DNA of 63,973 nt, filler included, from an uncultured bacterium (GTDB lineage: Bacteria > Hinthialibacterota > Hinthialibacteria > Hinthialibacterales > Hinthialibacteraceae), in assembly GCA_964449065.1 (NCBI GenBank). It is 4 parts of 4 records of this genome, joined end to end, with 100 filler letters (N's around TTAATTAATTAA, not from the genome) between each part and the next. Parts side by side here need not be neighbours in the genome. Positions count along the whole stretch, not along the records: positions 36,200 to 54,035 come from CAYVAZ010000070.1; 3 more parts are not named here. The stretch is one strand, 5' to 3'. Both the position numbers and the translations under genes were made by a program. The notes below the pieces were generated by a model that made no database searches, was not told where the DNA came from, and worked only from the letters and a program-made list of their open reading frames with translations. Shown here one piece after another: positions 1 through 63,973 of this stretch. The stretch's first letter is position 1, and each line of letters opens with the position of its first letter.

Positions 1-18
1 TCTTAAGTCAATGACATT

Positions 19-68
19 GGGGCTAGGGGGGATTGATACCCGTCAATAAAACGTTGACACAGTACTAG
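19..68 (-). repeat. Partial copy of CTAG-bounded MITE/REP-like element
   Basis: Near-exact reverse complement of 27081-27130 (ctagtacagtgtcaacgttttattgacgggtatcgatcccccctagcccc). Confidence 0.85.
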
Positions 69-139
69 ATTATAAATGGTGTGAGAAAGAATGACGGGCC
101 CAACTCCACTATCATTTCCCCCAATATAACTATCACCTG

Positions 140-1087
140 CTATTCTAACTTTTGACGCTGCTTCCATAATGGCAGCAGTTCACTCCAGCCGATCAAATGC
201 ACATTCTGTTCTTTGATGTAATCGCGCATCCAATCGCTGGTAAAGATTTCGTAATCCTGCACCCGCCGTTCCCACGAGCTGGTGATGGCTTTCACTTCGT
301 CCGAGTCATCCGCCAAATGCAGGATGATAATGCTGACCCCCGGCTGCAAATTCGCGATCACGTCTTTATAATAATCCGCATATTCCTCCGGCTGCTTGCC
401 GGAAATCTGATACAACGCATCCAGCAGAGGCACTCCGCGCTTTTGCATATTTTCCACCGGGCTCCAATCAATATTGCTGCCGGCGCGCGCTTTCATCTCA
501 TCCGTCGGCTTGAACATCATAAACGGGATGTCGTATTCTTCCGACAATTTTAACGCGATCTTCAAATAATCCGGGTTGTAATACAGCGTCCCCATGTGGG
601 AATCCATGTGGGTCGGCTCCACGCCGTTTTCCAAGGCGTGTTCAATTTGCGCGCGCAGTTCCGCTTCCACTTCATCCAATTTCGCGGAACCATAAACCCC
701 GCGCACGGAATGAAACATATAGCGCTGCGGGTCGAACAAACTTTTGGCTTGTTCATAGGGGGTGAGCGGGCGCCAGCGGTAGTGCTTCCATTCGGCGGTT
801 AGGGTGAGGTGAAGGCCCAAATCCGTGCCGGGGTTCTTCTTCATATAATCCGCCACTTCCAAGAACCAAGCGCAGGGCACCATGATGCTGCCGGATGTCA
901 CAACCCCTTTTTCCAGCGCCTCCAGCGAGGCTTCGTTCACGCCGTGGCACATGCCTACATCGTCCGCGTGGGTGATGAGCAGCTTGGCGCCGGCATCATA
1001 GCCCAACTTCTCGGCAATCGTTTCCGCATGTGCAGCATGTACGATGATTGCACTTAAAACCAATAGCAGTCCTGTAAAACGAATCAT
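140..1087 (-). CDS. YdjC/ChbG-family carbohydrate deacetylase, secreted
   Basis: Signal peptide; motifs HADDVG, GLHLTLT and THMDSHM typical of the YdjC family. Confidence 0.85.
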   Translation of the reverse strand: MIRFTGLLLVLSAIIVHAAHAETIAEKLGYDAGAKLLITHADDVGMCHGVNEASLEALEKGVVTSGSIMVPCAWFLEVADYMKKNPGTDLGLHLTLTAEWKHYRWRPLTPYEQAKSLFDPQRYMFHSVRGVYGSAKLDEVEAELRAQIEHALENGVEPTHMDSHMGTLYYNPDYLKIALKLSEEYDIPFMMFKPTDEMKARAGSNIDWSPVENMQKRGVPLLDALYQISGKQPEEYADYYKDVIANLQPGVSIIILHLADDSDEVKAITSSWERRVQDYEIFTSDWMRDYIKEQNVHLIGWSELLPLWKQRQKLE

Positions 1088-1146
1088 AGCAATATCTCCT
1101 ATTTTTATTCGTGTGTATTCGTGTGTATTCGCGGTTCCCTATTCCT

Positions 1147-2076
1147 TTATTCCAGAGTGGATTCCACAACGGGGTATTTGTGAAACTGAAAGCCCAACTT
1201 TTGTTCCCAAGTTTGAATGGTATTCAGTGTACAGTTTTGTTTTACAAATTCGTGCTTCTCTGATTTTGATACGTCATCCGAATGCGCGAAGGGCAGCACG
1301 CAGGGGATCAACGGGATACCGTGCCCGATAAACTGCGCCGCCTGTTGATGGCGTTCGTAGATAAAAAACGCGTCCTTTTCGCGGATCACCGAAATGGGAT
1401 TGGGGTAATCAATCAGCATCTTCCAATCCGCTGTGGACGGTACTTCCAGGTTGGCGTTTTCATCGGCATTATTGCATTGCGTGGGGTACAGCAACTTGGG
1501 CGATAACCAAATGCTGTTGGTGACGCTGCCATTATCCTGCCATTGTTTGTGCAGCGCTAAGATGAGAGGGATTACTACATCGGGTAAAATGAATGAAGTA
1601 TCGATTACGGCATCGTAATTCGAAAAGTCGGTTAAATTCACCTTATACAACTTTTGAAAACGCCGGATTTCGCTCTGCTCGCGTTCTTGGATATGCAGTT
1701 GGGCCTCTTGGATGGACACGTATTTCTCGCTGGAACGCGATTGATCGTTAAAGATGCGTTCGGCGCTGATGGCGGGATCGACATACAGATAGAGTTTGAA
1801 AGACCGTTTCACAAAATGCCACGCCATGCGGGAATCAAGGATGAAGGCGTCTTCGGTTTGGTCGAGATTTTTGGTTGAATCATCCAGTTGTTGATCAATT
1901 GATTTGTTTTCTTCTTGGATTTTATTGAGTTCTAAAGTTGATAAATTTGATTCTGTCGCCAATTTTCTCTGCAAAGTACCGGTTGAATGATATGGGATAT
2001 CAAGTTTATTCGAAAGCCGTTTCGCGATTGTAGATTTTCCACTTCCCAATTTACCAGAAATTGTAATCTTAGACAT
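1147..2076 (-). CDS. Cytidylate kinase (archaeal-type AAA/P-loop) with ~125-aa C-terminal extension
   Basis: ITISGKLGSGKST P-loop, STG..R, LDSRMAWHF and YDAVIDTS match archaeal-type CMP kinases. Confidence 0.75.
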   Translation of the reverse strand: MSKITISGKLGSGKSTIAKRLSNKLDIPYHSTGTLQRKLATESNLSTLELNKIQEENKSIDQQLDDSTKNLDQTEDAFILDSRMAWHFVKRSFKLYLYVDPAISAERIFNDQSRSSEKYVSIQEAQLHIQEREQSEIRRFQKLYKVNLTDFSNYDAVIDTSFILPDVVIPLILALHKQWQDNGSVTNSIWLSPKLLYPTQCNNADENANLEVPSTADWKMLIDYPNPISVIREKDAFFIYERHQQAAQFIGHGIPLIPCVLPFAHSDDVSKSEKHEFVKQNCTLNTIQTWEQKLGFQFHKYPVVESTLE

Positions 2077-2095
2077 TCCACCACCTAATTTAAAT

Positions 2096-3037
2096 TTAAT
2101 TTATTTCAATATTCAAATCTTTCTCTGCTTGTGGTTTTATCTCTTGTAGTATTTCGTCAATTAAAGGATTCAGATGTATATGAAAAAATTCCATGGTTTT
2201 TTGAATATAGGGGTCATCTGCTTCAAGATGTCCCGGCCAATCTAATGATAACACAGCGAATTCATTTAAACGGAAAGCATAAAAAGAATGATATGATCTT
2301 GCTTCCCGATTTTGAATTGCTTGGCTTGAATCTTTTGTATGAGCAAGAAAAGGAGAATGATATTCTTCAATCAACACCTTATATGCAATAGAAGTTTCAT
2401 CAAATTGTTTTGTACGATGTTTGGGTTGTTTTCCTGAGTATTTAATCCAGTGTTTTCCAACCAATTGATCTTCATCTTTCCCAAAAACAATGATTGTTAC
2501 TCTTAATTTATATTCTGCCTTTTTTGCAATTGCATCTAAGATAAGGTTAAAAACATCAGTCGGGATTGTAATCCAGCTTAACAGAATAGATTTCAAAACT
2601 CCATATTTTTTTTGATGATTTTCTAGCGTATTTTCCAACGTTTGATGTTGCGAATTCAGTAACGTACTATAACTGTTTATCCAACTGTCCAGCGATTGCT
2701 CTATTAGTTTTTGATCATCTGCTCTGATATGATCACGTAAGGATTGAAGTCCTCCCACATGATATTCAAGAACGAGCCTGCCATTTTTAGTGCTCGCCCA
2801 CCAGGATAGAATTAAATAAACCACCCAAGCCAAAAAGCCGCCAACGGTTGAACCCAAAGCTCCATACAACAACAATGATTTCTCGTCAGTTAATAAAGCA
2901 GCAATTCCCCCTAAAGATGAACCTGCTATTGCACCAAATGAGCCATTCCGCAATCGGTCTTGCTGATCTTCTGCCATCACAGAGGCAACGAAAGTTGCCA
3001 ATAAAGAAATTGAAAATATAGTGTATGTATGATCCAT
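2096..3037 (-). CDS. Hypothetical membrane protein (2-3 N-terminal TM helices, soluble C-terminal domain)
   Basis: 313-aa AT-rich ORF with hydrophobic N-terminus; 19 bp upstream of the kinase gene, which has a GGTGG RBS-like site. Confidence 0.7.
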   Translation of the reverse strand: MDHTYTIFSISLLATFVASVMAEDQQDRLRNGSFGAIAGSSLGGIAALLTDEKSLLLYGALGSTVGGFLAWVVYLILSWWASTKNGRLVLEYHVGGLQSLRDHIRADDQKLIEQSLDSWINSYSTLLNSQHQTLENTLENHQKKYGVLKSILLSWITIPTDVFNLILDAIAKKAEYKLRVTIIVFGKDEDQLVGKHWIKYSGKQPKHRTKQFDETSIAYKVLIEEYHSPFLAHTKDSSQAIQNREARSYHSFYAFRLNEFAVLSLDWPGHLEADDPYIQKTMEFFHIHLNPLIDEILQEIKPQAEKDLNIEIN

Positions 3038-3075
3038 GTCTTCCTCACTCTAATGAACATCCAGGAAAATAATAC

Positions 3076-3399
3076 ATGAAAACTCATCCAACCAAAATAG
3101 AACGCGACGGCGAAGAACGCATCTTTATTGAATGGTCGGACGGGCAAAAGCGGGTGTATGATGTGACCGATTTGCGCAAAAACTGCCCCTGCGCCGAGTG
3201 CGCCGCCGAGAAGGAACGCGAGAAGAAGCGCGACCCGATGGAACTGCGCGTCATCCCCCAATCGCAAACACAGCCCATCCGCTTGGTCGGAATGAAACCC
3301 GTTGGGCGTTATGCCTATCACCTGCAATTCAGCGATAACCACAACACCGGCATCTTCACGTTTGAGTATTTGCGCGAACGGGGTGAAGCGGTCGAGTGA
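3076..3399 (+). CDS. DUF971 / gamma-butyrobetaine hydroxylase N-terminal-like protein
   Basis: WSDG...LRKNCPCAEC and VGRYAYHLQFSDNHNTGIFTFEYLR motifs. Confidence 0.9.
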   Translation: MKTHPTKIERDGEERIFIEWSDGQKRVYDVTDLRKNCPCAECAAEKEREKKRDPMELRVIPQSQTQPIRLVGMKPVGRYAYHLQFSDNHNTGIFTFEYLRERGEAVE

Positions 3400-3505
3400 A
3401 AGTATAATATCGAAAGACCTAAGCCGTCATTATAGTATTTTTTCAGAATATGGATTCATTGAATGGCTTTTGCATTGGTCAATTCTATCGTAAAATTAGA
3501 TTATT

Positions 3506-4216
3506 ATGGCTAAGAATATTTTTAGAGAGAATCTTAAATTTTTAACAACTTCGTTTTTAGGACGCTTTCTTCTTGCGCCATTATTCGTAATAATTATTGC
3601 TCTCATCCCTTTGAATTTTTTTGAGTTAAATGAAGATTTTCAGTTTTACTATTCACTTTATTTGACATTTTGGCTCTATATTTGCAGTATTATTTATGAC
3701 GCTGCAAAATCTTTATCAGTCGACTCTAAAGAATTAACGGAAGAGGAAGCTTATTCTATATTGCAAACTCTCAATAATGATATCGTTGGTGAGAAAAAGT
3801 TGAAATTTGAGTATTACTTAAGTCATAACGAATCATGTGATTTGGATGATCTATTTGAAAATTTCTTTTGCACGAAAAACCGTTTATACGCTTTAACTAG
3901 ATCATTGCATAAATATTTAACATCCATGTATGAAGAAAAGGCAAAATTCAGAGTTGTATTAGCTAAAATGGGTGAAAGATATAGTGAAGAATTTGAGTGC
4001 TATTGTCCGCCATATGAAATCCCCAGAAGTTCAATCGAGTCTTTAAGAAAAGAAAATTCTGGGTTTACAAGATGTAAAATTACAGATAATGTAATTTTGA
4101 TTCCAGATATCAAAATGGAAGGAAACAAAAAATCAAAAAGAAATTTCTTTTCTAAATGTTCTTTTCTAAAAAAGAAAAACAAAAGTGGCGGTATCTTTTT
4201 GAATGTTTCACAATAA
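3506..4216 (+). CDS. Hypothetical low-GC protein with 2 N-terminal TM helices (C-terminus possibly truncated)
   Basis: 236-aa AT-rich ORF with hydrophobic N-terminal segments. Confidence 0.6.
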   Translation: MAKNIFRENLKFLTTSFLGRFLLAPLFVIIIALIPLNFFELNEDFQFYYSLYLTFWLYICSIIYDAAKSLSVDSKELTEEEAYSILQTLNNDIVGEKKLKFEYYLSHNESCDLDDLFENFFCTKNRLYALTRSLHKYLTSMYEEKAKFRVVLAKMGERYSEEFECYCPPYEIPRSSIESLRKENSGFTRCKITDNVILIPDIKMEGNKKSKRNFFSKCSFLKKKNKSGGIFLNVSQ

Positions 4217-4261
4217 GAATGTCGCTGGAACACAATATGGATGTTCTCAGGAGTAAATCTG

Positions 4262-4420
4262 ATGAGCAAAAAAGCAGACCCTAAAACAGGAAGAGCATTA
4301 AAAAAAACTCAATCTAAACCTATGTCTGGTATGGATACAGATACAAGAGAAAGTTTGGAAAAAGAAGCCAAAGAATTAAAAAAAGAAGTGCGGAAAATCT
4401 TGAAATTTATGAAAGCATAA
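4262..4420 (+). CDS. Small basic hypothetical protein (52 aa), not in ORF track
   Basis: AGGAG RBS at ~4250; ATG 4262 to TAA 4420 reads MSKKADPKTGRALKKTQSKPMSGMDTDTRESLEKEAKELKKEVRKILKFMKA. Confidence 0.5.
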   Translation: MSKKADPKTGRALKKTQSKPMSGMDTDTRESLEKEAKELKKEVRKILKFMKA

Positions 4421-4512
4421 TTTCTTGATTTTTTTTATCCTCATCTTGCCATTCTCCCTCATCTGCTTTACTCTGGTATTGTTAAACAAAAACCAACTTC
4501 GGAGCAACCATC

Positions 4513-5868
4513 ATGCCATCCCAAAACCAGAAACCAGAAACCAATACAAAAGCAACCAACTCCCCAACTATTTCCCGCCGTTCGTTTCACAAGAAGGCCG
4601 CCGCCACCGCGGGGATTGCCGCTATGACATCCGCGCCGTTCGCCCCTTCCGTTCTTGGAGCCAATGAAAAGATCATCATGGGAACTATCGGCACCGGCGG
4701 GCAGGGTTCCGGTGTGTCATACGGCCTTATGGGTACAAAGCAAACCCAGTGGATCGCGGGCTGCGATGTTGATTCCAACCGCCTTGACCGCTTTGCCAAC
4801 CGCGCCGAAGGCGAGCATGAAATGAAAGTCAAAAAGTATCATGACTTCCGTGAACTGTTGGATATCAAAGAAATCGATGCCATCGTAATCGGTACACCCG
4901 ACCACTGGCACGCGTTGCCCTTCGTTATGGCGTGTGAAGCAGGGAAGGATATCTACTGCGAAAAGCCCATCTCACACAACATTGTGGAAGGCCGCGCGAT
5001 GGTCAACGCCGCCAAACGCTTTAAGCGTGTGATCCAAATCGGATCCTGGCAGCGCAGTGTGCAGCACTTTCAAGACGCGATTGATTTCGTGCGTTCCGGA
5101 GCGTTGGGTGACATCAGCGTGTGCCGCGCCTGGCTGCTCAACAACAGCGACGGCATCGGACATGTTCCGCCCAGCGATCCGCCCGCCGGCTTTGATTGGG
5201 ACTTCTGGCTGGGACCGGCTCCCTACAAGCTGTACCGCTCGAATATGAACCACTGGAACTGGCGCTGGTTTTTTGATTATGCCGGCGGACAAACCGCCGA
5301 TTGGGGTGTGCACATGATGGATATCGTGTGCCTGGCAATGGGCGATTGGGACCCGCAGGAAGTGACCTGCGTGGGCGGCACGTTTGTGCTGGATGACGAC
5401 CGCGACACTCCGGATACGCAAATCGCTACCTTTAAGTTCCGCGATTGGGTGCTGCATTGGGAAGTGCGCTGGGGCAATGGACGCGGTTTGGACGGCTTTG
5501 GTTCCGGTCACGGTTCCGAGTGGATCGGACGCAACGGCACCCTGGGTGTTGACCGCGGCAAATACGAAGTCTTTCCGGAAGGCGACCGGCTCGATAAACG
5601 CCCCGAAACGGTGAACGAGGTTAAAGTAGGGCACTACGAGAACTTCTTGGATTGCGTGCGGACCCGCCGGCGCCCGCGTTCGGATATTGAGACCATGCAC
5701 AAAACCACGGTGTTGTGCCACTTGGCGAACATCGCGTTCCGCACCGGCAAGAAGCTGGAGTGGGACGCCGAGCGCGAGGTCATCACCAACGAGCCTTCCG
5801 CGATGGACTGCCCGCAGTTCCGCCGCGAATACCGCGCCCCGTGGAAACTGCCGCTGTATTCGGCGTGA
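4513..5868 (+). CDS. Gfo/Idh/MocA family oxidoreductase with Tat signal
   Basis: SRRSF twin-arginine motif; IGTGGQG Rossmann motif; TPDHWH; CEKP; DWGVH. Confidence 0.93.
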   Translation: MPSQNQKPETNTKATNSPTISRRSFHKKAAATAGIAAMTSAPFAPSVLGANEKIIMGTIGTGGQGSGVSYGLMGTKQTQWIAGCDVDSNRLDRFANRAEGEHEMKVKKYHDFRELLDIKEIDAIVIGTPDHWHALPFVMACEAGKDIYCEKPISHNIVEGRAMVNAAKRFKRVIQIGSWQRSVQHFQDAIDFVRSGALGDISVCRAWLLNNSDGIGHVPPSDPPAGFDWDFWLGPAPYKLYRSNMNHWNWRWFFDYAGGQTADWGVHMMDIVCLAMGDWDPQEVTCVGGTFVLDDDRDTPDTQIATFKFRDWVLHWEVRWGNGRGLDGFGSGHGSEWIGRNGTLGVDRGKYEVFPEGDRLDKRPETVNEVKVGHYENFLDCVRTRRRPRSDIETMHKTTVLCHLANIAFRTGKKLEWDAEREVITNEPSAMDCPQFRREYRAPWKLPLYSA

Positions 5869-5924
5869 AACGCGGAAAACGGCATAGACTCAGACGCGAA
5901 AGTGTTACAAAATCAAAACAGGAG

Positions 5925-8819
5925 TTACCGGCCGGTTCGTATCATTTCGATTATTCCTAAGTTAACATCTTGTTGGCTATTTAATCGATTTATGGGAATG
6001 ATTTTTTCTTGATATGCGTTCTTTTTTATACGGATCATGGGATTTACAATGGACATATTACGCAAGTTAAACCGCCCTTGCTCATTCGTTATACCGGAGG
6101 GCAAATGCGCGGACAAACGGCTTTGGTGTTGGGGTATATTATAGCGAAACCGGTTTACCCGATTTTGCAAACGTTCTATTTGATCCGGTGATGCCGGTAA
6201 AAAAGAAAATACATGCACCCCGGAAAGCGGCTGGTTTGTACCGCTATCCACTACAATACCTTGAATGGAACCGGTGCTTTCCATACGGATAATGATGTCA
6301 TTAATACGATCATTCGGATTGACATGTACCGGATGAGAAAAAAAGATGCCGCCATCTTCCGCTCGTACAGAAATGATAAACGGGCCGTGTCTTACAGGAA
6401 GACCCTCAAAATAAAACTCACCTCTTTGGGAAAATACGGATGACCATGTATACGAAGGATGAGGTGTTTCACCGGATGCAACAGCCGATTGAGGAATCAC
6501 AACCACATCAAATTGGGTAACGGGTTCGTCATTATCATGCACAGCATGGCCAGTTATCGTAGCGGTTGAGGTGTCTTTCGATTGCATGACAATGCGTATG
6601 TCTTTTTCGCCCCAGCCATACACCGGTGGATATGTTTGTTCCGGGTTTATATATTTATAGCGCTCATTTTCGAGCGCTAAAATGTGAAACGGTTTATCTT
6701 TTACGCTCTGATTGGAATAGAGTTTGAAATCCAGCCATTCCGGTTCATAGGCATCTAAGGAAAATTGAAAAAACCCGTATTGATCCGAGACCGTTTGGTG
6801 TAATTTATCGTTTCCATATAAAGGCAAAATTGTCTCTAAATACAACGTAATTCCTTCTAAGGGATTTCCGGATTCATCGACGACTGTTCCTTCCAGTGTT
6901 TCGCTTTCTCCTTTCTGTAGGATAAAATTTCTCGTCGTAACTTTATCCATGGATATGTGAACCGTCTTTTTCGTGGATGTGGCGGTGCTGCTGCGATATC
7001 CATCGGCAAAGGCGCGAATGTAAAACGTATCTTCTTGAGACACAAAAAATTCATACAAACCGTCTTCATCTGTTTCCGTGTAAAAATGAAGACGGGAAAA
7101 CCCGCCCTGATACGCTTTCTCATCCTGCCACAAATCGACTACAGCGCCAGGGACCGGCTTTCCGGTTGTGTCAGAAACCGTGCCCCGTAATACTCCCTTC
7201 GAAAGGAACTGTATATCTACATCTTGCTTAATGTCTCCGGGTTGTAACGGACCATCCTTAGAAATAACACGGGACGATTTACCATATTTCGGATGTTTGC
7301 TTTCGACTAATATTTTGCCATATTCCATTTTGCCGGTGCCGATAACCGGATCGACCACTATACTACCCATGATTTCATAATATCCAGTGACGCTGGTAAT
7401 GGCGGACATATTCGGCTGTTCAAGTGTTTTTTGTATGTAGGTTCTGGTTGCCGCGTTTTTGTATGACAACATCAAGGAAACCAATTGGCCGGATAATGGC
7501 TGATGATTCGGATCTAACACACGCCCGGATACTTTCCATTGCGGTTCTAGATAGAAATTCACATTCTCGGCGTTTTCGCCTTTTGTAACCAAAACCCGTT
7601 TATGCTTTACCGTTCCAAACCCTTCCAAGTCCGTTGTGTCACCCGTGATATAGCCGGGATAATCATCCACAAAGACAAAATACCGCCCGCTGGGGATCGT
7701 ATCGATCCGGTAGAAACCGTTTTCCGGTGTTGTGGCTATGTATTGAGCCGTTTTTGAATCATCCATATCCGTCCGCATTGCCGGTGAATCATCTTTGACC
7801 GCAATTACGTTAGCCCCGGAAATGGGCTGTGTTGTTTTGCGATCGTAAACATATCCTGAAATCGAATGAACATGCGCCAGTTGGATATGAATTGTTTCCG
7901 TCATTTGATCCACGGCAAAGGTGGCGCTTTGTGTTTTTTGATACCAGGCGTGATCAGCCACTGCGCGGTACACCCCTCTTTGTATTTCTTCGAACCGGGA
8001 TCTGCCGATATCGTTAGTGGGAACCCATTCGGAAAAATAAATGAACCCGCTTTCCGGAGTGCTGCGAAGATTGATGTTCACGCCGCTTTTGGCTACCTGA
8101 TGCTCTGAGGAAGCGCTGACAATCACCACCGCGGAATCGCTTAAATGAAGAGTAACTGTTTCACCCGCCTGTACGAGTTTTTCTTCCCCGAGCAGCACGC
8201 TATCTTTAGACGCGATCCGGTAGATCCCCGGGTGAAGGGGAAAATAGCGAAAGCGGCTGTTGGTAGATTTAAGGATCAATGACGCATTGGATAACTCTAC
8301 ATTTGCCATTTCAGGAATGCCGCCGCCGGCAAGTTGCACAACCCCTGTGACGGCTAATTTGCGGTCTAACGTGATTTGGGGTGTTTGAAGAATGGAATCG
8401 GCCTCTATGGTTTTGGAAAAATAATGATCCGATTCCAGCCATGTCAGTTGGCCGGCTTCATGTATAAATGAATGAGGGAAGGTGATTTCGCCGCTTTGGT
8501 TTGATGTGACGTCAACAATCATGCCGGCGGAATTTTTGATTGCGAAATGTGTTTTCGTAATCAGGGTATTAATGTCATTCTTTAAGTGGATCGTAATATC
8601 ATTGGGTACAAATGACTGCGTGGGAGCGATATCCGTTGACAATCGCCTATTTGTTTCCGGTGTCACAGCAGGAACATCCTGTAGCGTTATTCCCTCTTGA
8701 ACGGCATTGTTTTCCGGTTCAGAAGGGTAAAATAAAACACCCAGGAACACAACCATGCAAATAAAGAAAACGAAAAAGATGTAGATGAGTTTCATGTCAC
8801 AATATTTTTCTTTCAACAT
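5925..8819 (-). CDS. Large membrane-anchored protein with repeated carboxypeptidase-regulatory-like (prealbumin-fold) domains
   Basis: N-terminal TM helix; repeated G-x-V-x-D-x(2-3)-G/N-x-P-[LVI]-x-G ... T-D/N-x-x-G-x-[FY] motifs. Confidence 0.8.
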   Translation of the reverse strand: MLKEKYCDMKLIYIFFVFFICMVVFLGVLFYPSEPENNAVQEGITLQDVPAVTPETNRRLSTDIAPTQSFVPNDITIHLKNDINTLITKTHFAIKNSAGMIVDVTSNQSGEITFPHSFIHEAGQLTWLESDHYFSKTIEADSILQTPQITLDRKLAVTGVVQLAGGGIPEMANVELSNASLILKSTNSRFRYFPLHPGIYRIASKDSVLLGEEKLVQAGETVTLHLSDSAVVIVSASSEHQVAKSGVNINLRSTPESGFIYFSEWVPTNDIGRSRFEEIQRGVYRAVADHAWYQKTQSATFAVDQMTETIHIQLAHVHSISGYVYDRKTTQPISGANVIAVKDDSPAMRTDMDDSKTAQYIATTPENGFYRIDTIPSGRYFVFVDDYPGYITGDTTDLEGFGTVKHKRVLVTKGENAENVNFYLEPQWKVSGRVLDPNHQPLSGQLVSLMLSYKNAATRTYIQKTLEQPNMSAITSVTGYYEIMGSIVVDPVIGTGKMEYGKILVESKHPKYGKSSRVISKDGPLQPGDIKQDVDIQFLSKGVLRGTVSDTTGKPVPGAVVDLWQDEKAYQGGFSRLHFYTETDEDGLYEFFVSQEDTFYIRAFADGYRSSTATSTKKTVHISMDKVTTRNFILQKGESETLEGTVVDESGNPLEGITLYLETILPLYGNDKLHQTVSDQYGFFQFSLDAYEPEWLDFKLYSNQSVKDKPFHILALENERYKYINPEQTYPPVYGWGEKDIRIVMQSKDTSTATITGHAVHDNDEPVTQFDVVVIPQSAVASGETPHPSYTWSSVFSQRGEFYFEGLPVRHGPFIISVRAEDGGIFFSHPVHVNPNDRINDIIIRMESTGSIQGIVVDSGTNQPLSGVHVFSFLPASPDQIERLQNRVNRFRYNIPQHQSRLSAHLPSGITNEQGRFNLRNMSIVNPMIRIKKNAYQEKIIPINRLNSQQDVNLGIIEMIRTGR

Positions 8820-8843
8820 TAAATTCTAAATGATGGAATGTTA

Positions 8844-8877
8844 GTAAGGAAGAGGAATATGATTTCCTCTTCCTTAC
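8844..8877 (-). terminator. Perfect 14-bp inverted repeat just downstream of the Cys-rich protein gene
   Basis: gtaaggaagaggaa-N6-ttcctcttccttac. Confidence 0.6.
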
Positions 8878-8899
8878 ATCCTTACAATAAAATCACCAA

Positions 8900-9307
8900 T
8901 CATGTGCAAGAACCGCCTAAAGAATCACGAGAAGCGGTTGCTCTAAATCCCCTGTCAGTCTGGTCATCACCGCCTTTACAAAAGTTATCTCCACCTCCCC
9001 AGTAATCCCAGCATGGTGTACCACAATTTCCTGTTGGATGAGTAATTATAAATACGGGCCTTTGGGCAGAACCTAAATCACAATCTTTTGTGCCGGTAAA
9101 TTGAAATACGCAGCATGTATCAGTAACGCCATCGTACGCTATGCAATCTGCATTGGTATTGCAAGTACTGACACTTTCCCACATATCCGTAGTGCTTTGA
9201 TAACACGTGCCGGACGGAGGCCACGCTTGGAGATCATACTGACTCGTAATTGCCGCACCAATGACTAGAATACACATACCAAGTAGAACATGATTTTTCA
9301 TTATCAT
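8900..9307 (-). CDS. Small secreted cysteine-rich protein
   Basis: AGGAG RBS; signal peptide ending ~LQA; 10 Cys in the mature region. Confidence 0.8.
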   Translation of the reverse strand: MIMKNHVLLGMCILVIGAAITSQYDLQAWPPSGTCYQSTTDMWESVSTCNTNADCIAYDGVTDTCCVFQFTGTKDCDLGSAQRPVFIITHPTGNCGTPCWDYWGGGDNFCKGGDDQTDRGFRATASRDSLGGSCT

Positions 9308-9408
9308 ACTCCTTTTACGTCAATGATTTTGTTAATTTCTTTTTGGTATACACGAACTTTCTAAAATAATACAATACCTCCTTTCATAATAATAATATGA
9401 ACATCTTC

Positions 9409-10356
9409 TTAATTGTTTACCATATAATTCTTAAAATCAATCATCTGATTTTCCTGCAATTTAATTACATCATGTTTATTTGTCCGCTGGTCGTATATCT
9501 TCACGCCATCAGGAATGGAGAAAGTAATATCATTTTTAGTCATTTCTGGAGATAACGTACAGACATCTACAGTATAGATCATTTGAATTTTTATATATTT
9601 TTTTTTGGTTAACGGATGTATTTCTAACACGTTATATACAACTTGCCGGGGAACAAGTACATCGTTTATTCGCTCATAGTATTTATAATAATAAGCGTAT
9701 GCTTTTGTTTGAATATCAAATATTGAATAAACAGGCAAATGTGTTATTGCATCTACCCCTAATTTATATTCGCCCTCTTCCGTTTGAACGGAGAACTCAC
9801 ACGTACCATCATCTACAATTGCAGAGTGTATTTCTTTAGCTTGTTCTAACTTTACTAACGGAAGTTCAAAATGAAATATAGGAATATAATCTCTACCTAC
9901 CGTCCGATTGGGTTCTATATTAATGCTTTTGAGCGAGACATTGTAAATCGCAAGATAATCCGGTGCAAGTAAAGTATATCCTGCACTGTGATCCGAATTC
10001 CTGATATGCAAATAATGATCATAGTCAAAACATTTCACCAAAAGTTCAGAGTCACTTTGATGTATTTTGGTGTTCATTTCTATTTGGTTTTGTATAGAGT
10101 CTTCATGATCGATGCTTCCTCTATTTAGTTTCGCTCTCGCACCTTTTTCCTGATTATTTTGCCTATAATATTCTTCCGCAGACTCTTTGGTGTTGAATAG
10201 AGGATATACAATCGTTTTTTGGTTGAATGAAATTTCTATTGGCATGAGAGAATCCGATCTCTCACGAACATTTTTTAAAATATGCCTCGCTTCTTCTTCG
10301 TTTCCATACACATTTATTGCCAAACAAAATACTAAACATACGATACGATTTATCAT
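9409..10356 (-). CDS. Hypothetical exported protein
   Basis: AGGAG RBS; signal peptide; AT-rich 315-aa ORF. Confidence 0.7.
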   Translation of the reverse strand: MINRIVCLVFCLAINVYGNEEEARHILKNVRERSDSLMPIEISFNQKTIVYPLFNTKESAEEYYRQNNQEKGARAKLNRGSIDHEDSIQNQIEMNTKIHQSDSELLVKCFDYDHYLHIRNSDHSAGYTLLAPDYLAIYNVSLKSINIEPNRTVGRDYIPIFHFELPLVKLEQAKEIHSAIVDDGTCEFSVQTEEGEYKLGVDAITHLPVYSIFDIQTKAYAYYYKYYERINDVLVPRQVVYNVLEIHPLTKKKYIKIQMIYTVDVCTLSPEMTKNDITFSIPDGVKIYDQRTNKHDVIKLQENQMIDFKNYMVNN

Positions 10357-10371
10357 TTTTTTCTCCTAGTA

Positions 10372-11412
10372 TTAATGTAATTTGTTAATCCAAATCGGTA
10401 TGGATTGTTGATAATGTCCCGATTCTAAAATTACAAATCCAAAAGTTGAGGATTGAACCAAATCAGAGTGAGCTGTTAGTTTAACAGTGAGTGCGTTTTT
10501 TAAGTCATCTTTGTATTGTTTTTCTTTTGAATCTACAACTTGAACAGTAACAGATTCAATTGATGTAGAAAGATTGACGGAATGAATATCAACTGGAATG
10601 TTTTGATCAGGAATTGCCTTAATATGCAAGTATTTCGTTATTTCTTCATTTGTCCCCATTAAGAATGTAAGATGTTCAGGATAAGTTAAAAAGTATTTTG
10701 GTTTATTTTCTATTACTGAAATTTTAATACTATTACCTTTCACGCTGTTTATGACGATATTTTTGGGATTATCGGTTTCATATTCTGAAGGTTCGCGTGT
10801 AAGCAGGATAGTGCTTTCGCCCGCAAACTTATCTCCGACTTTACATGACAATGTATAGCCTTTTGGGCACGATATTGATGACACGATAAAGGTTTCTCCA
10901 TAATTCATTTTGACACGAATTTCTGCCGTTACCGAATGATAAGAATTACTTTCAATTTGCAAAAATTCAGGTGAATAATAAAAAGGTAATTTTATATTGC
11001 TTTTGACATGAATTATTACATGTTTAATATTACCTTTATCCAATTTAAAATGGACTTTTTGTATATTTTCTCCTTCTCTTTTTTTGGGATTTACTGTTAA
11101 TCTCAAGATCTTATTTGAATTCGCTTTAATTACCGAATCACCGATTAATAGGTTAGAACAGCCACATGATGATTCTATATCATAGATTTGTACCGGTTTG
11201 TTTAATGTGTTCTTTATTTCAATAATTTTCTCTCTTATCTTTATGTCGTTAATCAAACCAAAATCATAAAATATCTCAACAACTTCTCTTTTCCCATTCT
11301 TCTCTTTAATCACAATATTATAGGAGTTATTAATATATTTGCTAATATAGAAGCATATATATATAAATACAGATAGGAGAAATATAGGAATAATATATCT
11401 ATACTTAAACAT
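10372..11412 (-). CDS. DUF1573 domain-containing protein (Ig-like)
   Basis: YDFG...IKN...I.DIESSCGC motif after an N-terminal TM anchor. Confidence 0.8.
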   Translation of the reverse strand: MFKYRYIIPIFLLSVFIYICFYISKYINNSYNIVIKEKNGKREVVEIFYDFGLINDIKIREKIIEIKNTLNKPVQIYDIESSCGCSNLLIGDSVIKANSNKILRLTVNPKKREGENIQKVHFKLDKGNIKHVIIHVKSNIKLPFYYSPEFLQIESNSYHSVTAEIRVKMNYGETFIVSSISCPKGYTLSCKVGDKFAGESTILLTREPSEYETDNPKNIVINSVKGNSIKISVIENKPKYFLTYPEHLTFLMGTNEEITKYLHIKAIPDQNIPVDIHSVNLSTSIESVTVQVVDSKEKQYKDDLKNALTVKLTAHSDLVQSSTFGFVILESGHYQQSIPIWINKLH

Positions 11413-11495
11413 TTCTATTTATCCTTTGCTAAAGATATATTGATATCCCGGCAAAAAGTAAGATCGACAATAACACGATGGCGTATATTGTGGTG

Positions 11496-11546
11496 CAGGC
11501 ATCTTGCCTGCCCTGTATATACCAGCAGGCTGGAAGCTTGCACCAC
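11496..11546. repeat. REP-like inverted repeat (CAGGCATC-TGCCTG / GCAGGCTGGAAGC family)
   Basis: Similar copies at 13911-13960, 39563-39622 and partially 26023-26043. Confidence 0.7.
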
Positions 11547-11661
11547 AATGATTGACTTTTTGCCGCTTCGTCATATTCTGTCCTATTCACTTACAGATTG
11601 TATTATGAAAATGGTCTTCACTCATTAATAACGAAAATAATGGTAAAACGGGACACTTTTT

Positions 11662-12648
11662 TTAATTATTCTTCATCTTTTTGACCGCCCGTTCGATTCG
11701 TTTTTTGACAGACCCGGCCTTACGCCCTTTTTCCTCAGCGATTTTTTTATAACCTTTGCCTTCGAAATAAAGCGACATGATCTGCCGGTCCTGTTTCGGC
11801 AGCGATTCAATTTGCTTCCACACCGCGGTGATCATCTTTTTTTGCTCCAGCGTTTCATTGGGTAAAGGCGCGGGATGCTGTATATCTTGCAGTGCCCCGG
11901 TATACTCTACATGGTCATATTCACGCTCACGCTTCTTCTTCCGGATGAAATCCACCAGGCGGCTTTTCACCGTTTTTCGCAAATACTTCTTAAAAGCCCA
12001 AGCATTCGTAAATTCCCGGTTCAATTTCCAAATCGTAAAAAACGCTTCATTAACTATTTCTTTTGCGTCTTCTTTATCGTACACCTGAAGGGTTGCGTAT
12101 TTCAGTTCATTCTGATACAGGTCGCAGAACATTTGTCTATAAAATTCCGGAACATCATGCACTTTAAATTTTCGTTCGTCCTCCGGCGTCCCAAACCACT
12201 CCACCGCCCGCGGATACGTATCCTGCCAGCGTTGCTTTGATTGCGGGAAGAATCGCGCGTAAAAATGAATGGCGTTCTTGAAGCGAACGCTATCCTCCCG
12301 GAACGATTTATCAAAAAACGGTTTTTCAAACAAAAGCATCCCCCTTTGTTGACACTCCTTCGCGATATCCGCCGTCTTGTAGGCGGTTATCATGATTTGG
12401 GGTGTGTTGGGGTATTGCCGCCGTAACGTATCCGCCAGCTCAATGCCGGTCATTTCCGGCAGTTGATAATCGAGGAGAAAGAGTTTGTAGGAGTGTTTGT
12501 CCAAGAGGGACTCCGCTTCCGCGATGGTTATGGCATGATGAACCTGCGAACGGCAAAACTCTGCAGCAACGCAAACCGTTACCCCAATCCAGTCGTGGTC
12601 GTCGATCACCAATATGTTGGTTGATTCTGCCTCCATGATCCACCTCAA
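11662..12648 (-). CDS. Response-regulator receiver domain fused to an ECF-type sigma-70 factor
   Basis: N-terminal ILVIDD...LLDYQLPEMTG...IMITAY...EKPF; C-terminal sigma2 (DAKEIVNEAFFTIW) and sigma4 (LPKQDRQIMSL..GYKKIAE..GSVKKRIERA). Confidence 0.85.
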   Translation of the reverse strand: MRWIMEAESTNILVIDDHDWIGVTVCVAAEFCRSQVHHAITIAEAESLLDKHSYKLFLLDYQLPEMTGIELADTLRRQYPNTPQIMITAYKTADIAKECQQRGMLLFEKPFFDKSFREDSVRFKNAIHFYARFFPQSKQRWQDTYPRAVEWFGTPEDERKFKVHDVPEFYRQMFCDLYQNELKYATLQVYDKEDAKEIVNEAFFTIWKLNREFTNAWAFKKYLRKTVKSRLVDFIRKKKREREYDHVEYTGALQDIQHPAPLPNETLEQKKMITAVWKQIESLPKQDRQIMSLYFEGKGYKKIAEEKGRKAGSVKKRIERAVKKMKNN

Positions 12649-13176
12649 ACAAAAAAACGGCGTGAGTTAGCGGCCAAAAATCACCTGCACATCCATTTTC
12701 AGACGATACAAAGGCAATATATCATAAAAATCAATATTTGACTTATGCTACAATAATCGCTTTATGTGCAAGCAAAGCTACACTTTTTTCAGTTTATAAA
12801 TGTAGTATTAAGAATGAAACAAATCAGCCGAAATGTATAGATGGATTTTAGAGGGATGAAAGTCCCTCTTTTTTCATGCATTAAATGGGAACATATTACC
12901 ATATTGAATTGACCAACCTAAAACGTATGGTACATTGTATATAGAAGAATATGACCGGAAATCATGCGGAGAACGTTTATTCTTTCGATAAATAAAGTAA
13001 AAGTATTTTTACGATTTGTAAATAAAATTTAATTATTGGGTTTACTTTCCATGAAAATTATGTATTATACCAATGAAATGATATGATGGATTCGATGACA
13101 ATGTGATATAGAGGACCTTAGTACGGAGTTATTCATCGCTTCTTCAATCGTAGATGGAAGTGAAGGAGTTGAAAGG

Positions 13177-13821
13177 ATGACCGGGATGCACACGAGAATG
13201 AAGCCGTTAATGAAACCATTGATATTGAGTCTAATCATCGCAGCCGTAGGAAGTGTTCCGGGGCTGGCAGAGGATACGTATGTAAAGCCAGGCCTGTTGG
13301 ATCTTGAGCAAATTCGCTATGAAGAGCAGCTGAGCGATAACATAAGGGTTGAGCGTATCTATATCTTTCTGGCGGTTTGGAACGGCAATCAGTACGATAC
13401 TTACACGACCAGCGGTGATGCGGATATCGACAATGACGGCGAAACCGCGGCCTCCGATATCAATGATTTAGACGAATATCACAGCGATACCTATCCCATC
13501 GCGGATAAGATGCAGATCGAAGCCGATGATCACACCACCTATATCAACGGATTGCCCAACTTTGATGAAATTTTTCCGGATCATGATGATCCGTTTGCAG
13601 ACGATACCCTGGTGGATGTCTACACCTCCGCAATCAATGAGGATGAAAACCGCTTGATCGGATCGAAATCAATTCCGGTGGTGTCTGATATGGAAGAACG
13701 CGAAGGCATTGAACACTTTATCGCCTTTTACAACAAACGCGGCCAGACCGAAGAAGAAGGCAAAAGCAAAAACGACGTGATGTCGTTTGGTTTCATCGAA
13801 ATCAAAATGATGGAAGAATAA
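13177..13821 (+). CDS. Acidic secreted hypothetical protein, possible Ca-binding DxDxDG loop
   Basis: Signal peptide (start may be a downstream Met); Asp/Glu rich; DADIDNDGE. Confidence 0.7.
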   Translation: MTGMHTRMKPLMKPLILSLIIAAVGSVPGLAEDTYVKPGLLDLEQIRYEEQLSDNIRVERIYIFLAVWNGNQYDTYTTSGDADIDNDGETAASDINDLDEYHSDTYPIADKMQIEADDHTTYINGLPNFDEIFPDHDDPFADDTLVDVYTSAINEDENRLIGSKSIPVVSDMEEREGIEHFIAFYNKRGQTEEEGKSKNDVMSFGFIEIKMMEE

Positions 13822-13910
13822 TTTTTCCCCCTCCTCTTTTACTTCGTAATGAGGTGCACAATCGCGTGCACCTTTTTTGTTTCCACGCTTTGTGATACTT
13901 CTTTGTTGGA

Positions 13911-13960
13911 GTGCAGGCATCCCTGCCTGCAAAACTGATGCAGGCTGGAAGCCCGCACTA
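13911..13960. repeat. REP-like inverted repeat
   Basis: gtgcaggcatccctgcctgc...gcaggctggaagcccgcactac; same family as 11496 and 39563. Confidence 0.7.
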
Positions 13961-13999
13961 CCCTTTCGCATTTTTTTAGAGAGAGAGGAAATGTAAAAG

Positions 14000-15796
14000 A
14001 TGAAAGCGATTTATTGTATACTTCTATTATTTATTTCCTGCAATTTGTACAGTCAACATGCAGATCCACTCATCGAACTTTCAAAATCACCGGATTACCA
14101 AACGCACCGGGTTTCGAGTTATGACCGCTCGGGGGGGAACGAGGATTGGATCACCTTGCAGCCCGGCGAGACCAAGACGCTTGCTGAAATCGAAGGCCCC
14201 GGCGCGATTACCCACATCTGGAACACCGTGATGGCCGAACGGTATTCCTCACGCATGTTGATCCTGCGTATCTATTGGGACGGCTCGGATATTCCATCGG
14301 TTGAAGTACCGCTGGGTGATTTTTTTGGGGTGGGGCACGGGCTCAACCGGGCGTTTGCCAGTATGCCGGTGGCGGTGTCATCCGAGGGTCGGGCGCGCAA
14401 TTGTTATTGGTATATGCCCTTTCGGAAATCCGCGAAAATTACTTTAACCCATGAAGGCTTTCAGCGGGTGGAGAAGTTTTACTATTACATCGATTACCGC
14501 ACGTTCGATGCGTTTCCGGTAGACTCGCTCTACTTTCACGCGCAATACCGGCAGGCTGCTCCTAACCCGGAGATGGATTTGGGCGGGAAGAATCCCGGTG
14601 GGAAATCCAACTATGTCGTGCTGGAAACCGAAGGCACCGGGAAGTATGTGGGAACCGTGCTGAGCGCGCAAATGAACCGCGACGGCTGGTTTGGCGAGGG
14701 CGACGATATGTTTTTAATTGATGGGGATGAAGAGCCTTCCATCATTGGTACCGGTACGGAAGACTATTTTAACGACGCATGGGGATTCCGCGAGTTTGCG
14801 TTCCCGTATCACGGGGTTTCGTTGTGGGAAGGAACCCGCCAAGGCAGCCGTGGTACCGCGTACAAATGGCATATCGCCGACCCGGTGGCGTTTCAAGAAT
14901 CGCTGAAAGTGACCATTGAGCACGGGCACGCCAACAACCGCCAGGACGATTGGTACTCGGCGGCGTTTTGGTACCAAACCCTGCCCCCGCCTGAACCACC
15001 CGTGATGGCGAATGTGTTTGACCGCCTGCCGGATGAAGGGCAACTCTATGCCCAGCGCCGCTTTATTAATCAGGAGCTTTTACTGCATGAAGAAAACGGG
15101 CGTTTTAACGACGCCGTGAACCGCATCGATCTCTATTTGGAAGAAGAACCGCAGGCAAACCGCTACGGCTATTGGTCGCTGCGCAAAGGGATGCTTTTGA
15201 AGCAGCAGGAAATGGTGGATTCGGCGGAATTGGAATTTACGCTGGCCGTAGAAAAAAGCCAAGTGGAAGAAACCGACACCAAAGCGGTAGAGCAGGATGC
15301 GAACCATATAAATCATATCGCACGACGTGAGTTGAAGGCGCTGGATTCATCACGGACGGCACAACTGTATGTGGTGGCCGAATGGCGCGACGCGTTTGAA
15401 ATTTACCTTGATGGGGATTTGGTCGCCAAAGAAACCGGGGGGCAGGTCCTACAGAACTTTGAACTCTCTTGCGGCGGGGGTGACCATACGCTTGCGGTGA
15501 AGTATATACGCAACAGTCCGCTGGGAAACATCAGCCTTCTATTAAGTACCCGCGATCAATACATAGCGACCGGCAGTACGTGGAAATCATCCACGCAGAA
15601 GCAGGAGGACTGGATAGAGGAGGGGTTTGATGACTCGGCTTGGCAAGATGTTGAGGTCATCGGCAGGCTGGGCAGCGGTCATTGGGAAAGCGTCCGCGAG
15701 CCGTTTGCCTTCTTCGCGGCGCTATTGCACACACCGGCAATTTGGCATAAGGATGCGCCTAACGCGGAAGTGGTTTATTTTCGCAAGCATTTTTAA
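14000..15796 (+). CDS. DUF2961 / glycoside hydrolase family 172 protein with C-terminal helical and beta-sandwich extension
   Basis: SSYDRSGGNED, GPGAITHIW, VPLGDFFG, WFGEGDD, GTGTEDYF and EHGHAN motifs; signal peptide. Confidence 0.88.
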   Translation: MKAIYCILLLFISCNLYSQHADPLIELSKSPDYQTHRVSSYDRSGGNEDWITLQPGETKTLAEIEGPGAITHIWNTVMAERYSSRMLILRIYWDGSDIPSVEVPLGDFFGVGHGLNRAFASMPVAVSSEGRARNCYWYMPFRKSAKITLTHEGFQRVEKFYYYIDYRTFDAFPVDSLYFHAQYRQAAPNPEMDLGGKNPGGKSNYVVLETEGTGKYVGTVLSAQMNRDGWFGEGDDMFLIDGDEEPSIIGTGTEDYFNDAWGFREFAFPYHGVSLWEGTRQGSRGTAYKWHIADPVAFQESLKVTIEHGHANNRQDDWYSAAFWYQTLPPPEPPVMANVFDRLPDEGQLYAQRRFINQELLLHEENGRFNDAVNRIDLYLEEEPQANRYGYWSLRKGMLLKQQEMVDSAELEFTLAVEKSQVEETDTKAVEQDANHINHIARRELKALDSSRTAQLYVVAEWRDAFEIYLDGDLVAKETGGQVLQNFELSCGGGDHTLAVKYIRNSPLGNISLLLSTRDQYIATGSTWKSSTQKQEDWIEEGFDDSAWQDVEVIGRLGSGHWESVREPFAFFAALLHTPAIWHKDAPNAEVVYFRKHF

Positions 15797-15815
15797 CCGC
15801 AAATGTTAAGGATAA

Positions 15816-16007
15816 ATAAATATTGATACCCGCTTTAACCCGGCGGTCTTTGAAAACGCTGCACCCGTCGACCCAACCAAAGTGTTGGAATCCATTACGC
15901 TTGAATTGGACTCAAGCGTAAACGCCACCCCAAGCTACAACTTGTTTAGTGTCGTCGCGATTCCTGCCGGTGTGGAAACAGACGTTCAAACTTGGGAACT
16001 GTACTAA
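15816..16007 (+). pseudogene. Orphan 3' fragment of a secreted-protein gene, lacking its 5' part
   Basis: Open frame after TAA 15813-15815 with no ATG; reads INIDTRFNPAVFENAAPVDPTKVLESITLELDSSVNATPSYNLFSVVAIPAGVETDVQTWELY*. Confidence 0.6.
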
Positions 16008-16045
16008 CTCAATTCTTCAAAATCCCATTTGATGCGCTTTCCGCG

Positions 16046-16110
16046 AGTTTATTACAAACAAGTTTATTACAAACTCCTTGACATTATTTTTATTTTATGG
16101 GAATATCGAA
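16046..16110 (+). promoter_or_regulatory. Putative promoter with upstream tandem operator
   Basis: agtttattacaaac twice (16046-16059, 16061-16074) directly before TTGACA at 16078. Confidence 0.45.
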
Positions 16111-16248
16111 CGACTTTAGGGGTGCTTCAACTATTTAAATGAAAGGAGGGATTGTTGGTTATTTCAGTAAATTCAACGTATATGCCTGTTTTTATTCGCT
16201 TTATTTCATGAAAATTTCAATTTAATAGGAAAGAAAGGAAGAGTTAAA

Positions 16249-18137
16249 ATGAAAAACGTTTTTTCACTATGCCTTACCTTAGCATTTGCAATTTGCATGA
16301 CTGCTTCTACCGTGTTTGCGCAAATCGGCGCGTTCGATCAAAACATGGATATCGGCGATGTGGGCGCGGCCGGTTCGGCCACAGCGGTTGATCTTGGCGG
16401 TGGAGATTTCGGCGCGGCGAATTGGGAGTATGAGATTCAAGCCAGCGGCGCGGATATCTGGGGAACGGCGGACGAATTTCACTTTGTTTATTTGGAAGTA
16501 GAAGGCGATTTCTCTATTTTCGGCAAAACCGATATTATTGTGGGGGATGGTGATCCTGAATGGACGAAATCCGGTCTCATGGTCCGCAATAACCTGACTC
16601 CTGGCTCCGCTTATGCTTATGCCATGATGCGTTCCAACTTAGACTACATGGCGCAGTGGCGCGACGAACAAGGCGCTGAGGCTTCATTCAATGGTGATGA
16701 TTTTATTGTCCCGGCCGATCAAATCGCGGGCTTTTTTGATGAAGGCGTCACCAATACCATGGAACTGGAACGCCGCGGCAATACCTTTAATTTTTATTAC
16801 ATTTCCATAGACGGTGAACGCGTGCTTGCGGATACCCATGTTGTCCCGGATATGCAAGATCCTGTATACGTGGGTATGGCGGTGACTTCTCATAATGATG
16901 GTTCACTCACAACCGCTTTCTTCCAAAATGTGGGCATCCAGTTCCGTTCCTTCAACACCTTTGAAACCTTTTCTTATCCTGATGAAGAAGCTGGTATAGG
17001 ATTGGATGCGCTTTCTGCCAACGGTGGTGTCGGTTGGGGCGGTGACTGGACCGCTTCCGGTGCAAATTCTCCCAGCGCGCTGGATGTAAAAGTTCTTGAA
17101 GCCGGCTTGGTTGAAAATCAGCCTGATCCGGAATTCAACCCAGGCGGATTTTCCGCGAGAATCACTGGTGACGCGGGTAATGGTATGGGACGTGTGCTAG
17201 AGGCACCCGAAACCGCTGGTGATGTTTGGATTTCCTTCGTCTTTCAGGAAGAAGGGCCTGCGGCAGATCATTGGGCCGGTATGACTGTGTTCGCTTCTGA
17301 TGGTTCGGAATCCAGTTTTATTGGAAAACCCTTTAACTCAGAATTTGCCGGTATCGGAAACCTTCCAGGCGTTGACAGCTTGACCGATGCCGATTATACC
17401 GTCCCCAATCATTATCTAGTCCGCATCAATCTTGATCCAACGCCGGGGCAGAATGACAGTGTATTCCTGTGGATCAATCCGGATGAATCCGATCGGCTTG
17501 ATACCTATGACGCGGGTGGCGAGAATAATGACGACATCCTTGACGTTGCTGAAATTCGCTTGCGCCGTGGTGGCGCTGACGGGTCCGCATTCTTTGACAA
17601 TATCTGGATCAGTTCCGATGCCGCTTTGCCTCCTGCCGGTGCCGGCCGTGTTGATTTAACTTTCAACAATCCAGACCGTGATCCCTCTATTCCGGTATGG
17701 GATGTTATTGCTCTGGATAATATTGTGGATGCGATCACAGGCGTTCCCGGGTTTGGCCATGACAACGGCAATGACCACTATCTCGTCGTAGCCGGGTATA
17801 TCTATGATGGCAATGTTGCCCAAGGCTTACCACCGGATCGTATGAGTGGTTTAAACGGTCACGTATTCGGTCCTTACAACAATCAAGATCTTCAACAAGG
17901 ATTAAAGAACTCCGTAAAGTTCATGAACAACGATGAACAGCGCGGTCCATTTACCTTTGATGTGGTTCCGTCAGGACGGTACCGGGAACTTCGTTCATCT
18001 GCTACGGTTGGCAATGGGTTTGGCGCTTTACGAACCACTCTCAACTATGAAGATGGAACCACGGAAGAGGTTGAACTTCATGCGGATGACTGGTTCCGGG
18101 ATCCAGCGGATAGTTCTTGGCAGTTTGCCGATGTGCG
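16249..18137 (+). CDS. Large secreted multi-domain beta-sandwich protein (ConA/lectin-like), truncated by contig end
   Basis: AAGGA RBS; signal peptide AFA|Q; GADIWGTADEFHFVY...WTKSGLMVR...YVGMAVTSH domain; runs into N spacer. Confidence 0.8.
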
Positions 18138-18237
18138 NNNNNNNNNNNNNNNNNNNNNNNNNNNNNNNNNNNNNNNNNNNNTTAATTAATTAANNNNNNN
18201 NNNNNNNNNNNNNNNNNNNNNNNNNNNNNNNNNNNNN
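18138..18237. other. Artificial contig-joining spacer
   Basis: N44-TTAATTAATTAA-N44 (stops in all six frames). Confidence 0.97.
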
Positions 18238-18276
18238 CTATCCTTTCTTGTTTGTTGAACCGTTCATGAATTGCGG

Positions 18277-18552
18277 TTAGGCAACGTGAATATAGATACT
18301 TTTTCCTAACATTTCAGCATACTTTTTAATCAGAGATAACCGTACTTCATCGGCATTGTTTTCGATTTTAGAAATAGTAGATGATATTGTCCCGATTTTT
18401 TCAGCCACATCTTTTTGGGTGAGACCGGATTTCTCTCTTTCTTCCCTTAATAAAACACCCAACTTAAAATTTTCGTACCCTTCCTGAAAATGACTGGCAA
18501 ATTCAGGGTCAATTACAGAACGTTTTTTGATATACTTTTCAATATCGCTCAT
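18277..18552 (-). CDS. XRE-family HTH antitoxin
   Basis: REKSGLTQKDVAEKIGTISSTISKIEN HTH; ATGA overlap with upstream toxin. Confidence 0.88.
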   Translation of the reverse strand: MSDIEKYIKKRSVIDPEFASHFQEGYENFKLGVLLREEREKSGLTQKDVAEKIGTISSTISKIENNADEVRLSLIKKYAEMLGKSIYIHVA

Positions 18553-18899
18553 CTGTTTCTCCGGTTTAAGTAATCTTGTTTCCGATTTTCCGCAGTTTTA
18601 ATTTCTTTAATGGGTATTTTTTGTGATTTTTTTGTGAATCCGCTTGTCAAAATAATTATGTTTTCTCCATCAAAAAATCCAAGCAACCGGAATATATTAT
18701 TCCCAAATTGTACTCGAACTTCATATAATCCGCTTGTACCATCCAGTTTTTTTAAGAACTTTTTTGGAACGGCTTCTTTCTCCTCTATTAGCTTTAAAAC
18801 CCACAAAACTTTTTGCGCCTCTTTTCCGGTTAATGAATCCAAATAGTTCACCACCGGAGCATGGCCATTTTGGGTTCTATAGAAAATGATTTGTCTCAT
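18549..18899 (-). CDS. RelE/HigB (phage Gp49-like) type II toxin
   Basis: FY...G..PV, GLYEVRVQFGNNIFRL, GFTKKSQKIP..EI..A motifs. Confidence 0.88.
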   Translation of the reverse strand: MRQIIFYRTQNGHAPVVNYLDSLTGKEAQKVLWVLKLIEEKEAVPKKFLKKLDGTSGLYEVRVQFGNNIFRLLGFFDGENIIILTSGFTKKSQKIPIKEIKTAENRKQDYLNRRNR

Positions 18900-18940
18900 A
18901 TCGCTTAGGCAAAGTATAGATTAAAAAAGCTCGTAACTCA

Positions 18941-18970
18941 AAAAAATCCCCCTAACAATAAGGGGGATTT
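18941..18970 (-). terminator. Rho-independent terminator
   Basis: aaaaaatccccct-aacaata-agggggatttt hairpin downstream of the 18996-19949 gene. Confidence 0.65.
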
Positions 18971-18995
18971 TATCACATTTCCAGCACAATTTTTG

Positions 18996-19949
18996 TTATT
19001 GATGAATTTCCCAATGATCGACCGGGGTGGAGCCGTCGCTCAGTGCCCAGTTTATCACACGGTCCCACAGTTGAAAACTGGATTCATCCGCTACATCAAA
19101 CGCAAATATTCCGGTTGTGCCGCCAGCAAACAGCGGGTCATCCGCAATGCCGATTCCCGTTGCATTTTCTGTTCCCCAACCGAAAAATGAATATTTTGCG
19201 TTGTTTCCGAATGGAGCTTCTCCCACATCAAACGCCCATAACACCGGTACCGGTTCCGTTAATATATATGGATTCTCTTGCGGGATGGGTGCAACGGGAT
19301 CCACCAGTGTCAAAATAACATTGTCCAATTCACTGTCTTCAATTCGGTCTCCTTCCGCAAGGACAGACCAATTGCCGACAAAAGGCATCCCATTCGCCGG
19401 ATCATCCGGCAAGGGAGCAAAGGTTTCCGGCAAGCCATCCACGATAGGGTGGCCGGGCTGTGCGACCCGAAACTCCCGTGCATTTATATCTTCATCGCAG
19501 GGGCAAGAACTGGGATCAATAAATAAACCATGATCATCCAACACAAATGATTCACTGATAATTATTGGAATATCTGATTGCGCGTAAAACGTACCGGTTT
19601 CCGCTGAACTGGGGTTCTCAGACACGATGATCAAGTCGTTGTTGGCTTCCATGTGATCCAGCCCCAATTCATCATCCGTTTGCGACCCGTAAATATGCAC
19701 GGTATGCCCTATTGAACGTAAATATTCAATGTGATTGAGAATTCCGGCTGAAGACGGACTTTCCAATAGTTCTGTCTCCGCATTAAATACCAAATCTTCA
19801 GCGTCCGCTTCCAGATTTAAATCGACTCCTTTCAATCCCAATTGGACATTTTCAATCATAACATAACCAATGGTTGCACTCCAACCGCTTTGAGTAACGG
19901 CCGCCAAGGCCAATACCACTGCTATCATTACTGATGACACACGTTTCAT
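18996..19949 (-). CDS. Acidic secreted hypothetical protein ending in ...STPVDHWEIHQ
   Basis: AAGGA RBS; signal peptide; 317 aa. Confidence 0.8.
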   Translation of the reverse strand: MKRVSSVMIAVVLALAAVTQSGWSATIGYVMIENVQLGLKGVDLNLEADAEDLVFNAETELLESPSSAGILNHIEYLRSIGHTVHIYGSQTDDELGLDHMEANNDLIIVSENPSSAETGTFYAQSDIPIIISESFVLDDHGLFIDPSSCPCDEDINAREFRVAQPGHPIVDGLPETFAPLPDDPANGMPFVGNWSVLAEGDRIEDSELDNVILTLVDPVAPIPQENPYILTEPVPVLWAFDVGEAPFGNNAKYSFFGWGTENATGIGIADDPLFAGGTTGIFAFDVADESSFQLWDRVINWALSDGSTPVDHWEIHQ

Positions 19950-20154
19950 AATCCTTTTCCTTTCTTGTAAAGATGATGTTAAAATTACGTTATCGTTTCA
20001 TGAATTTGTGATAATGTCAAGTAATTTTATCAATATAATCATCTATCCTTTCTCAATGAGTTTTGTAGATTTTTTTTGGTATCACTCACTCTCATCTGTA
20101 CAATTATAAAAATATAATAATCCTTTAACTTTAATTGAATTCGGGAGTAAACGT

Positions 20155-21267
20155 ATGATTTGGGCTCTGCTAACGGTTTTTGTTTTTGTTTTAGCATACA
20201 GCAATGGAGCCAATGATAACTTTAATGGAGTTGCAACTTTATATGGAAGTAAAACGGCACCATACAAAAAAGCGCTGATATGGGCCACTGTCACCACCAT
20301 TGCCGGGAGTTTGGTGTCTTTAATTTTTGCCCAGGCGTTGGTAAAAACCTTTAGTGGAAAAGGGATCATTCCGGATGAACTATTAGGGACGCCGGAACTG
20401 TTGTTGCCGGTAAGCGCCGGTACCGCAATCACCATATTGATTGCCACCTTTATCGGGATGCCCACGTCAACCACTCATGCCTTAACCGGCTCACTTACCG
20501 GCATTGCATTTCTGACTTCGATTGACGGAATTCCTTACCATGCATTAACACAAAACTTTTTGGGTCCCTTGATTGCCAGCCCCATTCTTGCGATTGTTGT
20601 TTCGATTGGGGTGTATACCATGTTTCATCAATTCCGAAAACGGTTAGGCGTCACAAGCAATACCTGTATTTGTCTAAAAGAAGGGGATGTAATACCTGTT
20701 CATGTACAAACGGATGGAACGATGTATTTGCAGTCCTCCGGCAAAGCCATTGTTATGGATGAAGTTAAACACTGTATTCAAAGTTATGACGGCCGATTAT
20801 TAAAAATTGATGCCCAGAAGCCTGTGGACATGATGCACTACCTAAGCAGCGGTGCGGTTTGTTTCAGCCGGGCCGTAAATGATACGCCAAAGATCGCCGC
20901 CTTAATGCTGGCTGCCCCTGTTGCTTTTAGCTCACACTTCATTTTTGGAATGGTCGCCATCGCGATGGCGGTGGGAGGTTGGCTTAACGCCAAAAAAGTT
21001 GCCGAAACCATGAGTTACCGGATCACGGATTTCTCAACCGGCCAAGGATTATCCGCGAACCTTTCTACCGCCGCGTTGGTGTTGTTTGCGTCAAAATTAG
21101 GCATGCCGGTTTCCACAACACATGTCTCCTGCGGCACGTTATTTGGAATCGCTGCGATAAACCGGAAAGCGAAATGGGGTACGATCGCGCAAATCTTAAC
21201 CGTTTGGTTTACAACATTTCCCTTTGCCGCTGCCGTTGCCGCAACCATTTACTACTGCATATCTTAA
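20155..21267 (+). CDS. PiT-family inorganic phosphate (or sulfate) transporter
   Basis: NGANDNF, GMPTSTTHA, NDTPKI and GMPVSTTH signature repeats; multiple TMs. Confidence 0.9.
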   Translation: MIWALLTVFVFVLAYSNGANDNFNGVATLYGSKTAPYKKALIWATVTTIAGSLVSLIFAQALVKTFSGKGIIPDELLGTPELLLPVSAGTAITILIATFIGMPTSTTHALTGSLTGIAFLTSIDGIPYHALTQNFLGPLIASPILAIVVSIGVYTMFHQFRKRLGVTSNTCICLKEGDVIPVHVQTDGTMYLQSSGKAIVMDEVKHCIQSYDGRLLKIDAQKPVDMMHYLSSGAVCFSRAVNDTPKIAALMLAAPVAFSSHFIFGMVAIAMAVGGWLNAKKVAETMSYRITDFSTGQGLSANLSTAALVLFASKLGMPVSTTHVSCGTLFGIAAINRKAKWGTIAQILTVWFTTFPFAAAVAATIYYCIS

Positions 21268-21316
21268 ATGATTTACTGATTTGACGCAAAAATATATAAA
21301 ACGATAGAACCACTCT

Positions 21317-21432
21317 ATGCCATTGCGAGGGTTTGAGAATGGAGGGCGAACCTCCCGGTGAGCCAGAAGTACGCTTCCAGGTAACATTGTGGCTCGGCGG
21401 GAGCCTCGCCCTCCCAGGGTTCATAATGGCAT
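21317..21432. repeat. REP doublet (GGCTCGGCGGGAGCCTCGCCCTCCC family) within ATGCCATT inverted ends
   Basis: ggagggcgaacctcccggtgagcc pairs with ggctcggcgggagcctcgccctccc; other copies at 35722, 58648, 58680. Confidence 0.75.
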
Positions 21433-21487
21433 CTGATGTCAAGATTATTCAATAATTCATCGTGAACTTTTCTGTTGAATACTGGTT

Positions 21488-23005
21488 CTATTTTTTCTCT
21501 TTAAGGCGGAATATAACAGAGTAATAGTATTGCGGGGTAAACCGAAATGCCATGCATTCCGGATTGCTGGTTAAAGGAATATTTTGCGGTGCAACCATGA
21601 TATCCGGCAATAGCGGTATAGCCATATAGCTGCCCGGGGAGGTGGCGGCGCTCCAACTTTGGATGGGGACGACATCAAACTCTTTGCGCAACTCATCAAT
21701 GATTTCCGCGTAATTTGGAGAGTAGGTATTGTGCAAGACGATCAGATCACCCGCCCGCGGTTCATGCTCAAAAATCGGAAGAATCTCCCTGCCCGACCAG
21801 AATTCCATTTTCACGTTATCGGCATGGGCACCATAGCGCTCATCAGAAAGCACTCTGGATTCCTTGCCGGTCTCACGTAAATACTTTGCCGAATCCACCA
21901 AATCACCAAACGCGCCGCGTTGATAATACAGCACGGCTATGGTCATTAAAGCCAAGTTGACAATTACAACCCCTTTTATGGTTGACCGCCAGATCGGGTT
22001 ATTCCAAAACCCCGCGATTTGAACAACTCCATACCCCGCCATCACACACCATAGCGGGATCAATGGCAGCAAATAGCGGTATTGAAAGGACCGAAACGCG
22101 CTCTGCACGATGAGAAATGCAACCACCGCTATGAGAAAAAACTGGACAAAGCGCTTTTGGGCACAATTGCCTTGCCAAAAACAGGCTATCCCCGCTACCC
22201 CGCAGATGAACAGGCTATACGTAACCGCCCAAGGATAATACAAGATAAAGGTTTCAAACATCACCCAATAGCCAATCATTGTGGATAAAACGTCATGCAT
22301 GGCGCGTTCGGCGAACTGCTCTTGATGGCCGAAACCGCGGTAAGCAATCCAGCACCCCAATACAATCCATGGGGTTAGAGAAATAATCGTGCTTTTGATG
22401 GCTCCCCATGGCGTGGTTTCAGCCCATAACTCACGTTTTTTGTAGATCACCCAGGCTATAAAGGGGGTGAAAAAGAAGGCTTGATAACGCACCAGCGAGA
22501 ATAATCCCACCAATCCAATCAAATAACAAACCCGTTTGGATTTGCCGTTCAGTATTAACATGAGCATATACGTACAGAGAATAAATCCCAAACAAAAAAA
22601 CGAATCGGTCATCACACGAATCGACCAGCGGTTAAACACAGGAGAAAGTGCAAGAAAAAGTGTTGCCCATTCGGCTTGCCGAACGTTATCCAATACATGA
22701 AGCGCCAGCAGGTAAAACACGATAAGTGAGGCTACTGAGGCTAAGATAGATACAACACGGCCAGCAAGTACAAGGTCTTCGATCAGAAAATTAGCGGCAG
22801 TAACCAGGGCACTGTATCCGGGGGGAAAAAAAACAATCGGGGATTCCCACAGTTGCAGTTGGATAATTCCATCGGTATACTCCCCTTGGTTCCATTGCAG
22901 CAACAGCATCTTGAGTATGAGAGACATCAGTACAATGAATACGATCGAATTTGGGAATTGATTCGCTTTACGGTTCGATGTAATGGAGAAGAAATTCATT
23001 AACAC
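21488..23005 (-). CDS. GT-C fold glycosyltransferase (ArnT/PMT family 39-like)
   Basis: ~11 TMs; EYTD, PPGY, GR.VS, MTD, RYQ and RYLLP motifs. Confidence 0.8.
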   Translation of the reverse strand: MLMNFFSITSNRKANQFPNSIVFIVLMSLILKMLLLQWNQGEYTDGIIQLQLWESPIVFFPPGYSALVTAANFLIEDLVLAGRVVSILASVASLIVFYLLALHVLDNVRQAEWATLFLALSPVFNRWSIRVMTDSFFCLGFILCTYMLMLILNGKSKRVCYLIGLVGLFSLVRYQAFFFTPFIAWVIYKKRELWAETTPWGAIKSTIISLTPWIVLGCWIAYRGFGHQEQFAERAMHDVLSTMIGYWVMFETFILYYPWAVTYSLFICGVAGIACFWQGNCAQKRFVQFFLIAVVAFLIVQSAFRSFQYRYLLPLIPLWCVMAGYGVVQIAGFWNNPIWRSTIKGVVIVNLALMTIAVLYYQRGAFGDLVDSAKYLRETGKESRVLSDERYGAHADNVKMEFWSGREILPIFEHEPRAGDLIVLHNTYSPNYAEIIDELRKEFDVVPIQSWSAATSPGSYMAIPLLPDIMVAPQNIPLTSNPECMAFRFTPQYYYSVIFRLKEKK

Positions 23006-23190
23006 TACCCTATCACAGGAGAATGGAACTAGTTTACAGCCATTTCATCCCCTTTTGGAAGAATTACAATACGAGACAATTTTTTTTCCGTTATTGAGGG
23101 GCAAAATTCGTATACTGATTTGAGACAGAATCACAACATATTGCACATCGTTGTTGTGAATAATCCAATAAACCTATAGGAACTCACGTT

Positions 23191-24978
23191 ATGGATGTTT
23201 TGACCAACATTTTGTATTTTTTGATCGTATTAGGATTCGTCGTTATTTTTCATGAATGGGGACATTACATTGTCGCCAAATTATGCGGAGCGAAAGTCAA
23301 AGTGTTTGCCGTCGGCATGGGGCCGAAAGTCGTGGGCTTTAAGTGGGGGGAAACGGAATACAATCTTTGCGCTTTGCCAATCGGTGGATATGTCAACATT
23401 GCAGGGATGTCTCCGGAAGATGAATTAACCGGTGAATCGTGGGAATATCTGCAACTGCCGGCTTACCGTAGAATCTTGATCGTTTTGGCCGGGCCGATCA
23501 TGAACTTTGTGCTGGCCTTTCTGTTATACTCTTTGATCTTCACCACCTTTGGAAAGTCTTATACAGGCACGCAAACAATTGGCGACGTTCCCGCCGGCAG
23601 CATCGGTTGGGAAATGGGATTGCGTGAAGGCGACAAAATACTATCTCTCAACGGCCATGAGGTCGAATCGTGGGAAGACATTGTCCGCCATCAAACCGAT
23701 TTCCAAAACGGAGATATTACCGTAACAATCGAACGAACTGGTGAAATTCTTACCAAATCCCATGACGTTCCGCCTTATTACCTGCAACCATCTATAACGG
23801 AAAACAGTGAAGTTGCGGAACCCATCGCTCCTCCTGCCGATTACGAAGGAATCTTCGTTTCCGATGTGTTAGAAGGCAGCGCGGCGGAAAAATACGGTAT
23901 TAAACCAGGCACCGTCATCCATTCGGTGGATGGGAAGCAGTTTGAAAGCCGGATAGAGTGGTCGGACTATTTATCGCAGCAGTATGTAAAGCAAGACGAT
24001 GGGACGTATGTCCCAAAAGAAATCCAACTGACGATGACCACACCGGATGGCGAAACCGTAACCAAATCTCTCACACCGAAATTGGTGTATCCGGCAGAAG
24101 ACGCGGAACCGGGGCATCCCGTTTCAAAAATCGGATTGTCGTACCAAGGCGAAGTGAAACCCAAAGAGTGGTTTTCGCAAATGTATACCTTACCGGTTTT
24201 GGGAGTTGCGCCGAAATTGCCGCCTGTGATTGGAGAAGTACAAGCCAACAGCCCGGCTGACAAAGCCGGCATTGCCGAAGGTTCACGGCTAGTGGAAATG
24301 AACGGAGAACCGGTAGACAATTGGATTACGATCCGGGGCAGAGTGCAAGACGCCGTCGTTCAACAAGAGGATGGAACCTTTAAAGCCGAACCGGTATCTA
24401 TCACATGGCTGAGTCCGAATAACGAGATGAAATCGGCCGAGGTGACCCCCACGCTGATGAAATCACCCATTATGACCCCGGAAAGTTTAAAAGAAGGAAA
24501 AGAATACTACATCGCTCAACTGGGTTTTAACGTGCAGCAAGACAAGATCAAGATGGGGATAATCGGCGCGATGGTAGCCGGTATAGAAGAGACCTACCTG
24601 GCACTGGACCGAACCTTAAGCGTTCTATACCGGTTGGTGACCGGCAATATTTCCATCAAAGTGATGGGCGGCCCGATCGCGATTTATAAGTTTTCGGAAG
24701 AACACGGCCGCTGGGGGATGGAGATGTTCTTTACCTTCATCGCGTTCTTTTCGGTGAACCTGGGCTTGATCAACCTGTTCCCGTTGCCGCCGCTGGATGG
24801 CGGGCATGTGGTCTTTTATGTGTGGGAAATCATCTCGCGCCGCAAGGTAACGATGGAGCAGATGGAAAACTTCGGCAAGGTCGGGTTCGCGCTGATCATC
24901 CCCTTTATGCTGTTTATGGTGTTTAACGACCTGATGCGCTTTGATGTGTTTACCTGGATCGGCGGATTGTTTGGTTAG
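23191..24978 (+). CDS. rseP: RIP metalloprotease RseP (M50) with extended PDZ region
   Basis: HEWGH, LPIGGYV, AGPIMN, NLFPLPPLDGGH; three PDZ-like repeats. Confidence 0.93.
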   Translation: MDVLTNILYFLIVLGFVVIFHEWGHYIVAKLCGAKVKVFAVGMGPKVVGFKWGETEYNLCALPIGGYVNIAGMSPEDELTGESWEYLQLPAYRRILIVLAGPIMNFVLAFLLYSLIFTTFGKSYTGTQTIGDVPAGSIGWEMGLREGDKILSLNGHEVESWEDIVRHQTDFQNGDITVTIERTGEILTKSHDVPPYYLQPSITENSEVAEPIAPPADYEGIFVSDVLEGSAAEKYGIKPGTVIHSVDGKQFESRIEWSDYLSQQYVKQDDGTYVPKEIQLTMTTPDGETVTKSLTPKLVYPAEDAEPGHPVSKIGLSYQGEVKPKEWFSQMYTLPVLGVAPKLPPVIGEVQANSPADKAGIAEGSRLVEMNGEPVDNWITIRGRVQDAVVQQEDGTFKAEPVSITWLSPNNEMKSAEVTPTLMKSPIMTPESLKEGKEYYIAQLGFNVQQDKIKMGIIGAMVAGIEETYLALDRTLSVLYRLVTGNISIKVMGGPIAIYKFSEEHGRWGMEMFFTFIAFFSVNLGLINLFPLPPLDGGHVVFYVWEIISRRKVTMEQMENFGKVGFALIIPFMLFMVFNDLMRFDVFTWIGGLFG

Positions 24979-25000
24979 TAACAACTGAGTAAGGTTTTTA

Positions 25001-25039
25001 TCCAACCGGCTGGGGTGAGCGCCTCAGCCGGTATTTTTC
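25001..25039 (+). terminator. Hairpin with U-tract after rseP; direct repeat of 26768-26807
   Basis: ccggctggggtgagcgcctcagccggta followed by ttttt. Confidence 0.7.
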
Positions 25040-25140
25040 TTGGTTGAATGGAGTGATATCCAGTTGGTTGATGTTTGATTGATGAATAAATTGAATGTTC
25101 CATGACTTTGTAGGGGCACGTTGCAATATGCCCCTACATG

Positions 25141-25512
25141 CTATTTCAATTTCTCGATTGTAACGTTACCGTTTTCTTCTATCTCAAGAATTACCCGGTA
25201 ACCAGAAAGCATAGCCATTCCAACGAGGGGTTCACTATCCACGGCAAGTGCTCCAATAGTACGTTCTTGTCCATCCCAAACTACAGTGATCTCATACATA
25301 TCGATGGACACCTCTTTGCCGTCCCCTAAGACCGCCCGTGTCGTGCAGGCAAACTGCAAATTGAGGTCAGCAGCATATCGTAACGGTATAGATAAAAATC
25401 CATTAAAACCGGTATCGATAGCAGCATTGATCATGATTTCTTGATTCCCCATACCTCGAATACGAACTGGGATGACGGCTTCCCGGTTGGATGTAAGTAT
25501 ACCAATGATCAT
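25141..25512 (-). CDS. Clan AA aspartic protease (AF_0612-like)
   Basis: IDTGFNG catalytic motif and PLVGMAML. Confidence 0.88.
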   Translation of the reverse strand: MIIGILTSNREAVIPVRIRGMGNQEIMINAAIDTGFNGFLSIPLRYAADLNLQFACTTRAVLGDGKEVSIDMYEITVVWDGQERTIGALAVDSEPLVGMAMLSGYRVILEIEENGNVTIEKLK

Positions 25513-25778
25513 AATTTCTCTGCCAACATTGTTCCACCCAACCTATACGCTGTCGTTGAGCCGACCCGCAATAAAAAAAGCGCAGCGTCCGGGTTCTTTA
25601 TTTTCGCGCGTTTCAGAGCAGCCAGTTCACTGTTATCTGTTTCAAACTCACCTGTCTCGATATCCACTACCAGAAATTTCCCCTGTTCCTCAGAAGATAG
25701 TTTGGGACGGATTTGTTCTTCATAAATAGCCTGACCACGTTGTACGATCTCATCAGTTGTATAGTTTGAATGGGACAT
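25509..25778 (-). CDS. Small hypothetical partner of the aspartic protease (DUF5678-like)
   Basis: GGAGG RBS before MSHSN; GKFLVVDIETGEF; ATGA overlap with the protease gene. Confidence 0.75.
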   Translation of the reverse strand: MSHSNYTTDEIVQRGQAIYEEQIRPKLSSEEQGKFLVVDIETGEFETDNSELAALKRAKIKNPDAALFLLRVGSTTAYRLGGTMLAEKL

Positions 25779-25959
25779 TGCTATTTCCTCCAGAGCCAAT
25801 TATAGCAACAGACGAGTGGCAAGGGAAAGGCTGTTTGTCTTCACTTGCTGAAGTACGTCACTAATTTTGTCAAACAACCAGATTGCTTCGTTAAAATTCC
25901 TTTGGAGAAGTCCATCTATGAAACAGAATGATTTCTGTATGGATTTTGACTCTCATCGC

Positions 25960-26013
25960 GCCCCCCTTTGTCCTCCTTGCGTCGGACATCTCTCCCCAAA
26001 TTTTGGAGAAGAC
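25960..26013. repeat. Palindromic repeat, inverted copy at 53988-54035
   Basis: cctccttgcgtcggacatctctccccaaa vs tttgggggagatgtccgacgcaaggagg. Confidence 0.7.
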
Positions 26014-26111
26014 AATAGCATTAGCAGGTTGGAAGCCTGCTAATGGTTTAACTCTGTTTCTTTCTTCAAGTTCCCAGGCAGCCCGGTTGGGGGCTCGCAA
26101 TGACTACTATT

Positions 26112-26333
26112 CTAAGCGGCAAAGTGAACAACTTCCAATTCATGAGTCGTGTCGACTTTATCGATCATGCTATCCACTTTTTCCATCACCGCATCTTCCA
26201 ACAGAAATTCTTTGCAGCCATCACATTGCAAAACGGGTAACCCCTTCATAATTACAATGGATGTGTCACTAATTTTAAACGGTAAGGTTGTGTTTACAGA
26301 AGATAGAGTTGATCCGCAAATATGGCATTTCAT
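26112..26333 (-). CDS. YgiT-type zinc-finger protein (MqsA N-terminal-like)
   Basis: MKCHICG...PVLQCDGCKE; ATGA overlap with the DUF4258 gene. Confidence 0.85.
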   Translation of the reverse strand: MKCHICGSTLSSVNTTLPFKISDTSIVIMKGLPVLQCDGCKEFLLEDAVMEKVDSMIDKVDTTHELEVVHFAA

Positions 26334-26656
26334 TTTTTTGTTCTCCTGGTTTTCAAGTCGGGTTCCCATTTATCCGGATTCGGTTTATATGCTGTAACGA
26401 TTCTCACATGATCCTTTTCTTTATCCATAGCAAAAACAATATGAAACCTCTCTTGATTATACTCTGAATAAACCAAACAACCGGGTAAATATTTGTCTTT
26501 TGGATACGATTCAATGATTTCATACTTTTCAATAGAATCCACTATAAATTGTCTGGGAATAAACCGTTCCTTTAGCCTCATATTAACATGGTATGTCCAT
26601 AGTACTTTTTTTTCTTTCACACAATTCCGGATAAAATCAAGCGTCGTCATTTCCAA
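26330..26656 (-). CDS. DUF4258 domain protein (putative toxin)
   Basis: T.H...RL.ER.I, IIESYPKDKY.P..L, HIV, VTAYKP...W. Confidence 0.85.
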   Translation of the reverse strand: MEMTTLDFIRNCVKEKKVLWTYHVNMRLKERFIPRQFIVDSIEKYEIIESYPKDKYLPGCLVYSEYNQERFHIVFAMDKEKDHVRIVTAYKPNPDKWEPDLKTRRTKK

Positions 26657-26767
26657 GCCTTCAACTCATTCCAATACGAAATACTTGAAATGATCATAAA
26701 GCAATGGGAAACCGCTTGCAACTCAAATCATGCAATCAAATCATGCAATCATCCTAAATTCGATTCT

Positions 26768-26807
26768 TCCAGCCGGCTGGGGTGAGCGCCTCAGCCGGTA
26801 ATTTTTC
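26768..26807 (+). repeat. Second copy of the 25001-25039 hairpin
   Basis: Identical 28-bp core ccggctggggtgagcgcctcagccggta. Confidence 0.8.
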
Positions 26808-26844
26808 GTCTGGTTACAGCATGAATTCCGTGATATCATGATAT

Positions 26845-27084
26845 ATGATTCAATCGTTCCGAAATAAAGCGGCCGAANNNNNNNNNNNNNNNNNNNNNNN
26901 NNNNNNNNNNNNNNNNNNNNNNNNNNNNNNNNNNNNNNNNNNNNNNNNNNNNNNNNNNNNNNNNNNNNNNNNNNNNNGCGGCCGAAAAGGACAATACAGC
27001 ATACGTATCAACGATCAATACCGCATTTGTTTTGAGTGGTCCAAAGAAGGGCCGGCGAATGTTGAAATCACGGATTATCACTAG
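26845..27084 (+). CDS. higB: HigB (plasmid maintenance system killer) toxin, interrupted by a 100-N scaffold gap
   Basis: MIQSFRNK... and [17 protein letters not shown]...VEITDYH. Confidence 0.85.
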
Positions 27085-27193
27085 TACAGTGTCAACGTTT
27101 TATTGACGGGTATCGATCCCCCCTAGCCCCCCCCTTAACAAGGGGGGGAACAACGGATAACCAGCCGTCATTTTTAGATTAACACAATACTAG
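27081..27193. mobile_element. ~110-bp MITE-like element bounded by CTAG, between higB and higA
   Basis: CTAG-tacagtgtcaa ... ttaacacaata-CTAG imperfect terminal inverted repeats; internal CCCCC/GGGGG hairpin; homologous to 35570-35679 and 19-68. Confidence 0.8.
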
Positions 27194-27212
27194 ACGTTTT
27201 GGAGAATGACTT

Positions 27213-27530
27213 ATGGTTCGAATCCCCACACACCGTCCACCCACACATCCCGGAGAAATGCTGCTGGAAGAATTTTTGAATCCAATGGGTATCTCACAAA
27301 AGCAGTTGGCGGATGCCATTCAAGTTCCCTATCAACGCATCAATGAAATCATTCATGCGAAACGGGGGGTCACGCCCAGCACAGCGCTGCGGTTGGCGAA
27401 GTATTTCCGCATGTCACCGGATTTCTGGCTCAATCTTCAGCAACGGTGGGATTTGTTCCATGCTCAGCAAAAGGAACAGGTATATTTGAAGCATATCAAG
27501 CCAGCAGAGACCTATCAAAATATAGGGTAA
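27213..27530 (+). CDS. higA: HigA family addiction module antitoxin
   Basis: PTHPGEMLLEEFL, RINEII..KRGVTPSTALRL, FWLNLQ. Confidence 0.93.
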   Translation: MVRIPTHRPPTHPGEMLLEEFLNPMGISQKQLADAIQVPYQRINEIIHAKRGVTPSTALRLAKYFRMSPDFWLNLQQRWDLFHAQQKEQVYLKHIKPAETYQNIG

Positions 27531-27641
27531 ACCATTTACATCTTTATCAACTGTTTCTTACTTCGTAGCTTGCCTTGTGAGCATAACCTTCCCTGCTACC
27601 ATTCACCATCGTAATCGAATGATATTTTTGCAGGTATAAAT

Positions 27642-29366
27642 ATGAGACAATCGCAAGGATTTTTTCCGACATTAAAAGAGGTTCCCAAAGACGCGGAAGC
27701 GAAAAGCCATATCCTGATGCTGCGCGCCGGGTTGATCCGGCAGTTGGCGATGGGGCTGTATACTTATCTGCCCTTCGGTAGACGCGCGCTGAAAAAGGTG
27801 GAAGAGATCATCCGCCAGGAAATGGACCGCGCGGGCGCGATAGAAGTGCTCATGCCCAGCTTGCAGCCGGATACCCTGTGGAAAGAATCCGGCCGCTGGG
27901 ATGTCATGGGGCCGGAACTGATGCGCCTGCAAGACCGCAACGAGCGCAACTTTGTGCTGGGCCCGACGCATGAAGAAGTCATCACCACGCTGGTTGGGAA
28001 CGAACTCCGTTCGTACCGTGATTTACCCAAGAACATCTATCAAATACAAACCAAATTCCGGGATGAAGTGCGCCCGCGTTTTGGCGTGATCCGTTCGCGT
28101 GAGTTTATTATGAAGGACGGCTATTCGTTCGATTGCGATGAAGAGGGTGCCACCAAATCGTATGAGATTATGAAGCAGGCGTATAAAGATACCTTTAAAC
28201 GCTGCGGGTTGGATACCATCGCGGTGGAAGCCGATACCGGGGCGATGGGCGGCTCGCACTCGCATGAGTTTATGGTGCTGGCGGATATCGGCGAAGCGGA
28301 AGTGGTGTTGTGCAAAGAAAGCGGCTACCAAGCCAACCGCGAATTGGCGGAATGCCCTGCCCCGGATGAAGTCACAACTCCGGATGATACGCCTGCTGTC
28401 GAAGATATTCACACCCCGGATCAAAAGACAATTGAGGAAGTCTCCGCGTTTTTGAAATCCTCTCCCAAGCAGATGATCAAAACATTGATCTTTACCGATG
28501 GAGAGAAACCGTTTGTGGTGTTGCTGCGCGGTGATCATACCGTCAATGAAGTCAAACTCACCAACACGCTTGGTAAACCGGTTGAACTGGCGCCGCCGGA
28601 AGTGATTGAAGAAGTTACCGGGGCGCCGGTTGGATTTGCCGGGCCGGTTGGAATGAGCGGATATGAGATATGGGCCGACCACGCAATCCAGTCAATTGGC
28701 GTGGGGATTACCGGCGCGAACAAGAAAGATTATCACCGCAAGAATGTGGTATTAGACCGCGATTATAAAGTAGACCGCTGGGGGGATTTTCGTTTGGCGG
28801 AAGACGGCGATCCCTGCCCGGTTAGCGGAAAGCCGGTTTCGATCCGGTACGGAATCGAAGTCGGGCATGTGTTTGTGTTGGGTACCAAATACAGCGAAGC
28901 GCTTGAAGCCTATTACACCGCGGAAGACGGCAGCCAAAAACCGATGGTGATGGGATGCTTCGGCATTGGAGTAAGCCGGACGCTGGCCTCCGTGCTGGAA
29001 GTCAACAACGATGAAAACGGCATCATCTGGCCGGTATCGGTGGCACCCTATCATGTGCATATTTTGATGTTGTCCAATAAAAGCGATGAAGTAAAAGCGA
29101 CTGCTGAAAAATTGTATGAAGACTTTCAAGCCCAAGGCCTGGACGTGTTATTGGATGACCGCGATGAACGTCCCGGCTTCAAATTTAAGGACGCCGATCT
29201 GTTTGGGATTCCCTACCGCGTGGTTGTGGGAGAGAAGTCGCTGAAAGAAGGCAATGTCGAGTATCTGCGCCGCCGCGATTTGGATAAAAAGTTGGCCCCG
29301 CCGGATGAATGTTTTAATACCGTCCTTGGATGGTATGAAGAAGATTTGGCGGCTTTGCAGCCTTAA
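27642..29366 (+). CDS. proS: Proline--tRNA ligase (bacterial type with INS editing domain)
   Basis: LGPTHEE, KFRDEVRPRFG, GIEVGHVF.LGTKYS, MGCFGIG motifs. Confidence 0.97.
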   Translation: MRQSQGFFPTLKEVPKDAEAKSHILMLRAGLIRQLAMGLYTYLPFGRRALKKVEEIIRQEMDRAGAIEVLMPSLQPDTLWKESGRWDVMGPELMRLQDRNERNFVLGPTHEEVITTLVGNELRSYRDLPKNIYQIQTKFRDEVRPRFGVIRSREFIMKDGYSFDCDEEGATKSYEIMKQAYKDTFKRCGLDTIAVEADTGAMGGSHSHEFMVLADIGEAEVVLCKESGYQANRELAECPAPDEVTTPDDTPAVEDIHTPDQKTIEEVSAFLKSSPKQMIKTLIFTDGEKPFVVLLRGDHTVNEVKLTNTLGKPVELAPPEVIEEVTGAPVGFAGPVGMSGYEIWADHAIQSIGVGITGANKKDYHRKNVVLDRDYKVDRWGDFRLAEDGDPCPVSGKPVSIRYGIEVGHVFVLGTKYSEALEAYYTAEDGSQKPMVMGCFGIGVSRTLASVLEVNNDENGIIWPVSVAPYHVHILMLSNKSDEVKATAEKLYEDFQAQGLDVLLDDRDERPGFKFKDADLFGIPYRVVVGEKSLKEGNVEYLRRRDLDKKLAPPDECFNTVLGWYEEDLAALQP

Positions 29367-29541
29367 TTACAATTCACAAACGCGATTGTCTGTCTATTCA
29401 GGTGCGGGTAGTTAGGTATACGCTACCAAATATCCATCGATTTTGAACAAACAATCATCCTTCATACTCAAACATTTATCTCTGTTTTGTTTTGTTTTTC
29501 TCTGCATCATATAAAATTGGAAGATAAAAAGTGGAGATAAA

Positions 29542-30378
29542 ATGATGATGGCAACACGGTTTTTGCAATTGAATATCGCTTTATTCTTAATAATCGTTTA
29601 TATACATCCAACATTTGCCAGGGATGACTTTGCCATGACTTCGGATATGAACACCATTCCATCCAAAATCGAATCAAACGACGCGCAAAAAGCGTTTGAA
29701 GTTATCCAATCCATTGTGGAAGAACACCCGCATAATATGCTGATTCAACAGCAGGCTTCCGCATTGCTTGATATCATATCGAACACAAACCGGCAGCAAA
29801 GAATCGCAAACGAGATTGAAAAAGCCTATCAAGAAATCCAAGGCATTTTGAATTTTGAAATCACCCGGGAAGGATCGGATTTAGCCAATGGATTCCCGGA
29901 ACCGGGTCCGTTGGGAGAGATTCAAATTAAAGAGTATCCGAAATACCGCATGGCGGTTGCCGAGAAAGGCTGGTTTCAGTTTTCCACGTTTTATACGCTA
30001 TTCAATCACATACAAAACAACGACATCGCAATGACCATTCCGGTGGAAATGAAGTATGAAGAACAGCCCAATGATGTAGACAACGTAGACATGGGCTTTA
30101 TCTATGAAAATCCGGATACCGGAAAGCCCCAAAAAGACGGCAGCGTGGTCGTGAGAGATTTTCCACCTATCAAAGTGGTGACTGTCGGTTTAAAGGGCAG
30201 TCGAAACGACAGCGATATCCATTCCGCTGCCAAGACACTCAAGCAATGGCTGAATGTTATCCATCCGGAATATGAAATCGCAGGAAAATTGCGGGTTATG
30301 GCCTATAACAGCCCCAGAATTCCACGGGAGAAGAACTACTATGAAGTACAATATCCTATTGTAGAGTTAGAGAAATAA
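29542..30378 (+). CDS. SOUL heme-binding family protein, secreted
   Basis: F.TLFNHI...IAMTIPV, M.F.Y, RVMAYNSP...YEVQ; signal peptide. Confidence 0.75.
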   Translation: MMMATRFLQLNIALFLIIVYIHPTFARDDFAMTSDMNTIPSKIESNDAQKAFEVIQSIVEEHPHNMLIQQQASALLDIISNTNRQQRIANEIEKAYQEIQGILNFEITREGSDLANGFPEPGPLGEIQIKEYPKYRMAVAEKGWFQFSTFYTLFNHIQNNDIAMTIPVEMKYEEQPNDVDNVDMGFIYENPDTGKPQKDGSVVVRDFPPIKVVTVGLKGSRNDSDIHSAAKTLKQWLNVIHPEYEIAGKLRVMAYNSPRIPREKNYYEVQYPIVELEK

Positions 30379-30504
30379 CCGCTTTATATAAGAACCGCAG
30401 GTTTTTCCGTATCTCTTTCACCCTAAAAAGACTTGCTTCAATTCGGTACATGTGCTCTTTCATCTTCTACTCTTCCTACTACACTTTGATCAAAACTGTC
30501 GGAA

Positions 30505-31461
30505 TTGTACCTATTTATGATCGAATACAATCAACTTGAAGCTATAGACTTTGCGGATAATGAGCCGTGTGTCGCCGCCATCGGTTTTTTTGATGGTGTG
30601 CACATTGCGCATCAAGCGATTGTGAATGAGTGCATCAAACGTGCACGTAAACATCATTGTAAATCTGTAGTTTTCACGTTTCAGAATCATCCGTCCAGCG
30701 TGTTGAGTCCAACCGGTGGAGTGCCCCTCCTGTCTCCCTACCCTCTCAAAGCCATGCGGCTGGAGAGGATGGGAATCGATGTGCTGATGGGTATCCCTTT
30801 TGATGAAGAACTCAGCCAGATATCCGCGCAGAGTTTTGTGGAAGATATCCTCATCAAACAAATACACGCCAAAGAGATTGTGGTCGGATACAACTTCAAA
30901 TTCGGCCACAAACGCGGGGGCGATTCGGGATACTTACAGTCGTATGAAGGCAAAGGCTTCGATGCAGTGAACGTGATTGCATCGCAGCAGCTGGCGGGAA
31001 AACCCATCAGCAGCAGTTTAACGCGGAAAGCAATCCAAGAAGGCCGGCTGCACGAAGCGGAAAAATTGCTGGGCAGACGCTACCACCTTTATGGCGAAGT
31101 CATCCACGGCGACGGCAGAGGGGCAGCAATCGGCTTCCCCACCGCGAATATTGATACCCAAAACCAGCTCTTACCCCCAAACGGAATCTATGGCGTGCGG
31201 GTATGGCGCAACTCATTTGATTCCGAACCGCTTTGGGGAGCGATGAATGTGGGCGTAGTCCCCACCTTTAAAGATGAAGCCAAACCGGTCGCTGAAGTCT
31301 ATCTGCTCGACCACAAGGAAGACCTCTACGGGCAAAAGTTAATCGTTGAAATCTGCCACTACGTTCGTGAAGAACGTAAGTATGATGGTGTAGATGCTCT
31401 GGTGGCCGCGATTGAGAATGATATCCAAGAAATTCGCGGGTGGATTTCTGAGAATGACTAA
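30505..31461 (+). CDS. ribF: Bifunctional riboflavin kinase/FAD synthetase
   Basis: IGFFDGVHIAH, VGYNFKFG, ISSS..R, GFPTAN motifs; start may be ATG 30517. Confidence 0.96.
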   Translation: MYLFMIEYNQLEAIDFADNEPCVAAIGFFDGVHIAHQAIVNECIKRARKHHCKSVVFTFQNHPSSVLSPTGGVPLLSPYPLKAMRLERMGIDVLMGIPFDEELSQISAQSFVEDILIKQIHAKEIVVGYNFKFGHKRGGDSGYLQSYEGKGFDAVNVIASQQLAGKPISSSLTRKAIQEGRLHEAEKLLGRRYHLYGEVIHGDGRGAAIGFPTANIDTQNQLLPPNGIYGVRVWRNSFDSEPLWGAMNVGVVPTFKDEAKPVAEVYLLDHKEDLYGQKLIVEICHYVREERKYDGVDALVAAIENDIQEIRGWISEND

Positions 31462-31469
31462 GCCAACGG

Positions 31470-31918
31470 CTAGTGGTCTTTCAATAATGAAACGATGGTA
31501 GGTGGATGCATACTCCCATTGTTAAGGGGTCTGTCGTTGTTGCCCCCCCTTGTTAAGGGGGGCAGGGGGGATTTAAGCACGCTTTCAACAACGCGAAATC
31601 CCCCGGAGCCTACGGCTCCACCCCCTTATGCAAGGGGGTATAACACTGCGCTTACGCTTATGAATGACTGATCCCACTCGTTTCATGTGGATGAATAATA
31701 CGGTTTCAATTTAATTTTGTGTGATGCGAATTCCCCCTTCTAGACTGGGGAGGATTAGGGCGGGATTGACCGCTCGATCATCAACCCCCCTCTAACTCCC
31801 CCAATCTTGGGGGGAGAATATTGAGGCCTTCGAAAGATATATTCGCCACGCATTAAACATTATTTTTTTGAAAAGGTATGAGTTTTCACCCATCATGTCA
31901 GCCTTGATGAACTACCAG
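31470..31918. mobile_element. Composite MITE/REP element with a nested ~190-bp insertion
   Basis: 31540-31693 plus 31885-31918 match the reverse complement of 35781-35970; the extra 31694-31884 segment has its own tacggtttcaa/ttgaaaaggta inverted ends. Confidence 0.7.
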
Positions 31919-32097
31919 ATACCTCAGCCTTGTTCAAGAATTTTCAAGAAGAAAAAGGCGATGATTAGCATGTTACAGAATTGTACACAAAGATATAGGG
32001 ATTCCCTTGCCTAAGCGGGTGCTTCAGGGTATATTCTCCATCTTAAATCGCAGGTTGTCTGATTTTGACCTGCGCAGGTCATCCAGACCTTTAGGCA

Positions 32098-34956
32098 GTG
32101 ATCATGGACTTCCGCGATACTCTTAACCTTCCGCAAACATCCTTCCCGATGAAGGCCAATCTGGCACAGCGCGAGCCGGACTATCTTAAGCGTTGGGAAA
32201 AACTGGACTTATATCACCTCATCCGCGAAGAACGCGCCGACCGTGAAACCTTTTATCTGCATGACGGCCCTCCCTACGCCAATGGAGCCATCCATCTGGG
32301 AACCGCGCTTAATAAAATTTTAAAAGATATGGTGAATAAGTCTAACATTTTAAGAGGGTTAAATATTCACTACCGCCCGGGCTGGGACTGCCACGGCCTG
32401 CCGATTGAGCAGAACATCGTACAAAAAATGAGCGATGAAGAGCGCGACAGCGTACACATCAATGATATCCGTAAGAAATGCCGCAACTTCGCGCTGAAGT
32501 TTGTGGATAAACACCGCAAGAGTTTTAAACGTTTGGGCGTCATCGGTGAGTGGGAACGCCCTTACCTTACCCTCAAGCCGGAATACGAAGCCGAAGAAAT
32601 CCGCCAGTTCGCCAATTTGGTAAAAGAAGGCTATGTCTATCAAGGGATGAAACCCATCCACTGGTGCCCGGAATTCCGAACCGCGCTCGCCGAGGCGGAA
32701 GTTGAGTATGACAACAAAGTATCCGACTCTATCTTTGTCCGCTTCCCACTGAATGAAGAATCTCATGCCAAACTAAAACGTCAAGTATCTTCTCTTGATA
32801 ATAAACCTGTAAATATTGTGATTTGGACGACAACCCCCTGGACACTTCCCGCCAACCGTGCGGTCTGTGTTCATCCCAACCTCATCTACAGCATAATCGA
32901 AAATGGGGATGAATTTCTCATCCTAGCGCAAGATTTATTATCCCGCTTTCAAGAAGAGACGGGAGTGAATTCAACCGGAAAGCTGGACGTTGAGATCACC
33001 GGAAAAGAGTTGGAAGATATTGGCATCCAAATGAAGCACCCGCTTTCTTCCACAGAAGTTCCTTTAATCTGCGGAACGCATGTTACGTTAGAACAGGGTT
33101 CTGGAGCAGTACACACAGCACCGGGTCATGGACATGAGGACTATTTGGTTGGGCAGCAATACGGTTTGGAAGTGTATTGCCCGGTCGATGAAACTGGATG
33201 CTATACAAATGAGTCTCCGGTATGCGTAGGCAAGCCGGTACTCGAATCAAATGAAGTGATTCTCGATATGCTGAGAGAAAAAGGCCTGCTGATTCACGCC
33301 AGTAAGTTTGAACACCAATACCCCTACTTTTGGCGGGGACATGCGCCGATCATTTTCCGCGCAACCCGTCAGTGGTTTATCTCATTGGAAGAAAATAACT
33401 TACGCCAGCGTCTTTTAGACGCAATCGACCAAGTGAATTGGGTTCCCAATTGGGGAATCAAGCGCATTCGCGCGATGGTAGAAAACCGGGCGGAATGGTG
33501 TATCTCACGCCAGCGCGCTTGGGGTGTGCCGATCCCGGCTTTTTACGCTCCAGGGAAAAAAGAAGCGATTCTGGATCATGAATTTTTGAACGAACTCTCT
33601 CAAGTCTTTCAAAAAGAGGGGGCTGAGTTTTGGTATAAGGCGATTGATGATCCCACCATGCTGGAACAGTTCCCTTCGATCAAGCGTTTGGTTCCTGAAG
33701 GTGTTGAACTTAGCGAACTTCAGTTAGAAAAAGATATCCTCGATGTGTGGTTTGATTCCGGTGTCAGCCACCATTCTGTTATGCGGCAGGATGAGGGTGT
33801 GTATCCGGTCGATATGTATCTCGAAGGCAGCGACCAGCACCGCGGATGGTTCCAGTCATCATTGGTCACCGCAATCGGTGCGGGATACGAACCACCTTAT
33901 AAAACTGTACTTACGCATGGATTTACCGTGGATGAATACGGAAAAAAGTTATCCAAAAGCAAAGGGAACTTTGTTGAATTAGATTCCCTGGTCAAAGAGA
34001 TGGGCGCGGATATCTTGCGCTTGTGGGTCTCATCCGAAGATTTTCGCAACGATATGTCATTTTCGCAGGATATTCTGAAACGCGTTACTGAATCGTACCG
34101 GCGCATTCGAAATACCGTACGCTTTTTGATTAGCAACCTATATGACTTTACACCGGATGACGCAGTACCAGAAGAAGACCGCCAATCCATCGACAAATGG
34201 ATTTTGACTAGATGGCGTGAATCCAAGATAAAGATCATCGGCCATTACGAACGGTACGATTTCCACCGTATCTTTTATGAATTAAACAACTTATGCAGCG
34301 TTGAACTTAGCGGTATCTATTTGGATATCGTCAAAGACCGGATGTATGTTAGCGGAAAAGACAGTTTGGACCGCCGGGCCGCGCAATCCACATTCGCGGA
34401 AATATTGGTGGAAATCACGGCCTGCACCGCGCCGATTTTGTCATTCACTTGCGAAGAAATTTGGGATTATCTGAAAGAACTGAAATTGTGCAACAATGAC
34501 ACAGTCTTCTTGTATGATTTAGATCAGTCCATCCCAGAAATTGACAAGAACTTGTTGGAAAAGTGGAATCGCTTGATTACAATACGTAATGAGGCAGTAA
34601 AAGCGATCGAAATTCAAAGAAAAGCTGGTACGATTGGTCACCCGTTAGACTGCTGTGTTACGATCCAAGCCACCGATGACGAGTGGAAACAATTGATTCA
34701 AGAAAGCATAGCGGAAAAACGTGGATCTGATCTAGCCAGTATCTGTATTGTTTCGAAAGTAGTAGCAGGTGAGGTAAGCGGAGAAAACCTATACGATAGT
34801 GAAACGCTGCCGTTAAGGTTTAAAGTAGAAAAAGCGCTTGGTGAAAAATGCCCGCGTTGCTGGCACTATCACGAAGATGTGAATCTAGAGGATAATAATC
34901 CCTGCCCCCGATGTAAGTCCGTTTTGGAATCTCAAAGCGACAAAGCCAGAATTTAA
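32098..34956 (+). CDS. ileS: Isoleucine--tRNA ligase (type 1)
   Basis: LHDGPPYANG.IHLG, GWDCHGLP, WTTTPWT, WCISRQR, EGSDQHRGWF, KLSKS, C-terminal CPRCW...CPRC. Confidence 0.98.
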   Translation: MIMDFRDTLNLPQTSFPMKANLAQREPDYLKRWEKLDLYHLIREERADRETFYLHDGPPYANGAIHLGTALNKILKDMVNKSNILRGLNIHYRPGWDCHGLPIEQNIVQKMSDEERDSVHINDIRKKCRNFALKFVDKHRKSFKRLGVIGEWERPYLTLKPEYEAEEIRQFANLVKEGYVYQGMKPIHWCPEFRTALAEAEVEYDNKVSDSIFVRFPLNEESHAKLKRQVSSLDNKPVNIVIWTTTPWTLPANRAVCVHPNLIYSIIENGDEFLILAQDLLSRFQEETGVNSTGKLDVEITGKELEDIGIQMKHPLSSTEVPLICGTHVTLEQGSGAVHTAPGHGHEDYLVGQQYGLEVYCPVDETGCYTNESPVCVGKPVLESNEVILDMLREKGLLIHASKFEHQYPYFWRGHAPIIFRATRQWFISLEENNLRQRLLDAIDQVNWVPNWGIKRIRAMVENRAEWCISRQRAWGVPIPAFYAPGKKEAILDHEFLNELSQVFQKEGAEFWYKAIDDPTMLEQFPSIKRLVPEGVELSELQLEKDILDVWFDSGVSHHSVMRQDEGVYPVDMYLEGSDQHRGWFQSSLVTAIGAGYEPPYKTVLTHGFTVDEYGKKLSKSKGNFVELDSLVKEMGADILRLWVSSEDFRNDMSFSQDILKRVTESYRRIRNTVRFLISNLYDFTPDDAVPEEDRQSIDKWILTRWRESKIKIIGHYERYDFHRIFYELNNLCSVELSGIYLDIVKDRMYVSGKDSLDRRAAQSTFAEILVEITACTAPILSFTCEEIWDYLKELKLCNNDTVFLYDLDQSIPEIDKNLLEKWNRLITIRNEAVKAIEIQRKAGTIGHPLDCCVTIQATDDEWKQLIQESIAEKRGSDLASICIVSKVVAGEVSGENLYDSETLPLRFKVEKALGEKCPRCWHYHEDVNLEDNNPCPRCKSVLESQSDKARI

Positions 34957-35083
34957 AACATTCGCGTAACTTATCAGATAGCAAAACCGTTAGAATTTTG
35001 CAAAATTCATAAAAAAGATGGACAGATAAATTTAAATGAGATACACAATACAAATCAAACTAAATTCAGGATAGGAAACCGAT

Positions 35084-35449
35084 ATGAATAAACGTGATTT
35101 AGCAAAATTTGAGAAGATATTGACCCGTGAAAAAGAGCGTCTCTTAAAAGGAATTTATACGTTGGAAGATTTATCCAATGGAAACAAAGAGAATACCGGT
35201 TTTGGGATACACATGGCAGACACCGGAAATGAAGAAGAAGAATTAGAGAAAAACTTGTTGTACATGAGTCGTGAAGGCGACACTCTTGCATTGATCGATG
35301 AAGCATTAGAAAAGATCAAACAAGGCACTTATGGCATCTGCGAGCATACCGGAAAGCCAATTCCTAAAGAGCGCTTGATTGCCAAACCATTCGCGAAATA
35401 TTCGCTGGAAGCACGCCGCGAATTGGAACGGCAAGGTATGGTCGATTAG
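35084..35449 (+). CDS. TraR/DksA family transcription factor (single-Cys variant)
   Basis: HMAD, IDEALEKI..GTYGICEHTGKPIPKERL.A.PFA. Confidence 0.9.
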   Translation: MNKRDLAKFEKILTREKERLLKGIYTLEDLSNGNKENTGFGIHMADTGNEEEELEKNLLYMSREGDTLALIDEALEKIKQGTYGICEHTGKPIPKERLIAKPFAKYSLEARRELERQGMVD

Positions 35450-35569
35450 TTTCTCTCAAACAGCGATCCATTGAAGTGTTCTTTGAAATTGCCCCTAAAT
35501 CAGAGAGGATTTTCAAATATCTTGACAAAATTTAAACGGAGACTTTTCCCAAAGTCTCTTAATCTTATA

Positions 35570-35970
35570 CTAGTACAGTGTCAACGATTAAATGACGGGT
35601 ATAGATCCCCCTTACCCCCCTTATCAAGGGGGGCAACAACGGATAGCCAGCCGCCATTTTTTGATTGACAGAGTACTAGTGCAGTGTCAGGAAAAAAGTG
35701 TCGGGTAAGGTGAAAACTCTGTGGCTCGGCGGGAGCCTCGCCCTCCCAATTCGACCCGACATTAAGACTCTGTCAGACTACTAGTAGTTCATCAAGGCTG
35801 ACATGATGGGTGAATGCTTACCCATCCACATGAAATGAGTAGTTTCAGTCATTCACAAGCGTTAGCGCGGTGTTATACCCCCTTATAAGGGGGTGGAGCC
35901 GAAGGCTCCGGGGGGATTTTGCGTAGTTGAAAGTGTGCTTTGATCCCCCCCCTTTTCAAGGGGGTAACAA
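35570..35970. mobile_element. Tandem array of three CTAG-joined MITE/REP-like elements
   Basis: CTAG at 35570, 35676 and 35781; unit 1 resembles 27081-27193; unit 2 carries the GGCTCGGCGGGAGCC REP; unit 3 is an inverted copy of the 31470-31918 element. Confidence 0.75.
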
Positions 35971-36005
35971 AGGCCAAGGTTACCATCAATTCATGTGTGA
36001 CGATG

Positions 36006-36099
36006 TACAAAGTTGCAATAAGAATGTTGGTTAAAATCGAGTGAGCAGAGATGGTCATGGTGGGCTACGCTTCGCTTTGAGCCCACCCTACAGTTTCAT
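36006..36099 (+). repeat. Truncated copy of the ~145-bp element found around murJ
   Basis: gttgcaataagaatgttggt...gagcagagatggtcatggtgggctacgcttcgctttgagcccaccctac; similar to the 58515 and 60613 copies. Confidence 0.75.
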
Positions 36100-36199
36100 N
36101 NNNNNNNNNNNNNNNNNNNNNNNNNNNNNNNNNNNNNNNNNNNTTAATTAATTAANNNNNNNNNNNNNNNNNNNNNNNNNNNNNNNNNNNNNNNNNNNN
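36100..36199. other. Artificial contig-joining spacer
   Basis: N44-TTAATTAATTAA-N44. Confidence 0.97.
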
Positions 36200-36468
36200 G
36201 GACTCGAATTATTAAGTCGGGCAACTACAGCGAATCCTATCTATTAAACCTTTAAATGCTCCACCAAGGGGGGGCAACGAGGACATCCTGTGTACCCAAC
36301 ACTGAGACGCACCAGCGCCTACAAACCCGCCTGACTCAGATTTCAATCCCGACAAATACCCCATACCTCAAATTTTTTTTCAAAAATAATTTGTTTTTCC
36401 AATCCATCGATGTATATTGTAATTGTGAACGATATAACGTTCAAATAAAATACCGAATGGAGAAAGTC

Positions 36469-36675
36469 ATGGATCATCATCAAAACGCTGTTCCACAAAA
36501 CTGGCCGGATTTGGCCATCAGCCTTTACAACCGCTTAACCGGACAGGATGCGGAAATCACCTACGCATTTGAAAACGTGGAAGTTTCCGTGCCGGATAAG
36601 GTTGGCCCAAACCCCAACTTTGCCGAATGGAAAGTGAATGGAACTATCCGAGTCTCCACCAAAGATGTGAAGTAG
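36469..36675 (+). CDS. Small hypothetical protein (68 aa)
   Basis: GGAG RBS then MDHHQ...NWPDLAISLYNRLTG...WKVNGTIRV; the longer ORF-track start is unlikely. Confidence 0.7.
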   Translation: MDHHQNAVPQNWPDLAISLYNRLTGQDAEITYAFENVEVSVPDKVGPNPNFAEWKVNGTIRVSTKDVK

Positions 36676-36686
36676 GGAATGAAATC

Positions 36687-36995
36687 ATGCTGTCACTATT
36701 TGGGAAAATCGACATTGCATCGAAAGAACACAAAATATCGATGTGTGCAAACGGAAGTGAGATCGCGCTGGAATCCGACAGTTTCAGCGCGTTCTTCTCT
36801 CTTCTTCAAATGAGTTGGGTTGACTTCTTTCAGAACAAAAAACTCCAATTCGTTTCCTCTTTTTTGAAGAAAGAAAATGTAATAGTTAAAGTTTTTGTAC
36901 GAAAACGAATGATTGTGTCGTTGGGAAACAACGCCCCTCATTCAAAGCCTTTGAAATGGAATGTGATGAATGTGATTTTATCACTCATCCGGTAA
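36687..36995 (+). CDS. Hypothetical protein
   Basis: Follows the previous gene by 11 bp; ATG 36687. Confidence 0.6.
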   Translation: MLSLFGKIDIASKEHKISMCANGSEIALESDSFSAFFSLLQMSWVDFFQNKKLQFVSSFLKKENVIVKVFVRKRMIVSLGNNAPHSKPLKWNVMNVILSLIR

Positions 36996-37023
36996 ACAAA
37001 TTTTGCTGGAAAAGGATCGCACA

Positions 37024-37569
37024 ATGAGCCTGAAAAACAAAGTAATCATATACCAAGTTGACGGTCAAGACCGCATTACCACAGTAAACGCGAAGTGGAT
37101 AAAATCCGATATGTTCTTCAATCCAAATGAATGGGCCGACCGGTCAATGTTGGGAAAATCGTTATGGGAAATTCTGCCTAACGAAGACATCCGGAATCTT
37201 TATCAATCAATCGTATCCGCAATCCGCAAAATCTCGAAAAGCGTTGAGTTGGATATCCGCACCGATTCAATGGATGCTAAAAGAAACGCAAAACTAAAAA
37301 TCGTACCCCTTGGCAATGGAACGCTCGAATTTCGGTTCCACATTCTGGATGAAGAGGAACGCTCCGATACCGAAAATGTCCCGGTAACTCACACGGATAA
37401 GTCGGGCACTATCGATGTTTGCAATTGGTGCAACTCCGTACGAACTAACAAAGGTTGGAAAGAATTGCTCTTCGCGAATTATCTCTATGACCTTACTTCA
37501 TCATATGTAAACCAAACTCTGTGTCCACGATGCAAGAGTGAAATTGCGAAACAGGTTTCTCAAAACTAA
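37024..37569 (+). CDS. PAS-like domain protein with C-terminal CxxC...CxxC
   Basis: IYQVDGQDRITTVNAKW...LGKSLW PAS-like N-terminus; CNWC and CPRC. Confidence 0.65.
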   Translation: MSLKNKVIIYQVDGQDRITTVNAKWIKSDMFFNPNEWADRSMLGKSLWEILPNEDIRNLYQSIVSAIRKISKSVELDIRTDSMDAKRNAKLKIVPLGNGTLEFRFHILDEEERSDTENVPVTHTDKSGTIDVCNWCNSVRTNKGWKELLFANYLYDLTSSYVNQTLCPRCKSEIAKQVSQN

Positions 37570-37583
37570 AAAAGGATATTCAA

Positions 37584-37757
37584 ATGAACAAAAGTGATTT
37601 ATTTATACTGCTGGCAGCGTTCATATCGTTTGTTCTCTCGGTCTACTTGTGGTTTTTCGAATCAAAAGAAGCCGGTGTGTTTGTCGGCATCTGGGTACCC
37701 TCCATTCTCAGTTTTGGCGCTTATCTAAAAATCAGTCTGGTAGGAGGAAAACGTTGA
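37584..37757 (+). CDS. Small 2-TM membrane protein (57 aa), not in ORF track
   Basis: AAGGA RBS; MNKSDLFILLAAFISFVLSVYLWFFESKEAGVFVGIWVPSILSFGAYLKISLVGGKR. Confidence 0.7.
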   Translation: MNKSDLFILLAAFISFVLSVYLWFFESKEAGVFVGIWVPSILSFGAYLKISLVGGKR

Positions 37758-37849
37758 GCGACATGACCATTTTTATCATTGGAGTTTTTGTTTCATTGCT
37801 GTGTTTGACGTTTGCCATTATCACCATTAACGAATACAGAAAGATGTAA
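37754..37849 (+). CDS. Small single-TM peptide (31 aa)
   Basis: AGGAGG RBS at 37742; TTG overlapping previous TGA; MSDMTIFIIGVFVSLLCLTFAIITINEYRKM. Confidence 0.6.
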   Translation: MSDMTIFIIGVFVSLLCLTFAIITINEYRKM

Positions 37850-37870
37850 ACCCGCAAGAGGAACATTTTT

Positions 37871-38992
37871 ATGACTTACAGCCGCTCTCGCTTGCTCCTG
37901 GGAATTACCTGTGTTGGATTCTGGGTTATCTATTCAGTATTTCTGTTTATACTTTCTGCTGAGAGCCTTTTGGATAATACGGAATACACAGTAATCACAG
38001 ATTCAATGATTCTTTTGGCATTCATAGCCATGTACAATCTGGTCATGTTTCCTTTTGAGGTGATCGGGGGATACGCAATTCCGGCGACATACAACAGAAA
38101 CAACCAAACATTGTTTTCATTCGTATTGTCCTTGATCAAATCTTCTTTGTTTCACGCGCTGATTTTCTTGATCATGGCGGTATTGCTTCTGACAGTATGG
38201 AAGTACATGGGAGCCTTTTATGCCTTCGCGTTTCTCATCCTTGCCATGCTGTTGTTACTGGTTATGCAACTCACATTCTTGCAATTCTTTTCAGGCAAAG
38301 CGTCCGCAAAAATTCAATGTAGCAACGGCCAGGCATTTAAGTGCGTTTTGATCAATAATAATCAAGTAGAAAATGTTGGAGGAATCTTTGGTTTTCCGGG
38401 AATGGATACCATCGCCATCCCGCATATGTGGTATAGCAAGTTTCCGCAAGAAACGATAGATGTCGAATGCATCCGCCGTGAAGGTATTATCCAAAGTTCG
38501 GCCCGATTTTGGGGAGTAACGATTGCATTGCTCTACAACACGTTCGGTTTGGGTTTGATTTTTCTTTTGCTTCGAGATGCTGACCCGAACGCCTTTACTG
38601 TAATCTGCCAATCAACGCTATTCAGTGTTTGGAATTTTACCGGCCTGCTCATTCTGCCGAGTTTGAGCCGGGGCGGGGTATATGTCGGCGACACTTATGC
38701 TCTAAAACAAGGCGTGGACAAAACCGAGTGGAAAGCAGCAATGACTGCGATAGAGCGCACACAGGGAGATGAAACTTCGCGGTCAAAGTGGATACAGTGC
38801 GTTTTCCATCCTACACCTTCCTTGCAAGACCGTCTGGATGCTGTCGACAGCGGATATTCTCCCCCCATACCCGCTTGGGGTACATCCCGTATGATGTTGT
38901 ATTTATCCTGGGCTGGATTGGGTCTGTTATCGCGCGCCGTTCACAGCAACTGCGGGTTAACCGAACAGTGGGTATCCGTGGCCTGCGATTAA
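37871..38992 (+). CDS. Membrane protein resembling Ste24/M48 peptidase but lacking HExxH
   Basis: ~7 TMs; FPFEVIGGY.I...Y...NQTL.SF...LIK and FHPTPSLQDRL resemble M48 segments. Confidence 0.6.
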   Translation: MTYSRSRLLLGITCVGFWVIYSVFLFILSAESLLDNTEYTVITDSMILLAFIAMYNLVMFPFEVIGGYAIPATYNRNNQTLFSFVLSLIKSSLFHALIFLIMAVLLLTVWKYMGAFYAFAFLILAMLLLLVMQLTFLQFFSGKASAKIQCSNGQAFKCVLINNNQVENVGGIFGFPGMDTIAIPHMWYSKFPQETIDVECIRREGIIQSSARFWGVTIALLYNTFGLGLIFLLLRDADPNAFTVICQSTLFSVWNFTGLLILPSLSRGGVYVGDTYALKQGVDKTEWKAAMTAIERTQGDETSRSKWIQCVFHPTPSLQDRLDAVDSGYSPPIPAWGTSRMMLYLSWAGLGLLSRAVHSNCGLTEQWVSVACD

Positions 38993-38996
38993 GTTG

Positions 38997-39446
38997 CTAA
39001 CCCTCTTTCACAATCGTCACCATAATCCAAAACAATATGCAGCTCTTTAGTGTCCAGCCGATGGTACGCACCCAGTTTGACCATACCAATATCTGATGCG
39101 CGCTCTCGTCAAATTCCTGCACCAATTTCTCATGCTGCGGCACTTGCAGCAAAAACGTGGATAACCAAACAATCCCCAACAACACGGCGCATATCCACAG
39201 CAAACCCGCCGAAACATTCTTGGGGATCATCCAAAGCAATAAAATAGTGGTAACTGCTTCCACAATCATCGGCGGCATAACCACAAACGAAATACGAAAC
39301 ATGTGTGCCTCTTGAAAGGCTCTGTATTCATCCTTGGCCGCCATGTTCATCAACGGGTAGTGCACAAGTTGAATAACCCAGATGACACCGGCCATATAAA
39401 GAGAACAAGCAAAGTTTGTTGTCAAGATTATGTGGGGCCAATTCAT
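38997..39446 (-). CDS. Conserved 4-TM membrane protein (DUF1772-like)
   Basis: G.IWVIQLVHYP, ST..LQVPQH, NWVRT..W; AAGGA RBS before MNWPH. Confidence 0.75.
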   Translation of the reverse strand: MNWPHIILTTNFACSLYMAGVIWVIQLVHYPLMNMAAKDEYRAFQEAHMFRISFVVMPPMIVEAVTTILLLWMIPKNVSAGLLWICAVLLGIVWLSTFLLQVPQHEKLVQEFDESAHQILVWSNWVRTIGWTLKSCILFWIMVTIVKEG

Positions 39447-39562
39447 ATGTTCTTTTCCTTCACGCAAGCCAATTGCCGTTTATGAATCTTTTTTATTTTT
39501 CTATTGATGATAAAGGATTCCTTCTCTTCATTCGAATATATTTCTTTTTATCATAATAAAAA

Positions 39563-39622
39563 TTGTAGGGCTGACTTCCATCCTGCTTTCATGTACTGTG
39601 CTGGCAAGATACCTGCACTACA
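39563..39622. repeat. Degenerate REP-like inverted repeat
   Basis: tgtagggctgacttccatcctgc...gcaagatacctgcactaca; reverse-complement similarity to 11496 and 13911. Confidence 0.55.
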
Positions 39623-39681
39623 ATATACGCTATCGTATGATTGTCCATTTTACTTTTTACCGGGGGATCAGTTAGTGAGGA

Positions 39682-40698
39682 ATGGATCGGATGGAAAAGG
39701 CTAGCCTTTCAATAATACAAAATTTGGCTCCGAACGATCTAATGATTCGCCGTGCAACCCGCTTCGACGGTTCCGGTATGAGTGTATCGCTGTCGGATTT
39801 TGAAGCTTTAGACCGCTGCCTGATTCAGCAGATCTATCATGAAGTCCATGCAGTCTATCAAACCTGGCTCCATAATCAAAAAGACTGTACGGATAAAAAA
39901 CTGGCTGAGCAAGTATGCGCACTAAAACGGGATGATTTCTTTTCCACCGTCCATTCTTTGGGAACAGATACGTTGCAGAATAAAGACGAAGCCGTATCCA
40001 AGCAACTGGGCCGGGCATTGCATGATATAAAAGGCGGCAGCTTAAACAGCCTGTTGGGGTTTGCACAGTTAATTTCAGAACAGAATACCAAAAAGTCTTT
40101 GATTCAACGTGCCGTCAACATGGCGCGCGACCATGCCAAAATTATGCGCAATGTTCTGCCGGATTTGGATCCGAAGATTCGGGAAGACGATGAATCGGAC
40201 TGTGTCCATCATATTAAACACTTTGTTGACAAACTGATGGGGTTTAATTTTGAATTTCAAGAGTTAAAACTCTCCATTGCGTTGCATTGCTCATACGACG
40301 GCAATATATCCAACCGTTGTTTGGAAACATCTTCCATTGACCGCATCTTGTATAACTTCATCAACAATTCAGCGAAATACAGCGCCAATCATGAAGCCAA
40401 TGTCTACATCTTTCCGGTAAACGAGTTCATGATCCGCTGGGTGTTTGAAAACCCGGTGAGTGAAAGCCACCTGCAATGGTTTGATGAAAACACCGAAGAA
40501 AATATGTGGAATCTGTTCTTGGCCAACAAAACCTACAAAGGGCAGGGAATCGGCTTTTACACCTGCGCGGACATTGTGAGCAACAGTATCGGAATCGTCT
40601 CCGCGGAACAGACGGTCAAGCAGGGGTACATCGGAGCCCATCTGGAAGGCGGCCATTTTTTCAGTTGGTTCCACTGGCCGGTATTGCAGATCGGTTGA
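39682..40698 (+). CDS. Soluble histidine-kinase-like ATPase
   Basis: LHDIKGG H-box-like, ILYNFINNSAKY N-box and GQGIG G-box; no TM. Confidence 0.65.
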   Translation: MDRMEKASLSIIQNLAPNDLMIRRATRFDGSGMSVSLSDFEALDRCLIQQIYHEVHAVYQTWLHNQKDCTDKKLAEQVCALKRDDFFSTVHSLGTDTLQNKDEAVSKQLGRALHDIKGGSLNSLLGFAQLISEQNTKKSLIQRAVNMARDHAKIMRNVLPDLDPKIREDDESDCVHHIKHFVDKLMGFNFEFQELKLSIALHCSYDGNISNRCLETSSIDRILYNFINNSAKYSANHEANVYIFPVNEFMIRWVFENPVSESHLQWFDENTEENMWNLFLANKTYKGQGIGFYTCADIVSNSIGIVSAEQTVKQGYIGAHLEGGHFFSWFHWPVLQIG

Positions 40699-40749
40699 CC
40701 CCTTCTTTTATCCTAAGTCCGGCTGTTCGATTATCGAGATTGAGGATAT

Positions 40750-41478
40750 TTAGTGATTTCTTGTAATCTCAAATTCCACCCAAACCGGCTTGTGATCCGA
40801 CAACATCGGATTCAGCTCGATAAGACCACCATTGGTCACTTTAATGGTGTATTCACTTTTATACAAAATGTGGTCGATGACACCTCCTGCAGGATTGTTA
40901 TCCGCCGGCTGCTCCATCGAACGAAGGTTCTTGTAATCCAGCCCTAAATCCAGCCAGGGATTCCTCAGCCCAGCGCTTTCCAATACCGCCAGGGTTGGGC
41001 TGCCGATGCGTGTGTTAAAATCACCCGCATAGATGGATAACGCGGCGCGTTCATTCGGGATCATCTCATTCGCCATAAAGTGCACCCCGGTAACATCGGG
41101 ATCCGAAGATTTGGGGATGTGCAGCGAATAAACCGCGATATTGATGCCATTGATATTGGTCGCCACCCGAACTGTGCTGCAATGCGCTCCCCAGCGGCTG
41201 CCCTGGATGAAGAGTTCTTCTTGTTTGATAAACGGCGTCTTGCTCAAAACTACTTTGTATTTATCGACATGACCGGCGGTAGAGATATCACCGGCAAATT
41301 TATGTGGCAGGTTTAGTTCTTGCCCAACTTGCTCAAGCCATTCACCTTTAGGAGACTCACAAAGTGCAAGCAAATCGAAATCGAATGGAGACAGCGCTTC
41401 CTTAAACTGCTGCGGAGTTCCGCGTTCGCCGCGCAACACATTGTAGGAACCGATTTTAATGGTGAGTGGATCAGCCAT
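40750..41478 (-). CDS. Endonuclease/exonuclease/phosphatase (EEP) family protein
   Basis: SYNV, LCE, SLH, AGDFN, IDHI and SDH motifs; overlaps the upstream gene. Confidence 0.9.
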   Translation of the reverse strand: MADPLTIKIGSYNVLRGERGTPQQFKEALSPFDFDLLALCESPKGEWLEQVGQELNLPHKFAGDISTAGHVDKYKVVLSKTPFIKQEELFIQGSRWGAHCSTVRVATNINGINIAVYSLHIPKSSDPDVTGVHFMANEMIPNERAALSIYAGDFNTRIGSPTLAVLESAGLRNPWLDLGLDYKNLRSMEQPADNNPAGGVIDHILYKSEYTIKVTNGGLIELNPMLSDHKPVWVEFEITRNH

Positions 41479-42121
41479 ATTTTTCTAAAAACGTGCTCAT
41501 ATCCAACAAATCGTGAAAGCGTTCTTGCAACGTGTCATGATCCCAATCCCACCACGCGATTTCTTGCAGCCTTTCGGCAGTCTTATCATCAAAGCGTTTT
41601 TTGATCGGCTTGGCCGGAACACCCACCGCGATCGCATACGGAGACACGTCTTTGGTGACCACCGCACCGGAACCAATCACCGCGCCCGTACCGATCTTTA
41701 CACCCGGCATGACGATGGCCGCGTGACCCATCCACACATCATGCCCAATAATGCAGCGTTTTGATCTGCGCCAATTGAATACGGCATCGTCGTCTTTATC
41801 GTCGAAACCATACTGCTTGCGGCGGTAGGTGCAGTGATGCTGTGTCACCCGTTCCATGGGGTGGTTGCCGGGATTGATTCGTACATGCGAGGCGATCGAG
41901 CAAAACTTGCCCACATCCGAATACACAATCCACACATCACCGGCGGCATAGCTGTAATCGCCAAAAGTGGATTCCAGTACCCGGCAGTCCGCCATCAATT
42001 CCGTCCATCCGCCGATTTCGCTTTTATGAATTCGGCAGGAAGGATGGATACCCGGCTTATCGCTCAGCATTTTCGGCTCATGATTCGCGGGTGCTTCGGG
42101 AAAGGATTCGAAATAGGGCAT
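41471..42121 (-). CDS. Hexapeptide-repeat acetyltransferase of phosphonate-metabolism clusters
   Basis: GGAGGT RBS before MPYFE; GDYSY, GKFCSIA, NPGNHPM.R, IGHDVW.G, GVPAK, WWDW. Confidence 0.85.
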   Translation of the reverse strand: MPYFESFPEAPANHEPKMLSDKPGIHPSCRIHKSEIGGWTELMADCRVLESTFGDYSYAAGDVWIVYSDVGKFCSIASHVRINPGNHPMERVTQHHCTYRRKQYGFDDKDDDAVFNWRRSKRCIIGHDVWMGHAAIVMPGVKIGTGAVIGSGAVVTKDVSPYAIAVGVPAKPIKKRFDDKTAERLQEIAWWDWDHDTLQERFHDLLDMSTFLEKYG

Positions 42122-42138
42122 TGGACTAAGACCTCCAA

Positions 42139-43347
42139 TTAAACGGCTTGTGGCGCTTGAAGGAGTGGAATGGGAACATGTCCATTCAATTCCGACATTA
42201 AGCGGTCCCAATAAATCGGTACGCCATTGCGTAACGTGCAGTGATTGCGCATGCGCTCGCCTTCGCTGACCAAGGCAAGATCGGCGCTTTTGCCGACTTC
42301 AATGGAGCCGCGGTTGTGCATGCCCAACGAATCGGCGGGATTGGTCGATACTAATTTCACCGCATCGATTAACGGTAAAATACCTCGTTGTGCCATTGCA
42401 AATGATGCGTGAAGCAAAGAAGAAGGATGATAATCGGTCGCTAAAACATCCACCAACTTCTCTTGGATTGCTTCCGAAGCACTCAGGTTGCCTTCGGTGG
42501 TCGAGACGCCGCGAAACGCATTCGGCGCGCCCATCGCCACGTGGAACCCTCTGTTCTTGGCTTCCAAAGCGGCTTCTTTGGTGACCGGGAACTCGCTGAG
42601 CTTTATCCCCAAATCATCCAGCATCGCTACCTTTTCCGGAGAGTCATCATCATGCGAGGCCAACGTGACGTTGTATGCTTTCGACAGCGCGGCAATATCA
42701 TGCACCGCTTCCCAGCACTTGGGGCGGTTTTGCGCCTCTTCAATTCGCTTGCGGGCTTCTTCTTCGGTAAAATGGTCTCCCATCTGTTCTTGGTTCCATT
42801 GAATGGAAAATTGAATGTAGCGTTCGATATCGCGGTATTGTCCTTGTCCCGGGGTGTGATCCATGATCGAAATCAAATGAACTTTGTCTTGCATCAGCAG
42901 TTCTTTCAGCATCGGTACCGCTTCCGGATTGGTGATCTCAAACCGGGCGTGAACATGATGATCGGTCAATAAAGATGAGCGTGTCTCGTGAATGATGTTG
43001 ATAATCTCACAAGCCCTTTCTGCCGTTCGCAGATCGGTCTTGCGGTGCCACGCGAACGAAACGCAGGCAAACGCCGTGGTCACTCCGGATGCGGCCAGAC
43101 GCTTGTCGACCTCATGCAAGGCCAGATCAATCGGGAACATGGCTTTGGGTCTGGGAAGAATTTCCCGTTCGATCATATCCCCATGAAGATCAATCATGCC
43201 GGGGACAGCGGTTAGGCCGTTTGCGTTCACCGCGTCTTTGCCAGCAGTACCTTCAATAATTTCCGCGATTTTGCCGTCCTCGATCCGGATCGACCCTTGC
43301 TCCAAGACTTGATTGGGCAAGACAATTTTGGCATTACTCAGCCACAT
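42139..43347 (-). CDS. phnM: Alpha-D-ribose 1-methylphosphonate 5-triphosphate diphosphatase
   Basis: PGMIDLHGD..E, MDHTPGQGQY, ASHDD, EFP, MGAPN, TDYHP. Confidence 0.95.
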   Translation of the reverse strand: MWLSNAKIVLPNQVLEQGSIRIEDGKIAEIIEGTAGKDAVNANGLTAVPGMIDLHGDMIEREILPRPKAMFPIDLALHEVDKRLAASGVTTAFACVSFAWHRKTDLRTAERACEIINIIHETRSSLLTDHHVHARFEITNPEAVPMLKELLMQDKVHLISIMDHTPGQGQYRDIERYIQFSIQWNQEQMGDHFTEEEARKRIEEAQNRPKCWEAVHDIAALSKAYNVTLASHDDDSPEKVAMLDDLGIKLSEFPVTKEAALEAKNRGFHVAMGAPNAFRGVSTTEGNLSASEAIQEKLVDVLATDYHPSSLLHASFAMAQRGILPLIDAVKLVSTNPADSLGMHNRGSIEVGKSADLALVSEGERMRNHCTLRNGVPIYWDRLMSELNGHVPIPLLQAPQAV

Positions 43348-44062
43348 GTTCCATTTCCTTTAATGATTTCGCTGCTGCCGCATCAACCGGTTCCAGTACA
43401 ATCTCCGCGTCAACCAAACCCGCCACGTCTTCGGGGTGGTGCAGAATGCTCAACATGGTTACCCCGTTGTCTTTCAATTCTTTCAACCGTTCGGCTAAGG
43501 CGCCGCGGGCATGTTTATCAAGCGAAGCCGTCGGTTCATCCAATAACAGCAATCGGGCAGGGTGAATCAACGCGCGCGCCAGGTTAACCTTCTGCTGCTC
43601 GCCTCCCGAAAAGGTGGTGGGATACGCGGTTTTCAGTTCCGGCTTAAAGCCAAAGCGGTCCAGCAGGATGGATGCGTCGGACAAAGCCTGATCCAATGTT
43701 TTTCCAAACGCGAGCAGCGGTTCCGCCACCAATTCCAGCGCGGTGACACGCGGCCGGGGGCGCAAAAATTGTGTGACGAATCCCAACTCTTGATTGCGCA
43801 AAAACGCGATATCGATATCGGATGCGGTCGCGAGATTGATCACACCGTGATTGGAGTGATACAGCGCTTCGCCGCTGCTCGGCAAATAACTGCGGTACAA
43901 GCAGCGCAGCAGGGTTGATTTTCCCACCCCGTTCGGACCGCTGATAAGTTTGAATTCGCTTTGGTCGAGCGTGAACGATATATCCTCAAACACCGGCAGC
44001 GTTTGGCTCAGGTGGTGAATGGTGAAGATTTTGGTGAAATTGCGGACCTCTAATATGGTCAT
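43334..44062 (-). CDS. phnL: C-P lyase ABC-ATPase subunit PhnL
   Basis: K.FT.H, GPNGVGKST, V.QFLR..PR, PTTFSGGEQQ.VN.AR, LLDEPTASLD. Confidence 0.93.
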   Translation of the reverse strand: MTILEVRNFTKIFTIHHLSQTLPVFEDISFTLDQSEFKLISGPNGVGKSTLLRCLYRSYLPSSGEALYHSNHGVINLATASDIDIAFLRNQELGFVTQFLRPRPRVTALELVAEPLLAFGKTLDQALSDASILLDRFGFKPELKTAYPTTFSGGEQQKVNLARALIHPARLLLLDEPTASLDKHARGALAERLKELKDNGVTMLSILHHPEDVAGLVDAEIVLEPVDAAAAKSLKEMEHVAE

Positions 44063-44799
44063 ACTGTCCCCACCTCTTCGATTCGGCGCGCGCCATGCCG
44101 GATTAATTCGGCGATCTCATTGGGCATGCCGGACTCGATAATGGCATCCATCGCTTCCTCTATCTCATAATCGATACGGTGAAAAGAGGTTTCTAAAGTA
44201 TCGGTATCGAACATCGCGAAGGACGCCCGTGGGTCTTGATCCAACGAACGGCCAACCGGTCCTGGATTGATGAACAGTACATCGTTGCATGTGTATGTAA
44301 AGATTTGATGAGTATGACCCAATACCACTATATTTGCCGATACCTTTTTGCTTGCTTCGTACAGCGATTCGGGTGCGGATGGAGAGAGCCAATCATCCAA
44401 ATAATCGAATCCGGCGTGGACAGTTTGAATGCGCGTTCCTGCAATATCAAAAACGGATGTCCATGGCAGCTGCGATAAAAAATGCTGGCAATCTTTTTCA
44501 ATGATAGTCTTCGTCCAATCCAAAGCGGCCTGTTTGAATGGCTCATTTCGCGGGCTGGATGGTTCACGGGACGCTTTGGGCAGATCCCATCCCACGGCAG
44601 CGTCGTAGTTGCCTGTGACGCATGAAATGTTCTTGCATTGAACCGCCCGCACCACTTCATTGGGATTGGCACCATAACACACCAAATCCCCTGCGCAAAG
44701 AATGTGTTCTACGCGTTCTGCTTCCAGGGCGCCCATCACGGCATCCAAGGCTTGAATATTGCCGTGTATATCTGAGATGAAACCGATTTTCATATTCAC
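44059..44799 (-). CDS. Calcineurin-like metallophosphoesterase
   Basis: SDIHGN, GDLV.YG, GNYD, GHTH and NPG motifs; ATGA-coupled to phnL. Confidence 0.9.
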   Translation of the reverse strand: MNMKIGFISDIHGNIQALDAVMGALEAERVEHILCAGDLVCYGANPNEVVRAVQCKNISCVTGNYDAAVGWDLPKASREPSSPRNEPFKQAALDWTKTIIEKDCQHFLSQLPWTSVFDIAGTRIQTVHAGFDYLDDWLSPSAPESLYEASKKVSANIVVLGHTHQIFTYTCNDVLFINPGPVGRSLDQDPRASFAMFDTDTLETSFHRIDYEIEEAMDAIIESGMPNEIAELIRHGARRIEEVGTV

Positions 44800-44805
44800 A
44801 TTCCC

Positions 44806-45627
44806 TTACAATTTGGCGTGGACAAGCTGCTGCGTATAGGCTTCTTGCGGGTCTTCTAGAATCTGATCCGCCAATCCTTCTTCCACCACTTCACCGTAAC
44901 GCATGACCATTACCCGGTCGGATAAAGTACGAATCACACCCAGATCATGGGAAACCAAAATCATGGTGACTTTGGTTTCCCGCTGCAATCGTTTTAAAGT
45001 ATCCAGCACTTTGGCTTGAACGGATACATCCAATCCGCTGGTGGGTTCATCCAACAAGAGCAGCCGCGGTTCCAACGCGATGGCTTTCGCTAGCTGCACA
45101 CGCTGCTGCATCCCACCCGATAAATGCGATGGGATATCATCCATCCGGTCAATCGGGAATTCGGAAGCATCTAACGATACCCGGGCTTTTTCCCGCAAGA
45201 CGGCATACCGGCGCTCTCCGCTGATTAACAACCGCACCGCAACATTGCCGCTGCTGGTGTTGTTCATCCGCAAGCCCAAATGCGGGTGTTGATACACAAT
45301 CCCGATATGCTTGACCTGAATCTCGCGTTTGGCATAGCGGTCGAGAGTGAAAAGATTCACGCCATCGTAGCCTTCGAGGTTGAGATGATATACACCGGAA
45401 TCCGGCTGCTCCTGCAAATTGAGAACACGCAGCAGAGTCGATTTGCCGGAACCGGATTCGCCCACGATTCCCAAAATCTCACCGGGATATACGGTGACAT
45501 CAACATTGTTGACCGCCACAATTCCACCATAGGCCTGCATGACATGGCGGGCGGTTAAAATCGGTTGGGTGGTGACCAGCCGGGGTTCATCCAGTACGAT
45601 GTGGTTACTCTTTAAAGTATCCTGCAT
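44806..45627 (-). CDS. phnK: C-P lyase ABC-ATPase subunit PhnK
   Basis: GIVGESGSGKST, VYQHP..GL, SGGMQQRVQ, DEPTSGLDVSVQA, LEDPQEAYTQ.LV; likely start MQDTL. Confidence 0.93.
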   Translation of the reverse strand: MQDTLKSNHIVLDEPRLVTTQPILTARHVMQAYGGIVAVNNVDVTVYPGEILGIVGESGSGKSTLLRVLNLQEQPDSGVYHLNLEGYDGVNLFTLDRYAKREIQVKHIGIVYQHPHLGLRMNNTSSGNVAVRLLISGERRYAVLREKARVSLDASEFPIDRMDDIPSHLSGGMQQRVQLAKAIALEPRLLLLDEPTSGLDVSVQAKVLDTLKRLQRETKVTMILVSHDLGVIRTLSDRVMVMRYGEVVEEGLADQILEDPQEAYTQQLVHAKL

Positions 45628-46549
45628 GATAAAAATTGCCTTCGTTGTCGTAATAAACTTTCCCCGCTTCTTCGGGATTGTCCGGATGAAACTTCTCGGC
45701 ATAACCGGTATCGGAAAGTTCGTATTCGGTCAACCCGTTCTCCAACGGAATCTCATTCATAAATTTATGCCGCAGTCCGGTGTGTTTGCAGGTCCACTCG
45801 CCCTGGTTTTCCACTTTAAAAAACACATCGTCAAACTCCAGCGGATACACATTGGTATACGGCGGCACGGCATACAAACGCTTTTCACGTCCGGCTGAGA
45901 GAATGGTCAAATGCTTGGCTTGATGCAGTTTGGGGGTATCCCAGCGCGGTATGGGGCTGGGGCTCATCACGTAACGGCCATGCACCATCACCGGATAACT
46001 CGCACCCTGTACAAAATCGCCAAAGCGGACGAGTTGCTCATACAACTTCAGCCACATGAGACCATAATCTTTATCGGCGTGAAGAATGCGCGCTTTGTAC
46101 ATATTGAATTCAACCGTACGCAGCGGTTCCGGGTCGGGAACTTGCAGCACCAGGATTTGATGGCCATCCATAATCTCTTCGGGAATGCGGTGGCGGCTTT
46201 GTATGATGGTCGCTTTCAACGCGTCGGTTGTGGTGTTTGCCCCGGTCATCCGTGAAATGAAACGCCGCAGATTGGCCGCGTTTACCGAGTCATCCGCGCC
46301 CTGGTCAATCACTTTGATGATGTCATCCGGCCCGGTGATGCTGAGCGTGGCCTGCAAGCCCCCCGTCCCCCATCCACGCGCGATGGGCAGTTCACGGCTG
46401 GCATACGGCACTTGATAGCCTGGGATAGCTACCGCCTTCAGCATCCGCCGGCGCAGTTCGCGCTTGGCGAATTCATCCAAAAACGCGTACGAATAATCCT
46501 TCGCGGGCGAGGCCAACTGTTGGAGGGTCTTCTTTGATTCAGTCGTCAT
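45605..46549 (-). CDS. phnJ: PhnJ homologue (C-P lyase catalytic subunit) lacking the conserved Cys cluster
   Basis: KAVAIPGYQVP, GWGTGG, KVIDQGADD..NA, QSRHRIPE, PSPIP..D, GREKR.YAVPPYT, SDT.Y; only one Cys in the protein. Confidence 0.95.
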   Translation of the reverse strand: MTTESKKTLQQLASPAKDYSYAFLDEFAKRELRRRMLKAVAIPGYQVPYASRELPIARGWGTGGLQATLSITGPDDIIKVIDQGADDSVNAANLRRFISRMTGANTTTDALKATIIQSRHRIPEEIMDGHQILVLQVPDPEPLRTVEFNMYKARILHADKDYGLMWLKLYEQLVRFGDFVQGASYPVMVHGRYVMSPSPIPRWDTPKLHQAKHLTILSAGREKRLYAVPPYTNVYPLEFDDVFFKVENQGEWTCKHTGLRHKFMNEIPLENGLTEYELSDTGYAEKFHPDNPEEAGKVYYDNEGNFYHAGYFKE

Positions 46550-47694
46550 TTCTTCGCTCCAGCAGGTGCAGTGCTTTTTTGCGGTTTTCGCATCGTGTTT
46601 TTGCCGTTCGATGAAGGTTCACGAAGCCAGCCCTGCGCGATCATCATCTTGCGCAGCGAATCCAACTGGCTGCTGAAGGTGACGTAATGCGGCAGCTTAA
46701 AGTGAATGCAGAATCCGGACGATTCAACCGGCTCGGTGTGATACAGCACATAATCTTCCGTGTGCGAGGGATGCGGATTGGGTTGGCTCATGGCGCGGTC
46801 CAACATGGAACCGGCGATGTTCTTCACTTCATTCCAGCCCAGGGTCGCCGCAAAGCCGGTATCGAGTTGCGCTTTGTCCTTGCCGTCTTCTTGTTTGACG
46901 GTGGTGTTGGATACAATCTCACATTGGCTGGTGCGGATTTTGCCGATGGGAAACACCGTTCCCGTGATGGGGTGTTTGATTTGGACATCAGAGTACGCCA
47001 GCCGCAGTTCATTTACCGTTGGATGAATCCCTCCATAACCGCGCATGTTTGCGTATCCCAGGGCGAGTATGCCCCCCGTCTCGGCTCGCGCTAACGCCTG
47101 CAAACGGTGTTCACGCGGTGCAGGGAAGAGCAATGGCCCGCGGGTCAGGTCCGGAATTTTTCCGGGTGCAACGTTTTCGGGATCATCGACCTCAGACAGC
47201 AATCCTTGCGCCCGCTGCCAATCGGCAACCAGCGGGTAGGTTTTTGGCGGGATTTTTTCCGCTTCTTTCGGCGGCTCGGTGCTGTCCGGCAGGCCGTCCA
47301 ATACTTCGGTTTTCAAAAGCCGGTGACTGTAATCAAGTGACGGACCCAATATCTGCCCGCCGGGGATATCTTTAAACGAAGCCGATATCCGGCGTACGGT
47401 GTTCATGTTTTCAATCGTGATCGGCTCGGCATAGGCAATACGCGGTTGGGTACTGCGGAAAGCACGCAAGAGTAAAACCGCTTCAAACAACTCGCCCCCG
47501 GTTTGTGCGATGGCAAGCGCGGCCAATTGCGGCGCATAAACGGATGCCTCTCCCATCACCCGGTCCACCAAATAGGTGAGGTTTTTCTCTATTATATCCA
47601 CCTGCTCTTTGGTGAGTTTGCCTTTGAGATGATGATACAACTTTTCCGCTTCTTGAATCGCTTCTTCGCCCCCACGGGCGGCAACGTATGCCAC
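46546..47694 (-). CDS. phnI: C-P lyase subunit PhnI
   Basis: AAGGAG RBS before GTG; YVA.RGGE.AI, LLRAFRST, RRISA.FKDIPGGQILG, HFKLPHYV.F. Confidence 0.95.
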   Translation of the reverse strand: MAYVAARGGEEAIQEAEKLYHHLKGKLTKEQVDIIEKNLTYLVDRVMGEASVYAPQLAALAIAQTGGELFEAVLLLRAFRSTQPRIAYAEPITIENMNTVRRISASFKDIPGGQILGPSLDYSHRLLKTEVLDGLPDSTEPPKEAEKIPPKTYPLVADWQRAQGLLSEVDDPENVAPGKIPDLTRGPLLFPAPREHRLQALARAETGGILALGYANMRGYGGIHPTVNELRLAYSDVQIKHPITGTVFPIGKIRTSQCEIVSNTTVKQEDGKDKAQLDTGFAATLGWNEVKNIAGSMLDRAMSQPNPHPSHTEDYVLYHTEPVESSGFCIHFKLPHYVTFSSQLDSLRKMMIAQGWLREPSSNGKNTMRKPQKSTAPAGAKK

Positions 47695-47705
47695 GGTGAT
47701 ACTCC

Positions 47706-48269
47706 TTAATTTAAATGTTGATCGACATGCGTGGTGCGCGGAATGCCGACGACCTTCCCGCCGTCCACAAATAGGACATCCCATCCGATGGGATACTGCA
47801 TCGCCTTCTCACGGACACGCCAAAATTCGTTCGGTATCTTATCCAACCGGATGGTTTGCATGGTTTCGATCCCAGGGCCGGTAAATGTATACTCCGGGCC
47901 GGCGCCGATCACCGCGTTCATTATGATCGTCGCCGAGCGGTCCGGGTAAATCATGGTGCCGCGGTTGGCTTTTTCAACCAGTTCGATATCGTGTGATCCC
48001 ATATTGGGTAAGAACACATACTCCGCTTCTTCTATGCGTTCTCTTCTAGCGGTGGTTCGGGTACAAAAATCCGCGATTTCAATGTCTTCGGTGAAAAAAC
48101 TGGATTCCAAATCCAATACCGTTTCTGCAATCGCAAAAAAGTTATCCGGAAATTTGCTGCTGTGTTCCGGCAGTTGATACACAATACCCGGACGGCTGAA
48201 CGCCCATATCAACGCTTTAAATGTGTTTCTCGATCTAGCTTCCGCTTCGGTGTGTACTGGAGTGTTCAT
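47706..48269 (-). CDS. phnH: C-P lyase subunit PhnH
   Basis: SRPG, GT..YPD.SAT, GPGI, YP.G.D, GIPRT. Confidence 0.93.
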   Translation of the reverse strand: MNTPVHTEAEARSRNTFKALIWAFSRPGIVYQLPEHSSKFPDNFFAIAETVLDLESSFFTEDIEIADFCTRTTARRERIEEAEYVFLPNMGSHDIELVEKANRGTMIYPDRSATIIMNAVIGAGPEYTFTGPGIETMQTIRLDKIPNEFWRVREKAMQYPIGWDVLFVDGGKVVGIPRTTHVDQHLN

Positions 48270-48703
48270 CAGAAGGTCTCCATTTCTACGCGGGTGGATT
48301 CGACTTGCATCATCAGCGTTTCTTCTTGGGATTTTTGCAACGCTGCTTGATGACTTACAAATTCCAAAATCTCTTCTTTAAGTACCCCCCCTTGCATGGC
48401 AGCATCCAATACAGCAACTCCAACAGCCTGCTCCAAATCTCTACCCAAACATGCGGCATAGCCTTCGCTTTCGTTTACTTTTACGCGGGCTTCAGCCACC
48501 AACACCTCACCCAAATGAAACGTGGTTTTCTTTACACTCTCTTTATAGGGCAACATGATCAAGCCGGTACGGTTTTGCAGCACCTCTATAGTTTCCAACC
48601 GCGGCAACAACGTTTCCACAAACGCTTTCAACGCTTCCGCTGGAGTGCTGCACAATACGCTGAGATATTCTTCTTGCTGTTCTAGCGGCATTTCTTGTTC
48701 CAT
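48269..48703 (-). CDS. phnG: C-P lyase subunit PhnG
   Basis: GLIM, FHLGEVLV.EA.V, A..DA, TRV..F; start ATG 48703 or 48691. Confidence 0.9.
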   Translation of the reverse strand: MEQEMPLEQQEEYLSVLCSTPAEALKAFVETLLPRLETIEVLQNRTGLIMLPYKESVKKTTFHLGEVLVAEARVKVNESEGYAACLGRDLEQAVGVAVLDAAMQGGVLKEEILEFVSHQAALQKSQEETLMMQVESTRVEMETF

Positions 48704-48781
48704 TTCTTTCAACTGAGCGGTGTGCGTTATTCTGACCCGACGCTTGCCCAAACGAGACAGATTACTGTAGATTGAGTCAAC

Positions 48782-49801
48782 CTACTCCATCTCTTGCAAT
48801 TCCAAATCCAGCAGTGTCCCCACTTCCCGAACAGGGTTATAGCACTGATCCACGTTTTCGTAACCCATTTCCGCCGACGGATCGACATACCAACGGCAGG
48901 TTTTGGCAACAACCTCCGGCTGATTTTGTATGTCCAGCAAGGCATCCCGAATCTTATCTTTGAAGGATTGCGGCAGCTCCTTGCGCACAGCAAAGGGTGT
49001 GCTGGGGATTGGGTCGGACTGCGCAATCATCACCAATTCCCCCTCTGGTGCCGCCTCATATAACGCGTCCAGTTCTTCTTGAGTTCGTTTTACACGGGTT
49101 TTTCCGTCGGGATATCCGGTAAAGTCAATCATATTTTCCGCTTTTAAGCGGTACAGGTTATCTTCCAACGTTGCGCACGCGTCCACTTTCCCGTTCGCGA
49201 CCGCCATCACGGCCGAAGCGTGATTCCCCGCGAAAATCCAATCCAAATCTTCATCGGGGTGGATACCGTTTTTTATCATGACCGCTTTGGGGAAAAGATG
49301 TCCCGATGCAGAAGCGGGATCAACAAACGCAAAGCTCTTGCCTTTTAAATCAGCAAGGGTCCGAATCCCAGACCCCTTCTTTGTGACGATCATGCTGAAA
49401 TATTGCGGTTTCCGTTCCGGATCATACTCACAAGGAGTGTTGGGTATATACACTCCCATCGCCAAAGCCTCTGCGTTGGCTTCCTGCACGCCAAGTACAT
49501 ACGCGAACGGCCCAAGCGCAAAGCCATGAATCCGTTTGGCGCGCAACGCCTCAATTACAGCCGAATAACTGGTTGCGGTATATTCTTTCACCGGAATGCC
49601 CAACCGCTCTTGTAAATAGTCCTTCATCGACTCTCGTTGCACCGAGACTTCATCCAAATCGTTCCCCGCAAAGTAGCCAAGCCGTAATTCTGCGGGTTCG
49701 CCATTGGCCTCCAACTCATATTCATTGCCGGAACATCCCCATACGAGAAAAACCGCACAAATTGATAGCACAATTGGTAGACTCTTTTTATCTAGCATCA
49801 A
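48782..49801 (-). CDS. phnD: Phosphonate ABC transporter substrate-binding lipoprotein
   Basis: Lipobox VWGC; Y..VIEAL, GPFAYV, F.DPASASGHLFP, G.H. Confidence 0.9.
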   Translation of the reverse strand: MMLDKKSLPIVLSICAVFLVWGCSGNEYELEANGEPAELRLGYFAGNDLDEVSVQRESMKDYLQERLGIPVKEYTATSYSAVIEALRAKRIHGFALGPFAYVLGVQEANAEALAMGVYIPNTPCEYDPERKPQYFSMIVTKKGSGIRTLADLKGKSFAFVDPASASGHLFPKAVMIKNGIHPDEDLDWIFAGNHASAVMAVANGKVDACATLEDNLYRLKAENMIDFTGYPDGKTRVKRTQEELDALYEAAPEGELVMIAQSDPIPSTPFAVRKELPQSFKDKIRDALLDIQNQPEVVAKTCRWYVDPSAEMGYENVDQCYNPVREVGTLLDLELQEME

Positions 49802-50697
49802 ATAATCTTCTTTCTCAGGTAATCACTAAACCGGTCAAGAATGGTGACAGAGATAACCAGTATGATGATTGCACCCAAAAGCTTTTGGTATTGAAACAGG
49901 CCGTAGTATTTATTCAGCAGTAAGCCGACGCCACCCGCGCCTACGATCCCCAAAATCGTGGCCGAACGAACATTGGCCTCAAAGTAGTAAAGTGAGTACG
50001 AAGCCATCAAGGGCAGCGCTTGTGGAATGACCGCGTAAAGAAAGGTCGTAATGCTTCCTGCCCCTGTCGCTTTAATGGCCAATACCTGCTGCGGATCAAT
50101 CGACTCAATCGATTCGGCAAAGATTTTCCCTAACGAACCCACCGAACCGATTGCCAATGCCATCACACCCGCAAACGGCCCCAACCCGACCGCGCTGACA
50201 AACAGCAATCCAAAAATAATATCGGGTATGGCGCGGTTGGCGTTCAGCAAAAAACGGATGGAGTGATAGATGGAGGAGTGAGGCGTGGTATTGCGGGCGG
50301 CAAGCAAGGCAAACGGCAACGCCAGGATCACACCCAAGGTGGTTCCGATAACCGCCATTTGCACGGTTTCGATTATCGACAGTAATACTTCCGGCACTGG
50401 CAAGACGACGGATTCAAAACCAACCGCCGGTATGGTAACCGCAAAAAGCGGCAGTGAAAACGCGGGGATTTGCAATGGAATCCACAACAGATCAAACACA
50501 GGCGGAAACATCCGGTACAAAAACATCGCAATGTCTGGAATGCCTCCGGCTAAATCGGCCGGACTCGCCTCCGTCCCATACAACGACCAAAGAAAAAGCA
50601 CGGCAATCGCAATACTCCAGCCGATGGGTTTGATGCTGAACGGTTTCTCCGGCAAGGAATATTCCCCAGACGGGTTGGGTGTATGTGTAGTCGTCAT
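49798..50697 (-). CDS. phnE: Phosphonate ABC transporter permease
   Basis: R.IPD, G.GPFAG..A, LGK.FAE.IE, E.NVRSATILG.VGAGG.G; likely start MTTTH. Confidence 0.92.
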   Translation of the reverse strand: MTTTHTPNPSGEYSLPEKPFSIKPIGWSIAIAVLFLWSLYGTEASPADLAGGIPDIAMFLYRMFPPVFDLLWIPLQIPAFSLPLFAVTIPAVGFESVVLPVPEVLLSIIETVQMAVIGTTLGVILALPFALLAARNTTPHSSIYHSIRFLLNANRAIPDIIFGLLFVSAVGLGPFAGVMALAIGSVGSLGKIFAESIESIDPQQVLAIKATGAGSITTFLYAVIPQALPLMASYSLYYFEANVRSATILGIVGAGGVGLLLNKYYGLFQYQKLLGAIIILVISVTILDRFSDYLRKKII

Positions 50698-50707
50698 CGG
50701 GTTGGCG

Positions 50708-51535
50708 TTAGGATACAACGGCGATAGGTTCTTCATGATGACCTGTGTAACCGGCTTCTGCACCGGGTTTCTTTCCGTGATTTTTTTCGTTTTTGTAAAT
50801 CGCGTTCATGGCCGATTGGGTTAATTCTTCCGGCTTTCCGTCAAAAACTACCGTGCCGTTTGCGATGCCGATAATGCGGTCCGCAATCGCCTTGGCAAAT
50901 TCCACATGATGTAAATTAATCAAAGTCAGCACATTGTCTTCGCGCGCAAGTTGCTCCAAATCACGAATTACGATCCAGGCCAATTCCGGATCCAGGCAGC
51001 AAACCGGTTCGTCCGCCAGCAGAAGCTTGGGCTGCTGGCTTAAAGCCCTTGCGATTGCGACCCGCTGTTTTTCGCCGCCGGACAATTCATCCGCCCGGTG
51101 ATAAGCACGGTGCAGCAAATGGACACGTTCCAGATTGTATAAGGCGATGTCGCGGTCTACAGAAGAAAAGAAACCGGTCGCGCTTGCGTAAAACGAACTG
51201 AATCCCAAACGCCCGGCCAGCACATTCTTCAGCGCGGACATGCGTTCGACTAGATTGTGTTCCTGCCAAATAAAACCAATGCGTTTGCGCAATTGGCGCA
51301 AATGATATTCTGACAATTCGCGAATGTTTTGCCCTTCAAAGAGAATGGAACCTTCTTGAAAATGCTGCAATCCATTGATGCAGCGCAATAGTGTCGATTT
51401 GCCTGAACCCGAACGTCCGATAATCGCAATGATTTCGCCCGGCCCGGTATCGAAACGGATGGATTCGACTGCGACAGTTCCATTGGGATATATTACTTTT
51501 AGATTGTTGACTTGTAACACAGGTGTAGATTTCAT
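50708..51535 (-). CDS. phnC: Phosphonate ABC transporter ATP-binding protein
   Basis: GRSGSGKSTLLRCINGL, NVL.GR, LSGGEKQRVAIARAL, LADEP, INLH. Confidence 0.92.
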   Translation of the reverse strand: MKSTPVLQVNNLKVIYPNGTVAVESIRFDTGPGEIIAIIGRSGSGKSTLLRCINGLQHFQEGSILFEGQNIRELSEYHLRQLRKRIGFIWQEHNLVERMSALKNVLAGRLGFSSFYASATGFFSSVDRDIALYNLERVHLLHRAYHRADELSGGEKQRVAIARALSQQPKLLLADEPVCCLDPELAWIVIRDLEQLAREDNVLTLINLHHVEFAKAIADRIIGIANGTVVFDGKPEELTQSAMNAIYKNEKNHGKKPGAEAGYTGHHEEPIAVVS

Positions 51536-51599
51536 GACATTCCCAAACGTCTTTATAGTGTTTTGATAAATGCACTATGAAGGAAAAATGTTTGTATTT

Positions 51600-51630
51600 C
51601 ATTAAGGTCTTATTAACTTGCTTTTAAATG
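51600..51630 (-). promoter_or_regulatory. Candidate Pho-box-like tandem repeats upstream of phnC
   Basis: TTAA at 51602, 51613 and 51624 (exact 11-bp period), ~65-95 bp before the phnC start. Confidence 0.45.
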
Positions 51631-51856
51631 TGAATTGGCACGGAAGTGGTACAGAGTCAATTCTTTGTTAGCAGGCTTATTTATCTATTCCTTTTTTTGC
51701 GGTTCCTGCAATGTTTGTACCAGTCATATTGAAAGATTTTGATGAACAAACATTATACGGATTCAAATAAATTCTGTGTGATTCCTCCATAAAAGGGGAG
51801 CATCGGCTTCCAACCAGTACCGCGCACAGCACTTTATTTCATCGAAGCGGTATTAT

Positions 51857-52129
51857 TTGACTGACGCAGCCATCATACTACCACACCAAATGGTCGAGGA
51901 TGGCGCTCTTCTAATCGAGAATGAGATTGTCTCCGCCATCAATCCCTCCAGTGGAAATCAGGCGAATCCAATTGACATGCAAGGCCAATTGGTTATGCCG
52001 GGGATGATCGATCCGCGTTCGGATACCATCGAAAAAGATCTCGAGCCTCGCCCTAAGGTAAAGTCCCCAATTGAATCAACCCTGCTGCAAACCGACCGCC
52101 GTTTTGGTTGGAATTACCGTGGACAATGA
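51857..52129 (+). pseudogene. phnM: Remnant of a second phnM (N-terminal ~85 codons only)
   Basis: A.I.LP...EDG...IE, MPGMIDPRSD.IE....PRP, DRR align with the intact PhnM N-terminus; metal-ligand His is lost and the frame ends. Confidence 0.75.
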
Positions 52130-52203
52130 CCGCCCCCAAATAACGCAAACCTGGTGCGGCGGAAAGCAGGTGGCGGTGTTTGATTATCTATCGTAATAGT
52201 GCA

Positions 52204-53520
52204 TTACGCAGGCTGTTCTTCCACTTCCAGCACAGGTTCCTCTGATTTCTGCAAGAAGTACATCAAGGCCATCCCTTGCAGCACGGTCGCAACCACGGCC
52301 AATACGTATGTAAAGCCTATCAAAAAGCGCTTCCAATCGACCTCGGCAACGGCAACCAAATTTTGATACATTTGAATACTAACCGAGCCGGTATATCCAA
52401 ACGCATCCGCCATATAAATGGCAAACACAGCGGTCCCCACAAAATGCGTGGAAGCAATTGTGCGATCAAATAAAATCGAACCGTAAGGCACATAAGCCAG
52501 ATACGCACCAAAGCCGATCAGAATCATCCACCAAATTCCGTCAATATAGTCGGCCTGAAACAGAAGTGTGCTTATTCCCATAAGCATGGTGCCAAATACC
52601 ATAATCCCGTATAACGCGATTAATCCTCTGCGGTTGTCATGTATACAGGAAAGTGCCGAATACACCACCATAATGCCAAATGCGATGGGAAGTTCGGTTC
52701 GGGTAAAAATGGCGGGAGTCTCTCCGTATCCCAAAGTAGTAAACACTTCAATCCCGTATACATCCCGAATATCCCGGTAAGCAGTGATAAAGAAATAAGC
52801 CACCAACAGCATTACAATGCCCGGCAAATAAGTTATAAAAAATTTCCAACGTTGTTGAGCGTCCATCGGTTGGCGTTTGACCCGCTCGTCTTCATCAATT
52901 TCGGTGGGATTGGGGGTTTGATTCAACAACCAAACCGAGAGGAAAAAGAGAGGAAGAAAAACCAACCCCGTCATAAACGGCATCCAAAATTCGGTGACAT
53001 TGTATGAACTCATCAACCAGCGTCCAACATCTTTCACAACACCGCTGGATACGATATAAGAACAACTCAAACCGGCCAGCAGAATTTCCGATAGGGTTCT
53101 GCCTTCTAAATACAAGACCGCGATTCCCCAGACCATCCCCAACGGAAGACCGGTGAAAAAGATGGCGAATATTTTAAAGTTTGTGGGCAAAACGGCAAAC
53201 AAGAACAACGCGGCTTCCGCAATGAGAATGAGAAGAACTAGAGTGAACGCCCGTTGATTCCGTTTAATTTCAGAACAAACCTTAATGCCGATATACTTCG
53301 AGAGGGTATACCCAATAATTTGGCTGATGACCAACACGGTCTTGTAATCGAACGGGCCGATCATGCCAATATCCGTATATTCCGCGGCCGTAAACGGTTT
53401 GCGGAACGCGTACATACAAAAATAAGTCGTAAACGCGCAAGTCATCACATAAAAACTGAAGACCGAAGCGGAAGAACGATCCAGCCAGCATGTAATTGGG
53501 CTTTGTTTGGTTTCGCTCAT
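52204..53520 (-). CDS. DUF5690 family MFS-like membrane protein
   Basis: YFCMYAFRKPF, GY.LSK..GIK, GLPLGMVWG..YLEGR, D.FGY.GS; ~12 TMs. Confidence 0.8.
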   Translation of the reverse strand: MSETKQSPITCWLDRSSASVFSFYVMTCAFTTYFCMYAFRKPFTAAEYTDIGMIGPFDYKTVLVISQIIGYTLSKYIGIKVCSEIKRNQRAFTLVLLILIAEAALFLFAVLPTNFKIFAIFFTGLPLGMVWGIAVLYLEGRTLSEILLAGLSCSYIVSSGVVKDVGRWLMSSYNVTEFWMPFMTGLVFLPLFFLSVWLLNQTPNPTEIDEDERVKRQPMDAQQRWKFFITYLPGIVMLLVAYFFITAYRDIRDVYGIEVFTTLGYGETPAIFTRTELPIAFGIMVVYSALSCIHDNRRGLIALYGIMVFGTMLMGISTLLFQADYIDGIWWMILIGFGAYLAYVPYGSILFDRTIASTHFVGTAVFAIYMADAFGYTGSVSIQMYQNLVAVAEVDWKRFLIGFTYVLAVVATVLQGMALMYFLQKSEEPVLEVEEQPA

Positions 53521-53632
53521 TGGAATCCTTTTGTGATACCCTAATTAAGTTGTGAAAATTTGCTTAATACTATAGGCAACCGCGGATCACGCAATCGAAA
53601 CAAATCCGCTTTAATCAAAAACTAATATTTCG

Positions 53633-53823
53633 GTAAATAGGTCAGCCGTTTGAAGAGAGATTTCCCCTCCCAAGCCTGGGAGGGGTTAGGGGAGGGTTGA
53701 TTCGATTTTTTGAGAAAATGCCTTAACCCCCACCTAACCTCCCTCATTGCATTGGGGGAGGAAAAAGTAAATCAAAAAAGTAAATCAAACCCATTTTTCC
53801 ACTTCATACCGCTGACCTGTTAC
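53633..53823. mobile_element. MITE-like element with ~20-bp terminal inverted repeats enclosing a REP doublet
   Basis: taggtcagccgtttgaag ... cttcataccgctgacctgt; internal cctaacctccctcattgcattgggggagg also at 62880-62912. Confidence 0.65.
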
Positions 53824-54035
53824 AATGTCTTTTAATCCCCTGGTTTTGCTCTGTATACGATGAAGAACAGCAGGCAATGTTTTTGACCAAAGGTTTCTGT
53901 GATACCATTTTCAAAATAGAAAAGTTCACGATGAATGACGGAACGGAAAATAGTATTCAGAATGGGCCATCTTGCCTGCAAAAGCCTTTGTCTCCCCCCC
54001 CAAAGCCTTTGGGGGAGATGTCCGACGCAAGGAGG

Positions 54036-54135
54036 NNNNNNNNNNNNNNNNNNNNNNNNNNNNNNNNNNNNNNNNNNNNTTAATTAATTAANNNNNNNNN
54101 NNNNNNNNNNNNNNNNNNNNNNNNNNNNNNNNNNN
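54036..54135. other. Artificial contig-joining spacer
   Basis: N44-TTAATTAATTAA-N44. Confidence 0.97.
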
Positions 54136-54308
54136 ACGATTAGAAAAATGGGCATATCATAATGTAGTGCGTAACGTGAGTTAATAAAATGTAAGAAGAA
54201 AGAAATGATTCATTCTGTTAAACCAATTATGGATAGGTTGAGGAATGAGGGTGGGTTTTGGATTAAAGAAAATCTGTATGAAGAAGTTTTAGAAATTGTA
54301 AACGAAAA

Positions 54309-54578
54309 ATGAACATCGATTGCACCGTCCAAATCTGGAAGGAAGATAAACAATATATTTCACTGGCTATGCCATTAGATGTAGCGAGTTGCGGCGATAC
54401 ACCAGAAGAAGCCAGAGCGGCAGTGGATGAAGCCGTGGATTTATTTTTAGTGACAACCAAAGAAATCGGTACTCTTGAAGAAGTATTACAAGAGTGTGGC
54501 TACCGCTTTATAAACGGTGAATGGAAATGTCCTGAATACATGCCGTCTGAGCAACATTCCATTGAGGTTGCCATATAA
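54309..54578 (+). CDS. hicB: HicB family antitoxin
   Basis: E...Y....PLDVASCGDT.EEA...V.EAV.LF. Confidence 0.85.
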   Translation: MNIDCTVQIWKEDKQYISLAMPLDVASCGDTPEEARAAVDEAVDLFLVTTKEIGTLEEVLQECGYRFINGEWKCPEYMPSEQHSIEVAI

Positions 54579-54580
54579 GA

Positions 54581-54811
54581 ATGTCAAATTTTAAACCCGT
54601 TCATTGGAAGACATTAGAGAAGTTTTTCCTCCAAAACGGATTTGAATTTTCGAGACAATCAGGAAGCCATCGATCCTATAAAAAAGTTGGAGTGAGTCGA
54701 GCAATTGTGTTTCCCGCGATAAAGGAAGTTCCGATTTCGATTATCTTAAAGAATTTGTAAACGGCGGATATTACCAAGGAAGAATATTTAGACCAGATTG
54801 AAAAACTATGA
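54581..54811 (+). pseudogene. hicA: HicA family toxin with premature stop
   Basis: MSNFKPV..K.L...GF...RQSGSH...; in-frame TAA at 54758-54760, then TADITKEEYLDQIEKL to TGA 54811. Confidence 0.8.
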
Positions 54812-56622
54812 ATAAAGACAAATTGAAAACACTAATTAGGCAAGCGAAAGAATTCGGGGTCTCGGACCGGCAGATGGCTCATTTGTGGGGGCTGACGGAG
54901 CTGCAAGTGCGCCGTGCGCGCAAGGAGATGGGCATCGAGCCCGTTTACAAAACCGTCGATACCTGCGCGGCCGAGTTTGAAGCGTACACGCCCTATCATT
55001 ATTCGGCCTACGAGCAGGAAACCGAGATCCGCGATACCGATAAAGAGAAAATCGTGATCCTGGGCGGCGGTCCCAACCGCATCGGGCAGGGGATTGAGTT
55101 TGACTATTGCTGTGTCCATGCGGTTTTCGCATTGCAGGAGCTTGGCTATGAGACCATCATGGTCAATTCAAATCCGGAAACGGTCTCGACCGATTACGAT
55201 ACCGCTGACCGCCTGTATTTTGAACCGCTCACCTTTGAAGATGTGATGAACATCATCGAAGTGGAACAACCCAAAGGGATTATTGTTCAGTTCGGCGGAC
55301 AGACTCCGTTGAAATTGGCGGTACCGCTGGAAGAGGCGGGCGTCACTATTTTGGGGACATCGCCCGACAGCATCGATTTGGCGGAAGACCGCAAACGCTT
55401 TGGCGCGATGATCGATAAATTGGGCATTCATCAACCGCCGAATGGAACGGCTGTTAGTTTTGATGAAGCGAAGAAAATCGCGAAAGAGATTACTTACCCC
55501 GTATTGGTTCGTCCTTCCTATGTGTTGGGCGGGCGCGCGATGGAAATTGTATACGATGAAAAGAGCCTGGAAGATTACATGACCAAAGCGGTGCAGGCAT
55601 CTCCGGAAAAGCCGATTTTGGTGGATAAATATTTGGAAGGCGCGATTGAAGTGGATGTGGATGCCATCGCGGATGAGACGCATGTCTACGTCGCCGGGAT
55701 TATGGAGCACATCGAGTTTGCCGGCGTGCATTCGGGCGACAGCGCCTGTATGCTGCCGCCGCGGACGCTGCTGCAATCGACCGTTGATTTGATTTGCGAA
55801 CATACCAAAAACCTGGCGCATGAGTTAAAAGTTCAAGGATTGATGAACATTCAATTCGCGGTGGCGCGGGATAACGGCGAAGAAAAAATCTATATGCTGG
55901 AAGTGAACCCGCGGGCGTCACGGACGGTGCCGTTTGTCAGCAAGGCGACCGGTGTGCCGTTGGCGAAGATTGCCGCGAAGGTGATGTCCGGCGTGGAACT
56001 GAAATCGTTCGGGTTGCCGGACCGGTTCACGATTGATCATATCGCGATTAAGGAAGCAGTACTGCCGTTTCTCAAGTTCCCGGGTGTGGATATATTGCTG
56101 GGGCCGGAAATGCGTTCGACCGGGGAGGTGATGGGGATCGACGATGATTTCGGTAAAGCCTATGCCAAAGCGCAGGCCGCGGCGGATATGAGTTTGCCGC
56201 TGCCCAACCCGCCGAAGGACTGCAACAAGATCATGATTAGTGTGAATGACCGCGATAAAGAAGCGGTCATCGACGTGGCGCGTCAATTAAACGAACTTGG
56301 GTTTAAACTGGTTGCCACGGGTGGAACACAGAAGGTGATACAAGACAACGGCATCCCCTGCGAGCGTGTGTATAAAGTGAACGAAGACCGCCCCAACACC
56401 GTGGATGAAATGATCAACGGCGGATACGCGCTGGTTATTAACACGCCGATGGACCGCAGTTCGGCGCAGGATGAACGCGCGCTGCGGCGCACCGCGTTGG
56501 AATATAAAATCCCCTACATTACCACCATCTCGGCCGCCCAGGCCGCCGTGCAGGCCATCGCCGCCAACTTGATTGGCGATAACCTAACCGTGAAGCCGCT
56601 GCAGGATTATTTTCCGGGGTGA
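54808..56622 (+). CDS. carB: Carbamoyl-phosphate synthase large subunit, C-terminal part only
   Basis: AK..G.SDRQ.A, PVYKTVDTCAAEF, GGGPNRIGQGIEFDY, GVHSGDS, EVNPRASRT, MGS domain; 604 aa versus ~1070 for full-length CarB. Confidence 0.93.
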   Translation: MNKDKLKTLIRQAKEFGVSDRQMAHLWGLTELQVRRARKEMGIEPVYKTVDTCAAEFEAYTPYHYSAYEQETEIRDTDKEKIVILGGGPNRIGQGIEFDYCCVHAVFALQELGYETIMVNSNPETVSTDYDTADRLYFEPLTFEDVMNIIEVEQPKGIIVQFGGQTPLKLAVPLEEAGVTILGTSPDSIDLAEDRKRFGAMIDKLGIHQPPNGTAVSFDEAKKIAKEITYPVLVRPSYVLGGRAMEIVYDEKSLEDYMTKAVQASPEKPILVDKYLEGAIEVDVDAIADETHVYVAGIMEHIEFAGVHSGDSACMLPPRTLLQSTVDLICEHTKNLAHELKVQGLMNIQFAVARDNGEEKIYMLEVNPRASRTVPFVSKATGVPLAKIAAKVMSGVELKSFGLPDRFTIDHIAIKEAVLPFLKFPGVDILLGPEMRSTGEVMGIDDDFGKAYAKAQAAADMSLPLPNPPKDCNKIMISVNDRDKEAVIDVARQLNELGFKLVATGGTQKVIQDNGIPCERVYKVNEDRPNTVDEMINGGYALVINTPMDRSSAQDERALRRTALEYKIPYITTISAAQAAVQAIAANLIGDNLTVKPLQDYFPG

Positions 56623-56704
56623 TGGATAAATAACAAAATATTCTATTGATTGCAGGGTTTGTCCATGTTATAATATGCAACAAAAAATTATTTGAGAGTG
56701 AAAA

Positions 56705-58013
56705 ATGACTGCGGAAGTAGTTATAATGAATAAATCAGCAGTTGCACTTACAGCAGATTGTGCTGTGACTATAACCAGTGAATTAAACCAAAAAATTTAT
56801 AATACTGCAAACAAACTATTTACATTGTCAAAATATCACCCCGTTGGAATAATGGTGTACGCTAATGCAGATTTAGTAGATGTAGCTATCGAAACTTTAA
56901 TTAAGATATATAGAGAAAAATTAGGCAATAAAAACTACTCAACTCTAAATGAGTTTGCTCAAAATTTCATTTCTTTTTTAAAGAATTCGAAAAGTAAATA
57001 TGTAAATGAGGAAAGTCAATTAAACTACTTTAAATCCATAATATTTATACAATTTAAGGAATTATTTGAAGAAATCGAAAATGAAATAGAGCAAGTAGCC
57101 CAAAAAAAATAAGGGGGAAATCAAGTTAACAGAAATAAAGGAAATAATTGCGAAACATGTTGATAAACAAAATAAAATACTGAATCAATTTGATGACTTG
57201 AGTGATATTCCACAAAATTTTCGTACTACATTCAAATCTAAATTCAAAGCATATATTGACGATTTTATATGTGATATCTTTAAAAAATTACCGTTATACA
57301 AGAAAACGAAAGAAAAACTTTATAATATATCATTAAATATTTTAATTAAGGATACTTTTGATTCACCTTTGCCAAAAATTGGTATTGTTATAACCGGATT
57401 TGGTGAAAATGAAATTTATCCATAATTGGTAAATTTTGAGATAAGATCAATTTTTAATAACACATTAGTGTATAAAACTAATCCAGTTGTTAGTATCACA
57501 AATAAATGTAACTCTGCCATAGTTCCTTTTGCTCAAAGAGAGATGGTTGATTCTTTTATAAGTGGAGTATCCAATGAGTATAATGAAATAATTGGTAATA
57601 GTCTTCGAGAATTAGTAAAGCAATATACCAAGATAATTTTAGATAATATTGAAGAAATTGACGAAAAAGATAAACCCGAATACACTAAAAGTATAAACAA
57701 TGATGTAGACAATATTTTAAAAGGGATTTTTGATAGAGTTAACGATTTTAGAAGATCACATTATGTTAACCCTATACTTGATGCTGTGAATGTTTTGCCA
57801 AAAGATGAATTGGCGGCTATGGCTGAAAATTTGGTGAATCTTACTTCATTTAAAAGGAAAATTTCTATGGAAGCCGAAACTGTAGGGGGGGCTATAGATG
57901 TAGCAGTTATTTCTAAAGGTGATGGTTTCGTCTGGATAAACAGAAAACATTATTTTGATATCAAAAAAAATCCCCATTTTGTAAATAACTATTTTAATAA
58001 AAGAGGAGAATGA
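56705..58013 (+). pseudogene. Low-GC Ntn-hydrolase/proteasome-beta-like gene broken by a frameshift and a nonsense codon
   Basis: M-T1...ALTAD17...NKLF N-terminus; removing one A from A8 at 57102-57109 joins fragments 1 and 2; TAA 57423-57425 is in frame between fragments 2 and 3; ETVGGAIDVAVISKGDG C-terminus. Confidence 0.75.
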
Positions 58014-58514
58014 AATGGGTACACAAAAGGATAAAAAATACACGATCAAAGAATTTAAAGAAACTTTCTTACCAGAAGATTCTAAATCAAAAGAAAAAAG
58101 CAACGTTTTTTTAAATTAGGATTAGAAATAGCAGAAAATTTGATAAAGACACAGAAAATTACATCTTATATTGAATAACGATTAACATAAATTCATCTAC
58201 CTTTCCACTACTTTGAATTTTCCAAATTAGATAGGGCAACAAAATACATATAGTAATTTGAATAACATTCACTTTGACTCCATTTCCTATCTGTTATAGA
58301 ATACAAACGATGCCCAGAAGCTTTGCCAGTCGGCTAAGGATTCTTCTTCCTCAAGTATGGAGGAGGCACAGAGGGGGATTGAGATAAACGCAATCACTTA
58401 ATTTATCATATAAAACACTTGGAATATTATAAAGTCAATGGCATTACTCCCGGCATGGATGTGATGTGAATCACATCCATGAGTTTGGCATCGCATTAAT
58501 CATTGGTTTTATAA

Positions 58515-58882
58515 TACTTGGTTGCAATAAGAATGTTGGTTCAAATCGAGGAAGCAGAGATGGTCAAGGTGGATTACGTTGATTCTGAATCCCCCCTACC
58601 CCCCTTAATAAGGGTGGGCAACAGCGGGGTGCAAACCGGGTGCTTCTGGCTCGGCGGGAGCCTCGCCCTCCAAAAACCTGGCTCGGCGGGAGTTTCGCGT
58701 TCCCAGGCCTCGCTTGCGCGAGTGGTGGGCTAACGGACAAAAGCAGAATGAGTTGGTTCAGGCATACACACGTTTTGATATAAAGCGTAATCATTGTTAT
58801 AAGAGTGTTGATCCCACCCTACCGTTTCATTATCCTGTATGGTTGCATGAACGGTCACTCACTTTTTATATGCAGCTTGGTA
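58515..58882 (+). mobile_element. Element of the ~145-bp family carrying a nested REP insertion
   Basis: Ends match the 60613-60758 copy; extra 58580-58808 segment contains GGCTCGGCGGGAG REPs. Confidence 0.7.
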
Positions 58883-58975
58883 TGGTCCGAATGGAAATCA
58901 CAATTTCCGAGAAAGCATCCTTGAACAATGGATGAGTTCGCGACAGCAACTCATCCATGCTGACTTTATAGATGC

Positions 58976-60532
58976 TTACCGAATGCGCAAGATGGCTTTC
59001 AGCTCCGCCCCAAACAGAAACCAGCCAATCAAGCCGTACGAACCGATTCCAACAGCCATGCCTATGATTACGCGGGATAGATAGGCCAGGAATGAATCAT
59101 CATGGATGGGGATATATAGATTGGCTAGGTGGCAGCAGACATACATGATTGCCGATGCCAGCAGAACTTTTATGAAGTAAAGTAGTAAGGGGGAAATATG
59201 CAGCTCCGGCAGCCTGCGGATGAGCAAGATTGCCAATAGAAGAACATTCACAAAGCTTGCGGCAGCGGATGCCGCGGCTAATGTCCAGATCGGATATAGA
59301 TCCGTTTGGCTGGAGAAATACGCGCATAGGATGATATTCACTGCCACGCCGATGGCTCCGGTGATGACAGGGGTTCGAAAATCTTGCTGGGCTTGGAAGG
59401 ATTGCACGAATATTTTTACGAATGCGTATCCCAGCAAGCCGACAGCATAGCCTACAGTGGAAAAGGCAATTAATGAAAGAAGTTGTTTTTTTGACGTATC
59501 CCAATCGTAGATCAAGCCGACGATGTCAGGTGCCAATACGATCAACCCGAATGAGGCCGGCATCATTAAGAGCATCATATACTTGGACACGTTGCTGAAT
59601 AACCGGGCGGCTCCCGCTCTGTCCTCCCGCGCGAAATACTGCGCGATTTGCGGAAAGGAAGCGGTTGCCAGCGCGACTCCAACCACACCGAGCGGAAACT
59701 GAATCAAGCGGTGGGCGTAATTGAGTGAGGAAATTCCCCCAGCGCCATACCGGGACGCGAAATAGGTTTGGGTGATGAGCGCATTGATTTGAAAGACCGC
59801 CAGCCCAAAAACCGCCGGGGCCATTTTTCGCAAAAATGATTTCACAGATGGATGGGATAGAGACATCCATGTTGGCGGAAAATAGCCAATCGCGCGCAGT
59901 TGCGGAATTTGCACTACGAACTGCATGATTCCGCCCAGCACGACCACACCACAGATGCAGATCATCAGCGGCATATCGTTGTAATACCGCGAAAACAACA
60001 CAATCCCGATAATCAGCGTAAGATTGTAAAAAACCGGAGCTATCGCGGGGACAAAAAATGAGCGGTACGTGTTTAGGATTCCCATCGCCCAGGCGGAAAA
60101 GGCAATGAAGATGAGAAACGGGAACATCAACTGAGTGACTTGGATGGCTTCGGGGATCATTGCGCGCTGATCGTTTGGGAAATCTAATATCAACGGAACC
60201 AGCCAAGGACAAAGCAAAATGCTGATGGCGGTTACGGTCGAAACCACTACGGCGAGCCAGCAGAAGATGGCGGAGCTGGCCGAGCGGGCACCTTCCTCTC
60301 CTTCCTCTTCGCGTACTTTGGATAGCAAGGGAATAAAGGCCGCCGACAGGGCCCCTTCCGCAAACAATTGGCGAAAGGTGCTGGGGAGTTTGACACCCGC
60401 CCAGAAGATATCCTGCCAAATAACCGGGATATAGGCGACGATGACGGCATCACGCACCAGGCCGAATATGCGGCTCAAAAAGGTCGCGAGACTAAACAGT
60501 TTTGTGGATTGCAATAGAGATGGTGTTTTCAT
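58976..60532 (-). CDS. murJ: Lipid II flippase MurJ (MviN)
   Basis: SRIFGLVRD, P..FRQLFAEGALSAAFIP, YA.RL.QFPLGV; ~14 TMs; start MKTPS. Confidence 0.95.
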   Translation of the reverse strand: MKTPSLLQSTKLFSLATFLSRIFGLVRDAVIVAYIPVIWQDIFWAGVKLPSTFRQLFAEGALSAAFIPLLSKVREEEGEEGARSASSAIFCWLAVVVSTVTAISILLCPWLVPLILDFPNDQRAMIPEAIQVTQLMFPFLIFIAFSAWAMGILNTYRSFFVPAIAPVFYNLTLIIGIVLFSRYYNDMPLMICICGVVVLGGIMQFVVQIPQLRAIGYFPPTWMSLSHPSVKSFLRKMAPAVFGLAVFQINALITQTYFASRYGAGGISSLNYAHRLIQFPLGVVGVALATASFPQIAQYFAREDRAGAARLFSNVSKYMMLLMMPASFGLIVLAPDIVGLIYDWDTSKKQLLSLIAFSTVGYAVGLLGYAFVKIFVQSFQAQQDFRTPVITGAIGVAVNIILCAYFSSQTDLYPIWTLAAASAAASFVNVLLLAILLIRRLPELHISPLLLYFIKVLLASAIMYVCCHLANLYIPIHDDSFLAYLSRVIIGMAVGIGSYGLIGWFLFGAELKAILRIR

Positions 60533-60612
60533 ATTGCGCCATTGTAGTATCAAACGGTTCAGGAGAGAGACTTTCTTTCAAATTTTCGTAAAAAGTATTG
60601 ATAAACAACTTA

Positions 60613-60758
60613 TACCAATTTGCAGTAAGAATTTTGGTGAAAAACGTGTGAGCAGAGAAGGTCATGGTGGGATACGCTTCGCTTGGAGCCCATCCTACAG
60701 TTTCGTTATTCCGTATGGTTGCATGAAAGATCACTCACTTTTTATATGCAGCTTGGCA
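60613..60758 (+). repeat. ~145-bp MITE-like element containing a GTAG-type REP hairpin
   Basis: taccaatttgca...tgcagcttggca inverted ends; internal ggtgggatacgcttcgcttggagcccatcctac. Confidence 0.75.
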
Positions 60759-60810
60759 TAATTTAGGACGATTTAGAATTTCTTTGGTTCATCTGTAGTT
60801 TTGTATTGTT

Positions 60811-60960
60811 TCATTGCGCCACTGCGTCTGCCACGCATTGGTATTGTTCGAAAGCGGCTTGAAGATTTTGCACAATCTCATTCGCAATTCCATCCGGTGG
60901 GGCAGGTTACCGATATTCTCAAGGTGGTCATCTTTCAGCCAGAAAATATCCAGACTCATT
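60811..60960 (-). pseudogene. C-terminal remnant of a type I restriction-modification methyltransferase (HsdM)
   Basis: SLDIFWLKDDHLENIGNLP, then after a 1-nt frameshift PDGIANEIVQNLQAAFEQY..*; matches the typical HsdM tail. Confidence 0.7.
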
Positions 60961-60996
60961 GATGCCAAGAACCACAATACTGTGAAAACAGTCTAT

Positions 60997-61974
60997 TCAT
61001 TCTTTCCCTAAAACAGTCTGTATCTCCGGTTTGTTCATGTTGTTTGCGGTAATGATATACACTTCTGTATTGATGCGGTTTGGAACCTCTTCGTTGTTGA
61101 GGTGGGCGGCCAGGGTTGTTACGCTTTGATATCCGAGTTGAAACGCGTCTTGTACTATCAAGGCGTTCATGGCGCCGGACTCCAAGGCTTGCAAGGCATC
61201 TTCAGACACACCATGCCCTATGACTGTGAAATCTTTCCGGTATCCATGTTCTTCTAAGGCAAACAGCGCCCCACTGGTTGCGGTTTCACTGCTGCAATAA
61301 ACGCCCACAAAGTGGTCTTGATTTTTCAACATCTCCGCCATGATCTCTTTGGCTTTTTCGGCATTGTTGTTGTGGTATTGCTTTTCGGCCAGTTCCAAAC
61401 CGGTGTATTGGTTGACGATCATGTCTTCAAAGGCGGTCTCGCGTTCTCTGCAAGCGGACTCGCTTATGTTATTCATGATCATCACCACTTTCCCTTTGCC
61501 TTTGGTGTATTTCGCCAGTTCCATCGCGGCTTTTTGACCGGCCAGTTCATTGTTCGCTGAAATGTAACTGATTGGTGTCACATTCGGTATCTGTGTGTCC
61601 ATAACAACCAATGGAATTCCTGTATTTTGCGAGACCGTTCCAACAGAGGCTAACTGCTCAACGTTTTGCGCAGCCAAAATCACCCCATCCACGTTTAAAT
61701 TCCAATAGCGGTTTACAATTGCAATCTGCTGGTTGGATTCATTTCCGGCAGGGGCTTTCCAAATCACATTTATCCCATCCAGTTCTTGTTCCGCCTCTTT
61801 CGCACCGGCATATACCGTTTGCCAAAAGGAAGGTGGAGATGCCTTTGGAACGACAACGATATTTCGCATTCCATCTTGGATGGTCCCGCCAGGTTCACCG
61901 GACGAACCGCCTCCGCATGAAGACGATAGGGTTATCAAAGATAGAAGAAGCAAAAGGATAGAGAGTTTATTCAT
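60997..61974 (-). CDS. RbsB/LacI-type sugar ABC transporter substrate-binding lipoprotein
   Basis: AGGAG RBS; lipobox SSSC; VPK....FW..V.AGA, NN..AG..AA, L.VQD...GY. Confidence 0.88.
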   Translation of the reverse strand: MNKLSILLLLLSLITLSSSCGGGSSGEPGGTIQDGMRNIVVVPKASPPSFWQTVYAGAKEAEQELDGINVIWKAPAGNESNQQIAIVNRYWNLNVDGVILAAQNVEQLASVGTVSQNTGIPLVVMDTQIPNVTPISYISANNELAGQKAAMELAKYTKGKGKVVMIMNNISESACRERETAFEDMIVNQYTGLELAEKQYHNNNAEKAKEIMAEMLKNQDHFVGVYCSSETATSGALFALEEHGYRKDFTVIGHGVSEDALQALESGAMNALIVQDAFQLGYQSVTTLAAHLNNEEVPNRINTEVYIITANNMNKPEIQTVLGKE

Positions 61975-62181
61975 AACTGCTCCTACTTGTGATTCGAAAT
62001 TCAATCCGGAGTGTTGCCCCAGATTAGGTTAGGCATCTCCGTTGGAAGAAACGAAAAAAGACGTTGATATTATATACCGTAATTGTGTTTCTTATGAGGA
62101 AGATTAAAATTTGATTTCGGTTTACATGCAAGTTTAGATTTCGTAGGATGGTAGAGAAAAACTTGGAGATGCGCTATTTCA

Positions 62182-62847
62182 ATGCCGAACATTACGACTC
62201 TTATATTTGATTTGGATGGAACGTTATACGACAACCCGGAGCTGTTGGAAAAGCAGCGGGTGGTGGCCGTGGAGGTGCTGCGCGATTTTTTTCAGTGGGA
62301 CCGGCAGCATATTCTGGATGTTTTGCGTCTGACGGAAAAGCATTTGAAGAAGGTGTTGGGCTGCAAGCCTACGACTTCGAGTGTGATTGTGACGGCGGGG
62401 GTTCCACTGGTGACGTATTTGTATGAATGCGGCCGGCGGTATGACGCGGGCGCGTACTTGAAACAGGATGACGCGCTGATCGCCTTGTTTCGCATCCTGC
62501 GGGAAAACTTCCGTTTGATTATCGTAACCAACAACAACCGTGTGCAGACGGATTTGATTTTAAAAAAACTGGGGATATTTGATTTGGTGCATGACATCTA
62601 TTCGCTGTATGAAACCCGCATCATCAAACCCGATATGGCGTTATACAAACTGGTGTTGGAAGAATGCGGATTAACGCCGGACGAGTGTTTGGTGGCGGGA
62701 GACCGCTATGAGATTGATTTGGCGCCGGCAGAAGCACTGGGAATGCATACGCTGTTGGTGAAATCGATGACGGATATTTATCATATTGAAGATCACATAG
62801 AAAAGCAGCAAGAACAAGAATATCCACAAGAGAGTCCTGCAACGTGA
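62182..62847 (+). CDS. HAD-superfamily hydrolase
   Basis: FDLDGTL, VTN, KP and GDRYEIDL..A...GM motifs. Confidence 0.9.
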   Translation: MPNITTLIFDLDGTLYDNPELLEKQRVVAVEVLRDFFQWDRQHILDVLRLTEKHLKKVLGCKPTTSSVIVTAGVPLVTYLYECGRRYDAGAYLKQDDALIALFRILRENFRLIIVTNNNRVQTDLILKKLGIFDLVHDIYSLYETRIIKPDMALYKLVLEECGLTPDECLVAGDRYEIDLAPAEALGMHTLLVKSMTDIYHIEDHIEKQQEQEYPQESPAT

Positions 62848-63226
62848 ATATACTTGAAAGAAGTTGTCCAACCCTTTACCCCCCCAGCCTCCCTAATTGC
62901 ATTGGGGGAGGAGTATGTAACTCATCATTATACTATTTGAAATAAAAAATGTCTGTTATATTGGTAGGGTGGGCTCAACACTTTTACAACCTTGATTACG
63001 CTTTATGTCAAAGCGGGTGCAAGCTTGAATCCAACCGAAAAGCTTGTGTCCGGTAGCCCACCAGTCATACCGAAAGCGGACATTCCATATTTCTTTTGGT
63101 ATTATTTATCTGAATCCGTATTATTTAAAAATTGAAGACTTTGTTTTCTACACCGCATAACCACCAGAATGAGAACGCAATAATTGTAGTGGAAGAACCC
63201 TGCTTTCGGTTTCACCGAATTTTAGA

Positions 63227-63973
63227 TCAAGAAGAGTCATTTTTTATTGTTATTAACACCGCTTCGGGGAAGCAGTGAAAGCGGGGGCGGGTGAAGGGGC
63301 CGGAGCCGATTCCGTTGGAAATGAAGAACCAGGTATCTTTCTCTTTCTTTAAGCCTTCGACAAAGCGGCGGGGCGCGTTGGTGCGGGTAAGGATGGGGCC
63401 GATCAGCGGGATTTGAATCTGCCCGCCGTGGGTATGGCCGCAGAGGACCAAATTGGCGATGCCGTCATTGGCGATACGTGTGTGCTTTTCGGGTGAATGC
63501 ACGATAGTGAGGCAGGCATCTTCTTTCGAAAGCCCTTGAAACGACTTCTCAATATCATCGCGATGCACATACGGGTCATCGATGCCCACCAATGTGAGTG
63601 GTACACCGTCGATATCAAACTTCAAATTCTCATTTCGCAAAACACGAATACCGATTGCATCCAATTCACGGATTAAACGCTCAAAATCATTTTGTTTTTC
63701 TTCGTGGCGTTTGGGCAATGAGCCCGTTTTGTTGGTGATATCTTCAATCGTTGTCTGATAATAATCGTGGTTGCCCAACACGGCGAATTTTCCATACTTT
63801 GCTTTTAAGGGGCGCAGCGCTTCGATACACAACGGGATGCCGTGTTCTTCATCGATAAGGTCGCCGGTCACCAAGACAAAGTCGACATCGAGTTCGGATA
63901 GCGATTGAATAAAGGAAATGCTGTCGGTGCGGCCTTTGTGGAAATGCAAATCGCTGATTTGGAGAACGTTCAA
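63227..63973 (-). CDS. YkuE-like metallophosphoesterase (5' end outside the window)
   Basis: SDLH, TGD, LGNHD, H.P, GHTHGGQ, S.G.G motifs. Confidence 0.9.
   Translation of the reverse strand: MNVLQISDLHFHKGRTDSISFIQSLSELDVDFVLVTGDLIDEEHGIPLCIEALRPLKAKYGKFAVLGNHDYYQTTIEDITNKTGSLPKRHEEKQNDFERLIRELDAIGIRVLRNENLKFDIDGVPLTLVGIDDPYVHRDDIEKSFQGLSKEDACLTIVHSPEKHTRIANDGIANLVLCGHTHGGQIQIPLIGPILTRTNAPRRFVEGLKKEKDTWFFISNGIGSGPFTRPRFHCFPEAVLITIKNDSS

Follow-up and report, generated by a model that had tools for sequence, protein, structure and literature searches.

A cysteine-poor PhnJ in an intact C-P lyase operon: probable evidence of a distinct lineage lacking the usual metal site

The window analysed here, a 63,973-nucleotide stretch of DNA from an uncultured Hinthialibacterota bacterium (GCA_964449065.1), carries a C-P lyase operon whose PhnJ retains only one of the four cysteines central to the E. 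coli chemistry. From sequence comparisons we judge it probable, at roughly 0.6, that this is a working phosphonate-catabolic operon of a distinct and old lineage, in which the Cys4 metal site of PhnJ has given way to a metal-free fold. Bacteria obtain phosphorus from unactivated phosphonates mainly through C-P lyase, which is also the accepted origin of the methane formed from methylphosphonate in oxygenated waters; phnJ serves as its marker gene in surveys. In E. coli PhnJ, C241, C244 and C266 hold a [4Fe-4S] cluster, Gly32 and Cys272 (as a thiyl) are the radical sites, and the glycyl radical is modelled as being regenerated at every turnover. Working with the E. coli enzyme in vitro in 2011 and 2013, Kamat and Raushel reportedly found the cluster, SAM, Gly32 and Cys272 all to be required; we therefore know of no precedent for a cysteine-free route to C-P cleavage. 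The mechanism of C-P lyase is still unsettled. According to excerpts of Amstrup et al. (2023; PMC9947105), the putative PhnJ cluster site lies about 30 Å from Gly32 and is occupied by Zn in the structures; the authors recommend anaerobic work. Our search of the literature outside subscription journals and supplementary files returned no description of a PhnJ without the cysteines.

The phnJ gene (45605-46549, minus strand) is open from its ATG to the stop codon and codes for 314 residues. Its product matches PF06007 (405.7 bits, cut-off 25, E 9.5e-122; residues 18-286, profile positions 2-271 of 275), and phmmer aligns it with E. coli PhnJ (4xb6_D) at E 3.5e-87, residues 18-285 falling opposite chain residues 6-273. 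The alignment places 'wtCkhTg...yeLsdtgyA' of the window PhnJ opposite 'ePCaiCg...fvCsdtdyC' of E. coli, so that C254 corresponds to Cys241, T257 to Cys244, L278 to Cys266 and A284 to Cys272. Only the Cys241 equivalent of the three-cysteine [4Fe-4S] ligand set is left, as Cys254 (TGC, 45788-45790), and it is the sole Cys of the protein. Cys244 and Cys266 are replaced by Thr257 (ACC, 45779-45781) and Leu278 (CTT, 45716-45718), and the thiyl site Cys272 of the E. coli model is missing, with Ala284 in its place (GCC, 45698-45700; all four codons on the minus strand); ACC, CTT and GCC each lie two bases away from TGY. The cysteine losses and their codons had been claimed in an earlier note on this DNA and are borne out here, as is the retention of three other features: the Gly32 radical site, present as Gly44 in AIPGYQ (46418-46420, minus strand), the His108 motif (QSRHRIPE) and the PhnI His pair. 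The Tyr-rich tail described in the same note, YYDNEGNFYHAGYF, is likewise present in the translation; the C-terminal extension (residues 290-314) amounts to about 25-29 residues and bears the motif YYDNEGNFY (residues 299-307; 45629-45655, minus strand) at pLDDT 80-92. Cys codons at the lost positions are absent from assembled reads, too: Logan contigs of two runs (two samples of one study, possibly the MAG's own source, at a depth of 3.5-8) showed 0 differences across all four Cys-site codons.

In an AF2 model of the window PhnJ (pLDDT 85.8, with blocks 241-310 at 82-94), the E. coli PhnJ fold is kept, C-terminal domain included. Foldseek aligned the model with 7z18_D, 7z19_D and 4xb6_D at TM 0.90-0.91 and rmsd 1.7-2.3 over 264-273 columns (for 7z19_D, TMt 0.91 and 273 columns of 276 residues). 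The predicted protein resembles E. coli PhnJ (EC 4.7.1.1; Phn(GHIJ)2K/L; PDB 4XB6, 7Z15-7Z19), with which it shares about 50% identity over residues 18-285, in its fold (TM 0.90), in Gly32, the His108 motif and the PhnI His pair, and in its operon partners phnG, H, I, K, L and M, but differs in the three replaced cysteines, in an extension of the Y[YF]DxxGxFY type, and in a PhnK and PhnL that score below the equivalog cut-offs. Metal-free 'C-minus' versions of Cys4 zinc-ribbon proteins (ribosomal proteins, the adenylate kinase lid), in which the fold of a small domain survives, have appeared repeatedly in evolution. They may offer an analogy in that a Cys4 site is swapped for ordinary residues, but the PhnJ site is regarded as catalytic, not structural.

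Pfam and NCBIfam profiles find every gene from phnG to phnM intact; with their neighbours, these genes lie on the minus strand. Profile searches identified a phosphonate ABC importer encoded by phnC (50708-51535), phnE (49798-50763) and phnD (48782-49801), followed by phnG (48269-48751; PF06754; TIGR03293 at 85.4 bits, slightly below its cut-off of 89), phnH (47706-48269; PF05845; TIGR03292 at 115.8 bits against a cut-off of 91.5) and phnI (46546-47694; PF05861; 7z15_C at E 6.2e-64). The phnI reading frame extends to 47784, and its start is probably the GTG at 47694, which follows AAGGAG. The His pair of PhnI lies in GFCIHFKLPHY, with HFKLPHY opposite E. coli HLKLPHY; H.K.PHY was found in 43/43 PhnI examined. 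The pair corresponds to E. coli His328 and His333, which lie at the metal site between PhnI and PhnJ. After phnJ come a phnK-type ABC ATPase (44806-45627; ABC_tran; TIGR02323 at 216 bits, below its cut-off of 302.85), a YfcE-family (Metallophos_2) phosphodiesterase (44059-44799), a phnL-type ABC ATPase (43334-44062; TIGR02324 at 212 bits, below 256.3), the RPnTP diphosphatase gene phnM (42139-43347; NF011988 at 414.6 bits, above 369, and TIGR02318 at 402.4, above 390.55), a phosphonate-operon hexapeptide transferase (41471-42211; TIGR03308 at 282.7 bits, above 201.65) and, at the operon end, an endonuclease/exonuclease/phosphatase-family (EEP) gene (40750-41478; PF03372). PhnK contains 0 Cys; its reading frame extends to 45702, the TIGR02323 match begins at residue 46 of that frame, and the start is probably the ATG at 45627.

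The earlier account of phnGHIJKLM as intact and tightly coupled holds as to intactness and needs correcting for the YfcE-family gene between phnK and phnL and for the probably later starts of phnK and phnI. A YfcE-type gene occupies the same position in five related loci, and its product possibly stands in for PhnP. The hexapeptide transferase gene lies 3' of phnM in most related loci; the EEP gene was absent from those compared. As had been claimed, the operon holds no radical-SAM gene: a search of the 14 operon proteins and of six further ORFs of the contig (36200-54035, 17.8 kb) turned up no such domain. The complex as a whole has diverged, as PhnK, PhnL and PhnG score below their NCBIfam equivalog cut-offs; PhnH and PhnM score above theirs. 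The assignment to a host is unsure, because GC differs between the contig (0.484; operon 0.513) and the other parts of the window (0.44-0.455) and because phnJ occurs in 0/40 relatives; the genome is a MAG of 515 contigs and 87% complete.

Loss of the cysteines is common to 120/120 of the best 120 of 7998 homologues, the query counted in. Within this set the Cys241 column reads C115/S3/D2, the Cys244 column T110/S10, the Cys266 column L100/I10/V9/M1 and the Cys272 column A78/M19/L14/G6/V2/Q1. Across 262 cysteine-poor sequences the Cys241 column holds C in 251, S in 6 and D in 5 (Asp in 4/17 genome loci), and 8 of the 262 have no Cys whatever. The Gly32 equivalent is Gly in 260/262 of them, as in 83/83 canonical sequences; the position is Ala in two natural Synechococcus variants (P0486, P0491). 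A library of representatives at 50% identity, with 805 matches that were mostly fragments, contributed little further, and so did the ESM Atlas.

The window's branch includes Chloroflexota, Deinococcota, Verrucomicrobiota, alphaproteobacterial plasmids and hot-spring Synechococcus. Its deinococcotal member is Thermus thermophilus HB8, whose plasmid pVV8 encodes PhnJ WP_014677597.1 (NC_017767.1); this protein and Synechococcus ABD01166.1 fall into the window's clade with support 98 and share 63-65% identity with the window PhnJ. At the four Cys columns Thermus reads C,T,V,M and Synechococcus C,S,I,M. Both differ from the window PhnJ in having no Tyr-rich tail and in retaining Met opposite E. 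coli Met42, and the Synechococcus protein has a second Cys 5 residues past the first. A second group, in Salinicoccus, Jeotgalicoccus and Macrococcus (e.g. S. kekensis DSM 23173), has lost the same three Cys and resembles the window PhnJ in the single Cys kept, in being the sole phnJ and in its purifying selection. In contrast, its origin is separate, within the Firmicutes-type canonical clade; its replacements are Ser, Thr and Met, it is tail-less, and its PhnK carries an N-terminal CxxC-x12-CxxC missing from the window PhnK. The two groups form separate clades (SH-aLRT 99/99, or 95/95 without the C-terminal columns), and forcing them together costs 53.6 lnL and is rejected (AU p 0.00056). 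A wider tree requires 4 changes, and well-supported branches force 3 of them. By the trees, then, the Cys loss arose at least twice, independently.

Both lineages are under purifying selection. For the window clade, 136 pairs among 17 CDS gave median pN 0.185 and pS 0.685, and dN/dS between the window phnJ and the 7 loci with finite dS was 0.06-0.14. Constraint extends to the C-terminal domain, at pN/pS 0.33, and to the tail, at 0.37. Purifying selection is likewise seen in the second lineage (11 CDS, 55 pairs, pN 0.127, pS 0.80; dN/dS 0.06 over 17 pairs with finite dS). The window's own genome has a single PF06007 match, so the canonical second phnJ that the earlier note proposed to look for was not found there; each of 5/5 carrier genomes has one match as well, although the carriers are mostly MAGs and a second copy or an unlinked partner may therefore have been missed. 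In the order of Salinicoccus kekensis, 23/23 positive genomes have a single match each, and 22/22 complete phnJ genes are cysteine-poor. The suggestion of a distinct C-P lyase class is supported by the 120 homologues that share the loss, by strong purifying selection and by at least two origins. The companion proposal, a clade defined by Cys loss together with the tail under selection, stands for the loss and the selection and fails for the tail, which only 188/262 possess.

The three cysteines are the only columns that are conserved in 107 canonical PhnJ and lost in both cysteine-poor lineages, and no candidate for a compensating device fitted all members. The Y[YF]DxxGxFY motif occurs in those 188 of 262 cysteine-poor and in 0/83 canonical sequences. 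The earlier idea that the Tyr-rich tail replaces the radical device was dropped, since the motif is absent from 74/262, including 37/37 of the second lineage and the Thermus/Synechococcus branch. PhnI Cys359 (in GFCIH, 2 residues before the His pair) is found in 17/18 window-clade PhnI examined; as a general new ligand it was rejected, being missing in Thermus and the second lineage and present in a canonical operon. A cluster moved to the N-terminal CxxC-x12-CxxC of PhnK was considered too; this motif proved unspecific (9/9 canonical and 12/12 cysteine-poor Firmicutes-type operons) and does not occur in PhnK of the window's clade. A convergent Met54Leu change (at E. coli Met42) failed the wider test on the 107 canonical PhnJ, and Met is kept in 39/262 cysteine-poor sequences. 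The surviving Cys as a new thiyl is weakened by the Asp found in 4/17 loci and by Ser or Asp in 11/262 sequences. No Cys triad was found in any operon subunit; in Thermus HB8, PhnG, H, I, J, K, L and M contain 0, 0, 0, 1, 1, 1 and 0 Cys (3 in total). Cysteine-poor operons have gained no gene relative to related operons, which share their gene content, and 12 cysteine-poor and 10 canonical Firmicutes-type operons show 0-5 fixed differences per protein.

If the E. coli scheme applies, PhnCDE would import the phosphonate, PhnI with PhnG, H and L would couple it to the ribose triphosphate of ATP, and PhnM would take off pyrophosphate. PhnJ, in a cavity shared with PhnI, would then cleave the C-P bond to yield alkane and a ribose cyclic phosphate, which the YfcE-type phosphodiesterase may open. 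We infer from the sequences that the C-P step would proceed without the PhnJ-bound [4Fe-4S]/SAM pair or the Cys272 thiyl, so that these enzymes would start the reaction some other way. The 8/262 sequences without any Cys mean that no thiyl relay is possible within PhnJ itself. We tentatively favour, at somewhat less than even odds, a radical that still resides on Gly32 and is started by a donor outside the operon other than a known glycyl-radical activase; the Ala of the two Synechococcus variants counts against it. The runner-up, a metal-centred route at the PhnI-PhnJ site, seems unlikely.

A related account has an unlinked radical-SAM or other enzyme install the Gly32 radical once in trans, after which the catalytic cycle regenerates it. 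The near-universal Gly at this position and the E. coli model, with its glycyl radical renewed each turnover, agree with this, and radical-SAM genes of a generic kind, matching weakly, occur in each carrier (one reaching 69.4 bits to PflA). Against it, the PFLE_PFLC, PflA and NrdG profiles (TIGR02494, TIGR02493, TIGR02491) scored over cut-off in 0/5 carriers and 0/1 own genome, most of these genomes being incomplete, and genomes G043 and G044 gave zero PflA or NrdG matches at E<=0.001. No such gene was seen in any operon examined, and the idea of an activase in trans, as first put forward, is not upheld for the known kinds. To our knowledge, glycyl-radical enzymes also require a Cys thiyl adjacent to the glycine, which the Cys-free and Ser/Asp-bearing PhnJ could not provide. 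We hold this account to be improbable.

It is still less probable that the complex has been repurposed, with PhnJ as a scaffold or acting on another substrate and unactivated C-P bonds no longer cut. This would explain why cluster ligands and Cys272 are gone, why PhnK, L and G score under their cut-offs, and what additional hydrolase genes (YfcE-type, EEP) do in the operon. However, the PhnCDE importer and a PhnM above its equivalog cut-off are retained, as are all other PhnJ columns conserved in canonical enzymes; Gly32, His108 and the PhnI His pair, which should relax in a mere scaffold, have not done so, and the second lineage is nearly identical to its canonical relatives apart from the cysteines. 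Synechococcus also speaks against repurposing. The Synechococcus with ABD01166.1 is, we assume, strain JA-2-3B'a(2-13). Excerpts of one paper describe a full phn cluster in JA-2-3B'a(2-13) and growth with phosphonates as sole P source (PMC5955973), and excerpts of another place a C-P lyase operon in OS-B' (PMC9600594). With the strain link assumed, these reports are a lead that the cysteine-poor form works in vivo. Separately, Gomez-Garcia reportedly found in 2011 that OS-B' releases methane or ethane. Finally, a decaying gene or a sequencing or assembly error, for which the 515-contig MAG and its low depth might be cited, is refuted by the clade-wide pattern in the closest homologues, two base changes per substitution, contigs from two samples with 0 differences, purifying dN/dS, and an intact frame with coupled neighbours, and has next to no probability.

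A working operon of a distinct lineage would mean either that a new radical-starting route exists or that the cluster is dispensable. It is conceivable, if on the doubtful side, that the lineages without the Cys site (Thermus thermophilus HB8, Macrococcus/Salinicoccus, many Chloroflexota and hot-spring Synechococcus) carry out the same alkane-releasing reaction via another initiator. If so, the textbook radical-SAM/Cys272 mechanism would either be restricted to certain lineages or describe the physiological reaction incompletely. An iron-sulfur-free PhnJ might tolerate oxygen. As the cysteine-poor PhnJ is the sole copy in cultured and harmless organisms, including a thermophile with readily crystallising proteins, it offers a direct experimental handle. 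A primer pair aimed at the four-cysteine region of phnJ has been described (PMC12413358), and surveys or primers that rely on this region would miss or misread part of the PhnJ family.

The phnJ gene (45605-46549, minus strand) encodes a full-length PhnJ of 314 residues that matches Pfam PF06007 with E = 9.5e-122 and aligns over residues 18-285 with residues 6-273 of E. coli PhnJ, whose structure is solved (4xb6_D, E = 3.5e-87). In this alignment Cys254 (TGC, 45788-45790, minus strand) takes the place of E. coli Cys241 and is the only cysteine in the protein. Thr257 (ACC), Leu278 (CTT) and Ala284 (GCC) stand at the positions of Cys244, Cys266 and Cys272, each codon two base changes from one for cysteine, all as the earlier note had claimed. 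Gly44 (E. coli Gly32, in AIPGYQ), QSRHRIPE and the tail YYDNEGNFYHAGYF also read in translation as described there, and PhnI carries HFKLPHY opposite E. coli HLKLPHY. Sequencing error had been judged unlikely, and Logan contigs (assembled from sequencing runs) of X1 and X2, two microbial-mat metagenomes of one study and perhaps the MAG's own source, cover the four codons with no differences. Given an AlphaFold model of high confidence (pLDDT 85.8; 82-94 in the C-terminal domain and tail) that superimposes on E. coli PhnJ (TM 0.90-0.91 over 264-273 columns), the small C-terminal domain is predicted to hold its fold without the cysteines.

The accepted C-P lyase mechanism, with its [4Fe-4S] cluster, SAM, Gly32 and Cys272, reportedly goes back to work by Kamat and Raushel in 2011 and 2013 and by Seweryn in 2015. 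In the excerpts available from two papers, Cys241, Cys244 and Cys266 hold the cluster, and SAM, Gly32 and Cys272 are also needed (bioRxiv 10.1101/2024.07.22.604536; PMC9947105). Excerpts of the latter place the cluster site about 30 Å from Gly32, with Zn in structures and no movement on ATP turnover (PMC9947105), and those of the former describe two major PhnJ clades, both proteins inspected having all four cysteines (bioRxiv 10.1101/2024.07.22.604536). Sequence, fold and operon context, all shared with E. coli PhnJ, place the window's protein in the PhnJ family. It keeps Cys241 and Gly32, but it lacks Cys244, Cys266 and Cys272 and fails two defining features of this mechanism. Our literature searches found no paper noting a PhnJ that lacks these cysteines.

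We call such proteins Cys-poor, and those with all four cysteines canonical. The best 120 of 7998 homologues (70-100% identical, query included) are all Cys-poor. Their residues are C115/S3/D2 in the Cys241 column, T110/S10 at Cys244, L100/I10/V9/M1 at Cys266 and A78/M19/L14/G6/V2/Q1 at Cys272; exactly one cysteine is present in 99 and none in four. The branch extends through Chloroflexota (Caldilineaceae, Anaerolineae, Thermoflexales, Litorilinea, Oscillochloris, Roseiflexaceae), Deinococcota (Deinococcus oregonensis and a Deinococcales MAG) and Verrucomicrobiota. By tblastn, it also includes Thermus thermophilus HB8 plasmid pVV8 (C,T,V,M at the four columns; one cysteine) and plasmids of the alphaproteobacteria Haematobacter and Mesorhizobium (C,S,L,G). 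Hot-spring Synechococcus/Thermostichus PhnJ, 83% identical to that of Thermus, reads C,S,I,M and has one extra cysteine. Among 401 sampled Chloroflexota species genomes, 29 carry phnJ, and the 28 readable loci comprise 18 canonical, eight Cys-poor (one the search centre) and two odd variants. Purifying selection, which the earlier note had left to be checked, is strong across 17 coding sequences (136 pairs; median pN 0.185 vs. pS 0.685; dN/dS 0.06-0.14 where dS is finite), and the C-terminal domain and tail are likewise constrained. Decay or error is ruled out by the sharing among homologues, the two-base substitutions, the matching Logan contigs and this selection; Cys-poor PhnJ is real, widespread and selected. 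Two related loci, L012 (8532-9995) and L017 (357-1104), have an opposite-strand ORF of about 190 residues between phnI and phnJ, and a 545-residue Thermus thermophilus protein (P0497) is a PhnJ-PhnK fusion in one open frame, as is L071/L083 (G285).

Cys244, Cys266 and Cys272 are also missing at two more distant loci, one in Salinicoccus kekensis DSM 23173 and the other in a Flexilinea MAG. With Salinicoccus PhnJ as query, the best 120 matches divided into 37 Cys-poor sequences (Salinicoccus, Jeotgalicoccus, Macrococcus/Macrococcoides, Vaginisenegalia), reading for instance C,S,T,M and with few exceptions having one cysteine, and 83 canonical ones from Bacillus, Cytobacillus, Neobacillus and relatives. 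Within the Salinicoccus order phnJ occurs in 23 of 151 species genomes, always as a single copy, and every complete gene is Cys-poor (22/22); dN/dS in this lineage is about 0.06. The two Cys-poor groups form separate, well-supported clades, also when C-terminal columns are removed, the second lying within the canonical Firmicutes-type sequences. A single clade of both groups, which were named after viewing a first tree, is rejected by the AU test (p = 0.00056). A wider tree, which takes in a Bacilli genome of intermediate state (C,T,C,M; L079, G258) and a Chloroflexota variant missing the second cysteine alone, requires four changes of state, and supported branches force three of these. Thus, the second lineage lost its three cysteines independently. 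The Chloroflexota partial states lie in L096 and L101, one with CxC for CxxC and the other without the second cysteine alone. Two Bacilli phnJ matches (L069, G239; L074, G248) have an in-frame stop (TAA, TAG) and may be pseudogenes.

Little else changed with the cysteines. Between twelve Cys-poor and ten canonical operons of the Firmicutes type, genes and gene order are identical, and each protein shows only 0-5 fixed residue differences. The three cysteines are the only columns conserved in 107 canonical PhnJ (two broad groups) and lost in both Cys-poor lineages. None of the 262 Cys-poor or 83 canonical sequences varies at His108, Arg, Asp82, His157 or Asp280, and Gly32 is retained in 260 of the 262 Cys-poor ones. 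The exceptions are the Synechococcus variants P0486 (on 11 contigs) and P0491, from Synechococcus sp. H55.2 / H60.1, with Ala (AIPAYQ).

From these alignments and comparisons, Cys-poor PhnJ probably (roughly 0.6) forms a functional C-P lyase that dispenses with a PhnJ-bound iron-sulfur cluster and the Cys272 thiyl and is started by some other initiator. Locus comparison found no gene gained in Cys-poor operons, and no Phn subunit at the loci examined has a conserved cysteine triad. Thermus HB8 has three cysteines across seven Phn proteins (one each in PhnJ, PhnK and PhnL), and the window's PhnK has none. The earlier note had proposed to check for a clade sharing the cysteine loss and a Tyr-rich tail. 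The loss held throughout the best homologues, but the tail motif occurs in only 188 of 262 Cys-poor sequences (0/83 canonical); it is absent from the entire second lineage and the Thermus/Synechococcus branch, so it cannot be a general substitute, and the tail is not supported as a replacement radical device. The surviving cysteine is Asp in 4/17 genome loci and Ser or Asp in 11/262 Cys-poor sequences, and eight of the 262 have no cysteine at all, which argues against its simply taking the thiyl role. A PhnI cysteine two residues before the His pair, typical of the window's clade, was rejected as a general replacement: it occurs in a canonical operon too and is absent from Thermus and the second lineage. 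That a trans-acting initiator starts the chemistry seems unlikely; the activase proposed in the earlier note was not found among known glycyl-radical families (TIGR02494, TIGR02493, TIGR02491), none scoring over the cut-off in five carrier genomes or the window's own, most of them incomplete. Repurposing of the Cys-poor complex is somewhat less likely still. Firmicutes-type PhnK carries an N-terminal CxxC-x12-CxxC in 21/21 examined (L020, L021, L022, L024, L051-L060, L075-L082) and in the intermediate L079, and PhnK of the window's clade has none; judged by its motif, this is possibly a metal site on the ABC subunit.

Literature searches found no direct assay of a Cys-poor C-P lyase. One Synechococcus PhnJ of Cys-poor type (P0484, ABD01166.1) we take to be that of JA-2-3B'a(2-13) (= OS-B'), perhaps not that genome's sole phnJ. 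A 2011 paper by Gomez-Garcia reportedly describes methane or ethane release. According to excerpts of two papers, JA-2-3B'a(2-13) carries a complete phn cluster and grows on phosphonates as its sole phosphorus source (PMC5955973, citing Adams 2008), and OS-B' carries a C-P lyase operon and makes use of phosphonates in the dark (PMC9600594, citing Gomez-Garcia 2011). This growth is one lead for a working Cys-poor form. Cys-poor PhnJ is of high interest because with it the way C-P lyase starts its chemistry can be put directly to the test in harmless organisms in culture.

The genes of the window's operon, all on the minus strand, are in order phnC-E-D-G-H-I-J-K, one for a YfcE-family phosphodiesterase, phnL, phnM, a TIGR03308 hexapeptide transferase gene and an EEP-family gene. 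A 98-base phnJ/phnK overlap and a Cys-bearing PhnI N-terminus were artefacts of first-start choice; the likely starts are ATG 45627 (phnK) and GTG 47694 after AAGGAG (phnI). No radical-SAM domain was found in the operon, as the earlier note had it, or anywhere on its 17.8-kb contig (36200-54035). No second, canonical phnJ was found: PF06007 has a single match, this phnJ, in the window's genome, and likewise a single one in 5/5 other carrier genomes. Forty relatives of the window's genome all lack phnJ, and GC is 0.513 in the operon, 0.484 in its contig and 0.44-0.455 in the other window contigs, which points to gene transfer or mis-binning. The joining N runs lie at 18138-18237, 26878-26977, 36100-36199 and 54036-54135. 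The operon has neither phnP nor phnN, and the YfcE-family (Metallophos_2) phosphodiesterase (44059-44799, minus strand), between phnK and phnL, may replace PhnP in opening the ribose cyclic phosphate; a YfcE-family gene sits there also in L003, L004, L014, L016 and L018 (5/17 related loci). The endonuclease/exonuclease/phosphatase (EEP)-family gene (40750-41478, minus strand), seen in none of the related loci, shares 8 bases with the end of the hexapeptide-transferase gene. A gene for a DUF5690 protein (52204-53520, minus strand; 453 bits) lies close upstream of phnC.
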